Below are positions 1 through 64,000 of a DNA stretch of 64,000 bases, piece by piece. The notes under the pieces were generated by a model. The model made no database searches and had not been told where the DNA came from. It saw only the letters and a program-made list of their open reading frames with translations. Source of the DNA: Methanobacteriota archaeon (GTDB lineage: Archaea; Methanobacteriota; Methanobacteria; Methanobacteriales; Methanobacteriaceae); NCBI GenBank assembly GCA_963787255.1, contig CAWBCJ010000025.1:310398-374397 (forward strand). The letters are read 5' to 3'. The translations under genes were made by a program, and so were the position numbers. Position 1 is the stretch's first letter. Every line of letters starts with the position of its first letter.

Positions 1-66
1 AAGTTAATTATATGTAATTTTTTTAAAATGTATTTCAATTAATTTATCTTTTATGAAATTTATCCT

Positions 67-1431
67 GTGATTAAAATGGTTTCAGATCCTCAAAAAAATT
101 ATGCATTAATTGTAGCTGTTATAGCTTCATTTATAACTCCATTTGTAGGTTCTTCTATTAACGTGGCCTTACCAGCAATTGCTGCAGAATTTCAAATTAA
201 TGCAATATTATTAAGCTGGATTCCAACATCATACTTACTGGCTTTAGCTGTATTCCTCGTTCCTTTTGGTAGAATTGCAGATATATGGGGTAGAAAAAGA
301 ATATTTACCTATGGAATAATAATATTTACTATTGCCTCATTTATATCCGTATTTTCGATTTCTGGAGAGATGCTAATAATTTTAAGAATTTTCCAGGGTC
401 TTGGAAGTGCCATGATTTTTGGAAACCTTTTTGCAATAATAGCATCTGTTTTTCCAGCAAATGAAAGAGGTAGAGCTCTTGGAATAACTTTAATTGGCGT
501 TTTTTTAGGTCTTTTTTTAGGCCCAGTATTAGGAGGTATTTTAACACAGAATTTTGGGTGGAGAAGCATTTTTTTATTTAACGTACCCATTGGAATAATT
601 TCAATAATCGCTCTAATGAGACTCAAAGGTGAATGGGCAGAATGCAAAGGGGAAAAATTCGATATAATTGGATCAATAATTTTAGGAATAACTTTAATCA
701 CCCTAATGTATGGATTTTCCCTACTTCCAGATATAAATGGAATTCTTTTAATTCCCGCAGGTTTATTTGGCCTAATTATATTTGTTATTGTAGAAAGAAA
801 AATAGAAAGCCCTGTTTTAGATGTGAATATATTTAAAAACAAGTCTTTCACCTCAAATAACATTGCAGCATTTATTAATTACAGCTCAGGAATTTCAATA
901 GTTTTTCTTCTAAGTCTTTATTTGCAGTATATTAAAGGATTAAATCCCCAAAGTGCAGGATTAATTCTTGCAGTTCAACCTATATGCATGACAATCTTTT
1001 CACCATTTGCAGGTAATCTATCAGATAAAGTAGAGCCAAGAAAAATTGCATCTGTTGGAATGGTATTTACTGCAGTTGGTTTATTGGTTTTTACTTTTAT
1101 TAATGAGACAACAAGCACATGGATCATCGCAGCAGGGCTTATTTTTATTGGAATTGGTTTTGCTCTCTTTTCATCTCCTAATACCAATGCTGTAATTAGT
1201 TCCATTGAAGAAAAATATTACGGAGTGGCCTCTGCTACTTTAACTACAGTTCGTGTTATGGGCCAGATGTTTGGAATGGGAATTACCATGCTGGTGCTGG
1301 CTGTAATATTAGGGAATGCAGATATTACTAGCAGTAACTACAGCATGTTTTTAGAAAGTTCGCAGATTTCATTTGGCATATTTACAGCTTTAAGTTTTAT
1401 GGGAGCATTTTTATCCTTGATAAAGAACTAA
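67..1431 (+). CDS. MFS transporter, DHA2 (EmrB/QacA-like) family
   Basis: About 14 hydrophobic segments; motif A (FGRIADIWGRKR); GPVLGG motif C; ATG at 76 is a likely start. Confidence 0.9.
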   Translation: MIKMVSDPQKNYALIVAVIASFITPFVGSSINVALPAIAAEFQINAILLSWIPTSYLLALAVFLVPFGRIADIWGRKRIFTYGIIIFTIASFISVFSISGEMLIILRIFQGLGSAMIFGNLFAIIASVFPANERGRALGITLIGVFLGLFLGPVLGGILTQNFGWRSIFLFNVPIGIISIIALMRLKGEWAECKGEKFDIIGSIILGITLITLMYGFSLLPDINGILLIPAGLFGLIIFVIVERKIESPVLDVNIFKNKSFTSNNIAAFINYSSGISIVFLLSLYLQYIKGLNPQSAGLILAVQPICMTIFSPFAGNLSDKVEPRKIASVGMVFTAVGLLVFTFINETTSTWIIAAGLIFIGIGFALFSSPNTNAVISSIEEKYYGVASATLTTVRVMGQMFGMGITMLVLAVILGNADITSSNYSMFLESSQISFGIFTALSFMGAFLSLIKN

Positions 1432-1500
1432 TAAAAGTATTTAATCAGTCATAAAACTATAATGTATTATTATATTTAATGTTGCTATAAAACAATAATA

Positions 1501-2112
1501 ATGAAAAATAAGCACAAAGAAATCATCAGAAAAATGGTATGGGATTCATTAACTGATAATAATTTGTCTTTATCTCCCAAACCAGCTCATGGTCGAATAC
1601 CAAACTTTAAAGGCTCAACTGCAGCAGCTAAATTACTTAAAACCACTGAAGAGTGGAAAAAGTCTAAAGTAATTTTTTCAAGTCCTGATTCTACGCTGAA
1701 AAAAGTACGTGAATATGCTTTAAAGGATAAAAAGGTTTTAATAATGGCATCACCAAAGTTAAAAAAAGGATATCTTTTAATTAATCCTATTGACACTTTA
1801 AAGATGGAAAAAACAGCCTCTACTATTGATGGGGCTTTTAAATTTGGAAAACCTGTTAAGAATTTTCCCAAAGTTGATATGGTAGTAGAAGGCTCTGTAG
1901 CTGTTGATTTAAATGGTAATAGGCTAGGGAAAGGCGGAGGATATGGAGATATGGAAATATCTCATCTTTATCACCAAAAAGCAATAGATAATAAAACATC
2001 TATAGTAACAACTGTTCATGAAATGCAGATTATAGATAAAGTCCCTACTGAAGATCATGATGAAAAAATAGATATGATCGTGACACCTACACGCGTAATT
2101 AAGGTAAATTAA
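1501..2112 (+). CDS. 5-formyltetrahydrofolate cyclo-ligase family protein (MTHFSD-like)
   Basis: GRIPNFKG, GSVAVD..GNRLGKGGGYGD and HD..D.IVTP motifs. Confidence 0.85.
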   Translation: MKNKHKEIIRKMVWDSLTDNNLSLSPKPAHGRIPNFKGSTAAAKLLKTTEEWKKSKVIFSSPDSTLKKVREYALKDKKVLIMASPKLKKGYLLINPIDTLKMEKTASTIDGAFKFGKPVKNFPKVDMVVEGSVAVDLNGNRLGKGGGYGDMEISHLYHQKAIDNKTSIVTTVHEMQIIDKVPTEDHDEKIDMIVTPTRVIKVN

Positions 2113-2331
2113 CGTGCATTATACTATTAGGGGATGTGGTCTTATTAATTTTATACTATATTTCCATTTAGTTTCAACATTTTTTTTTATGTTGAATATT
2201 GCATTAAAATTTGCTTTTACTCGTTACTATGGTTATTGTAATTGCATTTAAGGCTATATTATTGCTTCTTTGAATATTAAAGAAGCTAAAATTACTTTGA
2301 AGTATAAAAATTAATATTTATTCGTTTTTTT

Positions 2332-2544
2332 TTAGAAATTATTTTCTTTAATTTTCTTTATTTCATCTATCCACTGTTCGCTTTTTTTTAGATTTTCTTT
2401 AATTGATTTTAAATCGTTAAAAAATTCATCAAAACTTTCTGCAGATATGACTATAACTACTTCGCCTTTATCAAATAGTGAATGATTCTTAAGCGTTACT
2501 CCTTCAGGGCCTACAAATCCAACTGTTGTCTTTAAATTGTTCAT
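2332..2544 (-). CDS. Small hypothetical protein
   Basis: 70-aa ORF with AGGAG RBS, directly downstream of the ferritin-like gene. Confidence 0.6.
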   Translation of the reverse strand: MNNLKTTVGFVGPEGVTLKNHSLFDKGEVVIVISAESFDEFFNDLKSIKENLKKSEQWIDEIKKIKENNF

Positions 2545-2572
2545 TTAATTCTCCTTTTATCTCAAATATGAA

Positions 2573-2986
2573 TTAGAGGCTTTCCAGTTTTTCAAGCCTC
2601 ATTTTAAATTCTTTTCTGTGCCTTTTTTCCTCATCAAGAATATGTTTTAAGACTCCTACAACTTCTTCGTCATCAATTGACTCAATATGCTGCTTGTAGA
2701 GATTTATTCCTTCAGATTCAAGTTTTATCTGCATTTCTAATTGAGATTTTAGGTCATCACCGCCAAAATCAAGTTCCTTGTGTTCCATGGTTGGTTTCCC
2801 GCCTCTTTTAACAATAAGTTCAGCCAGCCACCACATGTGACGCATTTCATCCACTGAAATAGCCTCAGTCACCCTGCTTGGGTCACAAGGTTCCATTATA
2901 AATGAATTTCGGGTGTAAACCATGGTTGCTTCAAGTTCCCTTACAAAATGATGGTTCAATATTTTTAATAGTTCATCATTTTCCAT
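2573..2986 (-). CDS. Ferritin-like (bacterioferritin/rubrerythrin) di-iron protein
   Basis: E..ExxH pairs (DEMRH, EEKRH); start taken at MENDELLK after a G-rich RBS. Confidence 0.8.
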   Translation of the reverse strand: MENDELLKILNHHFVRELEATMVYTRNSFIMEPCDPSRVTEAISVDEMRHMWWLAELIVKRGGKPTMEHKELDFGGDDLKSQLEMQIKLESEGINLYKQHIESIDDEEVVGVLKHILDEEKRHRKEFKMRLEKLESL

Positions 2987-3121
2987 TACAAGCCCCCCTA
3001 TTATTACTGAATTATATATATTGCTATACATTTTAAACATTTTTATATTTAATGCGCAATAACTAGAAAGTCCTCTAAAAGCAGCGAAAATGCATATGTT
3101 TAAAAATAAATGCCCTATATC

Positions 3122-3520
3122 TTATTCTCCTATTACAGTAACTTCTATTTTCCTTAACCTGCCTGATGTATCTGCTTCTATAAAAAATAGATCCTGCCAG
3201 GTCCCTCTTATTACTCTACCATTCCTAATAGGTAATGTTTTATCTGGTGCGAGTAGCATTGATCTTAAATGTGAATGGGCATTTTCACCATGCAGCCATC
3301 CTTCCTTAGGCGTTATATTATCCAAGAGTTTTTCAATATCTTTTCTTAAATTACTTTCAAGTTCAGTTAAAGCAAACACAGCAGTTGCATGTGGTGCGAA
3401 AACATGGACAATGCCATTTTTAATACCAGATTCCTGGACTACACTTTCAACTTTATGGGTTAAATCAATTATATCTCCAGGATTATCGGTTTCTATATGT
3501 ATTGTTTTTGTAAATATCAT
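3122..3520 (-). CDS. YjbQ/UPF0047 family protein
   Basis: HATA, NAHSHLRS and GTWQ..F.E.D motifs. Confidence 0.9.
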   Translation of the reverse strand: MIFTKTIHIETDNPGDIIDLTHKVESVVQESGIKNGIVHVFAPHATAVFALTELESNLRKDIEKLLDNITPKEGWLHGENAHSHLRSMLLAPDKTLPIRNGRVIRGTWQDLFFIEADTSGRLRKIEVTVIGE

Positions 3521-3848
3521 ATTATAACACCTCTAAAAGGACTAAATAGTCTATTTTTCATATAACTCACATACTATTAAAATGGCACATTTAATAAAAC
3601 TAGATCTGTTTAAAATAATATTTTAGTTTTTCTAACCTTCTTTGAAGATTTTTTCAAAATGATGCAAAAATTTCACACACCATAACTGAATAAAAATGAT
3701 CTGGAATAGGTCTTGCAATCACTAAAAAAAAATAATTGAAAAAGCATGGTGGAAGAGTTTAGGGTTGAATCAAAACCCTGTTTTGAATCAACTTTTCTAT
3801 TTCACTTTGCCAATTCTTTCAAATTAGTGAATTTGTGTCAAATTTTAA

Positions 3849-4574
3849 TTATTTATAGTCTAGATTGCCTCCAGTATAATATTTTTGAAGTTCTGATGCA
3901 TGTTGTAACTCAAAATTCCTGTAAGGATCATATATATAAGGGAATATCATACCATAGGCTGTATACACATATGCTGGTATTATACCATATTCTTTTCTTA
4001 ATATATGGAAAAATAGTGGAAACCCACAACCTGGATTAATTATAGGACTTCCTCCTCGTGCTGTTCCATGCCAAACCATAGGAATAGGGCCTTTTTGTCC
4101 ATGTTCACTTGCAAGTTCATAAACATGTTCCATTGCCTCATCATAAGTATCAAATACTTTTCCATCAGACTTAAATTTATACCTGCTATCTGGAATACCA
4201 AATATTGCTACTTTAATAGAATCTATCCAATTAATTTCAGTTGTTGCACCCTCTCCTTGAGTATCTATAAACGCGAGCTCTATTATATATGCATTCCCAT
4301 CATTGTAATTAACTCCCTCATCGTTTTCAGTTTCTTTATAGCTTCGATAGTTAGAACTCCCTGCAAAATGCACAACAAGCACACACTTTGAGTCTCTTTC
4401 TTCAGCATATTTTGCTAAAAGTTCAGAATGGGGATGACCAGGATACATATCTGGATTAGCAAATTTAACAAATCCTAATCTTCCTAAAGGTTCTATAGGA
4501 CCACTAGAAACTGTTATGTAAGAATAACCTATAATAATTGATACAATGGCCACTATGACCAATATCCATTTCAT
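3849..4574 (-). CDS. Hypothetical membrane-anchored protein
   Basis: 241-aa ORF with an N-terminal hydrophobic helix; follows feoB on the same strand. Confidence 0.7.
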
Positions 4575-4637
4575 ATTATTTTCATCTCCTTAATTAAATC
4601 TTAAGTTTAAACTATGGTAAATATAATAATTTTCTTT

Positions 4638-6626
4638 TTAGTAAACTAAACTAAGTAATCTGTAAGCTATTCCCCCAGCAATGATTGCTGTTGCAAAATT
4701 GGCAAATGTAATCATTCCAGCAGATTTCCACCCGAATTCCCTTGCAAGAACGGCAATTGTAGAAGCACAAGGCAAATATAGCATTGCTACCAGTGCAAGT
4801 ACAATAAACTGTGTAGGTGTGAGCACTAATGCCAGGTTGGTACCGAAAAAGGCTACAAGCATTAAAAGTATGAATTCTTTTCTAATAGCACCAAATATAA
4901 GAAGAACACCCGCTACTGCTGGAAGTCCAAGCCACCACACTGTTAAGGGAGTTAAAAAATTGCTTATAGGTGTTAAAATACCAAGTACATAAAGCGCCTG
5001 TACAAATGCTGTTCCAAATATATAAATAGGCAGTACGAGATATAATAAAGATTTAGTTCTAACCCAAGTTTGTTTAGCAATTACTGTTAATGTAGGCACC
5101 TTAAATGAGTGCATTTCCATTATTAAACCTGTAGATTCTCCAGGAACTAATTTTAATGCAATTCTACCCAATATAAATATCAATAAAAGATCAATTACAT
5201 AAAGCGCCAACGCCCACCATACATTAACAAAAACCGCCACAAGGCCAAGTATCACAATAGTTCTGGCTGCACATGGCGCAAATGTGATAGCAAATGAAGC
5301 AAGTAAACGTTCTCTACGCGTTTCAAGGATCCTTGTACTATCAATTGCAGGTACATTACATCCATATCCTAATATCAGCGGTATCAATGCTTTTCCGTGC
5401 AAACCTATTTTATGCATTGCACTATCCATCATAAAAGCTACCCTAGTTAAGATTCCTGAATTTTCAATTGCACTGAGCATAAGGTAAAAAGGGATCACAA
5501 AAGGTATAATCAGAGTTATTCCAGCAACTAAACCACCTACAGCACCATTCCATATTATGCTAACCAATGGTCCACTAACTTGTGGATCAACTGGCTGAAA
5601 AAAGCTGAACGCTTCAGTTAGAAGACCCGAAAAGAAATTACCAACTACAAATGTCCATAAAAGTAAACCACCTACCACCATAACAGCAACAACATATCCA
5701 AAATATCTATCTGTGGCTAATCTATCCAGTTTTTCTGATAACGAAATCTTTATTTCACTTTGAACCTGTGCTCCAGCTGCTATCATGTTTGCCAGTGCAT
5801 ATCTTTCAGATGCAATAACAGAAAAGGAAGGTTCATTATGTATTTCTTCAATTTCACGTGCCAATTGAAATGATTTTTGTACAACTTCCGGAGATTTCTC
5901 TTCCACCATTTTTTTTATTTCCGGATCGTTTTCTAAGAGTTTTATGGCAATCCATCGGGAAGGATATCCTAAATTAAGATTTTTTGAATTAATTAGTTTT
6001 GAAAGATTATCAACTCTATTTTCAACTTCTGCACCATATTCAATTTGATTTTTCTTAATATTTTTTATCTTTTCCTCGTAATTTATTACGGTATCCATTA
6101 ATTCGCGTAATCCTTCGCCCCTAACAGCTATTGTAGACACAACAGGAACTCCAAGTGCTGCTTGAAGTTTTTCAATATCAATAATAATTCCTTTTTGCTT
6201 TGCAATGTCAATCTGGTTTATGCAGACCAATAATGGAACTTCCATTTCAAGAAGCTGCATGGTGAAAAAAAGATTTCTTTCTAATACAGCAGCGTCAACA
6301 ACGTTAATAACAACATCTGGGTTTTCAAAGGCAATATATTCTCTTGAAACAATTTCTTCCATGGAGAATGTTGAAAATGAATAAATACCAGGTAAATCAA
6401 CAACGTTGATTTCGTGGCCTTCAAAATTGAGTTTTCCTTCAGCCCTTTCAATGGTTTTACCTGGCCAGTTTCCAACAATTTGATTGGAACCGGTTATTTC
6501 GTTAAAAATAACACTTTTACCAACGTTTGCATTTCCTGCAAGTGCAATGGTTAATTTTTTTGAATTTTTATCTACCTGTGAAGATTTAAAGGGATTTTTT
6601 CTTCCTAATATGTCCAATATCAGCAC
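4638..6626 (-). CDS. feoB: Ferrous iron transporter FeoB
   Basis: [18 protein letters not shown] GTPase motifs followed by a membrane domain with GCNVP and PC gate motifs. Confidence 0.95.
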
Positions 6627-7355
6627 CCCGCCTCTTCACAGGCTTCAACAAATACATTTGATGCTATATCATGCCCTATTGCCAGTTTAGATCCTCTAAC
6701 TGCAACTTCAACTGGCCCGCCGAGTGGAGCAACTTTTATAACGCTTACTATTGCCCCTATAGTGATTCCCATGTCTAATAGTCTTCTAATTACGTTATAA
6801 TCTCCTCTTATAAAACTTACTTTGGCATTATTCTCTTCTTTAAGGTCGAGTATGGAAATAAGGTTTTGATTACGTTTTCCTACTTCTTCGATGTCGTCTT
6901 CTTTTCTTTGTAAGCACTCTTCACAGCTGGTAAATTTTAAATCGCATTCTGGGTATAATGCTTTCTCCTGGACATGTATCAGGATGTTCTAAAAGGTGGC
7001 ATAGAGCTCTTTCGGCATCGTCAGATAGTGAATGTTCCATGTCACATGCTTGTTTGTGGATTTTTTCCTTTCTAATTTTTAAAACATCGCAGAGAAATCT
7101 TTCAAGCAATCGGTGTTTTCGAGTGATTTTTTTTGCTATTTTTAGACCATCTTTAGTTAATATTGCACCTTTATATGGTGAGTATTGTACATAACCTTTT
7201 TTTGATAATTTTTTTAGCATCTGAGTGGCACTGGCCGGTGCGATTTTTAATTTTTCTGAAATTTGTGATGTGGAGACCATTTCTCCATTGGGACTGAGTT
7301 TATATAGGATTTCGAGGTATTCTTCAACGTTTTCACTTAGATTTTTTTCGGACAT
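6620..7355 (-). CDS. DtxR/MntR-family metal-dependent regulator with C-terminal FeoA domain (one frameshift near 6952)
   Basis: [18 protein letters not shown] motifs; removing one C of the CCC run gives [13 protein letters not shown]...RRLLDMGIT...[19 protein letters not shown] (FeoA), ending at TGA 6620. Confidence 0.85.
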
Positions 7356-7369
7356 TTAGGTTCACCTAA
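7356..7369. promoter_or_regulatory. Putative DtxR-family operator TTAGG-TTCA-CCTAA overlapping the RBS
   Basis: Palindrome directly before the regulator start codon; resembles the TTAGGTTAACCTAA MntR/SirR box. Confidence 0.6.
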
Positions 7370-7413
7370 TATTTCATTAGTTATATTTAACTTCATATTG
7401 TATGTATATATAT

Positions 7414-7431
7414 TTTTTGGTATGCCTAAAA
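7414..7431. promoter_or_regulatory. Second putative DtxR-family operator TTTTTGG-TATG-CCTAAAA
   Basis: One-mismatch palindrome with the same 4-nt spacer, adjacent to a TATA-like tract. Confidence 0.55.
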
Positions 7432-7537
7432 ATTTATTTAAGAATTACAGATAAATTAAAATAATAAATATAATAAAAATAGTAATACAATGATATTTTT
7501 TTTAATATCATTTGATAGAAAAAGTAGGAGGGGCATC

Positions 7538-7771
7538 ATGAAAATAGCAGACGAATTAAAAGGTAAAGAAGTTTTAAACGAAGAAGGAGATAAAATTGGA
7601 GAAATAAGCGATGTAGATTGGAATCCAAATACAAACATGGTTGAAACTATAATCATAACCGAAGGAGGAACTTCAGCAAAAATCGGAATAGGCAAAAAAA
7701 GAGAAATATCATTCAATAATATTAAAACAATTGGAGAAAAAGTTCTTCTAAAAGACAAAGGAATGATGTAA
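7538..7771 (+). CDS. Single PRC-barrel domain protein
   Basis: ELKGKEVLNEEGDKIGEISDV...I.FNNIKTIGEKVLL pattern; GGAGG RBS before ATG 7538. Confidence 0.85.
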   Translation: MKIADELKGKEVLNEEGDKIGEISDVDWNPNTNMVETIIITEGGTSAKIGIGKKREISFNNIKTIGEKVLLKDKGMM

Positions 7772-8062
7772 AACATTTTTAATAATTTCTTTCTCTTTTT
7801 TTATACTTAAAATGACTAAATTTATATTTCAAATCCACATTAACTTATTTTCAAAGAAATATTTCTTAATTTTCCGAAATAAATATAAATAAGCTAAAGA
7901 AAATTTTAGTTTATATAAAATTTCTATGTTTGATAATAAAAAAAATCATGTCTTATATATTTAAAGCATTCACACTAATATCAACCTTAAAAACTCCTAA
8001 TAACTAATTAAATAAACCATAGAAATAAAAAAAACTAAGATATAATATAAAAAATCTCTAAG

Positions 8063-8548
8063 GTGTATAATAATATGAACAGAATAGATATTAGAGCAAC
8101 AATACTAATAAGCGTTATATTAGGTGTTATACTACTATCTATCCTTGGAATAAGCGGAATATTTTCTTTAATCATTTTAGGATTTGTAGCAACATATTTA
8201 ACAGTTCCAAACCAGAGAAGCTATAAAGTTGGGGGAATAGCCGGAATCATTCTTGGATTTTTAATTTTTATTTACGGTTTGTTTATTTCACCCACCCTAC
8301 CCGTAGATCCACCCAGTTTATCAGGATTAATTATGATTAACCTAGAATTAAGCGGTATTTTCACATTAATTTTAGGATTAATTATATCAATTTTAGTTTG
8401 CTATCTATTTGGATCTCTTGGAGGTTTAATTGCTCAAAAAATACTTAAAAAGAAGATAAATAAACCAAAGGGACACATTAGAAGAAGTAAAGGCAAAAAA
8501 ACTAATAAAGCACCAAGAAAAACTCTAAATAAAACTTACAAAAATTAA
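8063..8548 (+). CDS. Small membrane protein (DUF5518-like)
   Basis: Four Gly-rich TM helices and a basic tail. Confidence 0.65.
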
Positions 8549-8570
8549 TAAAAATAAACGGTTATCATTC

Positions 8571-9767
8571 ATGAAAGCAATAATAGTAGGATCTGGAGCA
8601 GGTGGAGGAACTGTTGCAAAAGAACTCTCCAAAAATGGGATTTCAACAACCATAATTGAAAAAGGACCATTTACAAAAGTAAAACATGCCCATAAATATT
8701 ACGACATAATGAATGTAGGAACAGAAGTATCAAGAACTCTTTGTGTGGGCGGTACTACTCTTGTAACAGCAGGAAACGCTGTAAGAACGTGCGAAGACTT
8801 TTTTAGAAAAATTGGAATTAATTTAACTTCTGAATTTGAAGAAATTGAACAGGAACTATGTATTAATGTCCTTCCAGATACTCATTTTGGAGAAGGAACA
8901 AAAAAAATAATGAAAGCTGCAGATTATTTTGGATTTGAAATTCAGAAAATGCCCAAATTCATTAATCCTGATTTGTGTAAGCCCTGCGGTAAATGCGTAT
9001 TCGGCTGCCCACAAGATGCAAAATGGACAAGTGCAGATTTTATAGAAGAAGCAGAAAGAAATGGGGCAAGAATCATAGAAAATACTCCAGTTACGGATAT
9101 AATTATTTCTAATGGAATGGTTAAAGGAGTGAAAAGCCAAGACAAGATATTTGAAGCAGATGTTGTAATTCTATCTGCAGGAGCAATTGGAACTCCTCGA
9201 TTACTTCAAAAAGCAGGAATAGATGCTGGAAATAACCTTTTTGTTGATACTTTCGTTACTGTTGGTGGAATGCTTAAAAATATTAAATTTAACAATGAAG
9301 TAGCCATGAACGCCCTCATTAAACTGGATAATATTGTTATGGCACCTCACTATTCAGAAATCCTTGTCAAAAAGCTTCAAGGATATAAAGCCCGGAAAAA
9401 AGACATCCTTGGAATGATGATTAAAATTAAAGACGAACCTTCAGGCAAAGTAACTCTAACCGAGGTAATAAAATACAATACTGCAAATGATGTAGCACTA
9501 TTAGCAGAAGGATCAGCAATTGCAGGTTCAATTTTAACTGAAGCGGGAGTAGATCCAAAAACACTGGTATCTACATATGCAAGAGGTGCACACCCCGGTG
9601 GAACTGCTGCAATTGGCCAAGTAGTTAATAAAAACTTAGAAACAGAAATAGAAGGACTTTATGTAGCTGATGCGAGCGTATTTCCTGAAGCTCCAGGCGC
9701 ACCTCCAATTCTTACCATTATAGCATTAGCAAAAAGACTTTCAAAGCACCTTTTTGAAGAAAAATAA
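8571..9767 (+). CDS. GMC-family FAD oxidoreductase
   Basis: GSGAGG Rossmann motif, [38 protein letters not shown]. Confidence 0.88.
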
Positions 9768-9831
9768 AAATACAAGAATATTATTCAACTCCGTAAAACT
9801 AATTTTATGGTGATTAAAAAAATGCCTTTGG

Positions 9832-9883
9832 TTAAAATAGATAAGATAAATTCTTAATCTCTAGGCTGATTTTTACTCATAAC
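9832..9883 (+). repeat. Direct repeat, copy A (about 52 bp)
   Basis: TTAAAATAGATAAGATAAATTCTTAATCTCTAGGCTGATTTTTACTCATAAC; 47/52 identical by eye to 13974-14025. Confidence 0.8.
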
Positions 9884-9925
9884 ATATTCAATTAAAGTAT
9901 TAAAAAAAAAATGGCCTCTTCATTT

Positions 9926-10747
9926 TTATTTTATACCGAGAACATCTTCCATATCACTTATTTTTCCTTCAGGAGCTCCAACAACATATCTTACTGCTTT
10001 AATTATCCCCGTTACAAATGCCTGTCTGCTATGCGCTCTGTGGACAATTTCAATTCGCTCTCCTTCGCCTGCAAAAAGTACAGTATGATCTCCAACGATA
10101 TCCCCACCACGAACTGCATGCATTCCTATTTCTCCTTCCGTTCGTGCACCTACAATTCCCTGCCTACCATAGACACAAGTTTCATCTTTATTTCTTCCAA
10201 GTGCCTCAGCTATGATTTCATAAGCTTTAACAGCAGTTCCTGAAGGTGCATCCACTTTATGTTTATGATGAGCTTCTATTATCTCAATATCATAATCATT
10301 AAGAATCTTTGCAAGGTCTTTAATGATTTTAAAGAACACATTCATACCTACTGCCATGTTTGGAGCAATAACTGCTTTTATCTTATTTTCTTCGATTGAT
10401 TCTTTTATCAAGGCCATTTGCTCGTCTGAAAATCCAGTTGTACCTACAACTACATTAACTCCACATTCTGCTGAAGTTTTGATTGTATCCACAGCTGCAT
10501 TTGCTATAGTAAAATCAACAAGAACATCAGGTTTCTTTTCCTTTAAAACCTCAGCAAGCTTTTGTGCACCATTTATTGGGACACCTATTTTTCCAACACC
10601 TATTACTTCACCTATATCTTCTCCCTCAAGAGGAGTGTTAGGTGCTCCTATAGCTGCCACAACTTCCATATCTTCCTGTTTAAGTATAGTTTTAATTATT
10701 TTAGAACTTATTCTTCCGCCTGCGCCGGTTACAGCTATTTTAATCAT
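9926..10747 (-). CDS. dapB: 4-hydroxy-tetrahydrodipicolinate reductase (atypical N-terminal motif)
   Basis: DFT, VGTTG, APNM, EAHHKHKVDAPSGTA and RGGDIVGDH motifs. Confidence 0.9.
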   Translation of the reverse strand: MIKIAVTGAGGRISSKIIKTILKQEDMEVVAAIGAPNTPLEGEDIGEVIGVGKIGVPINGAQKLAEVLKEKKPDVLVDFTIANAAVDTIKTSAECGVNVVVGTTGFSDEQMALIKESIEENKIKAVIAPNMAVGMNVFFKIIKDLAKILNDYDIEIIEAHHKHKVDAPSGTAVKAYEIIAEALGRNKDETCVYGRQGIVGARTEGEIGMHAVRGGDIVGDHTVLFAGEGERIEIVHRAHSRQAFVTGIIKAVRYVVGAPEGKISDMEDVLGIK

Positions 10748-10782
10748 CTTATCAATCTCCCGTTAAAAATAAAAATAAGAAG

Positions 10783-12256
10783 TTATTTTGTTTTCTCTAT
10801 CCAATCTTTTGAAACTTCCTCGTGAGTCATAGGTGCATCTTCACCTAAAGGTATTTCTTTAAGGAAGAACGCGACAATTAATCCTACAAATGCCAGTACT
10901 ATAGCTGCAAGGAAAATATTCTGGATAGAAAGTACTAAAGCTTGAGTTTTACTTAAAGTAACTGCAGTTGAACTTCCTAAAGTGAAATTCATTATGTATC
11001 CAAATATTGGAACGAATACAATAGTACCTATATTTCTGAAAAATCGCATAGAAGCTGTTACAATACCTATTTCTCTAAGTGTAAATGCATTCTGCACTGC
11101 TACATTGAATATGTTATAGGCCATTCCTGAACCAATACCAAGGACAGTTGAATAGGCTAACAGCAGATAATATGGTGTATTTGCATTCATTGTAGCGAGA
11201 AGCACGACCCCTATTCCGGTTATAACAAATTCGGCAATGACAAGCTTTTTGTATTTCCCAGTCATTGATATGATTTGTCCAGTGATTATTGAGGTTATTG
11301 TAAGGCTTAAAAGCATAGGAATCATGATGAGCCCTGAATTTGTAGCACTCATGCCTAAAACACCTTGTGCAAATAATGGGACGTAAATTATCCCACAAAA
11401 CATCAATGCACTTGCTAAAAAGCTTTCTACCGCTGATACAGTGAATATTGAATTTTTAAACAGACGTAACGGTAAAATAGGTTCTACAGCTCTTTTTTCA
11501 GCCAAGACGAATAATGTAAACATGATTCCTGAAAATACGAGAAGTCCAGCTATCTCAACTATGGGATATGTATTTAGATCTCCTGCAAATGTTATTGCCA
11601 GGAATAGTGAACTTAAAGCTAATGTAAAAGTAATGATCCCTGAATAATCAATGACTTTTTTAACATCTGGCAATTTGAAGTTTGGAAGCGAATAAAGAAT
11701 AATTGTTACAGCAGCGATCCCGACTGGTATATTTATAAAAAATATCCATCTCCAACCTAATGTATCTGTAATTACACCGCCGAGAATTGGTCCTAAAACG
11801 TCTGCAAGTGCAAATACTGATGCAAGTATTCCCATGTATTTGGCTCTTTCCCTTGGACTGAAAATTTCTCCAACCACAATAAATGGGAGGGATATTAAGA
11901 TTCCTCCTCCGATTCCTTGAAGTCCTCTAAATAGGATTAGTTCAAACATGTTGGTTGCAAAACCACACAAGATTGAGGATATAACGAATATGGTAATTCC
12001 AATGATTAAAATATGTTTTCTGCCGTAAATATCTGATAATTTACCAAAAAGGATTATTGCAATGGTTGATGTTAACATGTAAGATGTAAATGGCCATACA
12101 TAGTATTCCATGCCTTGCAGACTGTTAATAACTTTGGGCATAGCTGTTAATATGATTGAATAATCAAAGGCCGCTAAAAGGAGTCCCAACCATTAATCCG
12201 GCCATAACCATGATTATTTGATCTTTAGCAAGATTATAATGGCTTTCATGATTCAT
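10783..12256 (-). CDS. MDR-type MFS efflux transporter (EmrB/QacA), frameshift near 12186
   Basis: FGKLSDIYGRK, GPILGG..WRWIFFINIP; upstream frame MNHESHYNLAKDQIIMVMAGLMV joins after removing one G. Confidence 0.88.
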
Positions 12257-12386
12257 AACTATCACTTGTGGTCATTTTTTTAAAGATTATTCTTTTAATA
12301 TTTTTTTTATATTCATTTGATGGGGGTTTAAATTCTTTTTTTATTACATGATTTTCCCAAAAAAGGATAATAATATAGTTAAAAGA

Positions 12387-13100
12387 TTATTCTTCCTTAA
12401 AGAACATTTTAGTTCGCATTTCTTCTAAATTAGAAACTATACGAGGCAAGTCGCTTCCAGGAATACTAATCATAATATCTTCTTGATTGATATCCATACT
12501 CTGCCTTGCTGCAACGTCACCGAATCCATAAGTGACTTTTCCAGTCATATATGGAGTTGCAGCCATTGAACTGCATACTGGGACTGCGTCAGCGCCTAGT
12601 CCATGTTCTCCTGAATCATATGCATTTGCATGGAGTATTTCCATCCCCTGTTTCGCATTGCAGACCATAAATATCACATCTGGTTCAAATTCTGCCTTAT
12701 TGAGGGGAGCGAAAACAACTGCATTAAAAATTCCAGGGTTTATGTATGTTTCATTTTCCCTTGAACGCTGCACTGCAGGAATGTTCTTATATAGGCCCTT
12801 TGGAACCATAAATGCACCGCTTTGTACATTTGCAGGGTATTCGCGCATGTCTTTAAGTCCAGAATATCTAGCACCACCCATACATTCTTCCTCTTCTAGG
12901 GTTGCATAAAATATTTCGCCATCCATGGCTTTTGTAAGTTTTTTACAGAATCTTGATTTACCTTCTTCCTTTTCAACGTTTTTTGGCTCTTTTACAGACC
13001 ATTTTATGGCTACTGGTTCGTTTTCAAATTTCATAAGTTTCTTTAATTTTTCTCCTAATTCATTATAATTCATATTTGCACCTCTATTTTCAAATTTCAT
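12387..13100 (-). CDS. DUF169 family protein
   Basis: EPVAIK, RFC, C.GG..Y.G, EPDVI, VC..A.P, GD..AR pattern. Confidence 0.75.
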   Translation of the reverse strand: MKFENRGANMNYNELGEKLKKLMKFENEPVAIKWSVKEPKNVEKEEGKSRFCKKLTKAMDGEIFYATLEEEECMGGARYSGLKDMREYPANVQSGAFMVPKGLYKNIPAVQRSRENETYINPGIFNAVVFAPLNKAEFEPDVIFMVCNAKQGMEILHANAYDSGEHGLGADAVPVCSSMAATPYMTGKVTYGFGDVAARQSMDINQEDIMISIPGSDLPRIVSNLEEMRTKMFFKEE

Positions 13101-13124
13101 AATATAATTCCTCCTATTTTTTCA

Positions 13125-13769
13125 TTATTTCATTAACATATGAAGAAATAAATCTCCTATATCATTGGTAAATTTTTGTTTATCAATTCCCTTGCTTTCC
13201 AGTATCTCTTTACTCCAGTCGCCCATATTCACATTACCATTGTAGATTACTGATAGGAGAATAGCTGCTTCTACAGGATCCACATCTGGCCTGATTTCAC
13301 CGTCATCTATACCTTTTTGTATCGAATCTATTCCTATGAACATTATTTCTTTGAATAATTCCCTTTCTTCTTGGAACTCTTCACTACTGTTCATTTTATC
13401 CATATCAAATTGTTTTTTAATTGATGTGGGGGAATACAATAGCCTGAAATAATCGGGATATTTGTTAGAAAACTCTCTATTTGCATTTTCATATAATATT
13501 AACTTTTCTAAACCAGTATTTCCTTTTTTAACTTCTTTTTTAACCATTTCAGCCCAAATTCGAGTACCACGTAAGGTTACAGCAAAGTACAATGATTCTT
13601 TATTTTTAAAATAAAGATAAAGTGTACCTTTACCAAGACCAACCTCTCTTGCTATTTCATCCATTGAAACTTCATCAAAGTCTTTATCAGCAAATAATTT
13701 CCTAGCAGCATCGATAATGTCATTTTGACGCTGTTCTCTTTCTCTTTCCTTCCATTTTGCAAGTGACAT
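13125..13769 (-). CDS. TetR/AcrR family transcriptional regulator
   Basis: IIDAARKLF...SMDEIAREVGLGKGTLYLYFKNKESL HTH. Confidence 0.95.
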   Translation of the reverse strand: MSLAKWKEREREQRQNDIIDAARKLFADKDFDEVSMDEIAREVGLGKGTLYLYFKNKESLYFAVTLRGTRIWAEMVKKEVKKGNTGLEKLILYENANREFSNKYPDYFRLLYSPTSIKKQFDMDKMNSSEEFQEERELFKEIMFIGIDSIQKGIDDGEIRPDVDPVEAAILLSVIYNGNVNMGDWSKEILESKGIDKQKFTNDIGDLFLHMLMK

Positions 13770-13790
13770 GTGATTTCACCCATATTAGTA

Positions 13791-13846
13791 ATGACTTAAG
13801 ATCATACTATGACTCATGAGTTATAATTATGACTCATCAGTCAGTA
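13791..13846. promoter_or_regulatory. Tandem putative TetR operators
   Basis: ATGACTTAAGATCAT, TATGACTCATGAGTTATA (13808-13825) and TGACT-CATC-AGTCA just upstream of tetR, roughly 20-bp period. Confidence 0.65.
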
Positions 13847-13973
13847 TATAATCAATGTTATTAAAACTATATAAAGATTTTGGTTTAAAATAAAATTTTT
13901 AATATTATTTAAAGAAAAATTTCATAAAAAAAACAAAAATGATTTACTTTTTTTACTGAAAGTTTATTTTTAA

Positions 13974-14025
13974 TTAAAATAGATTAGACAAATTCTTAAT
14001 CTTAAGGCCGATTTTTACTCATAAC
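13974..14025 (+). repeat. Direct repeat, copy B (about 52 bp)
   Basis: TTAAAATAGATTAGACAAATTCTTAATCTTAAGGCCGATTTTTACTCATAAC; matches 9832-9883. Confidence 0.8.
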
Positions 14026-14413
14026 GTAACATATCTACTGATTATAAAGTATTAATCATTTGGAATATAATCTTTTTTTCATTTTAGTGTCAAAATTTTG
14101 TGAAGATTAAAAATAACCATTCATTCTTAAAAGAATTTCTTTAAAATCGACTATCTTTAGCCACAAGGTCGCTATTCATGATTAATGCATGATTCTGTTA
14201 GTTAATTTATGCAACATATTATATGATTTTTTTTAGTATCCTTGGTTGGGTTTATCAAAATTTTTTGAATTTTGGAAAAAAACATAAAGTTTTTATAGTG
14301 TAATGTAACAATGTTATGTTATATGAAGATGGAATTTCATTAAATCATTTTAAAATCTATTAAGAATTTAAGAGGCAATTAATGAAAATTAACCATAAAG
14401 GAGCGTTTTTTAA

Positions 14414-15037
14414 ATGGAGAAAGAGTTAATATCTAAAAAAGAGCTTTTGAAATTGACTGGAATTTCCTATGGTCAGCTTTACCGCTGGAAACGGAAAAAT
14501 CTTATACCTGAGGAATGGTTCATTAAAAAATCTACATTCACGGGTCATGAAACATTCTTTCCAAAAGAAATGATACTTGATAGAGTTGAAAAGATAAAAA
14601 ACATGAAAGGAGACATATCTCTGGATGATCTGGCCAATATACTCTCTCCAAACTTGAGAGACGTGGCACTGGAAAAGGTTCAGTTAATAAAACGAAACAT
14701 TATTTCTAAAGTAACTCTTGATTTTTACATTCAAGAACGAGGTGAGATGGAAAACTTTGTATTTGAAAAGATGCTCCATCTTTATATTTTAGATAAAATG
14801 TTTGAATCCGGGAAAATCAATTTTGAAGAGGGAGAAATCATACTAAAACTCTTAGAGGAGCAATATCCTAAATTTAAAGGAAAACATGCCGAATTGATAT
14901 TCTTACGTAAATTAGGAATTTCGAGTTGTTGTTTAATCTCGAAACCCGGTGAAATTTATTTTGAAGACAGCATGAAAATCATTGAAAGGCTGAAGCTTTC
15001 AGATTTAATCGAGGAATTAAAAATAAAAATAGCTTAA
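14414..15037 (+). CDS. YhbD/DUF4004 family MerR-like HTH protein
   Basis: LISKKELL.LTGISYGQLYRWKRKNLIPEEWFIKKSTFTG.ETFFP signature. Confidence 0.85.
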   Translation: MEKELISKKELLKLTGISYGQLYRWKRKNLIPEEWFIKKSTFTGHETFFPKEMILDRVEKIKNMKGDISLDDLANILSPNLRDVALEKVQLIKRNIISKVTLDFYIQERGEMENFVFEKMLHLYILDKMFESGKINFEEGEIILKLLEEQYPKFKGKHAELIFLRKLGISSCCLISKPGEIYFEDSMKIIERLKLSDLIEELKIKIA

Positions 15038-15050
15038 TGAGGCGATATTT

Positions 15051-15725
15051 ATGAAAAAAAGCATAGCGAATTTAAAAATCAATGGCAATGGAAGTTCAAA
15101 CGGAGGCAAGTACAACACAGTCACCATAATGGGTGAAGGAAGAATAAATAGTGATGTTGAGTGTATCAACCTTAAAATATATGGAGAAGGCGAACTAGAC
15201 GGCAATTTAAAAGCAGCAGACACTGTAAATATAAAGGGCCATACAGGGATTAACGGTAATTTAGAAGCAAAAGACGTTAAAATTCAAGGTGAGGTTGAAG
15301 TTAACGGCAAATTATTTGCAGATGAAGCTAAAATCACTGGAAATATAAGTGCAAGTGGTGATTGCAATGCTGAAGTTTTCACTTTAGAAGGCGGTTTTAC
15401 AATTGATGGGCTACTAAATGCAGATATTCTCAAAATAAATTTATATGGGCCGTGTAAAGTACGTGAAATTGGTGGTTCAGAAATTAAAGTTAAAAAGAAT
15501 GGGAAATTTTTAGGTCTTAAAAATATGTTCACACCTGACGGAGATAATGAACTTACTACAGACATCATTGAAGGAGATGATATTTATCTTGAAAATACAA
15601 CAGCAAAGGTAGTTAGAGGGAATAATGTAACCATTGGATCTGGCTGTAAAATTGAACTGGTGGAATATAAAAATGATTTTAAGATGGATAAAGGAGCTGA
15701 TATTAGTACTCACAGAAAAATATGA
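15051..15725 (+). CDS. Polymer-forming cytoskeletal protein (bactofilin, YhbE/YhbF-like)
   Basis: Gly-rich beta-helix repeats (I.G.G.I.G.L.A); IEGDDIYLENT.A.VVRG..V.IG.GC.I..VEY tail. Confidence 0.85.
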   Translation: MKKSIANLKINGNGSSNGGKYNTVTIMGEGRINSDVECINLKIYGEGELDGNLKAADTVNIKGHTGINGNLEAKDVKIQGEVEVNGKLFADEAKITGNISASGDCNAEVFTLEGGFTIDGLLNADILKINLYGPCKVREIGGSEIKVKKNGKFLGLKNMFTPDGDNELTTDIIEGDDIYLENTTAKVVRGNNVTIGSGCKIELVEYKNDFKMDKGADISTHRKI

Positions 15726-16260
15726 TGTTCATTCCCTACAATTATGGGTCTAATAATTAAAATAGAGCAATATAACAAATTAAATGACCCTATTTTAATA
15801 TATTTGTAAAGACTCATACAAAACATAATTTTAAAAATAAAGCAAAAATAAGCAATTTTAATTCAAAAAAATTAAAATTTATTTCAAAAAGTATGATTTA
15901 TCTCAATCGTGCGATAATATTAATAAAGTTGAATTATAGAATATATATTATCTGAAATGCTTAAAGTAAGATTTAGGTTGGATTATTTTTCAGTAAGATA
16001 GATACACTAGAGTTATCCTGAGTATTTGAATATAATTTTCTTTGGTATTGAAAATTTTTAATAATAAAAACTTGGAATATGAAAAAATGAATAAAAAAGA
16101 TGAATTATCGTTAAAGCTTCAACATATTGATTCAAAACTTGAAAATCCGACTTAGAATCTAAATTACAAGACATAACATGAATAAAATGCTGAATATTGA
16201 AAGTTTCATATAAATTCCGGGCCAAAATAATCGAAACATTATTATAAATGAGGATTCAAG

Positions 16261-17454
16261 ATGATTGAGGTTATATACTTTTTAGCTTTACTTTTCATTT
16301 TCGCTCTCTTTTCCAGACGCTTATCCCACAGTCCAATTACTGCACAAATGGTTTTTAGTTTAACAGGAATTGTATTGGGTTTAATATTTGCAATTCAGGT
16401 TAATCAAGATTTTAACCGTGAATTATTTTTACTAATTGCTGAGGTAGCACTTGTACTTGTACTTTTCAGCGACGCTTCAGGAATAGATATAAATGCAATT
16501 CGAACCAATAGGCTACCTCTAAGAATGCTCAGCATAGGATTAATTCTTACTATAACTATTGGAATTATTGTTGGAGTTTATTTGCTCACCGATATGGTTC
16601 TATGGGAGATTGCTGCCCTAGCAGCAGTATTAGCACCTACAGACGCGGCGCTTGGTCAAATTGTGGTACAAAATAAGAAATTGCCCCACAAAATTCGTGA
16701 AACACTGGAAGTAGAGAGCGGATTAAATGATGGTATAGCTGTACCTTTTCTTTTCCTTTTTTTAGCCGTAGGTTTAGCTGAAGATACATTTAAACCATTT
16801 AACTATTTTATAAACACCACTTTAGAACAAATAGGTTTTGGAATATTAATTGGATTACTTATTGGACTAATTGGGGGATGGATGGTTCTTCAAGCCAGGA
16901 AGAAAGGCTGGATAACAAAAGCTTACCAAAGACTGGCTTTACTGGCATTAGCCCTTTTAAGCTGGCTTATTGCAGACCAATTAGGTGGCAGTGGTTTTAT
17001 AGCTGCTTTTATAGGGGGTTTTGCCACAGGATATATTTTTAAAGACGCTGGAGATATTTTAACAGACTTTACAAGTGCTGAAGGAATGCTTTTGAGTCTG
17101 GCAGTATTCTTTATTATGGGTGCTTTAATAGCTCCTATACTACCATTTGTTACATGGCAGGTCATTCTCTATGCAATTTTAAGTTTAACAATTATCAGAA
17201 TGCTACCTGTAGCCATATCGCTTTTAGGAACCAAAACAAGTTTGGATTCAGTTTTATTCATGGGTTGGTTCGGCCCAAGAGGTCTTGCATCAATAGTACT
17301 TGCCCTTGTAGCCTTAGAAAAAGTTCCTGTATTTCCAGGAATGAATACTTTTATTTTAACAGTAGTAATTACCGTCCTTTTAAGCATAATACTACATGGA
17401 ATTACTGCTTTACCGTTTTCTAAACTTTATATTGAAAGAAACAAATCAAAATAA
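16261..17454 (+). CDS. Cation:proton antiporter, CPA1/NhaP type
   Basis: LAPTDAALG, ESGLNDG and WFGPRGLAS motifs. Confidence 0.9.
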   Translation: MIEVIYFLALLFIFALFSRRLSHSPITAQMVFSLTGIVLGLIFAIQVNQDFNRELFLLIAEVALVLVLFSDASGIDINAIRTNRLPLRMLSIGLILTITIGIIVGVYLLTDMVLWEIAALAAVLAPTDAALGQIVVQNKKLPHKIRETLEVESGLNDGIAVPFLFLFLAVGLAEDTFKPFNYFINTTLEQIGFGILIGLLIGLIGGWMVLQARKKGWITKAYQRLALLALALLSWLIADQLGGSGFIAAFIGGFATGYIFKDAGDILTDFTSAEGMLLSLAVFFIMGALIAPILPFVTWQVILYAILSLTIIRMLPVAISLLGTKTSLDSVLFMGWFGPRGLASIVLALVALEKVPVFPGMNTFILTVVITVLLSIILHGITALPFSKLYIERNKSK

Positions 17455-17505
17455 ACTTATAATTTGATATTTAAATATTATAATAACAAAAGGAGATATG
17501 GAACC

Positions 17506-18294
17506 ATGAAACGACACTATCAGGTGATTTTTGAAGCGGTATTATCTGTTTTGATAATAATTGACATATTGTTTCTGGTTTTAATGGCTGCTGGATTTAC
17601 AATTGGCATAATGCCTGCTTCAATTTACAGTTTCAGTGATTTCGATATTGTAATAGCTGTATTAATATTGCTTGATTTCATATTTTTTAGAATTAGAAAA
17701 GATAAAAAGAATAAGACTAATTGGCAATTTATTCGAGAGAATTGGGCTTATATCGTATCCATAATTCCTATAACTTTTATTTGTTTCAACGTTTTTCAAT
17801 TATTTGGCTATATCTCCATTATAGGATTAATTGTAATCTTTAGGAGTTATGCCCTCTTTAATGTTCTGCTAATAACAGGAAGACATGTTCGTAAATACCC
17901 TTCAAAAACAAAATTAGACTATGCTACCGTTTTACTTTTGTTAGTCCTTGTTATAGGATCATATTTATTGTTTTTTATTGAACGAGGTGTTAATCCTGGA
18001 TTTTCAAGTTTTGAATCTGCAATGTGGTTTTCCATAGTGTCCATGACTACCACAGGCTATGGAGATATCACTCCAGTCACCTTTACCGGAAGAATAATTG
18101 CAGTAATCATAATTTTAACAGGTATGGGTTATCTTAGTCTGGTTACTGCTACATTGGCTTATTCTTTTATTGATTTGTTTAGAAAGGAGAGTCGTAAAGC
18201 TGGAGAAAGGTTAGAGAAAAGAGCTGCCAGTTATGAAGAAAAGGTTGATGAAGTCATGGCTAAACTGGATGAAATAGAGAAAAAACTGGATTAA
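17506..18294 (+). CDS. Potassium channel protein
   Basis: Selectivity filter TTTGYGD..P; several TMs; C-terminal coiled coil. Confidence 0.9.
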   Translation: MKRHYQVIFEAVLSVLIIIDILFLVLMAAGFTIGIMPASIYSFSDFDIVIAVLILLDFIFFRIRKDKKNKTNWQFIRENWAYIVSIIPITFICFNVFQLFGYISIIGLIVIFRSYALFNVLLITGRHVRKYPSKTKLDYATVLLLLVLVIGSYLLFFIERGVNPGFSSFESAMWFSIVSMTTTGYGDITPVTFTGRIIAVIIILTGMGYLSLVTATLAYSFIDLFRKESRKAGERLEKRAASYEEKVDEVMAKLDEIEKKLD

Positions 18295-18379
18295 AAAAAG
18301 AATCAAAAAAAATATTTTTGGGGAGTTATAGAAGAGGCAAAATCTAAGATAATGATTTAAAATTAAAGGAGTTTTTTTA

Positions 18380-19051
18380 ATGATAGATGAAAATCAAGGA
18401 GATGTAGGAACGGACATTATTCGGTTTCATAGAATAATTACACGTAGTCTGGAAATAGCAATTCAAAATGTTAACAGTTTTTTGGAAATTGGAGCCATAG
18501 AAGAAGAAAAACGAGAAGGCTTCCTTAAATACATTCAAACATTTTCAACAGTCATGGATGCACATCACGTTCTTGAAAATGAGAAAATATTTCCCTATTT
18601 TAAGGATAAATTACCTGATGCACCCTATGATAGATTAATGACCCAACATGAATGGGTTAAAACATCATTATCTCACATTAACGATGGAATTAATAACTTA
18701 AAATCAAATATAGACGAATTAGAATCACTTAATTTACTTAAAACTAGTTTAAGGGAGATTGATAAGATATGGCATCCCCATATACGAATTGAAGAGAAAC
18801 AGATATATGAAAAAGTAGGAAGTTTAAACATTAGTTGGGAAGAGACAAATAGATTAAGAGAAGAGTACTCCCAGTTTAATCAAGAACATGCTGAACCTGC
18901 ATACTTGGTGGTGCCCTTTGTATTGTATAACTTATCTCCTGAGGATCGTGCCATACTAGCTCAAGGATTTCCAGAAATGATAACAAAAAAACTTGTTCCC
19001 ATTGATTGGAAAGATGAATGGATATCAATGCAACCATTCTTACTTAAATAA
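18380..19051 (+). CDS. Hemerythrin-domain protein
   Basis: H...HH..E...FP...QH...H...EE (HHE) pattern. Confidence 0.8.
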   Translation: MIDENQGDVGTDIIRFHRIITRSLEIAIQNVNSFLEIGAIEEEKREGFLKYIQTFSTVMDAHHVLENEKIFPYFKDKLPDAPYDRLMTQHEWVKTSLSHINDGINNLKSNIDELESLNLLKTSLREIDKIWHPHIRIEEKQIYEKVGSLNISWEETNRLREEYSQFNQEHAEPAYLVVPFVLYNLSPEDRAILAQGFPEMITKKLVPIDWKDEWISMQPFLLK

Positions 19052-19444
19052 ATTACTATTTAATTATTTCATCATATATTTTATAATACACTAATATTAG
19101 CTAACTTCAGATTTTTTTTACTTACAAAATGTGAAACTTTCAGTTGATGGTTAAGGACGGTCTTAGATTTCCAGCAAAAAAAAATGGAACAATGAATAAT
19201 AGTGATTTTATGTTCAAAAAATAAAGTTTAAATGGATTTTTTTGAGTATTTAAGGTGGAAACCACTTTTTAAAAAAAGGAAAATTAAGATAATTTCTAGA
19301 TCTTGTACTCATTTAAGCATATAATCGCTTCATTTCTGGAAGTCTTCTAAATAAATGGATTTCAACATGCTGGAAACTGCATTAAACATATAGTTTTCTA
19401 TAAAAATGATATTAAGTTTAGAAAACATGTTTTAAGAAGTAATG

Positions 19445-19470
19445 ATGGTATTTTAACTTATAAATACCAT
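19445..19470. terminator. Inverted repeat between convergent genes
   Basis: ATGGTATTT-N8-AAATACCAT. Confidence 0.35.
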
Positions 19471-19510
19471 TTATTAATGGAAAATATCTAAATAAGATAA
19501 TTATTTTAAA

Positions 19511-19906
19511 TTATGTTCGCATGTCCATAATTCGATCGTTAAAATCGATATTTTTCCATTTTATACCCAGCATATCAGCCTGTTTCAATAGTGTCTTCAC
19601 TGCTGCTTCGTTTCCTTTAACTAATACCAAATCCTCTCCAGCTTCCCTGTACTCTGCAAATGCAATATTGTTGAAATAAATTTCCTTTTTTATTTCATTG
19701 GCAATATTTTCAAGGAGAACTCTACCCACGTTTAACCTTGGATCCCCATCTCTTAGATATTTAATTTCTGCCGAAACTTTTCTTTTTAGATTAAAAAGTC
19801 TATTCAAAAACAACTGCTCTTCTTCACTATCTTCAAGTTCTTTGCTCCTGAGTAAATTAATAAAAGTATCTAACAACTCAGGAAGATTATTTTCGCTTTC
19901 CATCAT
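19511..19906 (-). CDS. Hypothetical protein
   Basis: 131-aa ORF with GAGGCGG RBS. Confidence 0.65.
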   Translation of the reverse strand: MMESENNLPELLDTFINLLRSKELEDSEEEQLFLNRLFNLKRKVSAEIKYLRDGDPRLNVGRVLLENIANEIKKEIYFNNIAFAEYREAGEDLVLVKGNEAAVKTLLKQADMLGIKWKNIDFNDRIMDMRT

Positions 19907-20332
19907 ACCGCCTCATCTAAATTCAAGTTTCCAGTAATGTTTTTCCACTTTAAATTAAAGCTTCCAAAACAACTGTTATACAATTGATATACACCTTATT
20001 TAAAGATTACATTTTTAATAAAAAATAAACGATTTTAATCGTTAAATTGTTAAATAAATTATTCCTAGGAGTTATATAGAAATTTATGGATAAATTTAGT
20101 GAATTTTAACTAAAAGGACTATTTATTATAATTTTAAAGCGAAAAAAGATCTTATTGATTTAATTAAAATATAATATTCTTTAATTCATTTTATCTAAAA
20201 AAAATAAAAATAAATGACCATCTTCATCTAATAAGAAATTCAGTTTCATTTCTAAATTATTAGATGGCATTAATAACTTTACCAAAGACGCAGAGACGAT
20301 TTGCAACTTATTTATATAGACAAAAATTTGAT

Positions 20333-20932
20333 TTAAACTGGTAAAACTTTTCTTTCATACACTTCGTTTAATACCTCAGCAAGTCCAACATATATTGCAC
20401 TTGCACCAGTGAATATTCCTTCATAACCTGCTATTACAGTAATAACAGGATTTCCAGTCAATTCAGCTGCAGTTAAGAGGAAGAACAATATTGCCAGGCT
20501 TATGAACACGACTTGTAATCCACGGCTTATTTTCAACGTTGCTACAAACATTACCAACGTGAAAATTCCCCACATGAAAAAGTAGGCTGCCAGTGATGCC
20601 GCATCAGATGCTGTTGCCAGATTTAATTTTGGAAGTAAAAGCAAGATTACCAGTGAATACCAGAATAATCCATATGATACAAATGCAACTGTAGCAAATG
20701 TATTACCATTCTTATATTCCATTAAACCAGCAATTATTTGAGCCGTTCCCCCATAAGCTAATCCCATAGCCAAAATCATACTATTTAACCCATAAAACCC
20801 AGCATTATGGAAATTGAGGAGAACTGTGGTCAGTCCAAATGCTATTAATCCTAAAGGTGCAGGATTTGCTTGAGTATGTTTTAAAAGCTTTTTCCCATCT
20901 ATAGTTATGGTTGCATATTCTTCTTCAACCAT
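20333..20932 (-). CDS. satP: Acetate uptake transporter (SatP/GPR1/FUN34/YaaH)
   Basis: [25 protein letters not shown] motifs; co-oriented after acs. Confidence 0.92.
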
Positions 20933-20956
20933 TTTTTCATACCTCCTTATTTATAA

Positions 20957-22861
20957 TCATTCTTCAAGCGTTGATATATCTCCTACGTCTTCTCCTCTTT
21001 CTTTTGCCCTTAAAATTCTTCTCATAATTTTTCCACTCCGTGTTTTTGGAAGTGAATCAACCTGAGTAATTTGGCCTAAAACTGCAACCGGCCCTAATTC
21101 ATATCTCACGTGCTTTTGAAGCTCTTCTATCAGTTGCGTATTAAGCTTATATCCTTCCCGTAAAATTACAAATGCTTTTATAACCTCTCCCTTAATTGGA
21201 TCTGATTTTCCAATTACTGCTGCTTCTGCAACAGCTGGATGACTTACGAATGCAGATTCAACTTCAGATGTTCCTATTCTATGTCCTGCTATTTTCAAGA
21301 CGTCGTCTGATCTTCCCTGTATCCAGAAATAGCCATCCTTGTCCTTTCGGGCTATATCTCCTGCCGCATAAATACATCCGGGTATTTCTTTCCAATATGC
21401 ATTGACATATCTCTCTTCATCTTTGTAGAGAGTCCTGAACATTGAAGGCCACGGCTTTTTAATCACTAAAAGACCACCTTTTCCAAGGGGAACTGGATTT
21501 CCTTCATTATCTACAACATCAGCATCTATTCCCGGTAGTGGCTTTGTTGCTGAGCCTGGTTTTAGTGGAGAAACTGGTAAAGGCGAAATCATGTGCATTC
21601 CTGTTTCAGTTTGCCACCAAGTATCCATTATAGGGCACTGCTCTTTTCCCACATTTTTGTAGAACCACATCCATGCCTCTGGATTTATAGGTTCACCAAC
21701 TGTTCCAAGGATTTTTAAGGATGAAAGATTATAAATATTTGGATATTTATTTCCGAACCTCATAAGGTGTCTTATTGCAGTTGGAGCAGTATAAAGCTTG
21801 GTTACTCCATATTTTTCTACAATTTTCCACCAGATTCCGGGATCAGGGTAGTCTGGTGCGCCCTCATATAAAAGGGTTGTTGTTCCTAGAAGCAGGGGTC
21901 CATAGATAACATAACTATGGCCTGTTATCCATCCGATATCTCCAGTACACCACCATAGATCTCCTTTATGTATATTAAACACGTTTTTAAGTGTTGTTGC
22001 CACCCCTACCATATATCCTGCTGTTGTATGTAAAACACCTTTTGGTTTTCCCGTACTTCCAGAAGTGTATAACAGGAATAGAGTATCTTCAGCATCCATT
22101 TCTTCTGCTTCACATTCAGCTGGTTCTCCTTCAATTAGTGTTTCATAGAAAATTTCTCTTCCACTTAAATCAGAAATCTCTATTGGGATTCCGGTGTGTT
22201 TAACCACAATTACTGTTTCTACTGTTGGACACTGCAACATTGCCTCGTCTGAAATTCTCTTTAAATCTATTACTTTCCCTCTTCTAAATGTTCCATCAGC
22301 AGTTATCAGTATTTTGGCGTCTGCATCGTTTATTCTTTCTACAAAGGATCCTACACTTAATCCTGAATAAACAACTGAGTGTATTGCTCCTATTTTTGTA
22401 CATGCAAGTAATGAAATAATTAGTTCAGGACACATTGGAAGATAGGTTGAGACTTTATCTCCTTTTTTAACTCCTAAATTCTTCAATGCATTGGCAAATT
22501 TGTTTACTTCCCTGTATAACTCATAGTAAGTTAATTTTTTCTCATGCCCTCTTTCGTTGACGTACAAAATTGCCACTTGGTTTCTCTTGTCAGTTTCTAT
22601 CCATCTATCTACAGCATTGTAAGCTAAATTAATCTTACCTCCAGTAAACCATTTAAAAAACGGTTCATTGCTGTCATCAAGTATCTTATCTGGTTTTTTA
22701 AACCATACAAACTGTTCGGCTTTTTCGCCCCAATATTTTTCTATATCCTTTCCTTTTTCAAGTTCTTCGTCCCAATTTTTCACAATAGCTTTTCTAACCA
22801 TTGTTTCATTCGGTTTGAATATCCTTTTTTCATTAAGCAGGACATCTGTGTCATGTACCAT
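20957..22861 (-). CDS. acs: AMP-forming acetyl-CoA synthetase
   Basis: [37 protein letters not shown]. Confidence 0.95.
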
Positions 22862-23068
22862 TTTTCTCCCGCCATTTTTAGTTTTTTTAATCAAATACGT
22901 TATTTTCTAAGTTCTTTTTACTATTTATATTTTACTATTATTAATCATTATAAATATTGATTAATCATGATAAATTAAAAAAAAATGCTATTTATCCCTC
23001 AATCGATTTAAAAAAAATAAAGCTTATAATATTTAAATTAAAAAAACAACAAAATAATCTCTTTAAAA

Positions 23069-23581
23069 CTATCTCTTTTTTAATATTTTATCCATAGATG
23101 TCCTGATCGAACCTACCCATGGTTTTAAAACTTCCTTAGAACTAACTTTATCCTCATTTTCTTCTTTAGAATCATTCTTAGCATAATTTTGATTCACCAA
23201 GAAATCCTGAAACCAATCAGCCAATTCATAATCATGAAGATCTTCAAAAAATACCCATGCATAACCTTCATGTTCGCTGCTAAGATTTAATTCACCTTCA
23301 ATTATCTTACCAGACATTATAATATGAACGGCCCGTATTAAAGGTAAACTCTGTTCAGAAATTCCAATAACATGATTAAGAGTGATTTTTAGACTTGTTT
23401 CCTCATAAACTTCTCTTATAAGTGCCTGATCAAATGACTCTCCCTGATCTACCTTTCCTCCAGGAAGTTCCCATTTTCCCGAGTTAGTTTTAGAATTTGT
23501 AGATCTTTTAAGAATTAGGATTTTATCATTATTATCTTGTAAAAGAACTCTTACTGCAAGGCCAAAAACATATTCTATCAT
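23069..23581 (-). CDS. NUDIX hydrolase
   Basis: Nudix box [24 protein letters not shown]. Confidence 0.9.
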
Positions 23582-23758
23582 TCTTTTCGTATCCTATTTT
23601 TAATATTTTGTATTATTTTAGATTTAAATATAATTATGTTCATAGAATCTTAAAAAAAAGAGAATTAAAAGTATTTGATTAAATAAATTTTTTAATTAAC
23701 AATAAAAGCTAAAATTAATCTCCAAAAATAAAAAAAGTTAAAGGTATTTACCTTTAAA

Positions 23759-25393
23759 TTACATCATTGGAGGCATTCCACCAGGCATACCGCCCATACC
23801 TTCCATACCTTCCGGACCGCCACCACTTACACCTTTAGTTGCGATCACGTCATCAATACGGAGGATCATTTCTGCAGCTTCTGCAGCGGATTGAATAGCC
23901 TGTTTTTTAACTCTCATAGGTTCAATAACACCTGCATGGTACATGTCCACGACATCTCCCTGGAAAACGTCCAATCCCATGTAAAAGGATTTTTCGTGTG
24001 CTGCTCTTAAATCTACAAGAGCGTCGATGCTATCTAATCCTGCATTTTCAGCGAGTGTTTTTGGAACAACTTCTAAAGCTTCTGCAAATGCTACAATAGC
24101 TAATTGTTCTCTGCCACTTATGGAGTCTGCATATTCTTTTAATCCTTTGGATATTGCGATTTCAGGTGCTCCTCCGCCAGCTACAACATTTTTATCTTCT
24201 ACTGTTGCTGCAACAACACCGATAGCGTCTTCAACTGCCCTTTCTATTTCTTCAGCAACATGTTTTGTGCTACCTCTTAAAATGATTGAAACAGCTTTTG
24301 GGTCTTTAGAGTCTTCAACGAAGGTTAATATTTCGTCAAATATTTTCTTTTCGTAAACAAGACCTGCTTCACCTAAATCTTCTGGTTTAAGGTCGTCAAT
24401 ATTGGTAACAACTTTAGCGCCGGTAGCTTTTTCTATTCTACTCATATCAGATTTTTTAACTCTTTTAATAGCATAAATACCGCTTCTTGTTAAATAGTGC
24501 TGTGCAAGGTCGTCGATACCTTTTTGACAGAATAAAACATTTGCTCCTGATTCAATGATCTTGTCAACCATGTCTTTGAGCATTTGTTCTTCATTTTCAA
24601 TGAAAGCTTGCATCTGTGTTGGATCAGTTAAACTGATTTTAGCGTCAGTTTCAAGGTCTTTAATTTCAATTGGATATTTAACTAGAGCAATTTTTGCATC
24701 TTCTATTTGTTTAGGCATTCCGGGATCTGTTCTACCTTTGTCTACTACGACACCATTTACTATCTGTGATTCGTCTACAGATTCCCCAGCAATTCTCTGG
24801 ATGTTTATGTTATCTTTATCCACTTCACCGTCTTCTTCAACTTGCATTACTGCGTCTACAACAAGCTCTGCAAGAGGTTCTCTTGCTTTTTCAGAGCCTT
24901 TACCTGTCATTGCAGTCATTGCAACTTTTAAAAGAGTATCACGGTCGTCTGCTTCAAATGAAATTAAATTAAGTATTTCTTGAGCTTTTTCTGCTGCTTG
25001 TCTGTAACCCATAGCCACAATACTTGCATGAATATCCATATCAAGGAGATTTTCAGCTTTTTTGAGTAATTCTCCAGCTATAATAACTGCTGTTGTTGTT
25101 CCATCCCCTACTTCATCTTCCTGGGTTTTTGCAACTTCAACAAGCATTTTTGCTGCTGGATGTTCAATATCCATTTCTTTTAGGATTGTTACTCCATCGT
25201 TTGTAACTACAATGTCGCCTAATCCATCTACGAGCATTTTATCCATTCCCTTTGGGCCAAGGGTTGTTCTTATTGTTTCTGCAAGGATTTTCCCTGCCAT
25301 CATGTTCATTCTTTGAGCGTCTCTTCCTAATAATCTATCAGTACCTTCTGGAAATATTAAAATTGGTTGGTTTCCACCACCTAATTGTGCCAC
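23759..25393 (-). CDS. Thermosome (group II chaperonin) subunit
   Basis: [19 protein letters not shown]-rich tail. Confidence 0.97.
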
Positions 25394-25648
25394 ATTATCA
25401 CCTCTATTTTTCTTATGTACTTTATCAGTGGGTTAGAGGTTATATAAATAATTTTCGTATTAAGAATTATGAAATGAGGTTTCTATTTAAGATTTAATTG
25501 ACCATATTAACATTTAAGATAAAAATAAGAAAATAAATCTATTTTTAAAACTTATAGATACTGAATAAAAAGATATTTTTAAATAATAACCATATAAACA
25601 ATTGATGCAATTAACTCATAAAAAATGATAATTAAACTATAACTCTTT

Positions 25649-26182
25649 TTAATCTTCCTTAATTTCATATTCAAATTCGAAAATTGATTCTCCACTAACT
25701 TCATTTTCTAATAGATGCTCCATTTCATGAGAAACCCCATAAGCACTGGAACCAGTAAACTCAAATGGACCTATGACTTTTTCAAGGATGATTTTTTTGG
25801 TCATGGGATTTAAAGAAGCTTTTAATATATATTCTGAATCTATCGTTACTTTAAAAGGTCTTCTTACAATTTCCCTCTCTTTTTTATTTCCACATTTTTC
25901 AAGTCGATATACAATTCCATCCTGGCCTAAAAGAACAGGGTTGTAAAATAAGAACATTATCTCCATTGTATATCCAACTTTTTTTTCATCATCAAAGCGA
26001 GTGATTTTTTCTTTAATAGCCATGACATTAGTTGAATCAAATTTAAGACTCCAATCTCCCCCAAACTTAATTGAAAAAATAAGGGGTAAAAATATGTCGT
26101 GAGGTGCACCAAGGCGTTCAATTACGTTTTTTTCCTTTAGACTGAATGATAAATGCTTCTTTAATTCATCAAGTTCCTTTAT
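25649..26182 (-). CDS. Peptide-deformylase-like metalloprotein, probable ATA start
   Basis: LEKCG, RRPFKV and GSSAYGVSHEMEHL; frame stays open upstream of ATG 26023 to an ATA behind GGAGGTGAT. Confidence 0.55.
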   Translation of the reverse strand: MKELDELKKHLSFSLKEKNVIERLGAPHDIFLPLIFSIKFGGDWSLKFDSTNVMAIKEKITRFDDEKKVGYTMEIMFLFYNPVLLGQDGIVYRLEKCGNKKEREIVRRPFKVTIDSEYILKASLNPMTKKIILEKVIGPFEFTGSSAYGVSHEMEHLLENEVSGESIFEFEYEIKED

Positions 26183-26479
26183 CTCATCACCTCCTGAAAA
26201 AATATATCATTGAACTATCTAATTAATAAAACTTTAAAAAGTAATCATCATTACCAGATCATAGTATAAATTAAGGGGAACAAATTTTAGCGTTGGCTTT
26301 TTAAAGTTATGTTGAAATTATTTATTTTATATTGAATGTGACATTAAAAATTTTAATTATTATAACGCAATCTAAATCAAGGCGAAAGTCATATATTAAT
26401 TATAGTATAATTTATGTTTAAAACAAATTAAATTATTGTATTAAATTGATTTTAGCTTATTTACTTGAGGATGACAATC

Positions 26480-28144
26480 ATGCCAGTTATAACATTTGAT
26501 TATGAGGATCTCTATGAGGTACTGGGAAGAAAAATTGATAAGGATGAATTAATAAAGCTTCTTCCTATGATTGGGAGCGATATTGACGATTACGATGATA
26601 AACAGATTAAGGTAGAGTTTTTCCCTAACAGGCCAGACTATTTGAGTGTGGAAGGAGTTGCAAGAACCCTTAAAGGCTTTTTAGATATAGAAAAAGGGCT
26701 TCCTGAATACGAAGTAAAAAAATCGGGGATAAATATTGAAGTTGATCCCGAATTAAAAAATATAAGGCCCTATATTTCATTTGGAATTGTTGAAAATGTA
26801 GATTTAAGCGGTAATAAGCTGAAGCAAATAATGGATTTTCAAGAAGACCTCCATTGGGTTATTGGAAGAGATCGAAAGAAGGTAGCAATTGGAATTCATA
26901 ATTTAGATGTTATAGAACCTCCATTTTTTTATAAAGCTGCAGATCCTGATGAAAATTCTTTTGTAGCCCTTGAAACTGAAGATGAAATGAGTTTAAGGGA
27001 AATATTGGAGAATCATAAGAAAGGAGCGAAATACGCCCATTTAATTGAAAAATTCGATAAATATCCACTTATCGTAGATTCTAATGGTAATGTACTTTCA
27101 ATGCCTCCAATAATTAACGGAGAACTAACTAAACTTACAGAAAATACAAAAAATCTCCTTATTGATGTAACCGGAACTGATGAAAAAGCAGTTAATTATG
27201 CTCTTAATATTATCATGACTTCATTTGCAGAAGTAGGTGGCAAATTAAAATCATTAAATGTTGTTTATGCTAACCGAAATGTAGAAACGCCTAATTTAAT
27301 GCCAAAAAAGAAGGAAGTCAAGGTTAAAAATGCTGAAAAAATAATTGGAGTAGATTTAACCGCCCGTGATATAGCCAATTACTTGTCTAATGTTAGAATA
27401 GGGGCTGAAATTGAAGCTGATGACACGGTTCATGCGATTATTCCTGCTTATAGGGTTGATATTCTTCACGAAGTTGATATTATCGAAAATATAGCTGTTG
27501 GGTATTGTTTTAAAAAATTAGAGCCACAATTACCCCAAATTGCTACAATTGCCTCTGAAGATAAGGATGAGATATTTGATAATCTTTTAAGGGAAATTTT
27601 AACGGGAATGGGCTTTTTAGAGACAATGAGTCTCATGTTAACCAGTGAAAAAGAACATTATAAAAACATGAAACTTCAAGAAGATCCAAGAGTAATTGTA
27701 GCTCAACCAATTTCTGTAGACAGAACGATGCTTAGAAAAAATCTTTTACAAGGTTTAATGGAGTTTTTAGAAGATAATAAGCACGAAGAATTACCTCAGA
27801 AAATTTTTGAAGTTGGTAGTGTTGTTTATTTGGATAATGCATGCGAAACATGTACAAGAGATGTTAAAAAGATTGCAGGGGCTGTAACTCACTCTACAGC
27901 TAATTTCACAGAAATAAAGTCCATTGTGGATTCATTATTCGTAAATATTGGTCTTAAAATGGAAATAGAACCTTATCATCACCCTTCATTTATTAAAGGT
28001 AGATGTGCAATGGTAAAAGCAGTTAATAACTGGAAATCAGAGGATTTAAATGTTACTGGGTACTTTGGGGAATTAAGTCCAGAAGTTATAACTAATTTTG
28101 AACTGGAATATCCAGTTATTGCTTTTGAACTTGAATTTAACTAA
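26480..28144 (+). CDS. pheT: Phenylalanyl-tRNA synthetase beta subunit
   Basis: [26 protein letters not shown] (archaeal type). Confidence 0.95.
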
Positions 28145-28173
28145 AAAAAAATATTCATTTATTTTTTTTCTTT

Positions 28174-28584
28174 TTATTTTCCCATTATTGTTACTATGAA
28201 TTTTCTATTTCTTGGACCGTCTAGTTCTACAAAAAACACGCTCTGCCATGTTCCTAAACTTAACGAATTATCAGAAAATGGAATTGTTTCACTGCTTCCA
28301 ATAAAAAAAGCTCTTATGTGAGAATCAGCATTATTATCTATTTTGTCGTGACCATAATTATCATTTTCAGGTATTAGTTTTTCCAGTGAATTTTGAAAAT
28401 CTTTGATCAATCTTGTTTCATTTTCATTAACTACGATTCCTGCTGTTGAATGAACTGCAAATATATTAATTATACCCTCATTTATTTTGCATCCAGACAG
28501 GATATCATTAATATCATTGGTTATATCTATTATTTCAACCCTCTTAGATGATCCCTTTTTTAATTGATATTTCATTATCTCCAT
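28174..28584 (-). CDS. YjbQ/UPF0047 family protein (second paralog)
   Basis: HSTAG, NADSHIR, LGTWQSVFFVELDGPR. Confidence 0.9.
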   Translation of the reverse strand: MEIMKYQLKKGSSKRVEIIDITNDINDILSGCKINEGIINIFAVHSTAGIVVNENETRLIKDFQNSLEKLIPENDNYGHDKIDNNADSHIRAFFIGSSETIPFSDNSLSLGTWQSVFFVELDGPRNRKFIVTIMGK

Positions 28585-28674
28585 GCTTACACCTATTATT
28601 CATATTATATGTTAACTTCAATTTATTATTTTTTTAGATAATACTAAAAATAAAAAGATGCATAATATATATGT

Positions 28675-29458
28675 ATGGAATCTTTAAATGAAAAATCAAT
28701 GCTGGTACCTTCTGCGTATAAACTAGAAATTGAAATAATAAACAAGTTTGCAGGTGGTGACGTTTCAAAAAACCCAGATATTATGAAACATCTTCCTAAA
28801 ACACCCATTACTAATCAATTATTGATTGCTGCAAAAAAGGGAACTCCAATAGTCCGTTTTGGAAGAAAAAATACTCCAGGAATATTAGTTTTAGCAGGAG
28901 TTCATGGCAATGAGTATCCCCCACAAATAGCGGCTGTTAAACTTATAAATAAATTAGCTGTAAAAGATCTTTATGTAACTGTACATGTAATCCCCTTTGC
29001 AATACCGTTTTCTACAGAAAAAAGTCTGAGATCCTGGAAGGGCCAGGATCCTAACAGATCCGCAAATATATTCGGATCACCTACCAATAATATATTATTA
29101 AATTCCAAAAAAGACAACATTAAATATTTAGGTGATTTTCATTCAACAAGACCTGGAGGATATCCTGGAAGACTGAGCATTTTATGTTCAGAAATTCCAT
29201 GCCTTTTAAGCTTCCAGATGGCCGATTTCATAGAACAAGAAACAAAATCAACTCTTATTATCTTTTACAAAAGCGGGATCAATCTATCCCGGTGCTTTAG
29301 AAGATGTTTTCAATCTAGCGGGAATTCCAGCAGTAACCGGGGAAGCAATGTCTCCACATGGAACTGTAATTCATGGAAGTGTTGAGGCATCACTAGAACA
29401 AATGGAAGCATTTTTAAAATTTCATAAAGTTATAAAAACTAAACCTAACATTACTTAA
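28675..29458 (+). CDS. Succinylglutamate desuccinylase/aspartoacylase (M14-like) protein, frameshift near 29265
   Basis: GVHGNE, DPNR, DFHST zinc motifs; alternate frame continues YPGALEDVFNLAGIPAVTGE to TAA 29458. Confidence 0.75.
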
Positions 29459-29485
29459 TACAATATTATATTCTTTTTCTTAAAT

Positions 29486-31180
29486 TTAACCAAATATCTG
29501 ATAAAAAGAACTTCTAATGTATTTTACTATAATATCAAATGGCTCGTTAGACCTATTAATGAAAATATATTTGGGAAAGGTCATGTTCTGCCGGCTGGTA
29601 TGGTCGTAAGTTAACCTTGCAAATAAATATTCTAAATCTGGCTTTCTTAAGGTCTTACCCTCAACTTTAATGGATTTAGGCACGGTTTTATTAGATTCCA
29701 TGTATTCAGATACAGTTTTTCCTGTGGTTCTATATTCATCAATTGTTAAAACGCCGAAGTAGGTACTATCTCCAGATAAATTGCTTTTTGAAAATTTTTC
29801 ATCATTGTTTTTTATAGGATAGCCACTCACATACTGGGAAGCTAAATACATCCACTTGGAATATCCCATTTCAGGATTTTTATCGTTTAAAACACTTTGA
29901 GATGCGTAAGCAACATTTTCAGGATCTATTTGATGAGTACCTATTAATCCAGAATTATAATTAGAATTCAACTGATTTTTATTGGATGAATATGCTGCAT
30001 CAATGAGTCCAGCAGCTATTTTATCAGTTTCCGCTTGTTGTGATGATGTTCCAATGTTAGGCTGGATTAGACCTATTCCAGCATCCTCCAAAAATAATGC
30101 TGGACTGTATAAACCTGCAAAAAGCGGGTTTGAATAGTTATCATCGTATGATCGGGGCATATAACTTGTATTTTCTAAATTAACATTACCATAGTTTATA
30201 AAAACAATGTCATTTAATTTTTGAGCATCTGCTTTAAGATAACCTTTTTTAATGCCGTTTACTAAATCAGCCATTGAACCTGGATCTGCAGCTGCAATAT
30301 AAGCTGCTATTCCTCCCGGTGCATTCTTAACAGTTCTAGGTGCTTCCCCAGGTTTAGGTGAGTTTTCATCAATAATCACATTAGCAGAACCAGAGATTGC
30401 CTTTTTTATGTTATTAAGCATTTCTTTATCAGTACTTTCAGAAATGAAGTTATCGCTGGTTATGTAAATAACTGGAAGATTTTTAGTGGCATAGCTGTTC
30501 ATTACAATGCTTGTAATAATGTCATTTGAAGACCATAAAGTTGTTTTATCATTAATTGTAACCTTATCTCCTACTTCAAATGCTGCATTTTTCCACAAGG
30601 TCATTGCAACGGGCATAAGATATAATGGAGCTTTAATTTTTTGATTACTACCACCTGCAGCACTAATAGTGCTTGCATCATCACCTTTCCAGAATCTCTC
30701 TTTTTGAATGTTAGGATATATATTAAGTGTAGAATCAGGTATGGATGAGGGGGACGCGCATATTATGATCTTTTTTGGGTTTAACCTCTGAATTTCATTG
30801 TTTACGGCATCTGGAACAGTATTTGATATTACAAGTAGTGGTGCATTATTTTTTATTGCAATCAGTGCTGCTGCTCTGTCTTGGCCGGTTCCTACTACTA
30901 CAACATCGCTTTTTGTCCAGTATTTAGAAAGACTTGCAGAATCTGCAGGTACTTTTTCCCCATTTAATGAAATATCTCCCACAATGATGGTGTCCATACC
31001 ATTAACATAATTTAAAACTGCTTGATTGGGATTTTTATCAGAGAAAATAAGTTGATTATTTGTATAGGATGCTGCTGGCGCTGTAATTATACCATTTGAT
31101 GGATCGCTAACAAATACATTAGCAGATACTGGGGAAATGAGAATAAACAGTATTAAAAGTAATATCACAGCTTTATTCAT
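29486..31180 (-). CDS. Secreted cell-wall protein with cell-wall-binding and pseudomurein-binding-like repeats
   Basis: Signal peptide; A.KNNAPLL...EIQRLNPKKIII; C-terminal EYMESNKTVP..I...YLFARL. Confidence 0.65.
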   Translation of the reverse strand: MNKAVILLLILFILISPVSANVFVSDPSNGIITAPAASYTNNQLIFSDKNPNQAVLNYVNGMDTIIVGDISLNGEKVPADSASLSKYWTKSDVVVVGTGQDRAAALIAIKNNAPLLVISNTVPDAVNNEIQRLNPKKIIICASPSSIPDSTLNIYPNIQKERFWKGDDASTISAAGGSNQKIKAPLYLMPVAMTLWKNAAFEVGDKVTINDKTTLWSSNDIITSIVMNSYATKNLPVIYITSDNFISESTDKEMLNNIKKAISGSANVIIDENSPKPGEAPRTVKNAPGGIAAYIAAADPGSMADLVNGIKKGYLKADAQKLNDIVFINYGNVNLENTSYMPRSYDDNYSNPLFAGLYSPALFLEDAGIGLIQPNIGTSSQQAETDKIAAGLIDAAYSSNKNQLNSNYNSGLIGTHQIDPENVAYASQSVLNDKNPEMGYSKWMYLASQYVSGYPIKNNDEKFSKSNLSGDSTYFGVLTIDEYRTTGKTVSEYMESNKTVPKSIKVEGKTLRKPDLEYLFARLTYDHTSRQNMTFPKYIFINRSNEPFDIIVKYIRSSFYQIFG

Positions 31181-31212
31181 AAAAAATCTCCTGTAAAAAA
31201 AATAGAATACGG

Positions 31213-31677
31213 TTAAAGTTGGGCTTCAATTTCGCTTTGTTCCATGATTCTTTCGCAGTAATAGCATCTTAAACTCACCGGTTTTTTTGCTATGACGTAA
31301 AATTTTGTTTTCACTGGTTCATCAGTATTGGTAATGCAATTGGGGTTGGTGCATTCTAAAATATCGCTTATTTCTTCTAAAAGATGAACTTTACCTTTTT
31401 CTGCAATGTCGTAGTCTCTGATAATGTTAATTGTTGCTGAAGGCGCGATAAGTGCTATTTTATCTACTTCGTTAGGTTCAAGTTCACGGCCTTCTATCTT
31501 AACTATGTCTTTGCTTCCCATCTGGGATGATAAAACATTCATTGCAATGGTTACTGTCCTTTTTTCGTTAGGTAAATCCAGAATTCTAAGAACACTTAAA
31601 GCTTTGTTTGCAGTTATATGATCTATTACTGTACCATTTTTAATTGATTTAACCTTAAGTTTTTTTGGTGTCTTCAT
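31213..31677 (-). CDS. pyrI: Aspartate carbamoyltransferase regulatory chain
   Basis: [24 protein letters not shown]...C.YCE. Confidence 0.95.
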
Positions 31678-31837
31678 TTTTTACCTGCATATAATTATTT
31701 GTTTTAATAAATCTTAATATCTTATAAAAGAATAGTAAAAACTTCTTTATAAAATTTCGTTTTAAGAATATTTTTAACCAAATATAAATCTATCTTATAA
31801 ACTAATTAATCTAAAAAGAAAATGAAATTATAAAGGA

Positions 31838-32279
31838 TTATTTTTCTAAAGTAGATTTCCAGAACTTCTGAATATCCTTTGGCAGGTTGGCCCTAACCTG
31901 TTTTAGTTCACCGCCTCTTCCAAGCTTCTTTTCTAACATGGAAAAAACTGCAGAAGTTGCTTCCTCACTTTTTATTGGTTTATTTGATAGATTTTTCTTG
32001 TACCTTAGCGAAGAATTCTTCTCTATTTTTTATTTTCTCTGGTTTTCCACTTGCACTGTATCCTTCATAGTACATTCCTTTCATAACCATTGGAAGCTCA
32101 TCGGCAAGCTCTACGGCTTCTTCAACAGGTAATCTATCTCTTAATGTTTGAAGAACAGATCTGGTAGCAACATAAACCATATTTTCATCTTCCCATCCAA
32201 GTTCACCCTGTATATCATGCAACCATTCTTTTGTTTTTTGTGCTGATTTATCTAATGAAGAAAATCTTTGTTTTACCAT
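31838..32279 (-). CDS. DUF2267 family protein, frameshift near 31985
   Basis: QKT.EWL..I...LGW...RSVL..LRDRLP.EEA..LA..LP; alternate frame ends GELKQVRANLPKDIQKFW. Confidence 0.75.
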
Positions 32280-32458
32280 AATTTTATCACTCCTTTTTAT
32301 AACCTTCTCAAATCTTTTTTTTATCATTATATTAATAATTCAAATATAATAAAATATTCTATTTTATTAATACAATAGAATAATCTAAATATCTAAATAA
32401 TTTAAAAGTTACTAAAAAGTCCAAATATATCATATAGATTAAAAAAAATGGTGTTTAA

Positions 32459-32827
32459 ATGGATTCAAATGAATATAACGAAACATTAGAAGAATTTTCT
32501 CTTATCTGCCCTGAATGTGGAGTTGGAAACCCTAAAAATACTGAAAATTGTATTATATGTGACAGGGACCTTACAAACATTATTATTTTTCTATTAGACG
32601 ACCCTTATGATTTAGAAATAACTGAAGACTCTTTAATTGAATATAAAAAGAATTTTTGGGGCACTGAAAGAACAGGAAAAGTAACCATATATTATTTAAG
32701 CAAAATGAAGAAAATTGAATTTGGTTCACCAATAACAAGATTTATCTTCGAATACGAAGGAAAAAGAGTAGTTCTTCCACTTAGAGAAGAAAATATGGAA
32801 AAAATAAAGTCAATTTTTAAAATTTGA
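32459..32827 (+). CDS. Zinc-ribbon domain hypothetical protein
   Basis: CPECG..N....CIICD followed by a beta-rich domain. Confidence 0.65.
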   Translation: MDSNEYNETLEEFSLICPECGVGNPKNTENCIICDRDLTNIIIFLLDDPYDLEITEDSLIEYKKNFWGTERTGKVTIYYLSKMKKIEFGSPITRFIFEYEGKRVVLPLREENMEKIKSIFKI

Positions 32828-32945
32828 TGATGCCATTTTATAATATGCAACTATTATTTTGCTTTTTAAATACTAGTACTAAATTATCTAGATTTACCAA
32901 AAAAAATCTATATTATGTAATGTAAAGGTCTAAAAAATAAATTAA

Positions 32946-33572
32946 TTATTCATTTTTCTTTAAAAGTAATTTAAGATCCAAAATCATAGCCCAAGCTTCC
33001 AGATTTTGAGTAGCTAATTCTGGTGATGCAAGCTCCATAAACTTTTCTAAGCTTTCTATAGCCTCTTCATATCTTTCCATAAACTTTAGAACGGATCCTT
33101 TACCTGCCCATGCCTTAGCATCATTTGGATTTAATTTTAAAGCATGGTTAAAAGATTCCAGTGCTTCATCGTATTTAGAAAGGCTGAATAAAGCAGTTCC
33201 CTTGTTATCCCAGGCATCAACATTCCCTGGTTCAATTTCAAGTCCTTTATTAAAACAGTTTATTGCTTCCTCAAATCTTTTAAGTGCAGCCAGTGAAACA
33301 CCCATATTTGACCAGGCCATAAAATTATCAGGTTTTAAATCCAGGGCAATTTCAAAACTCTCTATAGCATCATCAAATCTTCCCAGGGATGAAAGCGCTA
33401 CACCTCTATTATCCCAAATTCTAGAATCATCCGAATACAGTTCCAAGGCATTATCATAGCATATTAATGCTGATACATACTCTTTAAATTTTAAATGCTG
33501 ATTTCCTTCTCTAATCCATGATTCATAATCATTTAATTGACCTATTTCTTTATTTTGATTCTCTTTCATCAT
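32946..33572 (-). CDS. Tetratricopeptide repeat protein
   Basis: Repeated W.N.G..L..L.RF.EA...F..AL...P units. Confidence 0.9.
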   Translation of the reverse strand: MMKENQNKEIGQLNDYESWIREGNQHLKFKEYVSALICYDNALELYSDDSRIWDNRGVALSSLGRFDDAIESFEIALDLKPDNFMAWSNMGVSLAALKRFEEAINCFNKGLEIEPGNVDAWDNKGTALFSLSKYDEALESFNHALKLNPNDAKAWAGKGSVLKFMERYEEAIESLEKFMELASPELATQNLEAWAMILDLKLLLKKNE

Positions 33573-33658
33573 TATTTTTTAAGTTTTTCATTTAACTTAT
33601 ACTTTCAATTAAAATATTATCTAGAATGAAAATCAATTTAATAAATGGAGGTTTATCT

Positions 33659-34012
33659 ATGATAGATTGGAAAGCTGTAACAATAGGTTTTATTGTTTCT
33701 CTTGTACTTGGAATATTAATTAGCTTTGTTATTCCGGTAATTGGTGGAATGATATCAACACTTGCCGCAGGTATTCTTGTTGGGTACATGGTTAATGACA
33801 GCATAAGTAATGGAGCCTTAAATGCTGCAGTAATGGGACTTTTAGGAGGATTAATTGAGTCAGTGGTTATTCTAATAGCTGGCGTTGCTCTTGCAGGGAT
33901 TGCTGGTCTTTTAATTGCAAGTCTAGGAGTTGTTGTGATTGCATTACTAACATTAATCCATATCGTTATCGCCGCAGTTGGCGGAGCAGTTGGATCTGCA
34001 ATAAAAAGTTGA
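33659..34012 (+). CDS. DUF5518-like membrane protein
   Basis: MIDWKAV..GF; G.L.G..GG repeats; GGAGG RBS. Confidence 0.75.
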   Translation: MIDWKAVTIGFIVSLVLGILISFVIPVIGGMISTLAAGILVGYMVNDSISNGALNAAVMGLLGGLIESVVILIAGVALAGIAGLLIASLGVVVIALLTLIHIVIAAVGGAVGSAIKS

Positions 34013-34310
34013 TTATTCACTAAGTACTATTTCTTTTAATCTTTTTTTCACTAAGCTGTGGATAAATAGAAATTCAAGTTAACATCTGCAAAAAGCAACT
34101 AGAATTTCAGTTTTAAAATAAAAATAAGATATAAATGAAGAATATTTATTGAACCGAATCAAGCTATTTTGACCGCAATTTCAGCTAAAAAAATATTATA
34201 ATTAAATAGGCACTAAACCATGATACAAAACAAGTATTTTTTTTTATTAATAAGTATTATTTCTTTTAAAAAAATTATAAAAAAAGATGTATATTATTTA
34301 TGTTACATCT

Positions 34311-35531
34311 TTAGTCTTTAGTAAGGAATCGTTCTACAAATTTCGCGTAAACTGGTCGTGTGATAAATATTCCTATTAACACACCAAGAATTGTAGTGAA
34401 TGCGAAACCGGAAAGAATTCCTATTCCTGTATAACCTCTTGAAAATCCTACATAAGCTAAAGGAAGCATTGCAGCGATTAAAGTTGCAGCAGAAGCGAAT
34501 ATAATGAAGAAAGCTCCTTTAATTTTTACTTTCATTCTTGTCCTGCTTCGTCTACCTTTTTGCTTTTTATCTCCTTTAAGAACCTCATCGGTTATAATAA
34601 TCTGATCGTCTACGCCCGTACCAATTGCAGCTAAGATACCTGCTATGGCTGCTAAATCTATATTCCACCTTACAACTGATGCAACACCTAATATTAGAAT
34701 AAGTTCTGCAATACTGGTGGCAATAATTGGAAGAACCAGCATAGGATTCCTGTATCTAATGAATATAATAACAGAAACCACAATCAAAGCTAGTAAACCA
34801 GCTATTAAAGCACCATTCTGGAACTGTTCTCCAAGTTCTGCAGATACACTGCTTATTCCTACAATTTGAACCTTAACCGGTAATGCACCTGACTGTAGAA
34901 TTGTTTGAATAGATTTTGCCTGATTTTCTGCTTCCAGTTTTGTAGCTTCTGAACCTGAAACTTCAACATCTGTAGTTGGTACACCATTTGCAAGTCCTTC
35001 ACTTAGACTTGGTGATGAAACAAGTTTGTCGTCAAGATACATGTCTACAGGAGCTCCAGCTTGTCCTTTTGCAACCTGTGCAAACCTATTTGCGCCTTCT
35101 ACTGATACTTTGAATGGAACACTCCATTGAGTTCCAGTAACTTGATAGGGACTAACAGTTACAATATCTGAACCAGTTAATGCAGTTTGATTATTTATCT
35201 TAGCCTCGAATTTACCCGGCGTCCCTACAATATTTGCAACTTCTTCAGGTTTAACACCAGCAATCTCAACAATTACATCCTGATTTCCACTTGCTCGGAC
35301 TTTCACGTCTTTTACACCAAACGCGTTAAGCCGTTTATCCAATACAGTTGTGACCTTGCTCATGGTGTCTTGATCAACTGGCTGATCTAAATGTATTTGA
35401 ATTATAGAACCGCCCCTTAAATCAAGACCTTGCTGTATCCCATAAGCTGAAATTGCAGCTAAACTTCCAATTACAAGAACGATAAGCAGAATTACTCGAT
35501 AATCCTTTAAGAAATCCATTATGTCACTCAT
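34311..35531 (-). CDS. secD: Protein translocase subunit SecD
   Basis: [24 protein letters not shown]. Confidence 0.93.
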
Positions 35532-36370
35532 CTGCGACCACTCTCCATGTACCATCTAAGAATTCCAAGATTCATGAGCCAAGTAGCCAGAACGTCAGCT
35601 ACAAGTCCAATAATCAAAACAGCTGCAATATTTGACAGTGCTTCAGCAGAAGGGATGAAAAATACAGTTACAATGTATAACGCTGCCATTGCACCAATAG
35701 CTGCAGCAGCCATGGTTAAACCTGTTTTCATCGCATCCAATGCTCTTTCTGTGATTGTTCCTTCTCTACGTTTTAATACACGAGTTGTAAGCAAAATATC
35801 TGTATCCACACTATAACCAATAAGCAGAAGCAGTCCACCTACAGATGCAAGTGAAAGAGGAATTCCAAATAAAGACATTCCAGCAGCTGCAATAATAATA
35901 TCAGATAATGCAGCAAATATAACCGCCAATGAAGGCACCAAATTCCGGAATATTATAAATACAGTAATAGACATGAATATAAAGGCAATAGCCAATGCCC
36001 AATAAACCTGATTTAATGCTTGCGCGCTTAAAACCGGACCAATAGATCTATAACTCGCTATTGATGCCGTTCCATTTAAAATTTTAGTAAATGTTACAAC
36101 ATCAGTGGCCCCTCCAATTGTTAAAGTTGCAGTAGTGCCGTTAAAATTGTTTATAGTCACTTCATTTGTATTGAGCCCATTTTCAATTAGGCCTTCAAGT
36201 TGAGATTGATCTATAGGTTTTTCAAGATTTATAGTAGTTATAGTACCTCCCTTTAAATCAATCCCCTGATTTAAACCATTAAATGCAAGAATAGCCAATG
36301 CAAGAATAGTTATAATAACTGGAATTGCAATCAATGGTTTATAAGACTCCATTATCTGTTCTATTTTCAT
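35528..36370 (-). CDS. secF: Protein translocase subunit SecF
   Basis: [18 protein letters not shown]; overlaps the secD start. Confidence 0.93.
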
Positions 36371-36380
36371 TAAACCACCT

Positions 36381-36875
36381 TTATGATTCATAAATTTTTA
36401 AATCCATTTCTTCAATTATTCTCTTTACTTCATTATTTATTTCATACATTTGCTTACCAGCAGTTTTTATTAAAAAGGAAGTTACCATTCTTCCTCCTCT
36501 TACTTCAATTTTTTCTTTCATTCTTTCAATTGTTTTTCCGCCACCGGATCCTCCAAGGGTAGCAAATAATATTACATCTTTACCTTGAAAATTACATTTA
36601 TCTATAAGCGAGATTATAGCTGGCGAAGGTTTCCCAGCCCATACTGGAGTTCCCACATATACCAGGCCGTAAGGGCTTAGATCAACTGATGAAGGGCTTA
36701 TTTTAGTCTTATTTTCTCTAAATGCATCTACCGATGCGTTTATATAATTTAAAGTACTGTTTCTGGACTTTAAATCCTTTATTTCTATTATATCTGCTTC
36801 AAGTTCTTTGGCAAGAGTTCTTGCAGCTTCAGCAGTCTTTCCTGTTCTAGAATAATAAAGAATTATGGTTTTCAT
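36381..36875 (-). CDS. Flavodoxin family protein
   Basis: [20 protein letters not shown]. Confidence 0.85.
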
Positions 36876-37021
36876 TAAAATACACCAATTTTTGTATTAA
36901 TTTATTTGTATATTAAAATTATCGTATTAGAGTCTAAAGAATTATTTTACATATCATATATACTTAAATTTTTCAAATCTATATAAAAAATTTAATATAT
37001 ATTATGAAAGTTTTTCAAGCT

Positions 37022-38032
37022 TTATGGATGCAGTCCTACGATATCTATAGATTCTTTTTCTGGAAATCCAAACATTATATTCATATTTTGAATAGCCTGC
37101 CCTGATGCTCCTTTAACCAGATTATCAATTGCAGATACAACAACAATTCTTCCATTAATGTCTATCTGGAAGCATCCGATGTCACAGTAATTTGAACCTC
37201 TAACTGCACTTAATCTAGGTATTTCATCAAGATCTAATATCCTTACGAACGGTTCTCCTTTATAAAATACTTTATAAGCTTCTTGGACTTGTTCAGATGT
37301 TACATCTTCCTTTAAAAAAGTGTGAACAGTGGTTAAAATACCTCGAATTACCGGTACAAGATGTGGAGTGAATGAAACTTTAACATCTCCTAATTTAGAT
37401 ACTTCCTGTTGAATTTCAGGCATGTGCCGATGGGTTGTTACAGCATAAGGAATAATATTGTCACTGCAATTCGGGAAATGAGTAATATCTGTAGGCTTAA
37501 TCCCAGCACCGCTAACACCAGACTTTGAATCAACAATAACATTTTCCACTAAATTTTCCTTTGCCAGGGGCAGTGTTGCTAAAATAGCACCAGTTGGGAA
37601 ACATCCAGGATTAGCTACAAGATTAGAATTCTTTATTTCCTCACGGTAAACTTCAGGAAGTCCGTAAACAGCATCAAGAGGGGCTAAATGTTGTAACCCA
37701 TACCATTTCTCATAAATAGAGATGTCATCAAAACGATAATCACCGCTTAAATCCACTACATTAATATCTCTTTCAATTAAATCTGGGATAATGTCCATGG
37801 ATGCTCCATGAGGCGTTGCAGTAAATACTAAATCCGCATCAATATTTTCCGGTGCAACATCCTTAAATTTGAGTTGTTCACCTCTTAAATGAGGATGGAC
37901 CTTTGATACATTAATCCCATTATACTGCCTTGACGTTGCGGCTTTAATATTCACGCTTTGATGATTTTTTAAAAATCGCAGCAGTTCTCCTCCAGTATAA
38001 CCACTTGCTCCAATTATAGCTACATCAATCAT
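37022..38032 (-). CDS. argC: N-acetyl-gamma-glutamyl-phosphate reductase
   Basis: [33 protein letters not shown]. Confidence 0.96.
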
Positions 38033-38603
38033 ATATTCTTCACCTAAATCCTTTCTTTTGTTGAGTTTTATAATATTAATTGTGATCTAAACAATATAAT
38101 AATATGTGAATTTTAAAAAATATATTTCATCTTTTTTATATTAAATAAGATATAGATAATCTGAATATAAAGTCAACATTTTCATTCATTTTAACCATAG
38201 AGATTAGTTTTCAGTTAGGAAATGATTAAGATACATAATATTTGGATTTTTTTATTTTTATATAAGTTATAAATCTTTTAATGGCATTACTGTCCCAGGC
38301 ATAATCGTATGAAGATTCTTATCTGGAATTAGATGGCTTTAAATAAAAAAATTATTTATGAATATGCCTTTTTCATACCCTAACCTTTAAATTATTCTAT
38401 TTTTAGTTTAAATCCCATTAATATATCTAAAGGCAATCTCTAACCTTTTAAAATATTCTATTTCACTTTAGGTATTTCATAACTTAAAGTAAGGTTAACC
38501 TTCATCACATGATATTTCATAGTATTTTTAAAACACTTTTTTAATGCTTTAAATCAAAATCAAGCTTTTTAAAATGCTTTTTGACACTTTTTTTTTCGGA
38601 ACC

Positions 38604-38682
38604 TTTATATAGTATGTTGACAAACTACTGCCTACCCCGAAAAATACGCTTTAAGTGTATTTTTATGATTGGGGATCGGAGG
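38604..38682 (+). promoter_or_regulatory. TATA box and stem-loop 5' leader of the surface protein gene
   Basis: TTTATATA at 38604; CCCC..AAAAATACGCT-TTA-AGTGTATTTTT..GGGG hairpin; GGAGG at 38678. Confidence 0.5.
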
Positions 38683-40842
38683 CGGTATAATTACGAAGAA
38701 ACTGTTATTTGTTGCTCTATTGATCGCCAGTTTATCTCTTGGCGGTATAGCCACTTCGAGCGCTGCAGAGGTAGATGCAACACAAATACAAACTTCAAAT
38801 ACCAACACTTTAATTAAAAATGAAAAAACTCAATCAAAAAGTGAAAATATTTCAGAAAATTCAACCAAAACGCAAAAATCGGTTGATGAAAGTGTTAAAA
38901 CGGTCCAAAAGACCGATAACAAAAAACAAGTAACTACAGAAAATACGGACATAGTAAAAAATGAGGAAACTAAGACCTCTAAGAGTTCAACTATCGTTCA
39001 AAAATCTAAAAATGTAGTTAAAACTAATGTTGCAAGTAGTTCAACAGCAAAGCAAGAGAATATTAATGATACAATTAACATTCAAAAATGCACTGTACAA
39101 AATAACGTAGACAATAAAGTCAACGTTTGTGCTGATGAAGCTTCTGTTAAAACTAGTGAAATAACAAAAACAGCTGAAACTCAAGTACCGCTAAATAACG
39201 ATACAACAGTAACTAATTCAATTAACAATTCAATAATCAATTCAGTTAACAATTCAATAACCAATTCAGTTAACAATTCAACAAATCCAGTAAACAACCA
39301 ATCTACAACTAATGATACAACAAATTATAATGAATATTATGACGCAGCTGCAGGAGACACAACCTCTCCATCAATAACCACATCTACACCAACAACAACT
39401 TTCACCGTAGCTCAAATAAAGGACGCATCATCCAGAGTAAGAGCATACATCGAAAACAATCACCAATTACCAAGCTACGTACAAATATCAACATATCAGA
39501 TTAACATGTCCCAGTTTTTGGAAATGTTAACTTCAGCATTACTACAGATTAACAGTGGAACAAACAATCCTATAGTATGTAAAGTCATTCACTGCTCCTA
39601 CAAGTCCACAAGACAACATTCGTACAGGAAATATTCCTAAATCAGAATATCTAAAGATTGCAAACGACATCAAAAACTACATGGACACTAATGGAAAAAC
39701 ACCAGACTACGCATACCAGACAAGTCTGGGAACATACCTTGGATACCAAAACCTGGTCTACATGTACAGCATGATCCTAGATTACCACAAAACCAGTGGT
39801 AAGATGGCAGATTTCGCAATGATGAAACCATGGTCAGCTGTTAAGATAGCTGCATCTGGAACAGCAGGTGATCCATCTGTAGCTCCTACAACACTCACAA
39901 ATGCTCCAAATGGAACATCTTTTACTGTAACTCAGATAAAAGACGCATCATCCAGAGTAAGAGCATACATCGAAAACAATAAAAAATTACCTACATCTGT
40001 GCAAATATCATCATATCAGATTAACATGTCCCAGTTTTTGGAAATGTTAACTTCAGCATTACTACAGATTAACAGTGGAACAAACAATCCTATAGTTGTA
40101 AAGTCATTCACTGCTCCTACAAGTCCACAAGACAACATTCGTACAGGAAATATTCCTAAATCAGAATACTTAAAGATTGCAAACGACATCAAAAACTACA
40201 TGGACACTAATGGAAAAACACCAGACTACGCATACAAAACAAGCCTAGGAACATACCTTGGATACCAAAACCTGGTCTACATGTACAGCATGATCCTAGA
40301 TTACCACAAAACCAGTGGTAAGATGGCAGATTTCGCAATGATGAAACCATGGTCAGTTGTACTTGGTGGATCTAGTGTTCCTGCAGATTTACAGCAATAC
40401 ATTGCAGCAACTGCAAACTGTCAAGTAAACGATGGTAGTATCAACGCACTGGCATATTCAATTACAGTAGGTTCAACTTCCCAATATGATAAGGCAGTAA
40501 GAATATTTAACTGGGTAAGAGACAACTTAAGTTACTCATTCTACTACAACACCAAGTATGGTGCAGTAGGTGCAATGAATGCAAGAACAGGTAACTGTGT
40601 TGACACAGCCCACCTTCATAGTAGCTCTTGAAAGGGCAGCTGGAATTCCAGCACGATATGAGCATCTTTATGCTCAGTTTTCAAGTGGTTCTTGGTATGG
40701 ACACGTTATTGCTCAAGTTTGGGTAGATGGTAAATGGTACAATGCAGATGGATCAAGTAATTACAATACATTTGGTGCAATAAATAACTGGAATACAGGT
40801 ACAGCAACAATCTACGGAACATATGTTTCATTGCCTTTCTAG
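38669..40842 (+). CDS. Secreted pseudomurein-binding-repeat protein with C-terminal transglutaminase-like domain (frameshifts near 39577 and 40615)
   Basis: Signal peptide, T/N/S-rich linker, repeated A.RV..YIE.N..LP..V.I repeats, triad GNCVD / GHV.AQ / WYNADG. Confidence 0.85.
39215..39280 (+). repeat. 12-bp coding tandem repeat ([16 protein letters not shown])
   Basis: AATTCA(A/G)T.A.C units repeated about 6 times. Confidence 0.7.
39422..40356 (+). repeat. Near-identical intragenic duplication, about 415 bp (39422-39837 and 39942-40356)
   Basis: GACGCATCATCCAGAGTAAGAGC...AAACCATGGTCAG occurs twice, offset 519-520 bp. Confidence 0.9.
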
Positions 40843-41030
40843 GCAAAAAGCATATACTCTTTTTTTTATTTTTTAAAAATTAATCATTAAAAATAAACTA
40901 TTTATTTAAAACTAAAAATTCTACTAATTTTATTAATCTATATATTATCATAATTTAAAGAAAAAAAAATAATTTTTATTATAAATAATATAGTTTTGAA
41001 TTCCACTATTTAAAACAAAATTAAAGGAAT

Positions 41031-41912
41031 TTAAGAAGTAATCATAGTTCCTATTCCCTTTTTAGTAAATATTTCAAGTAATATTGAATGTTTTATTCTT
41101 CCATCAATTATATGTGCTGATGAAACCCCATCTTCTATAGCTTTTATGCACGTAAAAGTTTTAGGAAGCATTCCCTCAGTAATAATTCCATTTTTTATTA
41201 GTTCCCCTATTTCATCAACCTTTATTTTTCTTAATAGAGAATCAGGATCTGTAGGGTCTTCAAGAATTCCCGGAACATCAGTTAATATAATTAACTTTTC
41301 TGAGTCAATTTTAGATGCAATATCACCCGCTACAGTATCTGCGTTTAAATTCAACGCTTCACCTTTATTATCAACACCAATAGGTGAAATTATTGGAACA
41401 TAGTCATTCATAGTTAAAACATCAATAATGTCTGGATTTATGGATTTTATTTCTCCTACAAGTCCTAAGTCTACCATTTTTTCTTCGCCGGTGTCGTTAT
41501 TTACAATTACGTGAGGCGCTTTTTTATCAGCTTCTATGAGGCGGCTGTCTTTTCCAGAAAGTCCAACTCCCTTTCCACCGTGCAAGCATATTTTTGAAAC
41601 AATTTCAGTGTTAATTTTACCTACTAAAACCATTTTAACTATGTCCATGGTTTCTTTGTCTGTTATCCTTAGCCCTTCAATGAATTCGGGCTCTTTACCG
41701 ATTTTAGCCATTGCCCTTGAAATTTCGGGCCCGCCTCCATGAACTACAACTGGTTCCATGCCCACATATTTCAAAAGAACTGTATCTCTGGCTGTAGATT
41801 CCATGGCACCTTCATCTATCATAGCGTGGCCGCCGTATTTTATGAGAATCTTTTTTTTGTGAAATTTTTTAATGTAAGGCAGTGCTTCAATTAAAATATT
41901 GACTGTTTCCAT
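41031..41912 (-). CDS. argB: Acetylglutamate kinase
   Basis: [27 protein letters not shown]. Confidence 0.96.
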
Positions 41913-42024
41913 TCTAAATCACCGCTTAAAATATATTTTTTTTTATCCTATAAAATTATGAATTTAATTATTTAATTCTTTTTTATTAATAATAATCTTT
42001 ATGCAATGCTTAAAAAAAGGAGGG

Positions 42025-43218
42025 TTATGTAGAATACTCAGAATTAATTTTAACGTAACCACAACTTAAATCACACCCATAGGCTGTTGCAGAATGCTCA
42101 CCAAGGTTTAAATCAATGATAATTCTTACTTCATCATTTTTCATTATCTTTTCTGCCATTTCAAGCTCCTTTGATTTTAGAGATGCCAAGATTGAACCTT
42201 TTTTAACTATTTCAACCTTTTCATTTTCAGATTGAAAGGTGATATTTACTTTTTTTTCATCTATTTGGGCACCTGAATATCCAACTGCAGCTATTACTCT
42301 GCCCCAGTTAGGATCTGCTCCAAAAAGAGCTGTTTTTACAAGTGAAGAACCAATGATTGCCTTAGTTGCTGTTTTTGCATCTTCTTGGGATATAGCGCCA
42401 TTTACAGTGACTTCCATGTATTTTGTGGCTCCTTCTCCATCTTTGGCCATCATTTTAGCAAGTTCGATGCAAACAAAATCTAAAGCTTCCTGGAATTTTT
42501 CGTCTATTTTTCCTGATTTTCCATTAGACAGTAATATAACCGTGTCATTGGTGCTTTCATCACCGTCAACAACAACCATGTTAAATGATTTATCAACTGC
42601 TATTTTAAGTGCTTTATTCAACTCATCTACAGATGCATTAATGTCGGTGGTAATAAAACAGAGCATGGTACCCATATTGGGAGCAATCATTCCTGATCCC
42701 TTGGTAATACCACCAATTTTGGCCATATTACCATCATTTAGCATGGTTTGAACCGCTATCTCTTTAGAATAAGTATCTGTGGTCATTATAGCCTCTGCTG
42801 CTTCAAAAGATGCTTCAGGAGAATTTTCAAGTGTTTCAATAGATTCATCTATTAATTGTTTTATAATGTCCATTGGCATTTCTCTGCCTATAATTCCAGT
42901 AGATGCAACAGCTACATCTTCTGATTTAATATTTAACTTACGGGCAACTTCTTCTGCCATAAATTTTGCATTTTTAAGACCTTCTTCGCCGGTAAAGCAG
43001 TTTGCGTTACCGCTGTTAGCTACAATTGCTGAAATTTTACCGTCCTTAATCGCTTCTTTGGTATGAATAACCGGTGCTGCAATAATTTTATTGGAAGTAA
43101 ACACTGCAGAAGCCTTATTTTCCTTGCTGACTATAACGGTTACTCCATATTTCCCTTTTCGGGATCCTGAAGCTAAAACACCGTCTACAGTGCATATTCC
43201 TCCTTTTATAATTTCCAT
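42025..43218 (-). CDS. argJ: Ornithine acetyltransferase / N-acetylglutamate synthase
   Basis: [37 protein letters not shown]. Confidence 0.95.
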
Positions 43219-43278
43219 AAAAATATATCTCCATGTATTATAAGTTGTAACTATAAAATTTGAAAAAATAGTCCAATA

Positions 43279-43563
43279 TTAAGGATTTGAAGTATTAGTG
43301 ATGTTACTAGTGCTTTTGTTTTCTATATAAATTGATTCTGAATTTGTGTTATCGGGGTTGGTAGTGGTTTGGGGTTCTGTATGAGTGTTTACATTTTTTG
43401 TAGATTGAATTTGAGGCATTTCCTGAGTATTATTAACTTTTGTAGTGTTTGGAGTATCATTTTGGGATAAACCCATTACTATTCCTGCTCCTGACCCACA
43501 CCCAAAGGCAATTAAAGCTATTATCAATGCAATTATTGCTTTCGCTTCTGTTTCCGGCTTCAT
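43279..43563 (-). CDS. Small membrane-anchored T/N-rich protein
   Basis: N-terminal TM helix followed by a low-complexity tail. Confidence 0.6.
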   Translation of the reverse strand: MKPETEAKAIIALIIALIAFGCGSGAGIVMGLSQNDTPNTTKVNNTQEMPQIQSTKNVNTHTEPQTTTNPDNTNSESIYIENKSTSNITNTSNP

Positions 43564-43657
43564 GATACCACTCTATTTTTCCTTCTTTTGTCTTTTTCAT
43601 TAAATATGACCATAACTAACTTTTATTATATTGATTTTTTTTGGGATTCAATTTCAT

Positions 43658-44863
43658 CTAAGTTGCCACTGCATACAAAAGGGCTAAAAATATGGATATT
43701 ACTCCAAATTCCCAATATCCAACACTCCATCCCACGAAAGTAGCTACAAATACGAAGATGAATATTAAAAATGCCTTGGCTTTTCCATTCATTAAAAAAT
43801 CCATGACTGCCTTGGTGAATTCTGATGGAATATAATATGCATAAGTTCCATCTGCAATGTCAAAGACCATTACTGGACTGTTATTCCAAACTTTAATTCC
43901 GTCGGCCATTTGGGCTCGTTCTCCAGATTCTCGCCTGCTTTTCCCGATTCCTGCCCTTAATCTTGCGCCGTGATTTAAAGCATGCCATGCCGAATCAATA
44001 CCCGCTCTTAATGCTGCATCCTTTGTCGGTAAATTGGCGACTAAATCATCGCCACCTTCCCTGTAACCTTCAATTTTACCGTCACATTCTTTTTCAATGA
44101 AATTTTTAATTCCAGTCATTATTTCAACAAGCTTGTCACGCCCGTTTTCTTCTATAAATTTTGTAGAGTCAATTATATCAATAAATAAGTAATTATCATA
44201 AACTGCCGGGGTTCCCTTGGGTGTTTCAATTTTTGCAGAAAATACTATTGCAAACTCGCCTCCAAGCTTGGTAAATCCAACTCCTGCACTTTCCCCAATT
44301 TGTTTGTTTAAATTAATTGCTCTTTCGATGGCTGCTGCACCTGTCATTCCAACTGAAGCCCTTACATGAGTATTCTTTTCCATACCCAGCCCTATTAGCT
44401 CAATTGCAACCCTTATTGCATCGTTTTTTGAAAGAAGCTTGGCTACAATTTCAGATCGACTTTGTTCGATAATTGTACCCTTTTCTTTTTTAATAATGCT
44501 TGCAAATTCTCTGATAATGGGATCCTTTTCAAAAACTTCGATATAGAGATATCGGTCGCTTCCCATTATAATGTTGCTTAAAAGTGCATATTCATCTACC
44601 TTATTTTCTGCAGGCTCTATTTCTATGAATTTTCTACCTTCAGGAATGTTTTCAGTTCCAACTTCTTTTACCAGGTTTTGGAAAATGTTTTGGGTCGTAA
44701 TATGTGCACGATCAACTTCCAGGAGCATTGTTCGAGTGTAATTAATCATTTCTACGTATTCTCGTTCCCTGTCGTTGGTTGGGTAGTATTTGGTGCCTAT
44801 GCTTAGTACTTTTGATTTAACAAAAAATCCAAAAAGGCCTCTTATTAGATAATCCATGACCAT
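43658..44863 (-). CDS. Membrane-anchored nucleotidyl-cyclase/GGDD palm-fold protein
   Basis: YLFIDIIDSTKF and REGGDDLVA...LRAGIG; a degenerate N-terminal copy of the domain; two C-terminal TM helices. Confidence 0.65.
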   Translation of the reverse strand: MVMDYLIRGLFGFFVKSKVLSIGTKYYPTNDREREYVEMINYTRTMLLEVDRAHITTQNIFQNLVKEVGTENIPEGRKFIEIEPAENKVDEYALLSNIIMGSDRYLYIEVFEKDPIIREFASIIKKEKGTIIEQSRSEIVAKLLSKNDAIRVAIELIGLGMEKNTHVRASVGMTGAAAIERAINLNKQIGESAGVGFTKLGGEFAIVFSAKIETPKGTPAVYDNYLFIDIIDSTKFIEENGRDKLVEIMTGIKNFIEKECDGKIEGYREGGDDLVANLPTKDAALRAGIDSAWHALNHGARLRAGIGKSRRESGERAQMADGIKVWNNSPVMVFDIADGTYAYYIPSEFTKAVMDFLMNGKAKAFLIFIFVFVATFVGWSVGYWEFGVISIFLALLYAVAT

Positions 44864-44904
44864 TTTAATGTTATCCTCCTTAAGTAAGAAGATGAATTTA
44901 ATAT

Positions 44905-45927
44905 TTATTTTTCTGGTTTTTCTAAAACAATTTCGAATTCTCCAGGCTTTTCCATTAGCATGCTCGGTTTAACAGCTACAATTGGGAATTTCCATGTCCC
45001 GATCCTTGCAGCTACGGTACTGGCTATATTTCTGGAGTTTTTCTTAACGAATGCGTAATCATGATCATTAATGGTTATATTAACGTTATATTTTGATTCT
45101 TCACCTACTTCATCAGAATAAAGAATATTAAGCTCAAAAGATCCTGGTTTTGTAAATAAATCGTTTCTTATAGCCACCAGAGGGGCATGATCTAATTTTA
45201 ATCTATCTCCAACAGTTACAGCAATATTTCCTGCATATCTAACTGCATCTTTGTAATCCCGGGGACTTACAAGAACAAAAATGATGAAATCGCTTGTTTT
45301 TTCAGCGTCTTCAACCATACTCATTACTTTATCAAATAAAGGAATCTTCATTAATAGGTCTTCCATCTTAGAATCGATTCCTTCATCTTTGCTTTTGGTA
45401 ATCCTATCAATTGCTTCTTTTGCTACTGCTATACCACTTAACTTTTTGCTTTTTTTAACTTTATAAGCATCTATTCCTTTTTTTTCAAATTCGTTAATGG
45501 TCTGGTTGCAAATTTTTTGAAGAATGTTCTTGATTTTTTTGGGCCTGGAAGATGTTCCAATAATTATCTGCCCGTCTTTTATATTGTATGGAATTCTTTT
45601 ACTTGCAATATCCTTAAATTCATCGTTATATTCTCTAAATATGTCATTGGAAAGTATTTTAGCATCTTCTTCATATGCCCTATTTAAAATAAAATGATCT
45701 GCCGTTGTGCCTGCTGGAACCTGTTGAATTTTTCCTTCTTCTAAAAGTGTATTAAATTCTTCTTTTCTATCTATTTCATGTCTAAGCGATGCATCAGCTA
45801 TGGCATAGGGTTTGTAACCAAGATCTTTTAAGGATTCAATTGCCTTTAGCACATGGTCCAGACTTGGTTTTGATTCTTTTCCCTTTTTGAAGTGAGCTAC
45901 GTTGGCAGCGTCAATAACTATTTTCAA
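44905..45927 (-). CDS. Zc3h12a-like (NYN/PIN) ribonuclease with C-terminal extension
   Basis: IVIDAANVA, IADASLRH, VPAGTTADHFIL, ILSNDIFREY. Confidence 0.8.
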   Translation of the reverse strand: MKIVIDAANVAHFKKGKESKPSLDHVLKAIESLKDLGYKPYAIADASLRHEIDRKEEFNTLLEEGKIQQVPAGTTADHFILNRAYEEDAKILSNDIFREYNDEFKDIASKRIPYNIKDGQIIIGTSSRPKKIKNILQKICNQTINEFEKKGIDAYKVKKSKKLSGIAVAKEAIDRITKSKDEGIDSKMEDLLMKIPLFDKVMSMVEDAEKTSDFIIFVLVSPRDYKDAVRYAGNIAVTVGDRLKLDHAPLVAIRNDLFTKPGSFELNILYSDEVGEESKYNVNITINDHDYAFVKKNSRNIASTVAARIGTWKFPIVAVKPSMLMEKPGEFEIVLEKPEK

Positions 45928-46679
45928 TTAATCACCTTACACATATTTTCATACTTTGCAAGAATTCTGGAATTCCCATCAGCCTGATTTAATACTATTT
46001 CTACATTATCCTCTTTAATATTAATTGTATTGAATGAACAAATATCCTTTCCCCTAAGTTTTAGAGATGATACAGTTCCCGCTGTAACGAAAGCTGTATT
46101 TTCAAGTTGCCATGCGTGAGGCACATGTTTATGCCCAGAAAGCACAAGATCAGCATTTCCTTCAATAACTGACTTTAATATATCTCCTGCATCAGTTAAA
46201 ACGTTTCTTTCACGGCCTGTCTTTGGAATAGGGATCAAATGATGGTGCAGAGCAATCATTTTATATAAATTCTTTTTTCCGGCAAATTTAAGCTCAGTCT
46301 CCATTTTTTTCTGCTGTGCTCTTCCAACCTTCCCATAATCAAGATCGGGTTCGCTACTATCCAACCCTATGGCCTTTATTTCATTAGTTCTAACGTTTAA
46401 ATTTCCGCAACGTTTTTTTATTAGTTCTTCAAAGCATTCGTTCCCTATATGCCGTGCATCATGGTTTCCCGGAACAACAAGCAGCGGACTTTCAATTAAA
46501 TCCATGTATTTAGCTGCTTTTTCAAATTCAGCGTAATAACCATTTTCAGTTATATCACCTGTAACAATAACTAGATCAGTATCAAACTCATTAACCTTAT
46601 TTATGGCACTTATTAAAAAATCTTCTTTAAAATTTATAGCGCCAATGTGAATGTCAGATAAATGAGCGATAAACACCAT
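45924..46679 (-). CDS. Calcineurin-like metallophosphoesterase (Icc/CpdA-like)
   Basis: SDIH, TGD, PGNHD, HHH, SGHKH motifs. Confidence 0.9.
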   Translation of the reverse strand: MVFIAHLSDIHIGAINFKEDFLISAINKVNEFDTDLVIVTGDITENGYYAEFEKAAKYMDLIESPLLVVPGNHDARHIGNECFEELIKKRCGNLNVRTNEIKAIGLDSSEPDLDYGKVGRAQQKKMETELKFAGKKNLYKMIALHHHLIPIPKTGRERNVLTDAGDILKSVIEGNADLVLSGHKHVPHAWQLENTAFVTAGTVSSLKLRGKDICSFNTINIKEDNVEIVLNQADGNSRILAKYENMCKVIN

Positions 46680-46681
46680 TT

Positions 46682-47031
46682 TCAGCTTAACCTCATAATT
46701 GCTTCTGCAAGGTCTCCATTTGTTTCTTTAAGCGCATTAAGTGCTTTTTCCTTGCTTACGCCGGTTTGGGCTGAAACCAGTTCTACATCTTCATCAGGTA
46801 CTACAAGTTCAGTTTCGATTTTTCTTTCTTTGGGTTTACCTGTTATCTGGTATGTTTTCTGTCCCATAAAATCCATTATATTTACCTTGGGGTTAGTTAT
46901 AACGATTTCTTTATCCTTAAATTTTATAATAACTTCTGTAGCGCCTTTAATATCTTTCATATCCATGCCCATCTGTTTCATGGATCTTTGCATTTGTTTT
47001 AATTGCTTAGGGTTCATTCCCGCACCAGGTA

Positions 47032-47035
<4 letters not shown>
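46682..47035 (-). CDS. nac: Nascent polypeptide-associated complex protein
   Basis: MNPKQLKQMQRSMKQMGM...NPKV..M...YQI; C-terminal UBA (DV.LV..QTGVS.E.A..AL...GDLAEAI). Confidence 0.93.
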
Positions 47036-49040
<2,005 letters not shown>

Positions 49041-49056
49041 TTATTTCACCTTTTAA

Positions 49057-50298
49057 TTAAAATAATAAGTTATTATATGTTATATCCTCTTCAATAATTA
49101 TTGACAATCTATTCATCATTTCATTTATTCTACCCTTAGAACTATCAATTTTTCCCATTCCACAACTACAAATACACTCCTCAAATTGAGGGCAAACAAT
49201 ATAAGCAGCCTTCTTTGACATCAAATCATCAATTCCAAGTAGATTGATATTTTTTAGAACCCTTCTTTTAAGTCTGGAATCATCCACATTTCTTCATATA
49301 AATATAAAGGCGTTTTTACAGTTGATGCAAATTTTTGAACACCCCTTACAGACTTCCGTTCAATCTCACGTCTATTCAATATTTCAGCAGACGATTCATT
49401 TAATTCGGAATCTCTAAATGGAATTCCAGCATCACTAAGGGCAACCATCCGTTCGTCTTTACATGAAAGAGATTTTTCAATAATTTCAAGATTTTTTGCC
49501 GCTACAGTTCCACCACTTCTTCCAAATTGAGGTCCTACCCCTATATGAAGTCCTGCTTGAACCATTGCGGATCTTACAGGCGCTGCAGAAGTGTAAGTAA
49601 GGATAATACCATCATCCGGTAAAAGGTTTTTTAATTTAATGAAAAATTCTAGGGTGTACAATTCAGGACATTTAGAAGGCGAGAACGGATCCAAAAACAC
49701 GGCATCATACTTCTTTTCACCTTCAAATCCTTTAATTACATTCTCTCGCATCATTTAAATGTATGTTGATATTTATTCTATCGGGTATTTCACTTTTATG
49801 AAATTTAAATCTCAAACTCCCATCTTCAAATAACTTCTCTTCTATTACCTTTTTAATAATTTCATAGGATTCTACCGGATTTTCAATTAAAAGCGAAGCT
49901 GCAACAGTCTCTTTAGATATTTCCACCATATCAATTTCAATTTCGACTTCATCATCTAAAAATTCAATGCATGAAGCAGCATTATAACCTAAACCACTGC
50001 ATATATCCAGAACACGAACTTTTCCCTTACCTTCTAGTCGTGCAGGTTTTACAAATTTTTCCAATGATTCTTTTATAGCACCATGATGAGTATGCATTGT
50101 TTCTGAATTTCCATTATGAGAATTAGAATTAAGGGTATACGATCCGTCTTCAGTTTTAACTAGATACTTTTTTAAATCTAATTCAGCTTTTTTCCTTGCT
50201 TCTCTATCTCCCATTTTTTCGTTTTTGAACCAATTTCTAACGATTTCCATGGCTTCATCAGCTGGAGTTAAGGGTTGATATCCATTTTCTATTATCAT
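49057..50298 (-). CDS. MnmC/MnmD-like SAM methyltransferase (two frameshifts, near 49740 and 49280)
   Basis: TEDGSYTL..ETMH..GA..ES..KF, LDICSGLGYN, FLDPFSP..PELY; Cys-rich tail. Confidence 0.75.
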
Positions 50299-50506
50299 AA
50301 ATATTTTCCAATACTATTAATGAATTAATAATTTCAAAAATTAGATTTGATTAAATGCAGCTATAAATCTTTTTTTTAAAGGATTTTACTTCAAATAATA
50401 AATATAGAAAGTTCAACTTAATTAACATTAGATATTTAATTATAAAAAACATAGTTTACCATTTAATATTACAATTTAAAATAATACATTTGGAGGAAAA
50501 AAATAG

Positions 50507-51091
50507 ATGGTAAAGATCATTGGAATAGTTGGAAGCCCTCGAAAGAATAGTAATACTCGTTATCTCGTTGAAAAAGCGCTTGAATCAGCTGAAAAATCAG
50601 GTGCAGAAATTGAAATTTATAATTTAGGCGAGATGAATATTGAGCCATGCAATGCTTGTGATATTTGTAAATTAACAGGAGAATGCCCTAAAGACGATGA
50701 TATTAATGAAATTCTATCTAAAATTAAAGATGCACATGGAATAATATTTGGAAGTCCTGTTTACTTTGGAAATGTTTCAGCTCAGCTTAAAATATTCATG
50801 GACAGATCAAGACCTCTACGCGCTGATTTTAAACTAAAAGACAAGGTCTGTGGAGCAATTGCAGTTGGTGCATCACGAAATGGAGGCCAAGAAACTACCT
50901 GTGCAGCAATACATGAGTTTTTACTAATTCATGATGCAATTGTTGTTGGTGACGGTTCACCACTTGCACACTATGGAGGAACCGGAGCTGCAGGACCTGC
51001 AGGAGACGTTGCAAATGATGAAATGGGAATTGAAACCTCTAAAAATCTTGGAAAACGTATTACAGAACTAGCTCAAAAGATCCACAATTAA
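50507..51091 (+). CDS. Iron-sulfur flavoprotein / flavodoxin family
   Basis: [12 protein letters not shown].....C, GSPVYFG, GGQE. Confidence 0.9.
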
Positions 51092-51319
51092 AAAAAATAT
51101 CAAATATTTTTTTTAACAGATAAATTAACATGAAGTGGATATTGCTTAATTTACATATTGAAAGATTAAATTACAGCTTTTTAGACAAACCCATATAATT
51201 AAGCAATTAATTTAAAGATAAAACAAATTAAAACTTATCATATACATGAGCGTAAAGTTATGCAAATATTCTTATTAAATAAAATCTTAATTTAAAAATA
51301 AAAATAAAGCAGGCAAAAA

Positions 51320-52123
51320 ATGAAATTATCAGTAAAAGAATTAAATAATAACGATCATGCAGACCAATTTTTGCATGAAAATTATGAAAACAACGATAAT
51401 TCCATTTTTAGGAATCCAACTACAAACAAAAACATAGAATATAATATATACATAGTTTTACCTGCATATAATGAAAGTAAAGTCATTGGAAATGTTATAG
51501 AAGAACTTAAACAAAGAAATTTAAATATAATTATCATAGACGACGGATCTTCAGATGAAACATACAAAATCGCTGAAAAATCATTAAAAAACTTTAATGG
51601 ATTCATTTACAGACACAGTATCAATAGAGGAGTAGGTGCAGCTCTAAAAACAGGGATAGAAGCAGCGCTTCAAAAAGATGCCGATTTAATTGTGACATTT
51701 GATGCTGATGGCCAGCATGACCCTGAAGATATAAATTCATTAATAATTCCTATAATAAACGGCGAAGCAGATATAGTAAACGGCTACAGAAATTTTGAAG
51801 AAATGCCAGTATCTAAAAAACTTGGAAACCAGATAATGAACATGATAACCTGGATATTCTACGGCATTCGAGTAAAAGACTCCCAATCTGGGTTTAAAGC
51901 CTTTGATAGAAAGGCTGCAGAAGTTTTTGAAATACATTCAAGAGGTTTTGGAGTAATTTCAGAAATAATGGGAGAAGTAAAAAAACACAACTTAAAACTC
52001 AAAGAAGTACCCATAAAAACCATATATACCGATTATTCAATGACCAAGGGAACAAATTTAAAAGTAGGTCTTAAAATTTTATTTAAACTAATAGTAAACA
52101 TATTCAAAAAGGTGTTATCATGA
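51320..52123 (+). CDS. GT2 glycosyltransferase (dolichol-phosphate sugar synthase-like)
   Basis: PAYNE, IDDGS.D, N.G.GAA, FDADGQH, DSQSGFKA. Confidence 0.9.
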   Translation: MKLSVKELNNNDHADQFLHENYENNDNSIFRNPTTNKNIEYNIYIVLPAYNESKVIGNVIEELKQRNLNIIIIDDGSSDETYKIAEKSLKNFNGFIYRHSINRGVGAALKTGIEAALQKDADLIVTFDADGQHDPEDINSLIIPIINGEADIVNGYRNFEEMPVSKKLGNQIMNMITWIFYGIRVKDSQSGFKAFDRKAAEVFEIHSRGFGVISEIMGEVKKHNLKLKEVPIKTIYTDYSMTKGTNLKVGLKILFKLIVNIFKKVLS

Positions 52124-52512
52124 TACTTTCATTATATCAAATAATAGGATCAATTATTGGAATAATAGCCATAATATTAGCCCTTTTAAGATTCAAAGAA
52201 GGAAAGATAACCCTTGGAATGTTATCTTTGTGGATTCTTCTTTGGATTGGAGTAATTTATGTTTCATTATTCCCAGAATCAACAAATTTTTTTTCAGCAG
52301 CAGCAGGAATTGGAAGAGGACTTGATGTTGTATTAATATTAGGACTTTTTGGATGTTATTATTTAATTTTTAAGATTTATACCATGATTGAAAATATGGA
52401 AAAGGAAATTACACAGCTTGTAAGGGAACTTGCACTTCAAAGAGAAGATTTAAATGAAAAATCCAGCGTTAAATCCAAGATTGATGATAAAGAATTTAAT
52501 AAATCCAAATAG
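52120..52512 (+). CDS. DUF2304 membrane protein
   Basis: Three TMs, GIGRGLD, IT.LVRELAL; ATGA-coupled to the GT2. Confidence 0.8.
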   Translation: MILSLYQIIGSIIGIIAIILALLRFKEGKITLGMLSLWILLWIGVIYVSLFPESTNFFSAAAGIGRGLDVVLILGLFGCYYLIFKIYTMIENMEKEITQLVRELALQREDLNEKSSVKSKIDDKEFNKSK

Positions 52513-52554
52513 TATCACCACTTATTTTAATGTAAATTATAAACTAGTGAAAGC

Positions 52555-53752
52555 ATGAAAATAGGATACTTTGTCAGGTCATTTTCCTTACATGATCATC
52601 TTATTGACACATCAGATTACATTAAAAAATATGCCCACGGCGGAACAGAAATTGCAGCATATAATTTTGCCGTTGAATATGCAAAAAACGGGACCATGAT
52701 GTAAATATATTTACAACATCAATGAACTCTAAAGATTCGTCCGAAAACGTTCAGGGGCATAAATATTTACCGTTATGGAACTAATTATTAAAATTGCAAG
52801 TGCAAATGTAGCTTTAAAAATCTTTATAATCCCCTTAAGCATGAACTTGATATTGTACATTCACATTCTCCAACTCCGTATTCTGATATTCAGCATATAA
52901 GTATATGCTAAAGAGAAAAAATGTTCCCTATGTACTCAGTTATCACATTCGATGGCCAAGAAAGTGGTGGAAGCTTTATTCGTAATTCAGGAGTTATTTT
53001 TTACAACCGAATCATTTTAAATAAAATTTTAGACCACGCAGATGTTATAATATCCACTCCCAATTCTTTCCTTAAAGAATCAAAATTTAGCAGAAAAATA
53101 TGAAAATAAGGCAGTTATAATCCTAACGGCATTAATTTAGATGATTTGAGCATTAGATTATTCCAAAGAAGAATGCAGGAAAAAACTAGGCATACCTGCC
53201 AATAAAAAAATTATCTTATTTTTAGGCAGTTTAGTCCAATACAAAGGCCCTGACGTGTTATTAAAAGCTTTCTCAATGGTTCAAAACGAAATTCCTGATT
53301 GTAGAACTAATTTTTGCAGGAAGAGGCCATATGCAAGAATTACTCAAAGAATTATCCAGAAAATTAAATGTTGAAAGTAGTGTAAAATTTTCAGGGTTTG
53401 TTGAAGAAAAATTAAAACCATTCTACTTTAAATCAGCGGATGTATTCTGTCTTACCTTCCACCAGCCTAATGCGAATCCTTTGGTATAGTGAATTTAGAA
53501 GCTATGGCCTGCGGAACTCCCATTGTTTCGTCCAAATTGGGAGGACTTCAAGATGTTGTTGAAGATGGGAAAAATGGACTGTTAGCTGAGCCTGCGATGA
53601 AAAATCACTGGCAAATGCATTAATATATTTACTAGAAAATGAAGATGCTGCAAAGAAAATGGGAGATTATGGAAAACAAAAAGTCAGGGATTATTCATGG
53701 GACAAAATTGCTGAACAAGACAGAGGAAGTTTATAAAAGACTACTTAATTAA
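52555..53752 (+). CDS. GT4 glycosyltransferase (multiple frameshifts)
   Basis: Fragments [37 protein letters not shown] across frames. Confidence 0.7.
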
Positions 53753-53808
53753 TTGTTAAATATTATTATACTTCAAAATGCATTTATTTTACTACTGGTG
53801 ACAATTAA

Positions 53809-54994
53809 ATGGAAATAGATTATATAAATGGTACCAAAGACAGATAAAATATTCGGAATGTCAAAGTATCAAACTGAGATACATAAAAGAATAAAAAGCA
53901 TTCATTTTAACGTTATTGAATATGAATCATTGACTAACGTGTTTGAAAAGAAATATAAATCATATTTTTCCAGTTAAATCTTCTGAATTCTTTTAATAAA
54001 TCTCCATATAAAAAATCATTTAATGATAAAATGTTTAACAGGATTGTAAACGTTGCAAAGCATTTTTCTAATGATATTGACAGAAAAAGGTACTCTAATA
54101 TAGTAAAAAAGGAAATGAAACCTGGAAATGTGGAACATATTACTTATCAGGACCTTGCATATCTTTTAAATTCAATAAATCTTGAAAAAAGCATTATTAC
54201 TTGCTACTGATTCTTATACCTTGGGCTTACGAAAAAAATCGTTCTTCTTTCTGGAAAAATAATATGAACGGCTTGAAAAAAGCTAATAGAATCATAACGA
54301 TTTCTAAATTTTCAAAAAGTGAAATAATAAAATATTTAGATTACTCTGAAGAAAATATCGAAATTATATATCCTGCAGTAGATCACAATACTTACAAGAA
54401 GATTAATGATAATAAAATCCTAAATAAACTAAATATTTCAAAAAAGGAGAATATAATACTATACGTTGGATCAGAAGAGCCAAGACAAAATTTAGATTTA
54501 TTAATTAATGCTTTTAAAAAATTAAAAGGAAAGTTACCACGATGTTAAGCTTTTAAAAATAGGTAATCCTCATTTATATGGTGCAAGAGAAAAACTTTTA
54601 AAGCAGATAAATTACTTGGATCTTCAAAATGATGTTATCTTTTTGGATTTTGTTGCGGAAGAAGAACTACCTCTATTGGTACAATGCGGCTAGACTTACT
54701 GGTTTATCCGTGCTCTTATGCGGGTTTTGGACTACCTCCTTTAGAAGCCATGGCCTGCGGTACTCCTGTTATTACATCAAACACAACTTCACTTCCAGAA
54801 GTTGTGGGAGATGCGGGAATTATGGTAAATCCTAATGATATTGATGAATTAGCAGATAAAATGTATGAAGTACTGACAAATGATGGTTTAACAGAGGAAA
54901 TGGCTGAAAAGGATTAAAAAGAGCAAAATTATTTAATTGGGATGAATCTGCAAAAAAAACTGTTAAAATATATAAAGAATTAAATGGTGATTAA
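53809..54994 (+). CDS. GT4 glycosyltransferase (multiple frameshifts)
   Basis: [43 protein letters not shown]. Confidence 0.75.
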
Positions 54995-55760
54995 TATTAA
55001 TAATGAAAAAGAAATCTGGGATAATCTTTGGATAAAATGCCAGATACCATTACCTATAAAGATATTTTTTATTTAATGGATGAAATAAAGCTAGAATATC
55101 TAATAGACATTTTACCTTCACCACAGGAAAATATAAAGATTATTGAAGTTGGATGTGGTTCTGCAAAATTATCTTGTTTTCTAGCATCATTGGGTTATGA
55201 CACTACTTGTTTGGATTATTCAGAAAACGCTTTAAATGTTGCCAAAAAAAATTATCAAATAACTAATAACAAAGGTAAATTTATAGTAGGTGATGTTAGA
55301 AACTTGCCTTTTGAAAACAATACTTATGACGTGGTTTTATCAACAGGATTACTGGAACACTTTAAAGATCCCAAATAGTAATAAATGAAATGGTGCGAAT
55401 ACTAAAGCCCAATGGAATTTTTTATTCTGATATTGTGCCGGATAAATTTTCTCTTTTTAGACTCATTTAATATTATTAAATAAATTGAATTTATGGAGCA
55501 GAAAATGAAGATTTATATGAAATAAAGCTAAATAAAAACGATATAGTTAATATGCTCCAGTTTGAAGGTTTAAGTGATATAAATGTATTTCCTGCAGGAG
55601 TATTTCTTCCACAAATACCCTATGGCAAAAAAATTTCATTCTTAAAAATATCGAATATAAAACCTTCTTAAAACTAAAATCTTTAATTAAATATCTTGAT
55701 AATACTCAAATTGCCCAATTATTTGGATTTTATTATTTTGTTTGTGCCAGAAAAATATAA
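54987..55760 (+). CDS. Class I SAM-dependent methyltransferase (frameshifted)
   Basis: EVGCGSA, GDVRNLPF, STGLLEHF, then R.LKP.G in another frame. Confidence 0.7.
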
Positions 55761-55769
55761 TATATTTGA

Positions 55770-56795
55770 TTAATCCAGTTTATCCAAAACTACTATTAAG
55801 TCTTTAGTTGCTGCAATGATTGTAAAGAACTCTTTTTTTATTTATAGCCAGTAAATAACTTAATAAAATTACTTTACTTAATATAAAATAGGGATAATAT
55901 ATTACTTTATGCCAATATTTCCCATTTTTCTTTATTAAAAGAAAATAATTGCGTATTCCATAGTACAAAGCTGCATTAGAATTTTTGTTTGTTGAAGCAG
56001 ATATTTTATGCCATATTTTAGCTTTAGGAACATGCATGACTTTAAATCCTTTATTTTTTTGCTCTTAAACACCAGTCTGCATCTTCATAATAAAGAAAAA
56101 ACTGAAGGTTCCAATAATCCTACCTTATTGATTACTTCTTTTTTAATGAGTAAGCTGCATCCACATATATAATCAATTTCATTTTTAATTAAATCTCTTT
56201 TGGATATGTTTAAATAAGGATGAGTTATTTTTCCAGTATAAAAGTTGATATTTCCACCAATATAAGTTATTTTTTTGGGTTCATTATAACAATAAACATT
56301 AGGACCTACTATCCCATTATCGTTCTTATATAATTCATCCACAAGCATATTTAAAAATTGAGGCTCTACAACAGTGTCATTATTTAAAAGTAATACTGAA
56401 TCCGTATTTAAAGTATCTAGAGCATATTTTATACCAATGTTATTCCCTCCTGCAAAACCGTAATTTCTATCATTTTTTACGAGAATTAACTTTTTGTTAG
56501 ATGGTAGTTTGGAAAATTCATCTGATATTCTAGTTATTTAATTCGGATTTAGTGAATTCTAAAGATATTTAGGGGTTTATTTCCTAAATCAAATTTCAAA
56601 AAAAGAAAGATTTTACCTCTATTTTTCCTTCACAATTATTGTTTAATTTTTTCTATTGAATCATCCTCAGAGGCATTATCCACCAAAATCACATCATAAT
56701 TAGGGTTATTCAATCTGGAAAAGGGATTCCAAGCATTCTATAGTATCTTTCCAACCATTCCAGTTTAAGATAATAATTGAAACATGGAAACTCAT
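55770..56795 (-). CDS. GT2 glycosyltransferase (frameshifted)
   Basis: [58 protein letters not shown]. Confidence 0.75.
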
Positions 56796-57729
56796 TTTTT
56801 TACTTCCAGTATAAAAAGTGCGTGATCTCCTATATTAGTTTTATTTAGGCATATGGCTTTCTTTTTGAAATTTTTAATTTGTTTCTTTTTGAAAATGCTT
56901 TTTTTAGGATTTTTTAAGTATGAATTTTGTGTAGTTAATGGTATTTCATTTTTATACTGTTCACTTCCCCAAAATTGGAATTCATTAGAATCAAAAATTA
57001 CTTTTTTAATTTTTAAATTTGTTTTTTCTAAAAATAGTTTAAAACTGCTAACAGTATGTAAAAAGAAATGACGTGGAGCGTCGATTTGTACCCAATTAAC
57101 GTTGTACTGGTCCCATATGTATTCTGTTTTAATTGGCATTGTAATTATACAGATACCTGTATCTAATAATATTTTAAAGACTTTTTGCAATGTTTCTAGC
57201 TGATTTGATATGTGTTCAAATGAGTCTTTAAAAATGACCGCATCAAAATCATAGCTATCTTGCATGTCATGAATATTTTTTTTAAATATATTATCCATAT
57301 TTTTTTCGATAAATGGATCAATACCATAAACTTCTTTAAATCCAATGCTTTTAAAAGAATTTACCAGTCTTCCATGGCCACATCCAACATCTAAAACTTT
57401 TGAATCAAAAGATATATCTTTGATTTTATTGAAAAAATATAAATAAGATACATTTTGTTCCAAATTTTTCCGATAATTCCTTTCCCCGAATATGAATATT
57501 TATTTCTTTCAGTTCTTAGGTATTTTTTAATAAAGTTTTCAGGGGTATGATTAAATGAATAAAAGTATGATGGATAGTATTTATCCATTTCTTTAGGTAT
57601 TTTGATGATCTGGAGGCAGCCGCAATTTGAACATTCCAAATAATCAAATTCATCTTTAAAACCAAACATCATTTCTTTTATTTGGAATATTTTATTATTA
57701 TCCTTATTTTCACATACCTTACAGATCAT
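56792..57729 (-). CDS. Class I SAM methyltransferase with N-terminal Cys motifs (frameshift near 57460)
   Basis: C..C...[25 protein letters not shown]. Confidence 0.75.
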
Positions 57730-59159
57730 TTTATCACATTAATTAATTTTCTAAAGAGAGTAATATCTTTATCATCAAATAACTTAAATATATATAATAA
57801 TATCATGTAAATAATTGCCGCTGCAACTGTTATTACTATTAAATTTAAGTCTTCAATGATTTTTATGAAAATACCCATTATTATACTTGCTAAAAGTATT
57901 TTTAAAAATTTTTTAAGGATTTCTTTATTAAATAAGCCGTATTTGTAACGGAAAGTGAAAATAGATATTAAAATGAATATCATAATATCAGTGAGAAGTA
58001 TGGCAATACTGGATCCAATAAAACTGTATGTTGGTATTAAAAGTAAATTTAAGATTATGTTAAAAATTATCCCAAATCCAAATATATAAGTAAGTATCAC
58101 TTGCCTGTCCGTTGATTCAAATAAGCGCTCTAACGCTGTTCTAGCAAAAATAAATACCATAGACCAAATTAATATCTGTAAAGCAGCTATTGATGGAATA
58201 TAACTTTCTCCAAGTATAATTAAAATAATTTTATTTGAAAGAATAGTAGTTCCAACTCCTATTGGAATTCCAAGTATTAACATATATATAAAATATTTTT
58301 CAATTAATAGTTTCAAAGAATCTTTTGAAACTAAAAATAAACGGGACATGACAGGAAAAAGAGAACTATTAAATACCATAGGGATAAAAAGGAGAAAAAG
58401 AACCAGCCTATAAGCTCCACTATACCATCCTACAGCTTCATTCCACCCTTAAAGAATTCTAATATTACTGAATCAATCCATAGATAAATGTTAAGTGAAG
58501 CTGCAGTTAAACCAAATGGTAGAAAGATCTTAGTAGTTGATTTAAGAATTTAAAATCAATCTTGACAGCTGGAATATTAAATTTCGGGCATGATATAATG
58601 AGATTAAATCCTAAAATAGCTATTCCAGTTAATAAATAAACTATTGCAACCAGTAATTCCCTGAGTGTAAGATAAATTAATAATGTACCCGTTAAAATTA
58701 AAAATGTATTTATTAATGTGCTTATTGATTGGTATTCAATTTTTTCATATGCCTGAAATATAGAATAGAATATCTTAGAAAAAGAAGTTAAAACAGCATA
58801 TAAAATAAGAAAATAAACGACTTTAAAAGTTTGTTGTTGATAATTAAGGGCATTGGCAGTTAAAATAAGTATAGTAAATGTTATTACTGATAAAATTAGC
58901 TTTATTCATATTGTATTAGCAAGATACTTGCTTGCTAGCGATTTATCTCGTGCTACTTCTCTTACAGTTAATGGCTTAATCCCAAATCAGCAAGAATCCC
59001 AAATATACCTGTAAATGCAAGGCTAAGGATAAAATACCAGATCCATCTACGCCTAAATAACGCGCAGTGTAAATTACGTAGATAAACCAAGTACGTAACT
59101 TAATATTTGAGCCACAAATAGTACACCTGTATTCTTTGCTATTCTTCTAATGCAGTCAC
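57726..59159 (-). CDS. Oligosaccharide flippase (Wzx/RfbX-like), multiple frameshifts
   Basis: RIAKNTG..., YTARYLG, REVARDK, QAYEK, AVGWYSGAYRL, FPVMS, LNLLLIP.Y..IG. Confidence 0.75.
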
Positions 59160-59284
59160 TTAAACACCCATTCATTTAAATATTTATCATTTATTCGATT
59201 AATTAGTTTATATATGATTTGATTAATATAATTCACAACATATTAATTGTAAAGGATATATTTTACCTCCTAAGGATGAAAATT

Positions 59285-59411
59285 ATGTCAATTTTAATAA
59301 CGATAGGAATTATTGCCAAAAATGAAGCGAAATATATAGCTAGTACTCTTGAAATTCTTATTAAAAAAACTTTGACCATTCATTATTTGAAATAAGGTTT
59401 TAGATGGTAAT
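59285..59411 (+). pseudogene. Degraded 5' fragment of the GT2 gene at 60821
   Basis: ATGTCAATTTTAATAACGATAGGAATTATTGCCAAAAATGAAGCGAAATATATAGCTAGTACTCTTGAAA... closely matches 60821-60949. Confidence 0.75.
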
Positions 59412-59521
59412 ATTGATGTTAAACTCCACATAATTACAGAAAATATTTTAATATCAATGTATAAAATTATATAATAATTAGACTTATTATATAAAATTAT
59501 TAACAAAGTTCAGGTGTTAAA

Positions 59522-60741
59522 TTGAATTTAGAAGGTAAAAATGTTCTAATAACTGGTGTAAGTGGATTTGTTGGTCCTTATTTAGTAGAAGAATTGAAGA
59601 AAAAAAATGCTAATATTTATGGGTTAGTAATGGAAAATTGTGAAGGAGCAAAATCAAAAAACTCAAGTGAATGTCGATTGAAGGGCAAAATTAATTTAGT
59701 TAGAGGTAATCTTGCTGATATAACTTCTTTAGCTAATGCAATAGATGAATCACAAGCAGATTTTATATTTCATCTTGCAGCGCAATCTTTTGTTCCAAGA
59801 TTTATTGAAAATCCCCTGGAAACACATGGGATTAATTGTTGGATGGAACAATTAATTTGCTTGAAGCGGTAGCGTATAAAGACAATGACTCGAAAATAAT
59901 TTTTGCAGGTTCCAGTGAAGAATATGGACTGGTCATTTCGTCTGAAGAACATTATGAAAGGCTTAAAAAGGAATATGGGACCATTTTTCCAGAACCGTTG
60001 ATGTTCCTGAGCTTCCTGTTAAAGAAAGTAATCCTTTAAGACCAATGTCTCCATATGCAGTTTCTAAAGTTTATGGAGATTATATTATGCAGAATTATCA
60101 TCATACTTATGGTCTTGATACTGTTGTTTCAAGGGCATTTAATCATGAAGGGGCAGGAAGAGGGTTGATGTTTGTTACATCTGTTATAACCAATCAGATA
60201 ATGCAGTTAAAGTCAGGGCAGATTGATAAAATTAAGTATTGGTAATGTAAATGCCTTCAAAGACTGGTCTCATGTAGATGATATTATTAATGGTTATTTA
60301 CTCCTTGCTGAAAAGGGTAAAAGTGGTGAAGTTTATAATCAAGGTTCCATGAGAACAAATTCTGTTTTGAGTTATATATTATTAGGCTTAGAAGGAAGCA
60401 GGATGGAATGTGGAAGAAATTAGAACATTTAATGACAATAAAATAGTTAAAGACCCTACTTTGATTGATAAAAGTGAAATTTATGGTGTTAAGTTTGAAA
60501 AAACAAAATAGATAAGATGATGCTTGAAGGAAACTTGGAATACACTATAAAAGACAAAGGAATAATTGTAAATACAGATAAGGGTAAAATTGTTGTTGAA
60601 TTCAATCCTGATAGGTTTAGACCATCTGATGTTCCGATCTTGTTATCCGATACTACAAAAATTCAAAAATTGGGATATAAAATGAATTACAGCTTGCAGA
60701 ACATTATAAATGACCAGCTGAATTATTTTATTAAAGAATGA
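59522..60741 (+). CDS. gmd: GDP-mannose 4,6-dehydratase (frameshifted)
   Basis: TGVSGFVG, HLAAQSFV, SSEEYG, SPYAVSK, FNHEG, KDWSH, FRPSDVP. Confidence 0.8.
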
Positions 60742-60820
60742 GAATTTATAGTTAAATAAAGGGATTTTTATTTAAATTATTTGAATCAGTTACATTTTAG
60801 CACTGTTAGGAATCGTGGTC

Positions 60821-61834
60821 ATGCCAATTTTAATAACTATAGGGATTATCGCCAAAAACGAGGCAAAATACATCGCTAGTACTCTTGAAACTCTTATTGA
60901 ACAGAGTTTTGATTCTTCATCATTTGAAATAATAGTTGTAGATGGTAATTCGGAGGATAGGACTCGTGAAATTGCTGATGAAGTGTTGAGTGCTTCAAAT
61001 GTTAGTTATAAAATTTTAAATGAGAAAGATTTTGGTTTTTATGGGCATTGTTTTGCAAGAAATCTGGTGATAGACCATTCAAGTGAAAGTTCAAAGTATA
61101 TTGCTTATACTGATGCTGATTGTATTGTGGATAATGAATGGCTTAAAACTTTGTATGAAAGCATTGAAGAAACTGGTGATGATATTGCTGGTGCTGGTGG
61201 GCCTAGGTTGATAGCTCCAACGGATAACAAGAAGGAATTGGTAATTAATCATTTTTTAACTTCTATTGTTGCTTCTGGGGGTAATCCTGCGTTTTCTGTG
61301 AGGAATGTTAAGTATTTAAAGAGTATTCCTAATTATAATGCGATTTATAAAAAAGGTGTGATAAGTAAATTTAGGTATGATGATAGTTTGATTATGTCTG
61401 ATGATACTGAGTTGAATTTGAGATTGGGGTTAGCTGGTTATAAGTTTATTTATGTTAGGGGTGCTAAGGTTTATCATAGGGAAACCAGTTCAATAAAGCA
61501 GTTTTCAAAAAATATGATTAGATATGGGGTAAATATAGCAAATGCCATTAAGAAACTTAGGTTATTTAAAATAAAGGTTTTTTTAACTATTTTATTTGTA
61601 TTCTATCTGGTTTTCTTAATTCTGTTATATTTATTATGGGGATGGATGGTTTTAATTCCTTTATTGCTTTATGTTGTGTATGCTGTTCTTGTTTTTGTAG
61701 AGGTGCTTTTTAAAACTAGGTCTGTTTATTTTTTGCTGGTTTTTCTGTTGGTGCCAATTCAGCATATTTTGTATGCATACGGTGTTCTTTATAATTTCTT
61801 GTTTATCAGGCCGGTGCATAGAAATAATATTTAG
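60821..61834 (+). CDS. GT2 glycosyltransferase with C-terminal TM helices
   Basis: VVDGNSED.T, ARN, YTDADC, SDD.E, V.H. Confidence 0.88.
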   Translation: MPILITIGIIAKNEAKYIASTLETLIEQSFDSSSFEIIVVDGNSEDRTREIADEVLSASNVSYKILNEKDFGFYGHCFARNLVIDHSSESSKYIAYTDADCIVDNEWLKTLYESIEETGDDIAGAGGPRLIAPTDNKKELVINHFLTSIVASGGNPAFSVRNVKYLKSIPNYNAIYKKGVISKFRYDDSLIMSDDTELNLRLGLAGYKFIYVRGAKVYHRETSSIKQFSKNMIRYGVNIANAIKKLRLFKIKVFLTILFVFYLVFLILLYLLWGWMVLIPLLLYVVYAVLVFVEVLFKTRSVYFLLVFLLVPIQHILYAYGVLYNFLFIRPVHRNNI

Positions 61835-62008
61835 GCAGTGGAATATTGGGTATTGGTTATGTTTTAGTGTGTTTAGTTATAACGTGGTGTAAGAATATTT
61901 ATGTGGAAATCAAATCTTTATAATATATAGTTATAGTATTTTATTTATCGGAAAGTTATTCTAGGAAATGTATTATCATAAATTATTTTTTAATATGGTG
62001 TACGAAAA

Positions 62009-62705
62009 ATGTTTTATTTTAGAGGCTGTGTAGCAAGAGAAAAACTTCAAAATATAGGAAAAGCAACAGAAGAGATACTAAAGCAAGCTGGAGTAGATTA
62101 TAAAATATTAGAAGACGAAAAATGCTGCGGATTATTTTTACTTAGAACTGGTTTTGTAGATGAAGCAAGGGAAGTTATGGAAAATACCTTAAAAGAAATT
62201 GGTGAAGAAAAGGTACTGGTTTCTTGTGCGGGATGCTATAAAACATTTAAAAAAGATTATAAAGAATTATTAGATGTTGAAATAGATGTTATACATACTT
62301 CAAATCTTTTTAATCAATTAATTGAAAATGGAAAAATAGATTTAGAATATGCGGATAAAAAAGTTACCTATCATGATCCTTGCCATTTGGGAAGGCATAT
62401 GGATGAATATGATGTTCCAAGGGATGTTATATCTAAAGCAGCGAATTTGGTTGAAATGAAACGTAATAGAGAAAAGTCAAGATGTTGTGGTGCGGGTGCA
62501 GGAGTTAAGATCAGCTTATCCCGAAATAACAGAAGAAATTGCTAAATCCCGCCTCGATGATGCAGAGAATGTTAACGTTGAAACAATTATTACTTCATGT
62601 CCCTTTTGTATATTAAACCTTAATTCTGTATGTTTAGACACTCAAAATGTTTTAGATTTAGCTGAATTCGTCTTAAAATCCTTGAAAAATCAAGAGGCCA
62701 TATAA
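62009..62705 (+). CDS. CCG-domain Fe-S protein (LutA/HdrB-like), frameshift near 62510
   Basis: [31 protein letters not shown]. Confidence 0.8.
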
Positions 62706-62706
62706 T

Positions 62707-63924
62707 ATGGATAAAAAATAATATAAAATCCTTACATAAGTCCTTTAAAATAATTAGAGACAGGAAAAGTAAGCTTTTAGAAGATGAAACAGAAGAGATA
62801 AGGGAACTTCAAGAAAGTGTGAAAAAAATAAGGGAATACAGTATCCGAAATCTTGATGAACTGGTTGAAATCGCGATAAATAAATTTGAAGAAAATGGAA
62901 TGGAAGTTATATTTGAGAAGATTCCAAAAAAGCGCTTGATGAGATTTACAAGATAATTGAAAATGAAGAAATAGTTGCAAAGTCTAAATCGAACACTATA
63001 AATGAAATAGAATTATCTGAGTTTTTAGAATCTAAAGGAATTGAGCTTGTAGAAACAGATCTGGGGAGATAGGATAGTTCAAATTGATCCTGATAGTTCA
63101 GGGCCTTCACATCCTATAGGGCCTGCAGCACATTTAGATTTAATGCAAATAGCTAAAATAGCTTCAAAGAAGTTTGGAAAACATGTTAAAGCTGAGCCAA
63201 GGGAAATTCTAGATCTAGTTAAGGAAGATGTTTTAGAAAGACTTTCAAAGTGCTCTGTAGGAATTACAGGTGCAAATTCAGTGGCTGCTATCGATGGTGC
63301 GCTTTTAATGGTTCATAATGAGGGAAATATTACTTTGGTGTCTATGAAGGATGTTCATATTGTTGTTGTGGGTATTGACAAGTTTGTTAGGACTGTTGAA
63401 GAAGCGGTGAGTGTTGTAAAGCTTGAAACGATATTTGCTACTGGGAAAAAGATTCCCGCTTACATGAATGTAATTTCATCACCTTCAAAGACTGCTGATA
63501 TAGAGCAGATACTCCTAAAAGAGATGTATGGTGCCAAAAGGGTGATAGTAATCCTTCTCGATAATGGGAGAAGTAAGCTTCTTGAAAACTATGAAGAATG
63601 TCTTTTATGATTGGCTGTGGTAGTTGTATTGTTTCATGTCCAGTGTATAATGTAACCGGTTATGAATTTGGCTATAAAAGCTATTTAGGCGGGCGAGGAA
63701 TATCATTCAGCCGTTTTATTAAGGATGAAAAAACTTGTTATGATTCAGGGCTCTTTAAGTGCACGGCATGTGGACAATGCACACTAGAATGCCCAGTTAA
63801 CATAAAAACCAACAAAATGATTGAGAAATTAAGGGCTGAATCTGTGAAGAAAGGTTTTTATCCTGATAAGCATTTTAAAACTGCAGAGAGAATTAAAAAG
63901 GGGGATCACCTTTTTAAACATTAA
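62707..63924 (+). CDS. LUD-domain 4Fe-4S protein (LutB-like), frameshifted
   Basis: [37 protein letters not shown], two ferredoxin Cys motifs. Confidence 0.8.
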
Positions 63925-64000
63925 TTTATACAATGATAATTAAAGTAAAGATGAAAGAGTTTAAATAATTTGGAGTATAATTTCTTACAAAAAAGAAATA

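Follow-up and report, generated by a model that had tools for sequence, protein, structure and literature searches.

A conserved gene pair encoding a predicted palm-domain protein and its CTD partner in methanogens with pseudomurein walls

Genes at the locus

Positions 43658-46679 of the window, which is the whole 64,000-nucleotide stretch of DNA analysed, are made up in the ORF listing of three ORFs, all on the minus strand. The first to be read, assigned from its ORF, family matches and nearest structures, encodes a putative phosphodiesterase (PDE) of 251 aa (45924..46679, (-)). It is followed by a gene with a TTG start (44905..45927, (-)) for a 340-aa protein called NYN-CTD here, and by the palm gene (43658..44863, (-), 401 aa). 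The palm gene, identified from its ORF, its AlphaFold model and its distribution, is the core member of a pair in which NYN-CTD is the conserved upstream partner. The PDE stop codon TGA and the NYN-CTD start codon TTG have the bases TTGA in common, giving a 4-nt overlap, and AGGTGAT is read directly 5' of the TTG. The NYN-CTD stop codon is separated by 41 nt from the palm gene's ATG, and a GGAGG ribosome-binding site (44875..44879, (-)) lies 11 nt before that ATG at 44863. This layout and the protein motifs quoted with it had been described in a first-pass annotation of the DNA, and all of it was confirmed in the sequence.

Upstream of the PDE gene lies nac (46682..47035, (-)), which encodes a nascent polypeptide-associated complex protein (TIGR00264 at 138.8 bits; PF01849 and UBA_HYPK also matched) and is the PDE gene's conserved partner on the upstream side. 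The palm/NYN pair in the window is flanked by nac/PDE and argJ. Downstream of the palm gene is an ORF (43279..43563, (-)) whose 94-aa product has a single hydrophobic helix, N-terminal in position, and a tail rich in T, N and P; by tblastn, the same protein follows the palm gene in 9/16 and 23/29 Methanobacteria loci, and a convincing match is absent from the six Methanopyrus-lineage loci searched.

The PDE scored 63.3 bits with Pfam Metallophos (cut-off 21.5), and all the motif blocks of a metallophosphoesterase can be read in its translation: D9-x-H11, G41-D42, G71-N72-H73-D74, H145-H147 and G182-H-K-H185. Among solved structures it is closest to Lmo2642 and GpdQ, and its relatives are annotated at source as Icc or CpdA. 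By sequence, then, it is a calcineurin-like metallophosphoesterase of the Icc/CpdA/GpdQ type. It differs from the Icc/CpdA enzymes in scoring 47.2 bits against the cut-off of 225 for the CpdA equivalog (PRK11148) and in having nac as its conserved neighbour.

The palm protein and its partner

An AlphaFold model of the palm protein (pLDDT 86.4, pTM 0.75) was combined with a 29-sequence alignment of homologues from two archaeal lineages. Residues 1-100 (44564..44863, (-)) form an alpha/beta domain, going by the secondary structure of the model. G23, T24 and N41 of this domain are invariant, and in hhalign comparisons it resembled neither of the two palm domains that follow. The first, or N-palm (residues 102-208; 44240..44560, (-)), is degenerate at the metal-ligand positions. 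Its R104, K146, E180, R181, K199 and E203 are invariant, while E109 and E138 are kept in 22/29 and 26/29 sequences, respectively, both being lost in the Methanopyrus-lineage rows. The second, or C-palm (residues 222-344, about 123 residues; 43832..44200, (-)), is the presumed catalytic domain. Its residues 227-234 read FIDIIDST and its residues 270-273 GGDD, and D229, S233, G270-G271-D272-D273, K281, G305, G307 and E315 are invariant in all 29 homologues; position 268 is R or K, and R316 is kept in 19/29. The N-palm and C-palm profiles matched each other over 106 columns (hhalign probability 97.5%, E = 5.6e-12), which identifies the two domains, at the level of sequence, as products of an internal duplication. 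The protein ends in a predicted membrane hairpin (residues 361-400; 43664..43783, (-)), whose two helices, hydrophobic in sequence, lie at residues 361-381 and 385-400 of the model.

Over residues 217-310, a profile of the palm family matched the class III cyclases Ma1120 and Rv1900c (1ybt, E = 3.7e-4), with D229 and D272 aligned to the FTDIVGST and GD motifs. In class III cyclases these motifs are the metal ligands. Given this alignment and the 29/29 invariance, the palm motifs exceed what chance would be predicted to give. With the model as query, Foldseek returned 53 PDB matches at E ≤ 0.001, adenylyl cyclases, GTP cyclohydrolase III (GCH III) and Csm1 being at the top. Target-normalised TM-scores against single domains were 0.48-0.54 for the C-palm, and query-normalised global scores against tandem cyclases were low (0.2-0.24). 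The profile alignments to solved cyclases stop at residue 309-310, beyond which the model has a helix (310-322) and one hairpin, so that the cyclase arm with its Asn/Arg transition-state pair was not identified in the C-palm. Neither Pfam nor NCBIfam gave a match for the window's palm protein, and Pfam gave none for any of 23 family members. In the whole genome there were no matches to PF00211 (class III cyclase), and none at E ≤ 1 to PF00990 (GGDEF) or PF18182 (mCpol). Profile and model together support the assignment of the palm protein to the class III cyclase/GGDEF/Cas10 superfamily of palm domains, with its metal-binding aspartates predicted to be intact.

The partner gene's first 137 codons (45517..45927, (-)) encode an NYN domain of the Zc3h12a/Regnase type. 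PF11977 (RNase_Zc3h12a, cut-off 23 bits) matched residues 2-137 with a score of 82.1 bits; among PDB sequences the NYN profile matched ZC3H12A, ZC3H12B, ZC3H12C and KHNYN (E 2.6e-6 to 2.5e-4), and Foldseek gave target-normalised TM-scores of 0.62-0.68. D6, N9, D45, D77 and S93-N94-D95 are kept in all 17 Methanobacteria rows of alignment A2, and in ZC3H12C these residues correspond to the blocks IDGSNVA, D-x-F and SND, one position reading DD in ZC3H12C versus AD in the window protein. The domain is intact and is a predicted RNase. In its N-terminal 137 residues the protein thus resembles Regnase-1/ZC3H12 and KHNYN by sequence and fold, with the acidic site kept; unlike these proteins it has no CCCH zinc finger, and the NYN domain is fused to a C-terminal region of 200 residues that is itself the part kept in the Methanopyrus lineage.

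This region, a linker plus the C-terminal domain (CTD), spans residues 133-340 (44908..45531, (-)) and has its alpha/beta core at 214-336. In tblastn searches of six Methanopyrus-lineage loci only residues 133-340 matched (108-333 for L048/L053), and the partners in that lineage are CTD-only proteins of 232-238 aa. Because these partners lack the NYN domain, the conserved partner of the palm protein is the CTD and not the RNase. A CTD profile gave 0 matches to PDB sequences at E ≤ 10, the CTD had no usable Atlas match, and no RNA-binding family was found in either the palm protein or NYN-CTD.

These results agree with the first-pass annotation on several points: that the palm protein belongs to the palm superfamily and has intact metal aspartates (profile match to 1ybt, Foldseek, 29/29 invariance), that it has two C-terminal helices, that the NYN acidic site is intact, and that the PDE has calcineurin-like metal motifs. 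The RNase as conserved effector did not hold, the six Methanopyrus-lineage partners being CTD only.

Linkage and distribution

The linkage of the pair was scored in 52 loci, namely the window, 16 diverse and 29 further Methanobacteria loci, and six from the Methanopyrus lineage. The NYN/CTD and palm genes were adjacent in all 52: NYN-CTD immediately precedes the palm gene in 46/46 Methanobacteria loci (the window, 16/16 and 29/29), bearing out the proposed coupling of the palm gene to an NYN-bearing gene, and the CTD gene immediately precedes it in 6/6 Methanopyrus-lineage loci. In 14 of the 16 diverse loci the stop and start codons of the pair overlap or are ≤1 nt apart. The palm gene is present in 120/121 genomes of the order, 148/151 genomes of the phylum sample and 6/6 genomes of the Methanopyrus-like phylum. 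In the order and phylum samples it is a single match per genome, with one exception, split over two contigs. When 1.84 billion representatives were searched exhaustively with HMMER, only 43 palm matches reached E ≤ 0.001 (two clusters of full length, the rest being fragments and local matches), and essentially none lay outside the Methanobacteria and Methanopyrus lineages. The chromosomal context of the palm gene is fixed across the class in almost every genome. PADLOC gave no match for the window's palm protein, for NYN-CTD or for the stand-alone CTD. The pair is thus conserved and found only in methanogens with pseudomurein walls, and these data show the palm gene to be a single-copy core gene and support the earlier view that it is not part of a mobile defence island. 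A link to translation or tRNA control through mnmC, tgtA and nac had also been suggested; it reflects gene order within the class only, since the Methanopyrus-lineage pair adjoins aspartate kinase and thiC.

The pair appears, by annotation, to be the same as "cluster D" of Lupo et al. (2025, mSystems; PMC11915815). In the available text of that pangenomic study, cluster D is syntenic, is specific to five pseudomurein archaea and consists of OG0001213 (a Zc3h12a-like NYN protein, no TM segment) and OG0001214 ("Nucleotide cyclase", more than one TM segment). The domain analysis, the CTD as conserved partner and the PDE are all absent from that text.

The first-pass annotation had proposed a three-part circuit in which the palm protein would make a messenger, the NYN protein would be the effector and the adjacent Icc/CpdA-like PDE would degrade the signal, as in type III CRISPR cyclic oligoadenylate (cOA) signalling. 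In the window the 4-nt overlap of the PDE and NYN genes favours such a circuit, as do the PDE's full set of class III PDE-type metal motifs, its position between nac and NYN in 14/16 diverse Methanobacteria loci and its detection upstream in 27/29 short ones. Against the circuit, the PDE-to-NYN spacing varies from overlap up to about 1.45 kb, and two Methanobacteria genomes keep the pair without an adjacent PDE gene: in G029 the PDE gene is about 760 kb away, and in G048 no orthologue was found. Moreover, the PDE orthologue (42-44% identity) is distant from the palm gene, or on a different contig, in 3/3 Methanopyrus-lineage genomes that were searched. In that lineage it follows a NAC-like gene; in L058 those two genes overlap by 4 nt, and in L059 the nac match adjoins the PDE. 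The low CpdA equivalog score also counts against it. We therefore consider the three-part circuit unlikely. The supposed module splits into two independent conserved pairs, NYN-CTD/palm, linked in 52/52 loci, and nac/PDE; the PDE, with nac as its conserved partner, is a neighbour and not part of the core of the palm pair. Of the earlier interpretation as a whole, the palm fold, the coupling to NYN and the setting outside a mobile island stand, while the PDE arm, the translation link and the RNase effector do not.

Possible functions of the pair

The pair is probably an undescribed nucleotide-signalling or RNA-control unit, judging from sequence comparisons and models. The best explanation, to which we give about an even chance of being right, is that it forms a two-gene operon for a palm pseudo-heterodimer synthase and its CTD partner, vertically inherited as a housekeeping function of pseudomurein-containing methanogens and not as a defence system. 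The palm protein would be anchored at the cytoplasmic face of the membrane by its C-terminal helical hairpin. Of its two tandem minimal palms, derived by internal duplication, the second keeps the cyclase-type ligands and the first has lost them; we infer that the two pair up within the chain as a pseudo-heterodimer with a single active site, comparable to mammalian adenylyl cyclase C1/C2 and Cas10 Palm1/Palm2, and that NTPs are converted there to a nucleotide that is either cyclic or a short oligomer. The CTD of the upstream gene product would work in contact with the palm protein, most likely binding either its product or the enzyme itself. Since the CTD is fused to an intact NYN domain in Methanobacteria, regulated cleavage of RNA would be the end result in that class. 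The CTD of the Methanopyrus lineage stands alone, and because that partner has no effector domain the CTD may act as a subunit, or be an enzyme itself, and not a receptor. The PDE goes with nac and would be at most an opportunistic degrader of the signal. cAMP has been reported in a Methanobacterium, in a report cited in the available part of PMC6741144. A CYTH-family gene is also present in the genome, so the palm protein need not be invoked to explain that cAMP.

The palm protein shares with class III cyclases (Rv1900c, Ma1120, mammalian C1/C2) the palm fold and an R-x-G-I-G strand, and its first strand (F-x-D-I-x-x-S-T) and a hairpin (R/K-x-x-G-D) align with their two metal-aspartate motifs; as in adenylyl cyclase C1/C2, two homologous domains, one of them degenerate, are present, here in one chain. 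Unlike those enzymes, it falls below the Pfam model, its palms are only about 105-125 residues each, no dimerisation arm or Asn/Arg pair was identified, GGDD takes the place of GD, and there are additional parts at both ends, a domain at the N-terminus and a membrane hairpin at the C-terminus. With Cas10 (Csm1/Cmr2) and mCpol it shares GGDD in the hairpin of the predicted active palm and the pairing of a putative synthase with an effector gene; as in Cas10, a degenerate palm is combined with an active one, and Csm1 chains matched the palm model (Foldseek E 1.5e-4 to 3.8e-4). It differs from these systems in that no CRISPR or defence context was seen for the palm gene, a recognised sensor of the CARF or SAVED type is missing from its partner, and the gene is a class-wide core gene and not mobile; it also lacks a Pfam mCpol match.

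Polymerases have the palm fold too, and Cas10 chains are among the Foldseek matches. The palm protein might then be a template-independent nucleotidyltransferase or polymerase acting on RNA ends at the membrane, and not a signal synthase, with the CTD holding the RNA and the NYN domain trimming it. Residues R119, N120, D121, R164, S168, T169 and R173 of the CTD (alignment A3 numbering) are invariant, a composition that would suit nucleic-acid or phosphate binding, and in Methanobacteria the palm partner is fused to an RNase. For the stand-alone CTD the Atlas returned weak leads, by feature, to NTP_transf_2 clusters at 0.79, a value below the tool's more-than-lead level, but a third of shuffled proteins reach the same score range. 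The nearest sequence relatives of the palm protein are cyclases and not polymerases, and neither protein has a recognised RNA-binding family. A role in RNA processing or tailing is, in our judgement, improbable.

The bacterial c-di-AMP synthase CdaA is linked to peptidoglycan synthesis, and by analogy the pair might serve the pseudomurein envelope, either through a membrane-proximal messenger for wall homeostasis or through nucleotide-linked precursor chemistry. The palm family is found only in two pseudomurein-bearing lineages, and the protein is membrane-anchored in the model. DAC (c-di-AMP synthase) was not found in 118/121 genomes of the order and is present in three euryarchaeal controls, but DAC and the palm gene occur together in 5/6 Methanopyrus-lineage genomes, so the palm protein is no simple replacement for DAC. 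The shared distribution may reflect shared ancestry only. It was a pseudomurein-specific screen that picked up the pair, but in the available text of PMC11915815 the authors judge cluster D probably not to be involved in pseudomurein synthesis, and the pair does not lie beside their wall-synthesis clusters A and B. We rate an envelope role as quite unlikely.

Two further readings have very little likelihood. That the palm protein is a GCH III paralogue, a same-fold hydrolase making no signalling nucleotide, is suggested by a Foldseek match to M. jannaschii 2qv6 (E = 6.8e-5, 255 columns) and by the two palm-like halves of GCH III, but the palm protein has no PF05165 match, the genome's true GCH III gene lies elsewhere (C29:684840-685583, PF05165 at 388 bits) and an hhalign comparison of the palm profile with it gave a probability of 0.2%; GCH III was rejected for the palm protein. 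Just as implausible is a role against viruses, on the pattern of mCpol/Panoptes or Pycsar: the palm is a minimal GGDD palm with a nuclease partner, mCpol is paired with an effector in Panoptes systems, and the Methanopyrus-lineage homologue P0128 weakly matches PycC (E = 0.034), but the gene is single-copy in the same context in almost every genome of the whole class, PADLOC and Pfam mCpol gave nothing for the window's proteins, and base composition is even across the region.

Organization and conservation of the NYN-palm gene pair

The first-pass annotation had proposed that three minus-strand genes, encoding a phosphodiesterase (PDE), an NYN RNase and a GGDD cyclase-like protein (here the palm protein), form a signalling module comparable to that of type III CRISPR cOA signalling. 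Inspection of the ORFs and of the sequence bore out its description of the layout in every detail checked. The PDE ORF (45924-46679, minus strand, 251 aa) is followed by that of the NYN protein (44905-45927, minus, 340 aa, TTG start) and that of the palm protein (43658-44863, minus, 401 aa, ATG start). The PDE and NYN genes overlap by four bases, TTGA, in which the former ends and the latter starts, with AGGTGAT just upstream, and the 41-nt gap between the NYN and palm genes contains GGAGG at 44875-44879, before the palm ATG. Base composition is even throughout the region.

The coupling of the palm gene to the NYN gene is real and deeply conserved. The NYN gene was found directly upstream of the palm gene at 16/16 diverse Methanobacteria loci and at 29/29 further loci from closer relatives, and at 14 of the 16 diverse loci the NYN stop and the palm start overlap or are no more than 1 nt apart. 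In the Methanopyrus lineage, the gene directly upstream of the palm gene (6/6 loci) matches only residues 133-340 of the NYN protein (108-333 in two), i.e., its C-terminal domain (CTD). The open frames there fit only about 230 residues, the corresponding database proteins are 232-238 aa long, and a search of one genome of this lineage for PF11977 gave no match. Because the Methanopyrus-lineage upstream genes match the CTD alone, it is the CTD, not the RNase, that the palm protein has as its conserved partner, and the NYN RNase was either gained in Methanobacteria or retained only there. The Methanopyrus-lineage pair adjoins aspartate kinase and thiC, so that the mnmC-like/tgtA/nac neighbourhood, previously taken to suggest a link to translation or tRNA control, reflects class-level gene order only.

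Just downstream of the palm gene, at 43279-43563 on the minus strand, is a gene for a 94-aa protein that begins with a hydrophobic helix and ends in a tail rich in T, N and P. By tblastn, this protein was found downstream of the palm gene at 9/16 and 23/29 of the Methanobacteria loci; in that class the unit might include it as a third member, embedded in the membrane.

The palm gene was detected in 120 of 121 sampled genomes of the order Methanobacteriales and in 148 of 151 of the phylum, as a single match per genome with one exception, a genome in which it is divided between two contigs. When 1.84 billion representative proteins were searched exhaustively with HMMER (E <= 0.001), only 43 matched: the cluster to which the palm protein itself belongs, numerous fragments, a handful of local matches and P0128, a distant protein of full length (29% identity). 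The relatives of P0128 come from high-GC archaeal genomes, a group in which the palm gene is present in 6/6 genomes and from which one CTD-only partner protein is annotated as Methanopyrus kandleri. Within the reach of these searches, then, the palm family is restricted to the two pseudomurein-walled lineages, Methanobacteria and the Methanopyrus lineage. The pair is found in nearly all Methanobacteria genomes, those of Methanobrevibacter-type gut genera included, and in the Methanopyrus lineage; elsewhere it is essentially absent. Its two members are targets specific to lineages that matter for medicine and climate.

Lupo et al. (2025; PMC11915815) looked for orthologous groups specific to a lineage in the proteomes of five pseudomurein archaea and five other euryarchaea. 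Their "cluster D" comprises a Zc3h12a-like NYN protein that lacks TM segments and a "Nucleotide cyclase" that has more than one, and is very probably the same NYN-palm pair; the authors assigned it to nucleic acid metabolism or signal transduction, probably with no role in wall synthesis (PMC11915815). The main text of that paper does not analyse the pair further; Tables S1 and S2 of its supplement may add annotation or distribution data. In literature searches on NYN/cyclase in Methanobacteri-, mCpol, archaeal NYN and DacZ, the pair was mentioned in PMC11915815 only; it has been flagged once in print, without analysis in that main text.

The PDE and nac

The PDE belongs to the calcineurin-like metallophosphoesterases: it scores 63.3 bits with Pfam Metallophos (cut-off 21.5), and its translation shows all the motif blocks, D9-x-H11, G41-D42, GNHD 71-74, H145-147 and GHKH 182-185. 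Its closest solved structures are Lmo2642 and the GpdQ phosphohydrolase (E about 1e-6), and its score of 47 bits against the CpdA equivalog model is far under the cut-off of 225.

At 14 of the 16 diverse Methanobacteria loci the PDE gene is placed between nac and the NYN gene, the PDE-to-NYN distance ranging from an overlap up to about 1.45 kb. In one genome (G029), the PDE orthologue is at 418 kb and the NYN-palm pair at 1,183 kb, and in another (G048) no PDE orthologue was found. Three Methanopyrus-lineage genomes carry PDE orthologues (42-44% identity) away from the palm gene. At one locus of that lineage (L058) the gene before the PDE overlaps it by 4 nt and encodes a protein of 177 aa that carries the NAC domain UBA_HYPK, and at another (L059) a nac match adjoins the PDE. 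Because the PDE is unlinked from the palm pair yet next to nac in the Methanopyrus lineage, nac is the conserved partner of the PDE, and the position of the PDE beside the NYN-palm pair in Methanobacteria is class-level gene order. The proposal that the PDE is the third arm of a synthase/effector/degrader circuit is not supported, given its separation from the pair in G029 and the three Methanopyrus-lineage genomes and the failure to find it in G048; the PDE, as the partner of nac, is here set apart from the pair.

In genome G020 (locus L046, 4836-5557), the PDE orthologue was recovered as two tblastn pieces in different frames, with an ORF that ends at 196 aa; from the sequence, the PDE may be broken there while the NYN-palm pair is intact. 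In genome G087 (locus L038, 4106-5560), about 1.45 kb lies between the PDE and NYN genes, leaving room for an inserted gene.

Domain structure of the palm and NYN proteins

The palm protein has no Pfam or NCBIfam match, nor does any of 23 family members checked, and its closest database relatives are from Methanobacterium sp., at up to 98% identity, which places the window in that genus. The family profile matches, over residues 217-310, the class III cyclases Rv1900c (1ybt, E = 3.7e-4) and Ma1120 (E = 0.023-0.038), placing FIDIIDST over FTDIVGST, GGDD over the GD hairpin and R-x-GIG over RIGIH. These alignments end at residue 310, and the cyclase arm with its Asn/Arg pair was not identified. 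The AlphaFold model was confident (pLDDT 86.4, pTM 0.75), and Foldseek matched it to 53 PDB chains at E <= 0.001, the top matches being adenylyl cyclase 9, light-regulated cyclases, GTP cyclohydrolase III, Csm1 and mycobacterial cyclases; TM-scores were 0.48-0.54 for single domains (target-normalised) and 0.2-0.24 for the whole chain.

In the model, an N-terminal alpha/beta domain (residues 1-100) precedes two tandem minimal palm domains (104-208 and 224-344) and two hydrophobic helices (361-381 and 385-400). The presence of two palms is indicated by the recurrence, in the model, of the secondary-structure order of residues 104-208 in 224-344, and by hhalign between the two halves (97.5% probability, E = 5.6e-12, 106 columns). 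Conservation was scored in 29 palm homologues (Methanobacteria, 22; Methanopyrus lineage, 7). In the second palm, D229, S233, G270-G271-D272-D273, K281, G305, G307 and E315 are invariant (29/29); the cyclase-like character read earlier from FIDIIDST and GGDD is upheld by the alignment of these motifs with Rv1900c and Ma1120 and by the invariance of D229, S233 and GGDD. In the first palm, the equivalents of the acidic ligands are E109 (22/29) and E138 (26/29), and the residues invariant in 29/29 are R104, K146, E180, R181, K199 and E203. Adenylyl cyclase C1/C2 and Cas10 Palm1/Palm2 each pair a degenerate domain with a catalytic one. The palm protein has the pattern of such an arrangement, in which, by analogy, the first palm would be a degenerate domain serving one catalytic palm.

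The 65 residues that end the palm protein, made up of its last hairpin, an amphipathic helix and the membrane hairpin, recur at the C-terminus of a 251-aa database protein, P0160, which is otherwise unrelated; the N-terminal part of P0160 has a D-x-S-x-S motif, which we take to resemble those of von Willebrand A domains. Because the same 65-residue C-terminus occurs on an unrelated protein, the palm membrane anchor looks like a separable module.

The N-terminus of the NYN protein is a Zc3h12a-type NYN domain (PF11977, 82.1 bits, residues 2-137). Its family profile matches ZC3H12A/B/C and KHNYN, and Foldseek gave target-normalised TM-scores of 0.62-0.68. The active site is intact, as first described: D6, N9, D45, D77 and S93-N94-D95 are conserved in 17/17 Methanobacteria rows. 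The model of the CTD (residues 133-340) shows two helices and an alpha/beta core (214-336), with low confidence at 181-211; the CTD was assigned to no family. With the full-length model, the ranked Foldseek matches were to NYN/PIN only, with none for the CTD; the CTD profile alone gave 0 matches to PDB sequences at E <= 10, and hhalign gave the CTD a probability of <= 0.3% with each of the palm protein's three parts. An Atlas search with residues 135-340 yielded no usable match, and one with the stand-alone CTD protein of M. kandleri gave scores of 0.78-0.80, which are at most leads.

Possible function of the pair

Knowledge of nucleotide second messengers in methanogens is very sparse. We propose that the membrane hairpin would hold a palm pseudo-heterodimer at the cytoplasmic side, where D229 and D272/D273 would bind metals and the first palm would give basic residues for the substrate. 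The enzyme would make a cyclic or short oligomeric nucleotide. Either this product or the enzyme itself would be bound by the CTD of the upstream protein, and such binding would control the NYN RNase that is fused to the CTD in Methanobacteria. Drawn from sequence, model and analogy, the mechanism as a whole seems to us about evenly balanced between right and wrong. Since the Methanopyrus-lineage partner has no effector domain, the CTD may instead be a subunit, or an enzyme in its own right, rather than a receptor. Should the palm protein prove to be an active synthase, it would add a branch to the cyclase/Cas10 palm superfamily, and be a rare such enzyme fixed as a core gene rather than a mobile defence gene, with a new type of receptor or subunit as its partner domain.

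A wider reading, which we hold to be unlikely as a whole, joins the proposed mechanism to the distribution: pseudomurein methanogens would own a housekeeping nucleotide-messenger pathway, with an anchored, duplicated minimal cyclase whose family no current model covers, a new-fold receptor and, in Methanobacteriales, a receptor-gated NYN RNase, giving second-messenger-controlled RNA decay outside CRISPR and defence. As an added element, the pathway may have assumed part of the role of c-di-AMP in Methanobacteriales. The DAC domain (PF02457) was present in the euryarchaeal controls M. jannaschii, H. volcanii and M. acetivorans and was not found in the window's genome or in 118/121 genomes of the order; two of the three matching genomes are over the cut-off, and the sole strong match is a fragment at the edge of a contig, in an assembly of 490 contigs. 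A strict either/or replacement of DAC by the palm gene is rejected, as 5/6 Methanopyrus-lineage genomes carry both. The pattern of DAC allows partial cover of the c-di-AMP role by the palm pathway and does not show it.

The palm protein is not the only possible source of cAMP, since a CYTH-family gene (113 bits) lies elsewhere in the window's genome (G000:C18:91176-91694). No model match places it in Pfam Guanylate_cyc, GGDEF or mCpol, and it has no defence-system match. GTP cyclohydrolase III, an identity that the first-pass annotation had allowed for, is rejected: the genome has its own, distinct PF05165 gene (388 bits, G000:C29:684840-685583), to which the palm profile does not align.

Several neighbouring genes are interrupted. 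On the minus strand (47032-49040 and 49057-50298), one frameshift, near 48580, interrupts tgtA and two interrupt the mnmC-like gene; at a related locus (L043), the tgtA and mnmC-like counterparts are unbroken, at 665 and 407 aa. The three frameshifts, which fall within about 3.3 kb, may represent assembly indel error or real decay; the PDE, NYN and palm genes, unlike these two, are intact. At 39681-40842 on the plus strand are two overlapping ORFs in different frames (316 and 87 aa), the first with an internal repeat of about 50 residues; from its sequence, this ORF pair may be another frameshifted gene.
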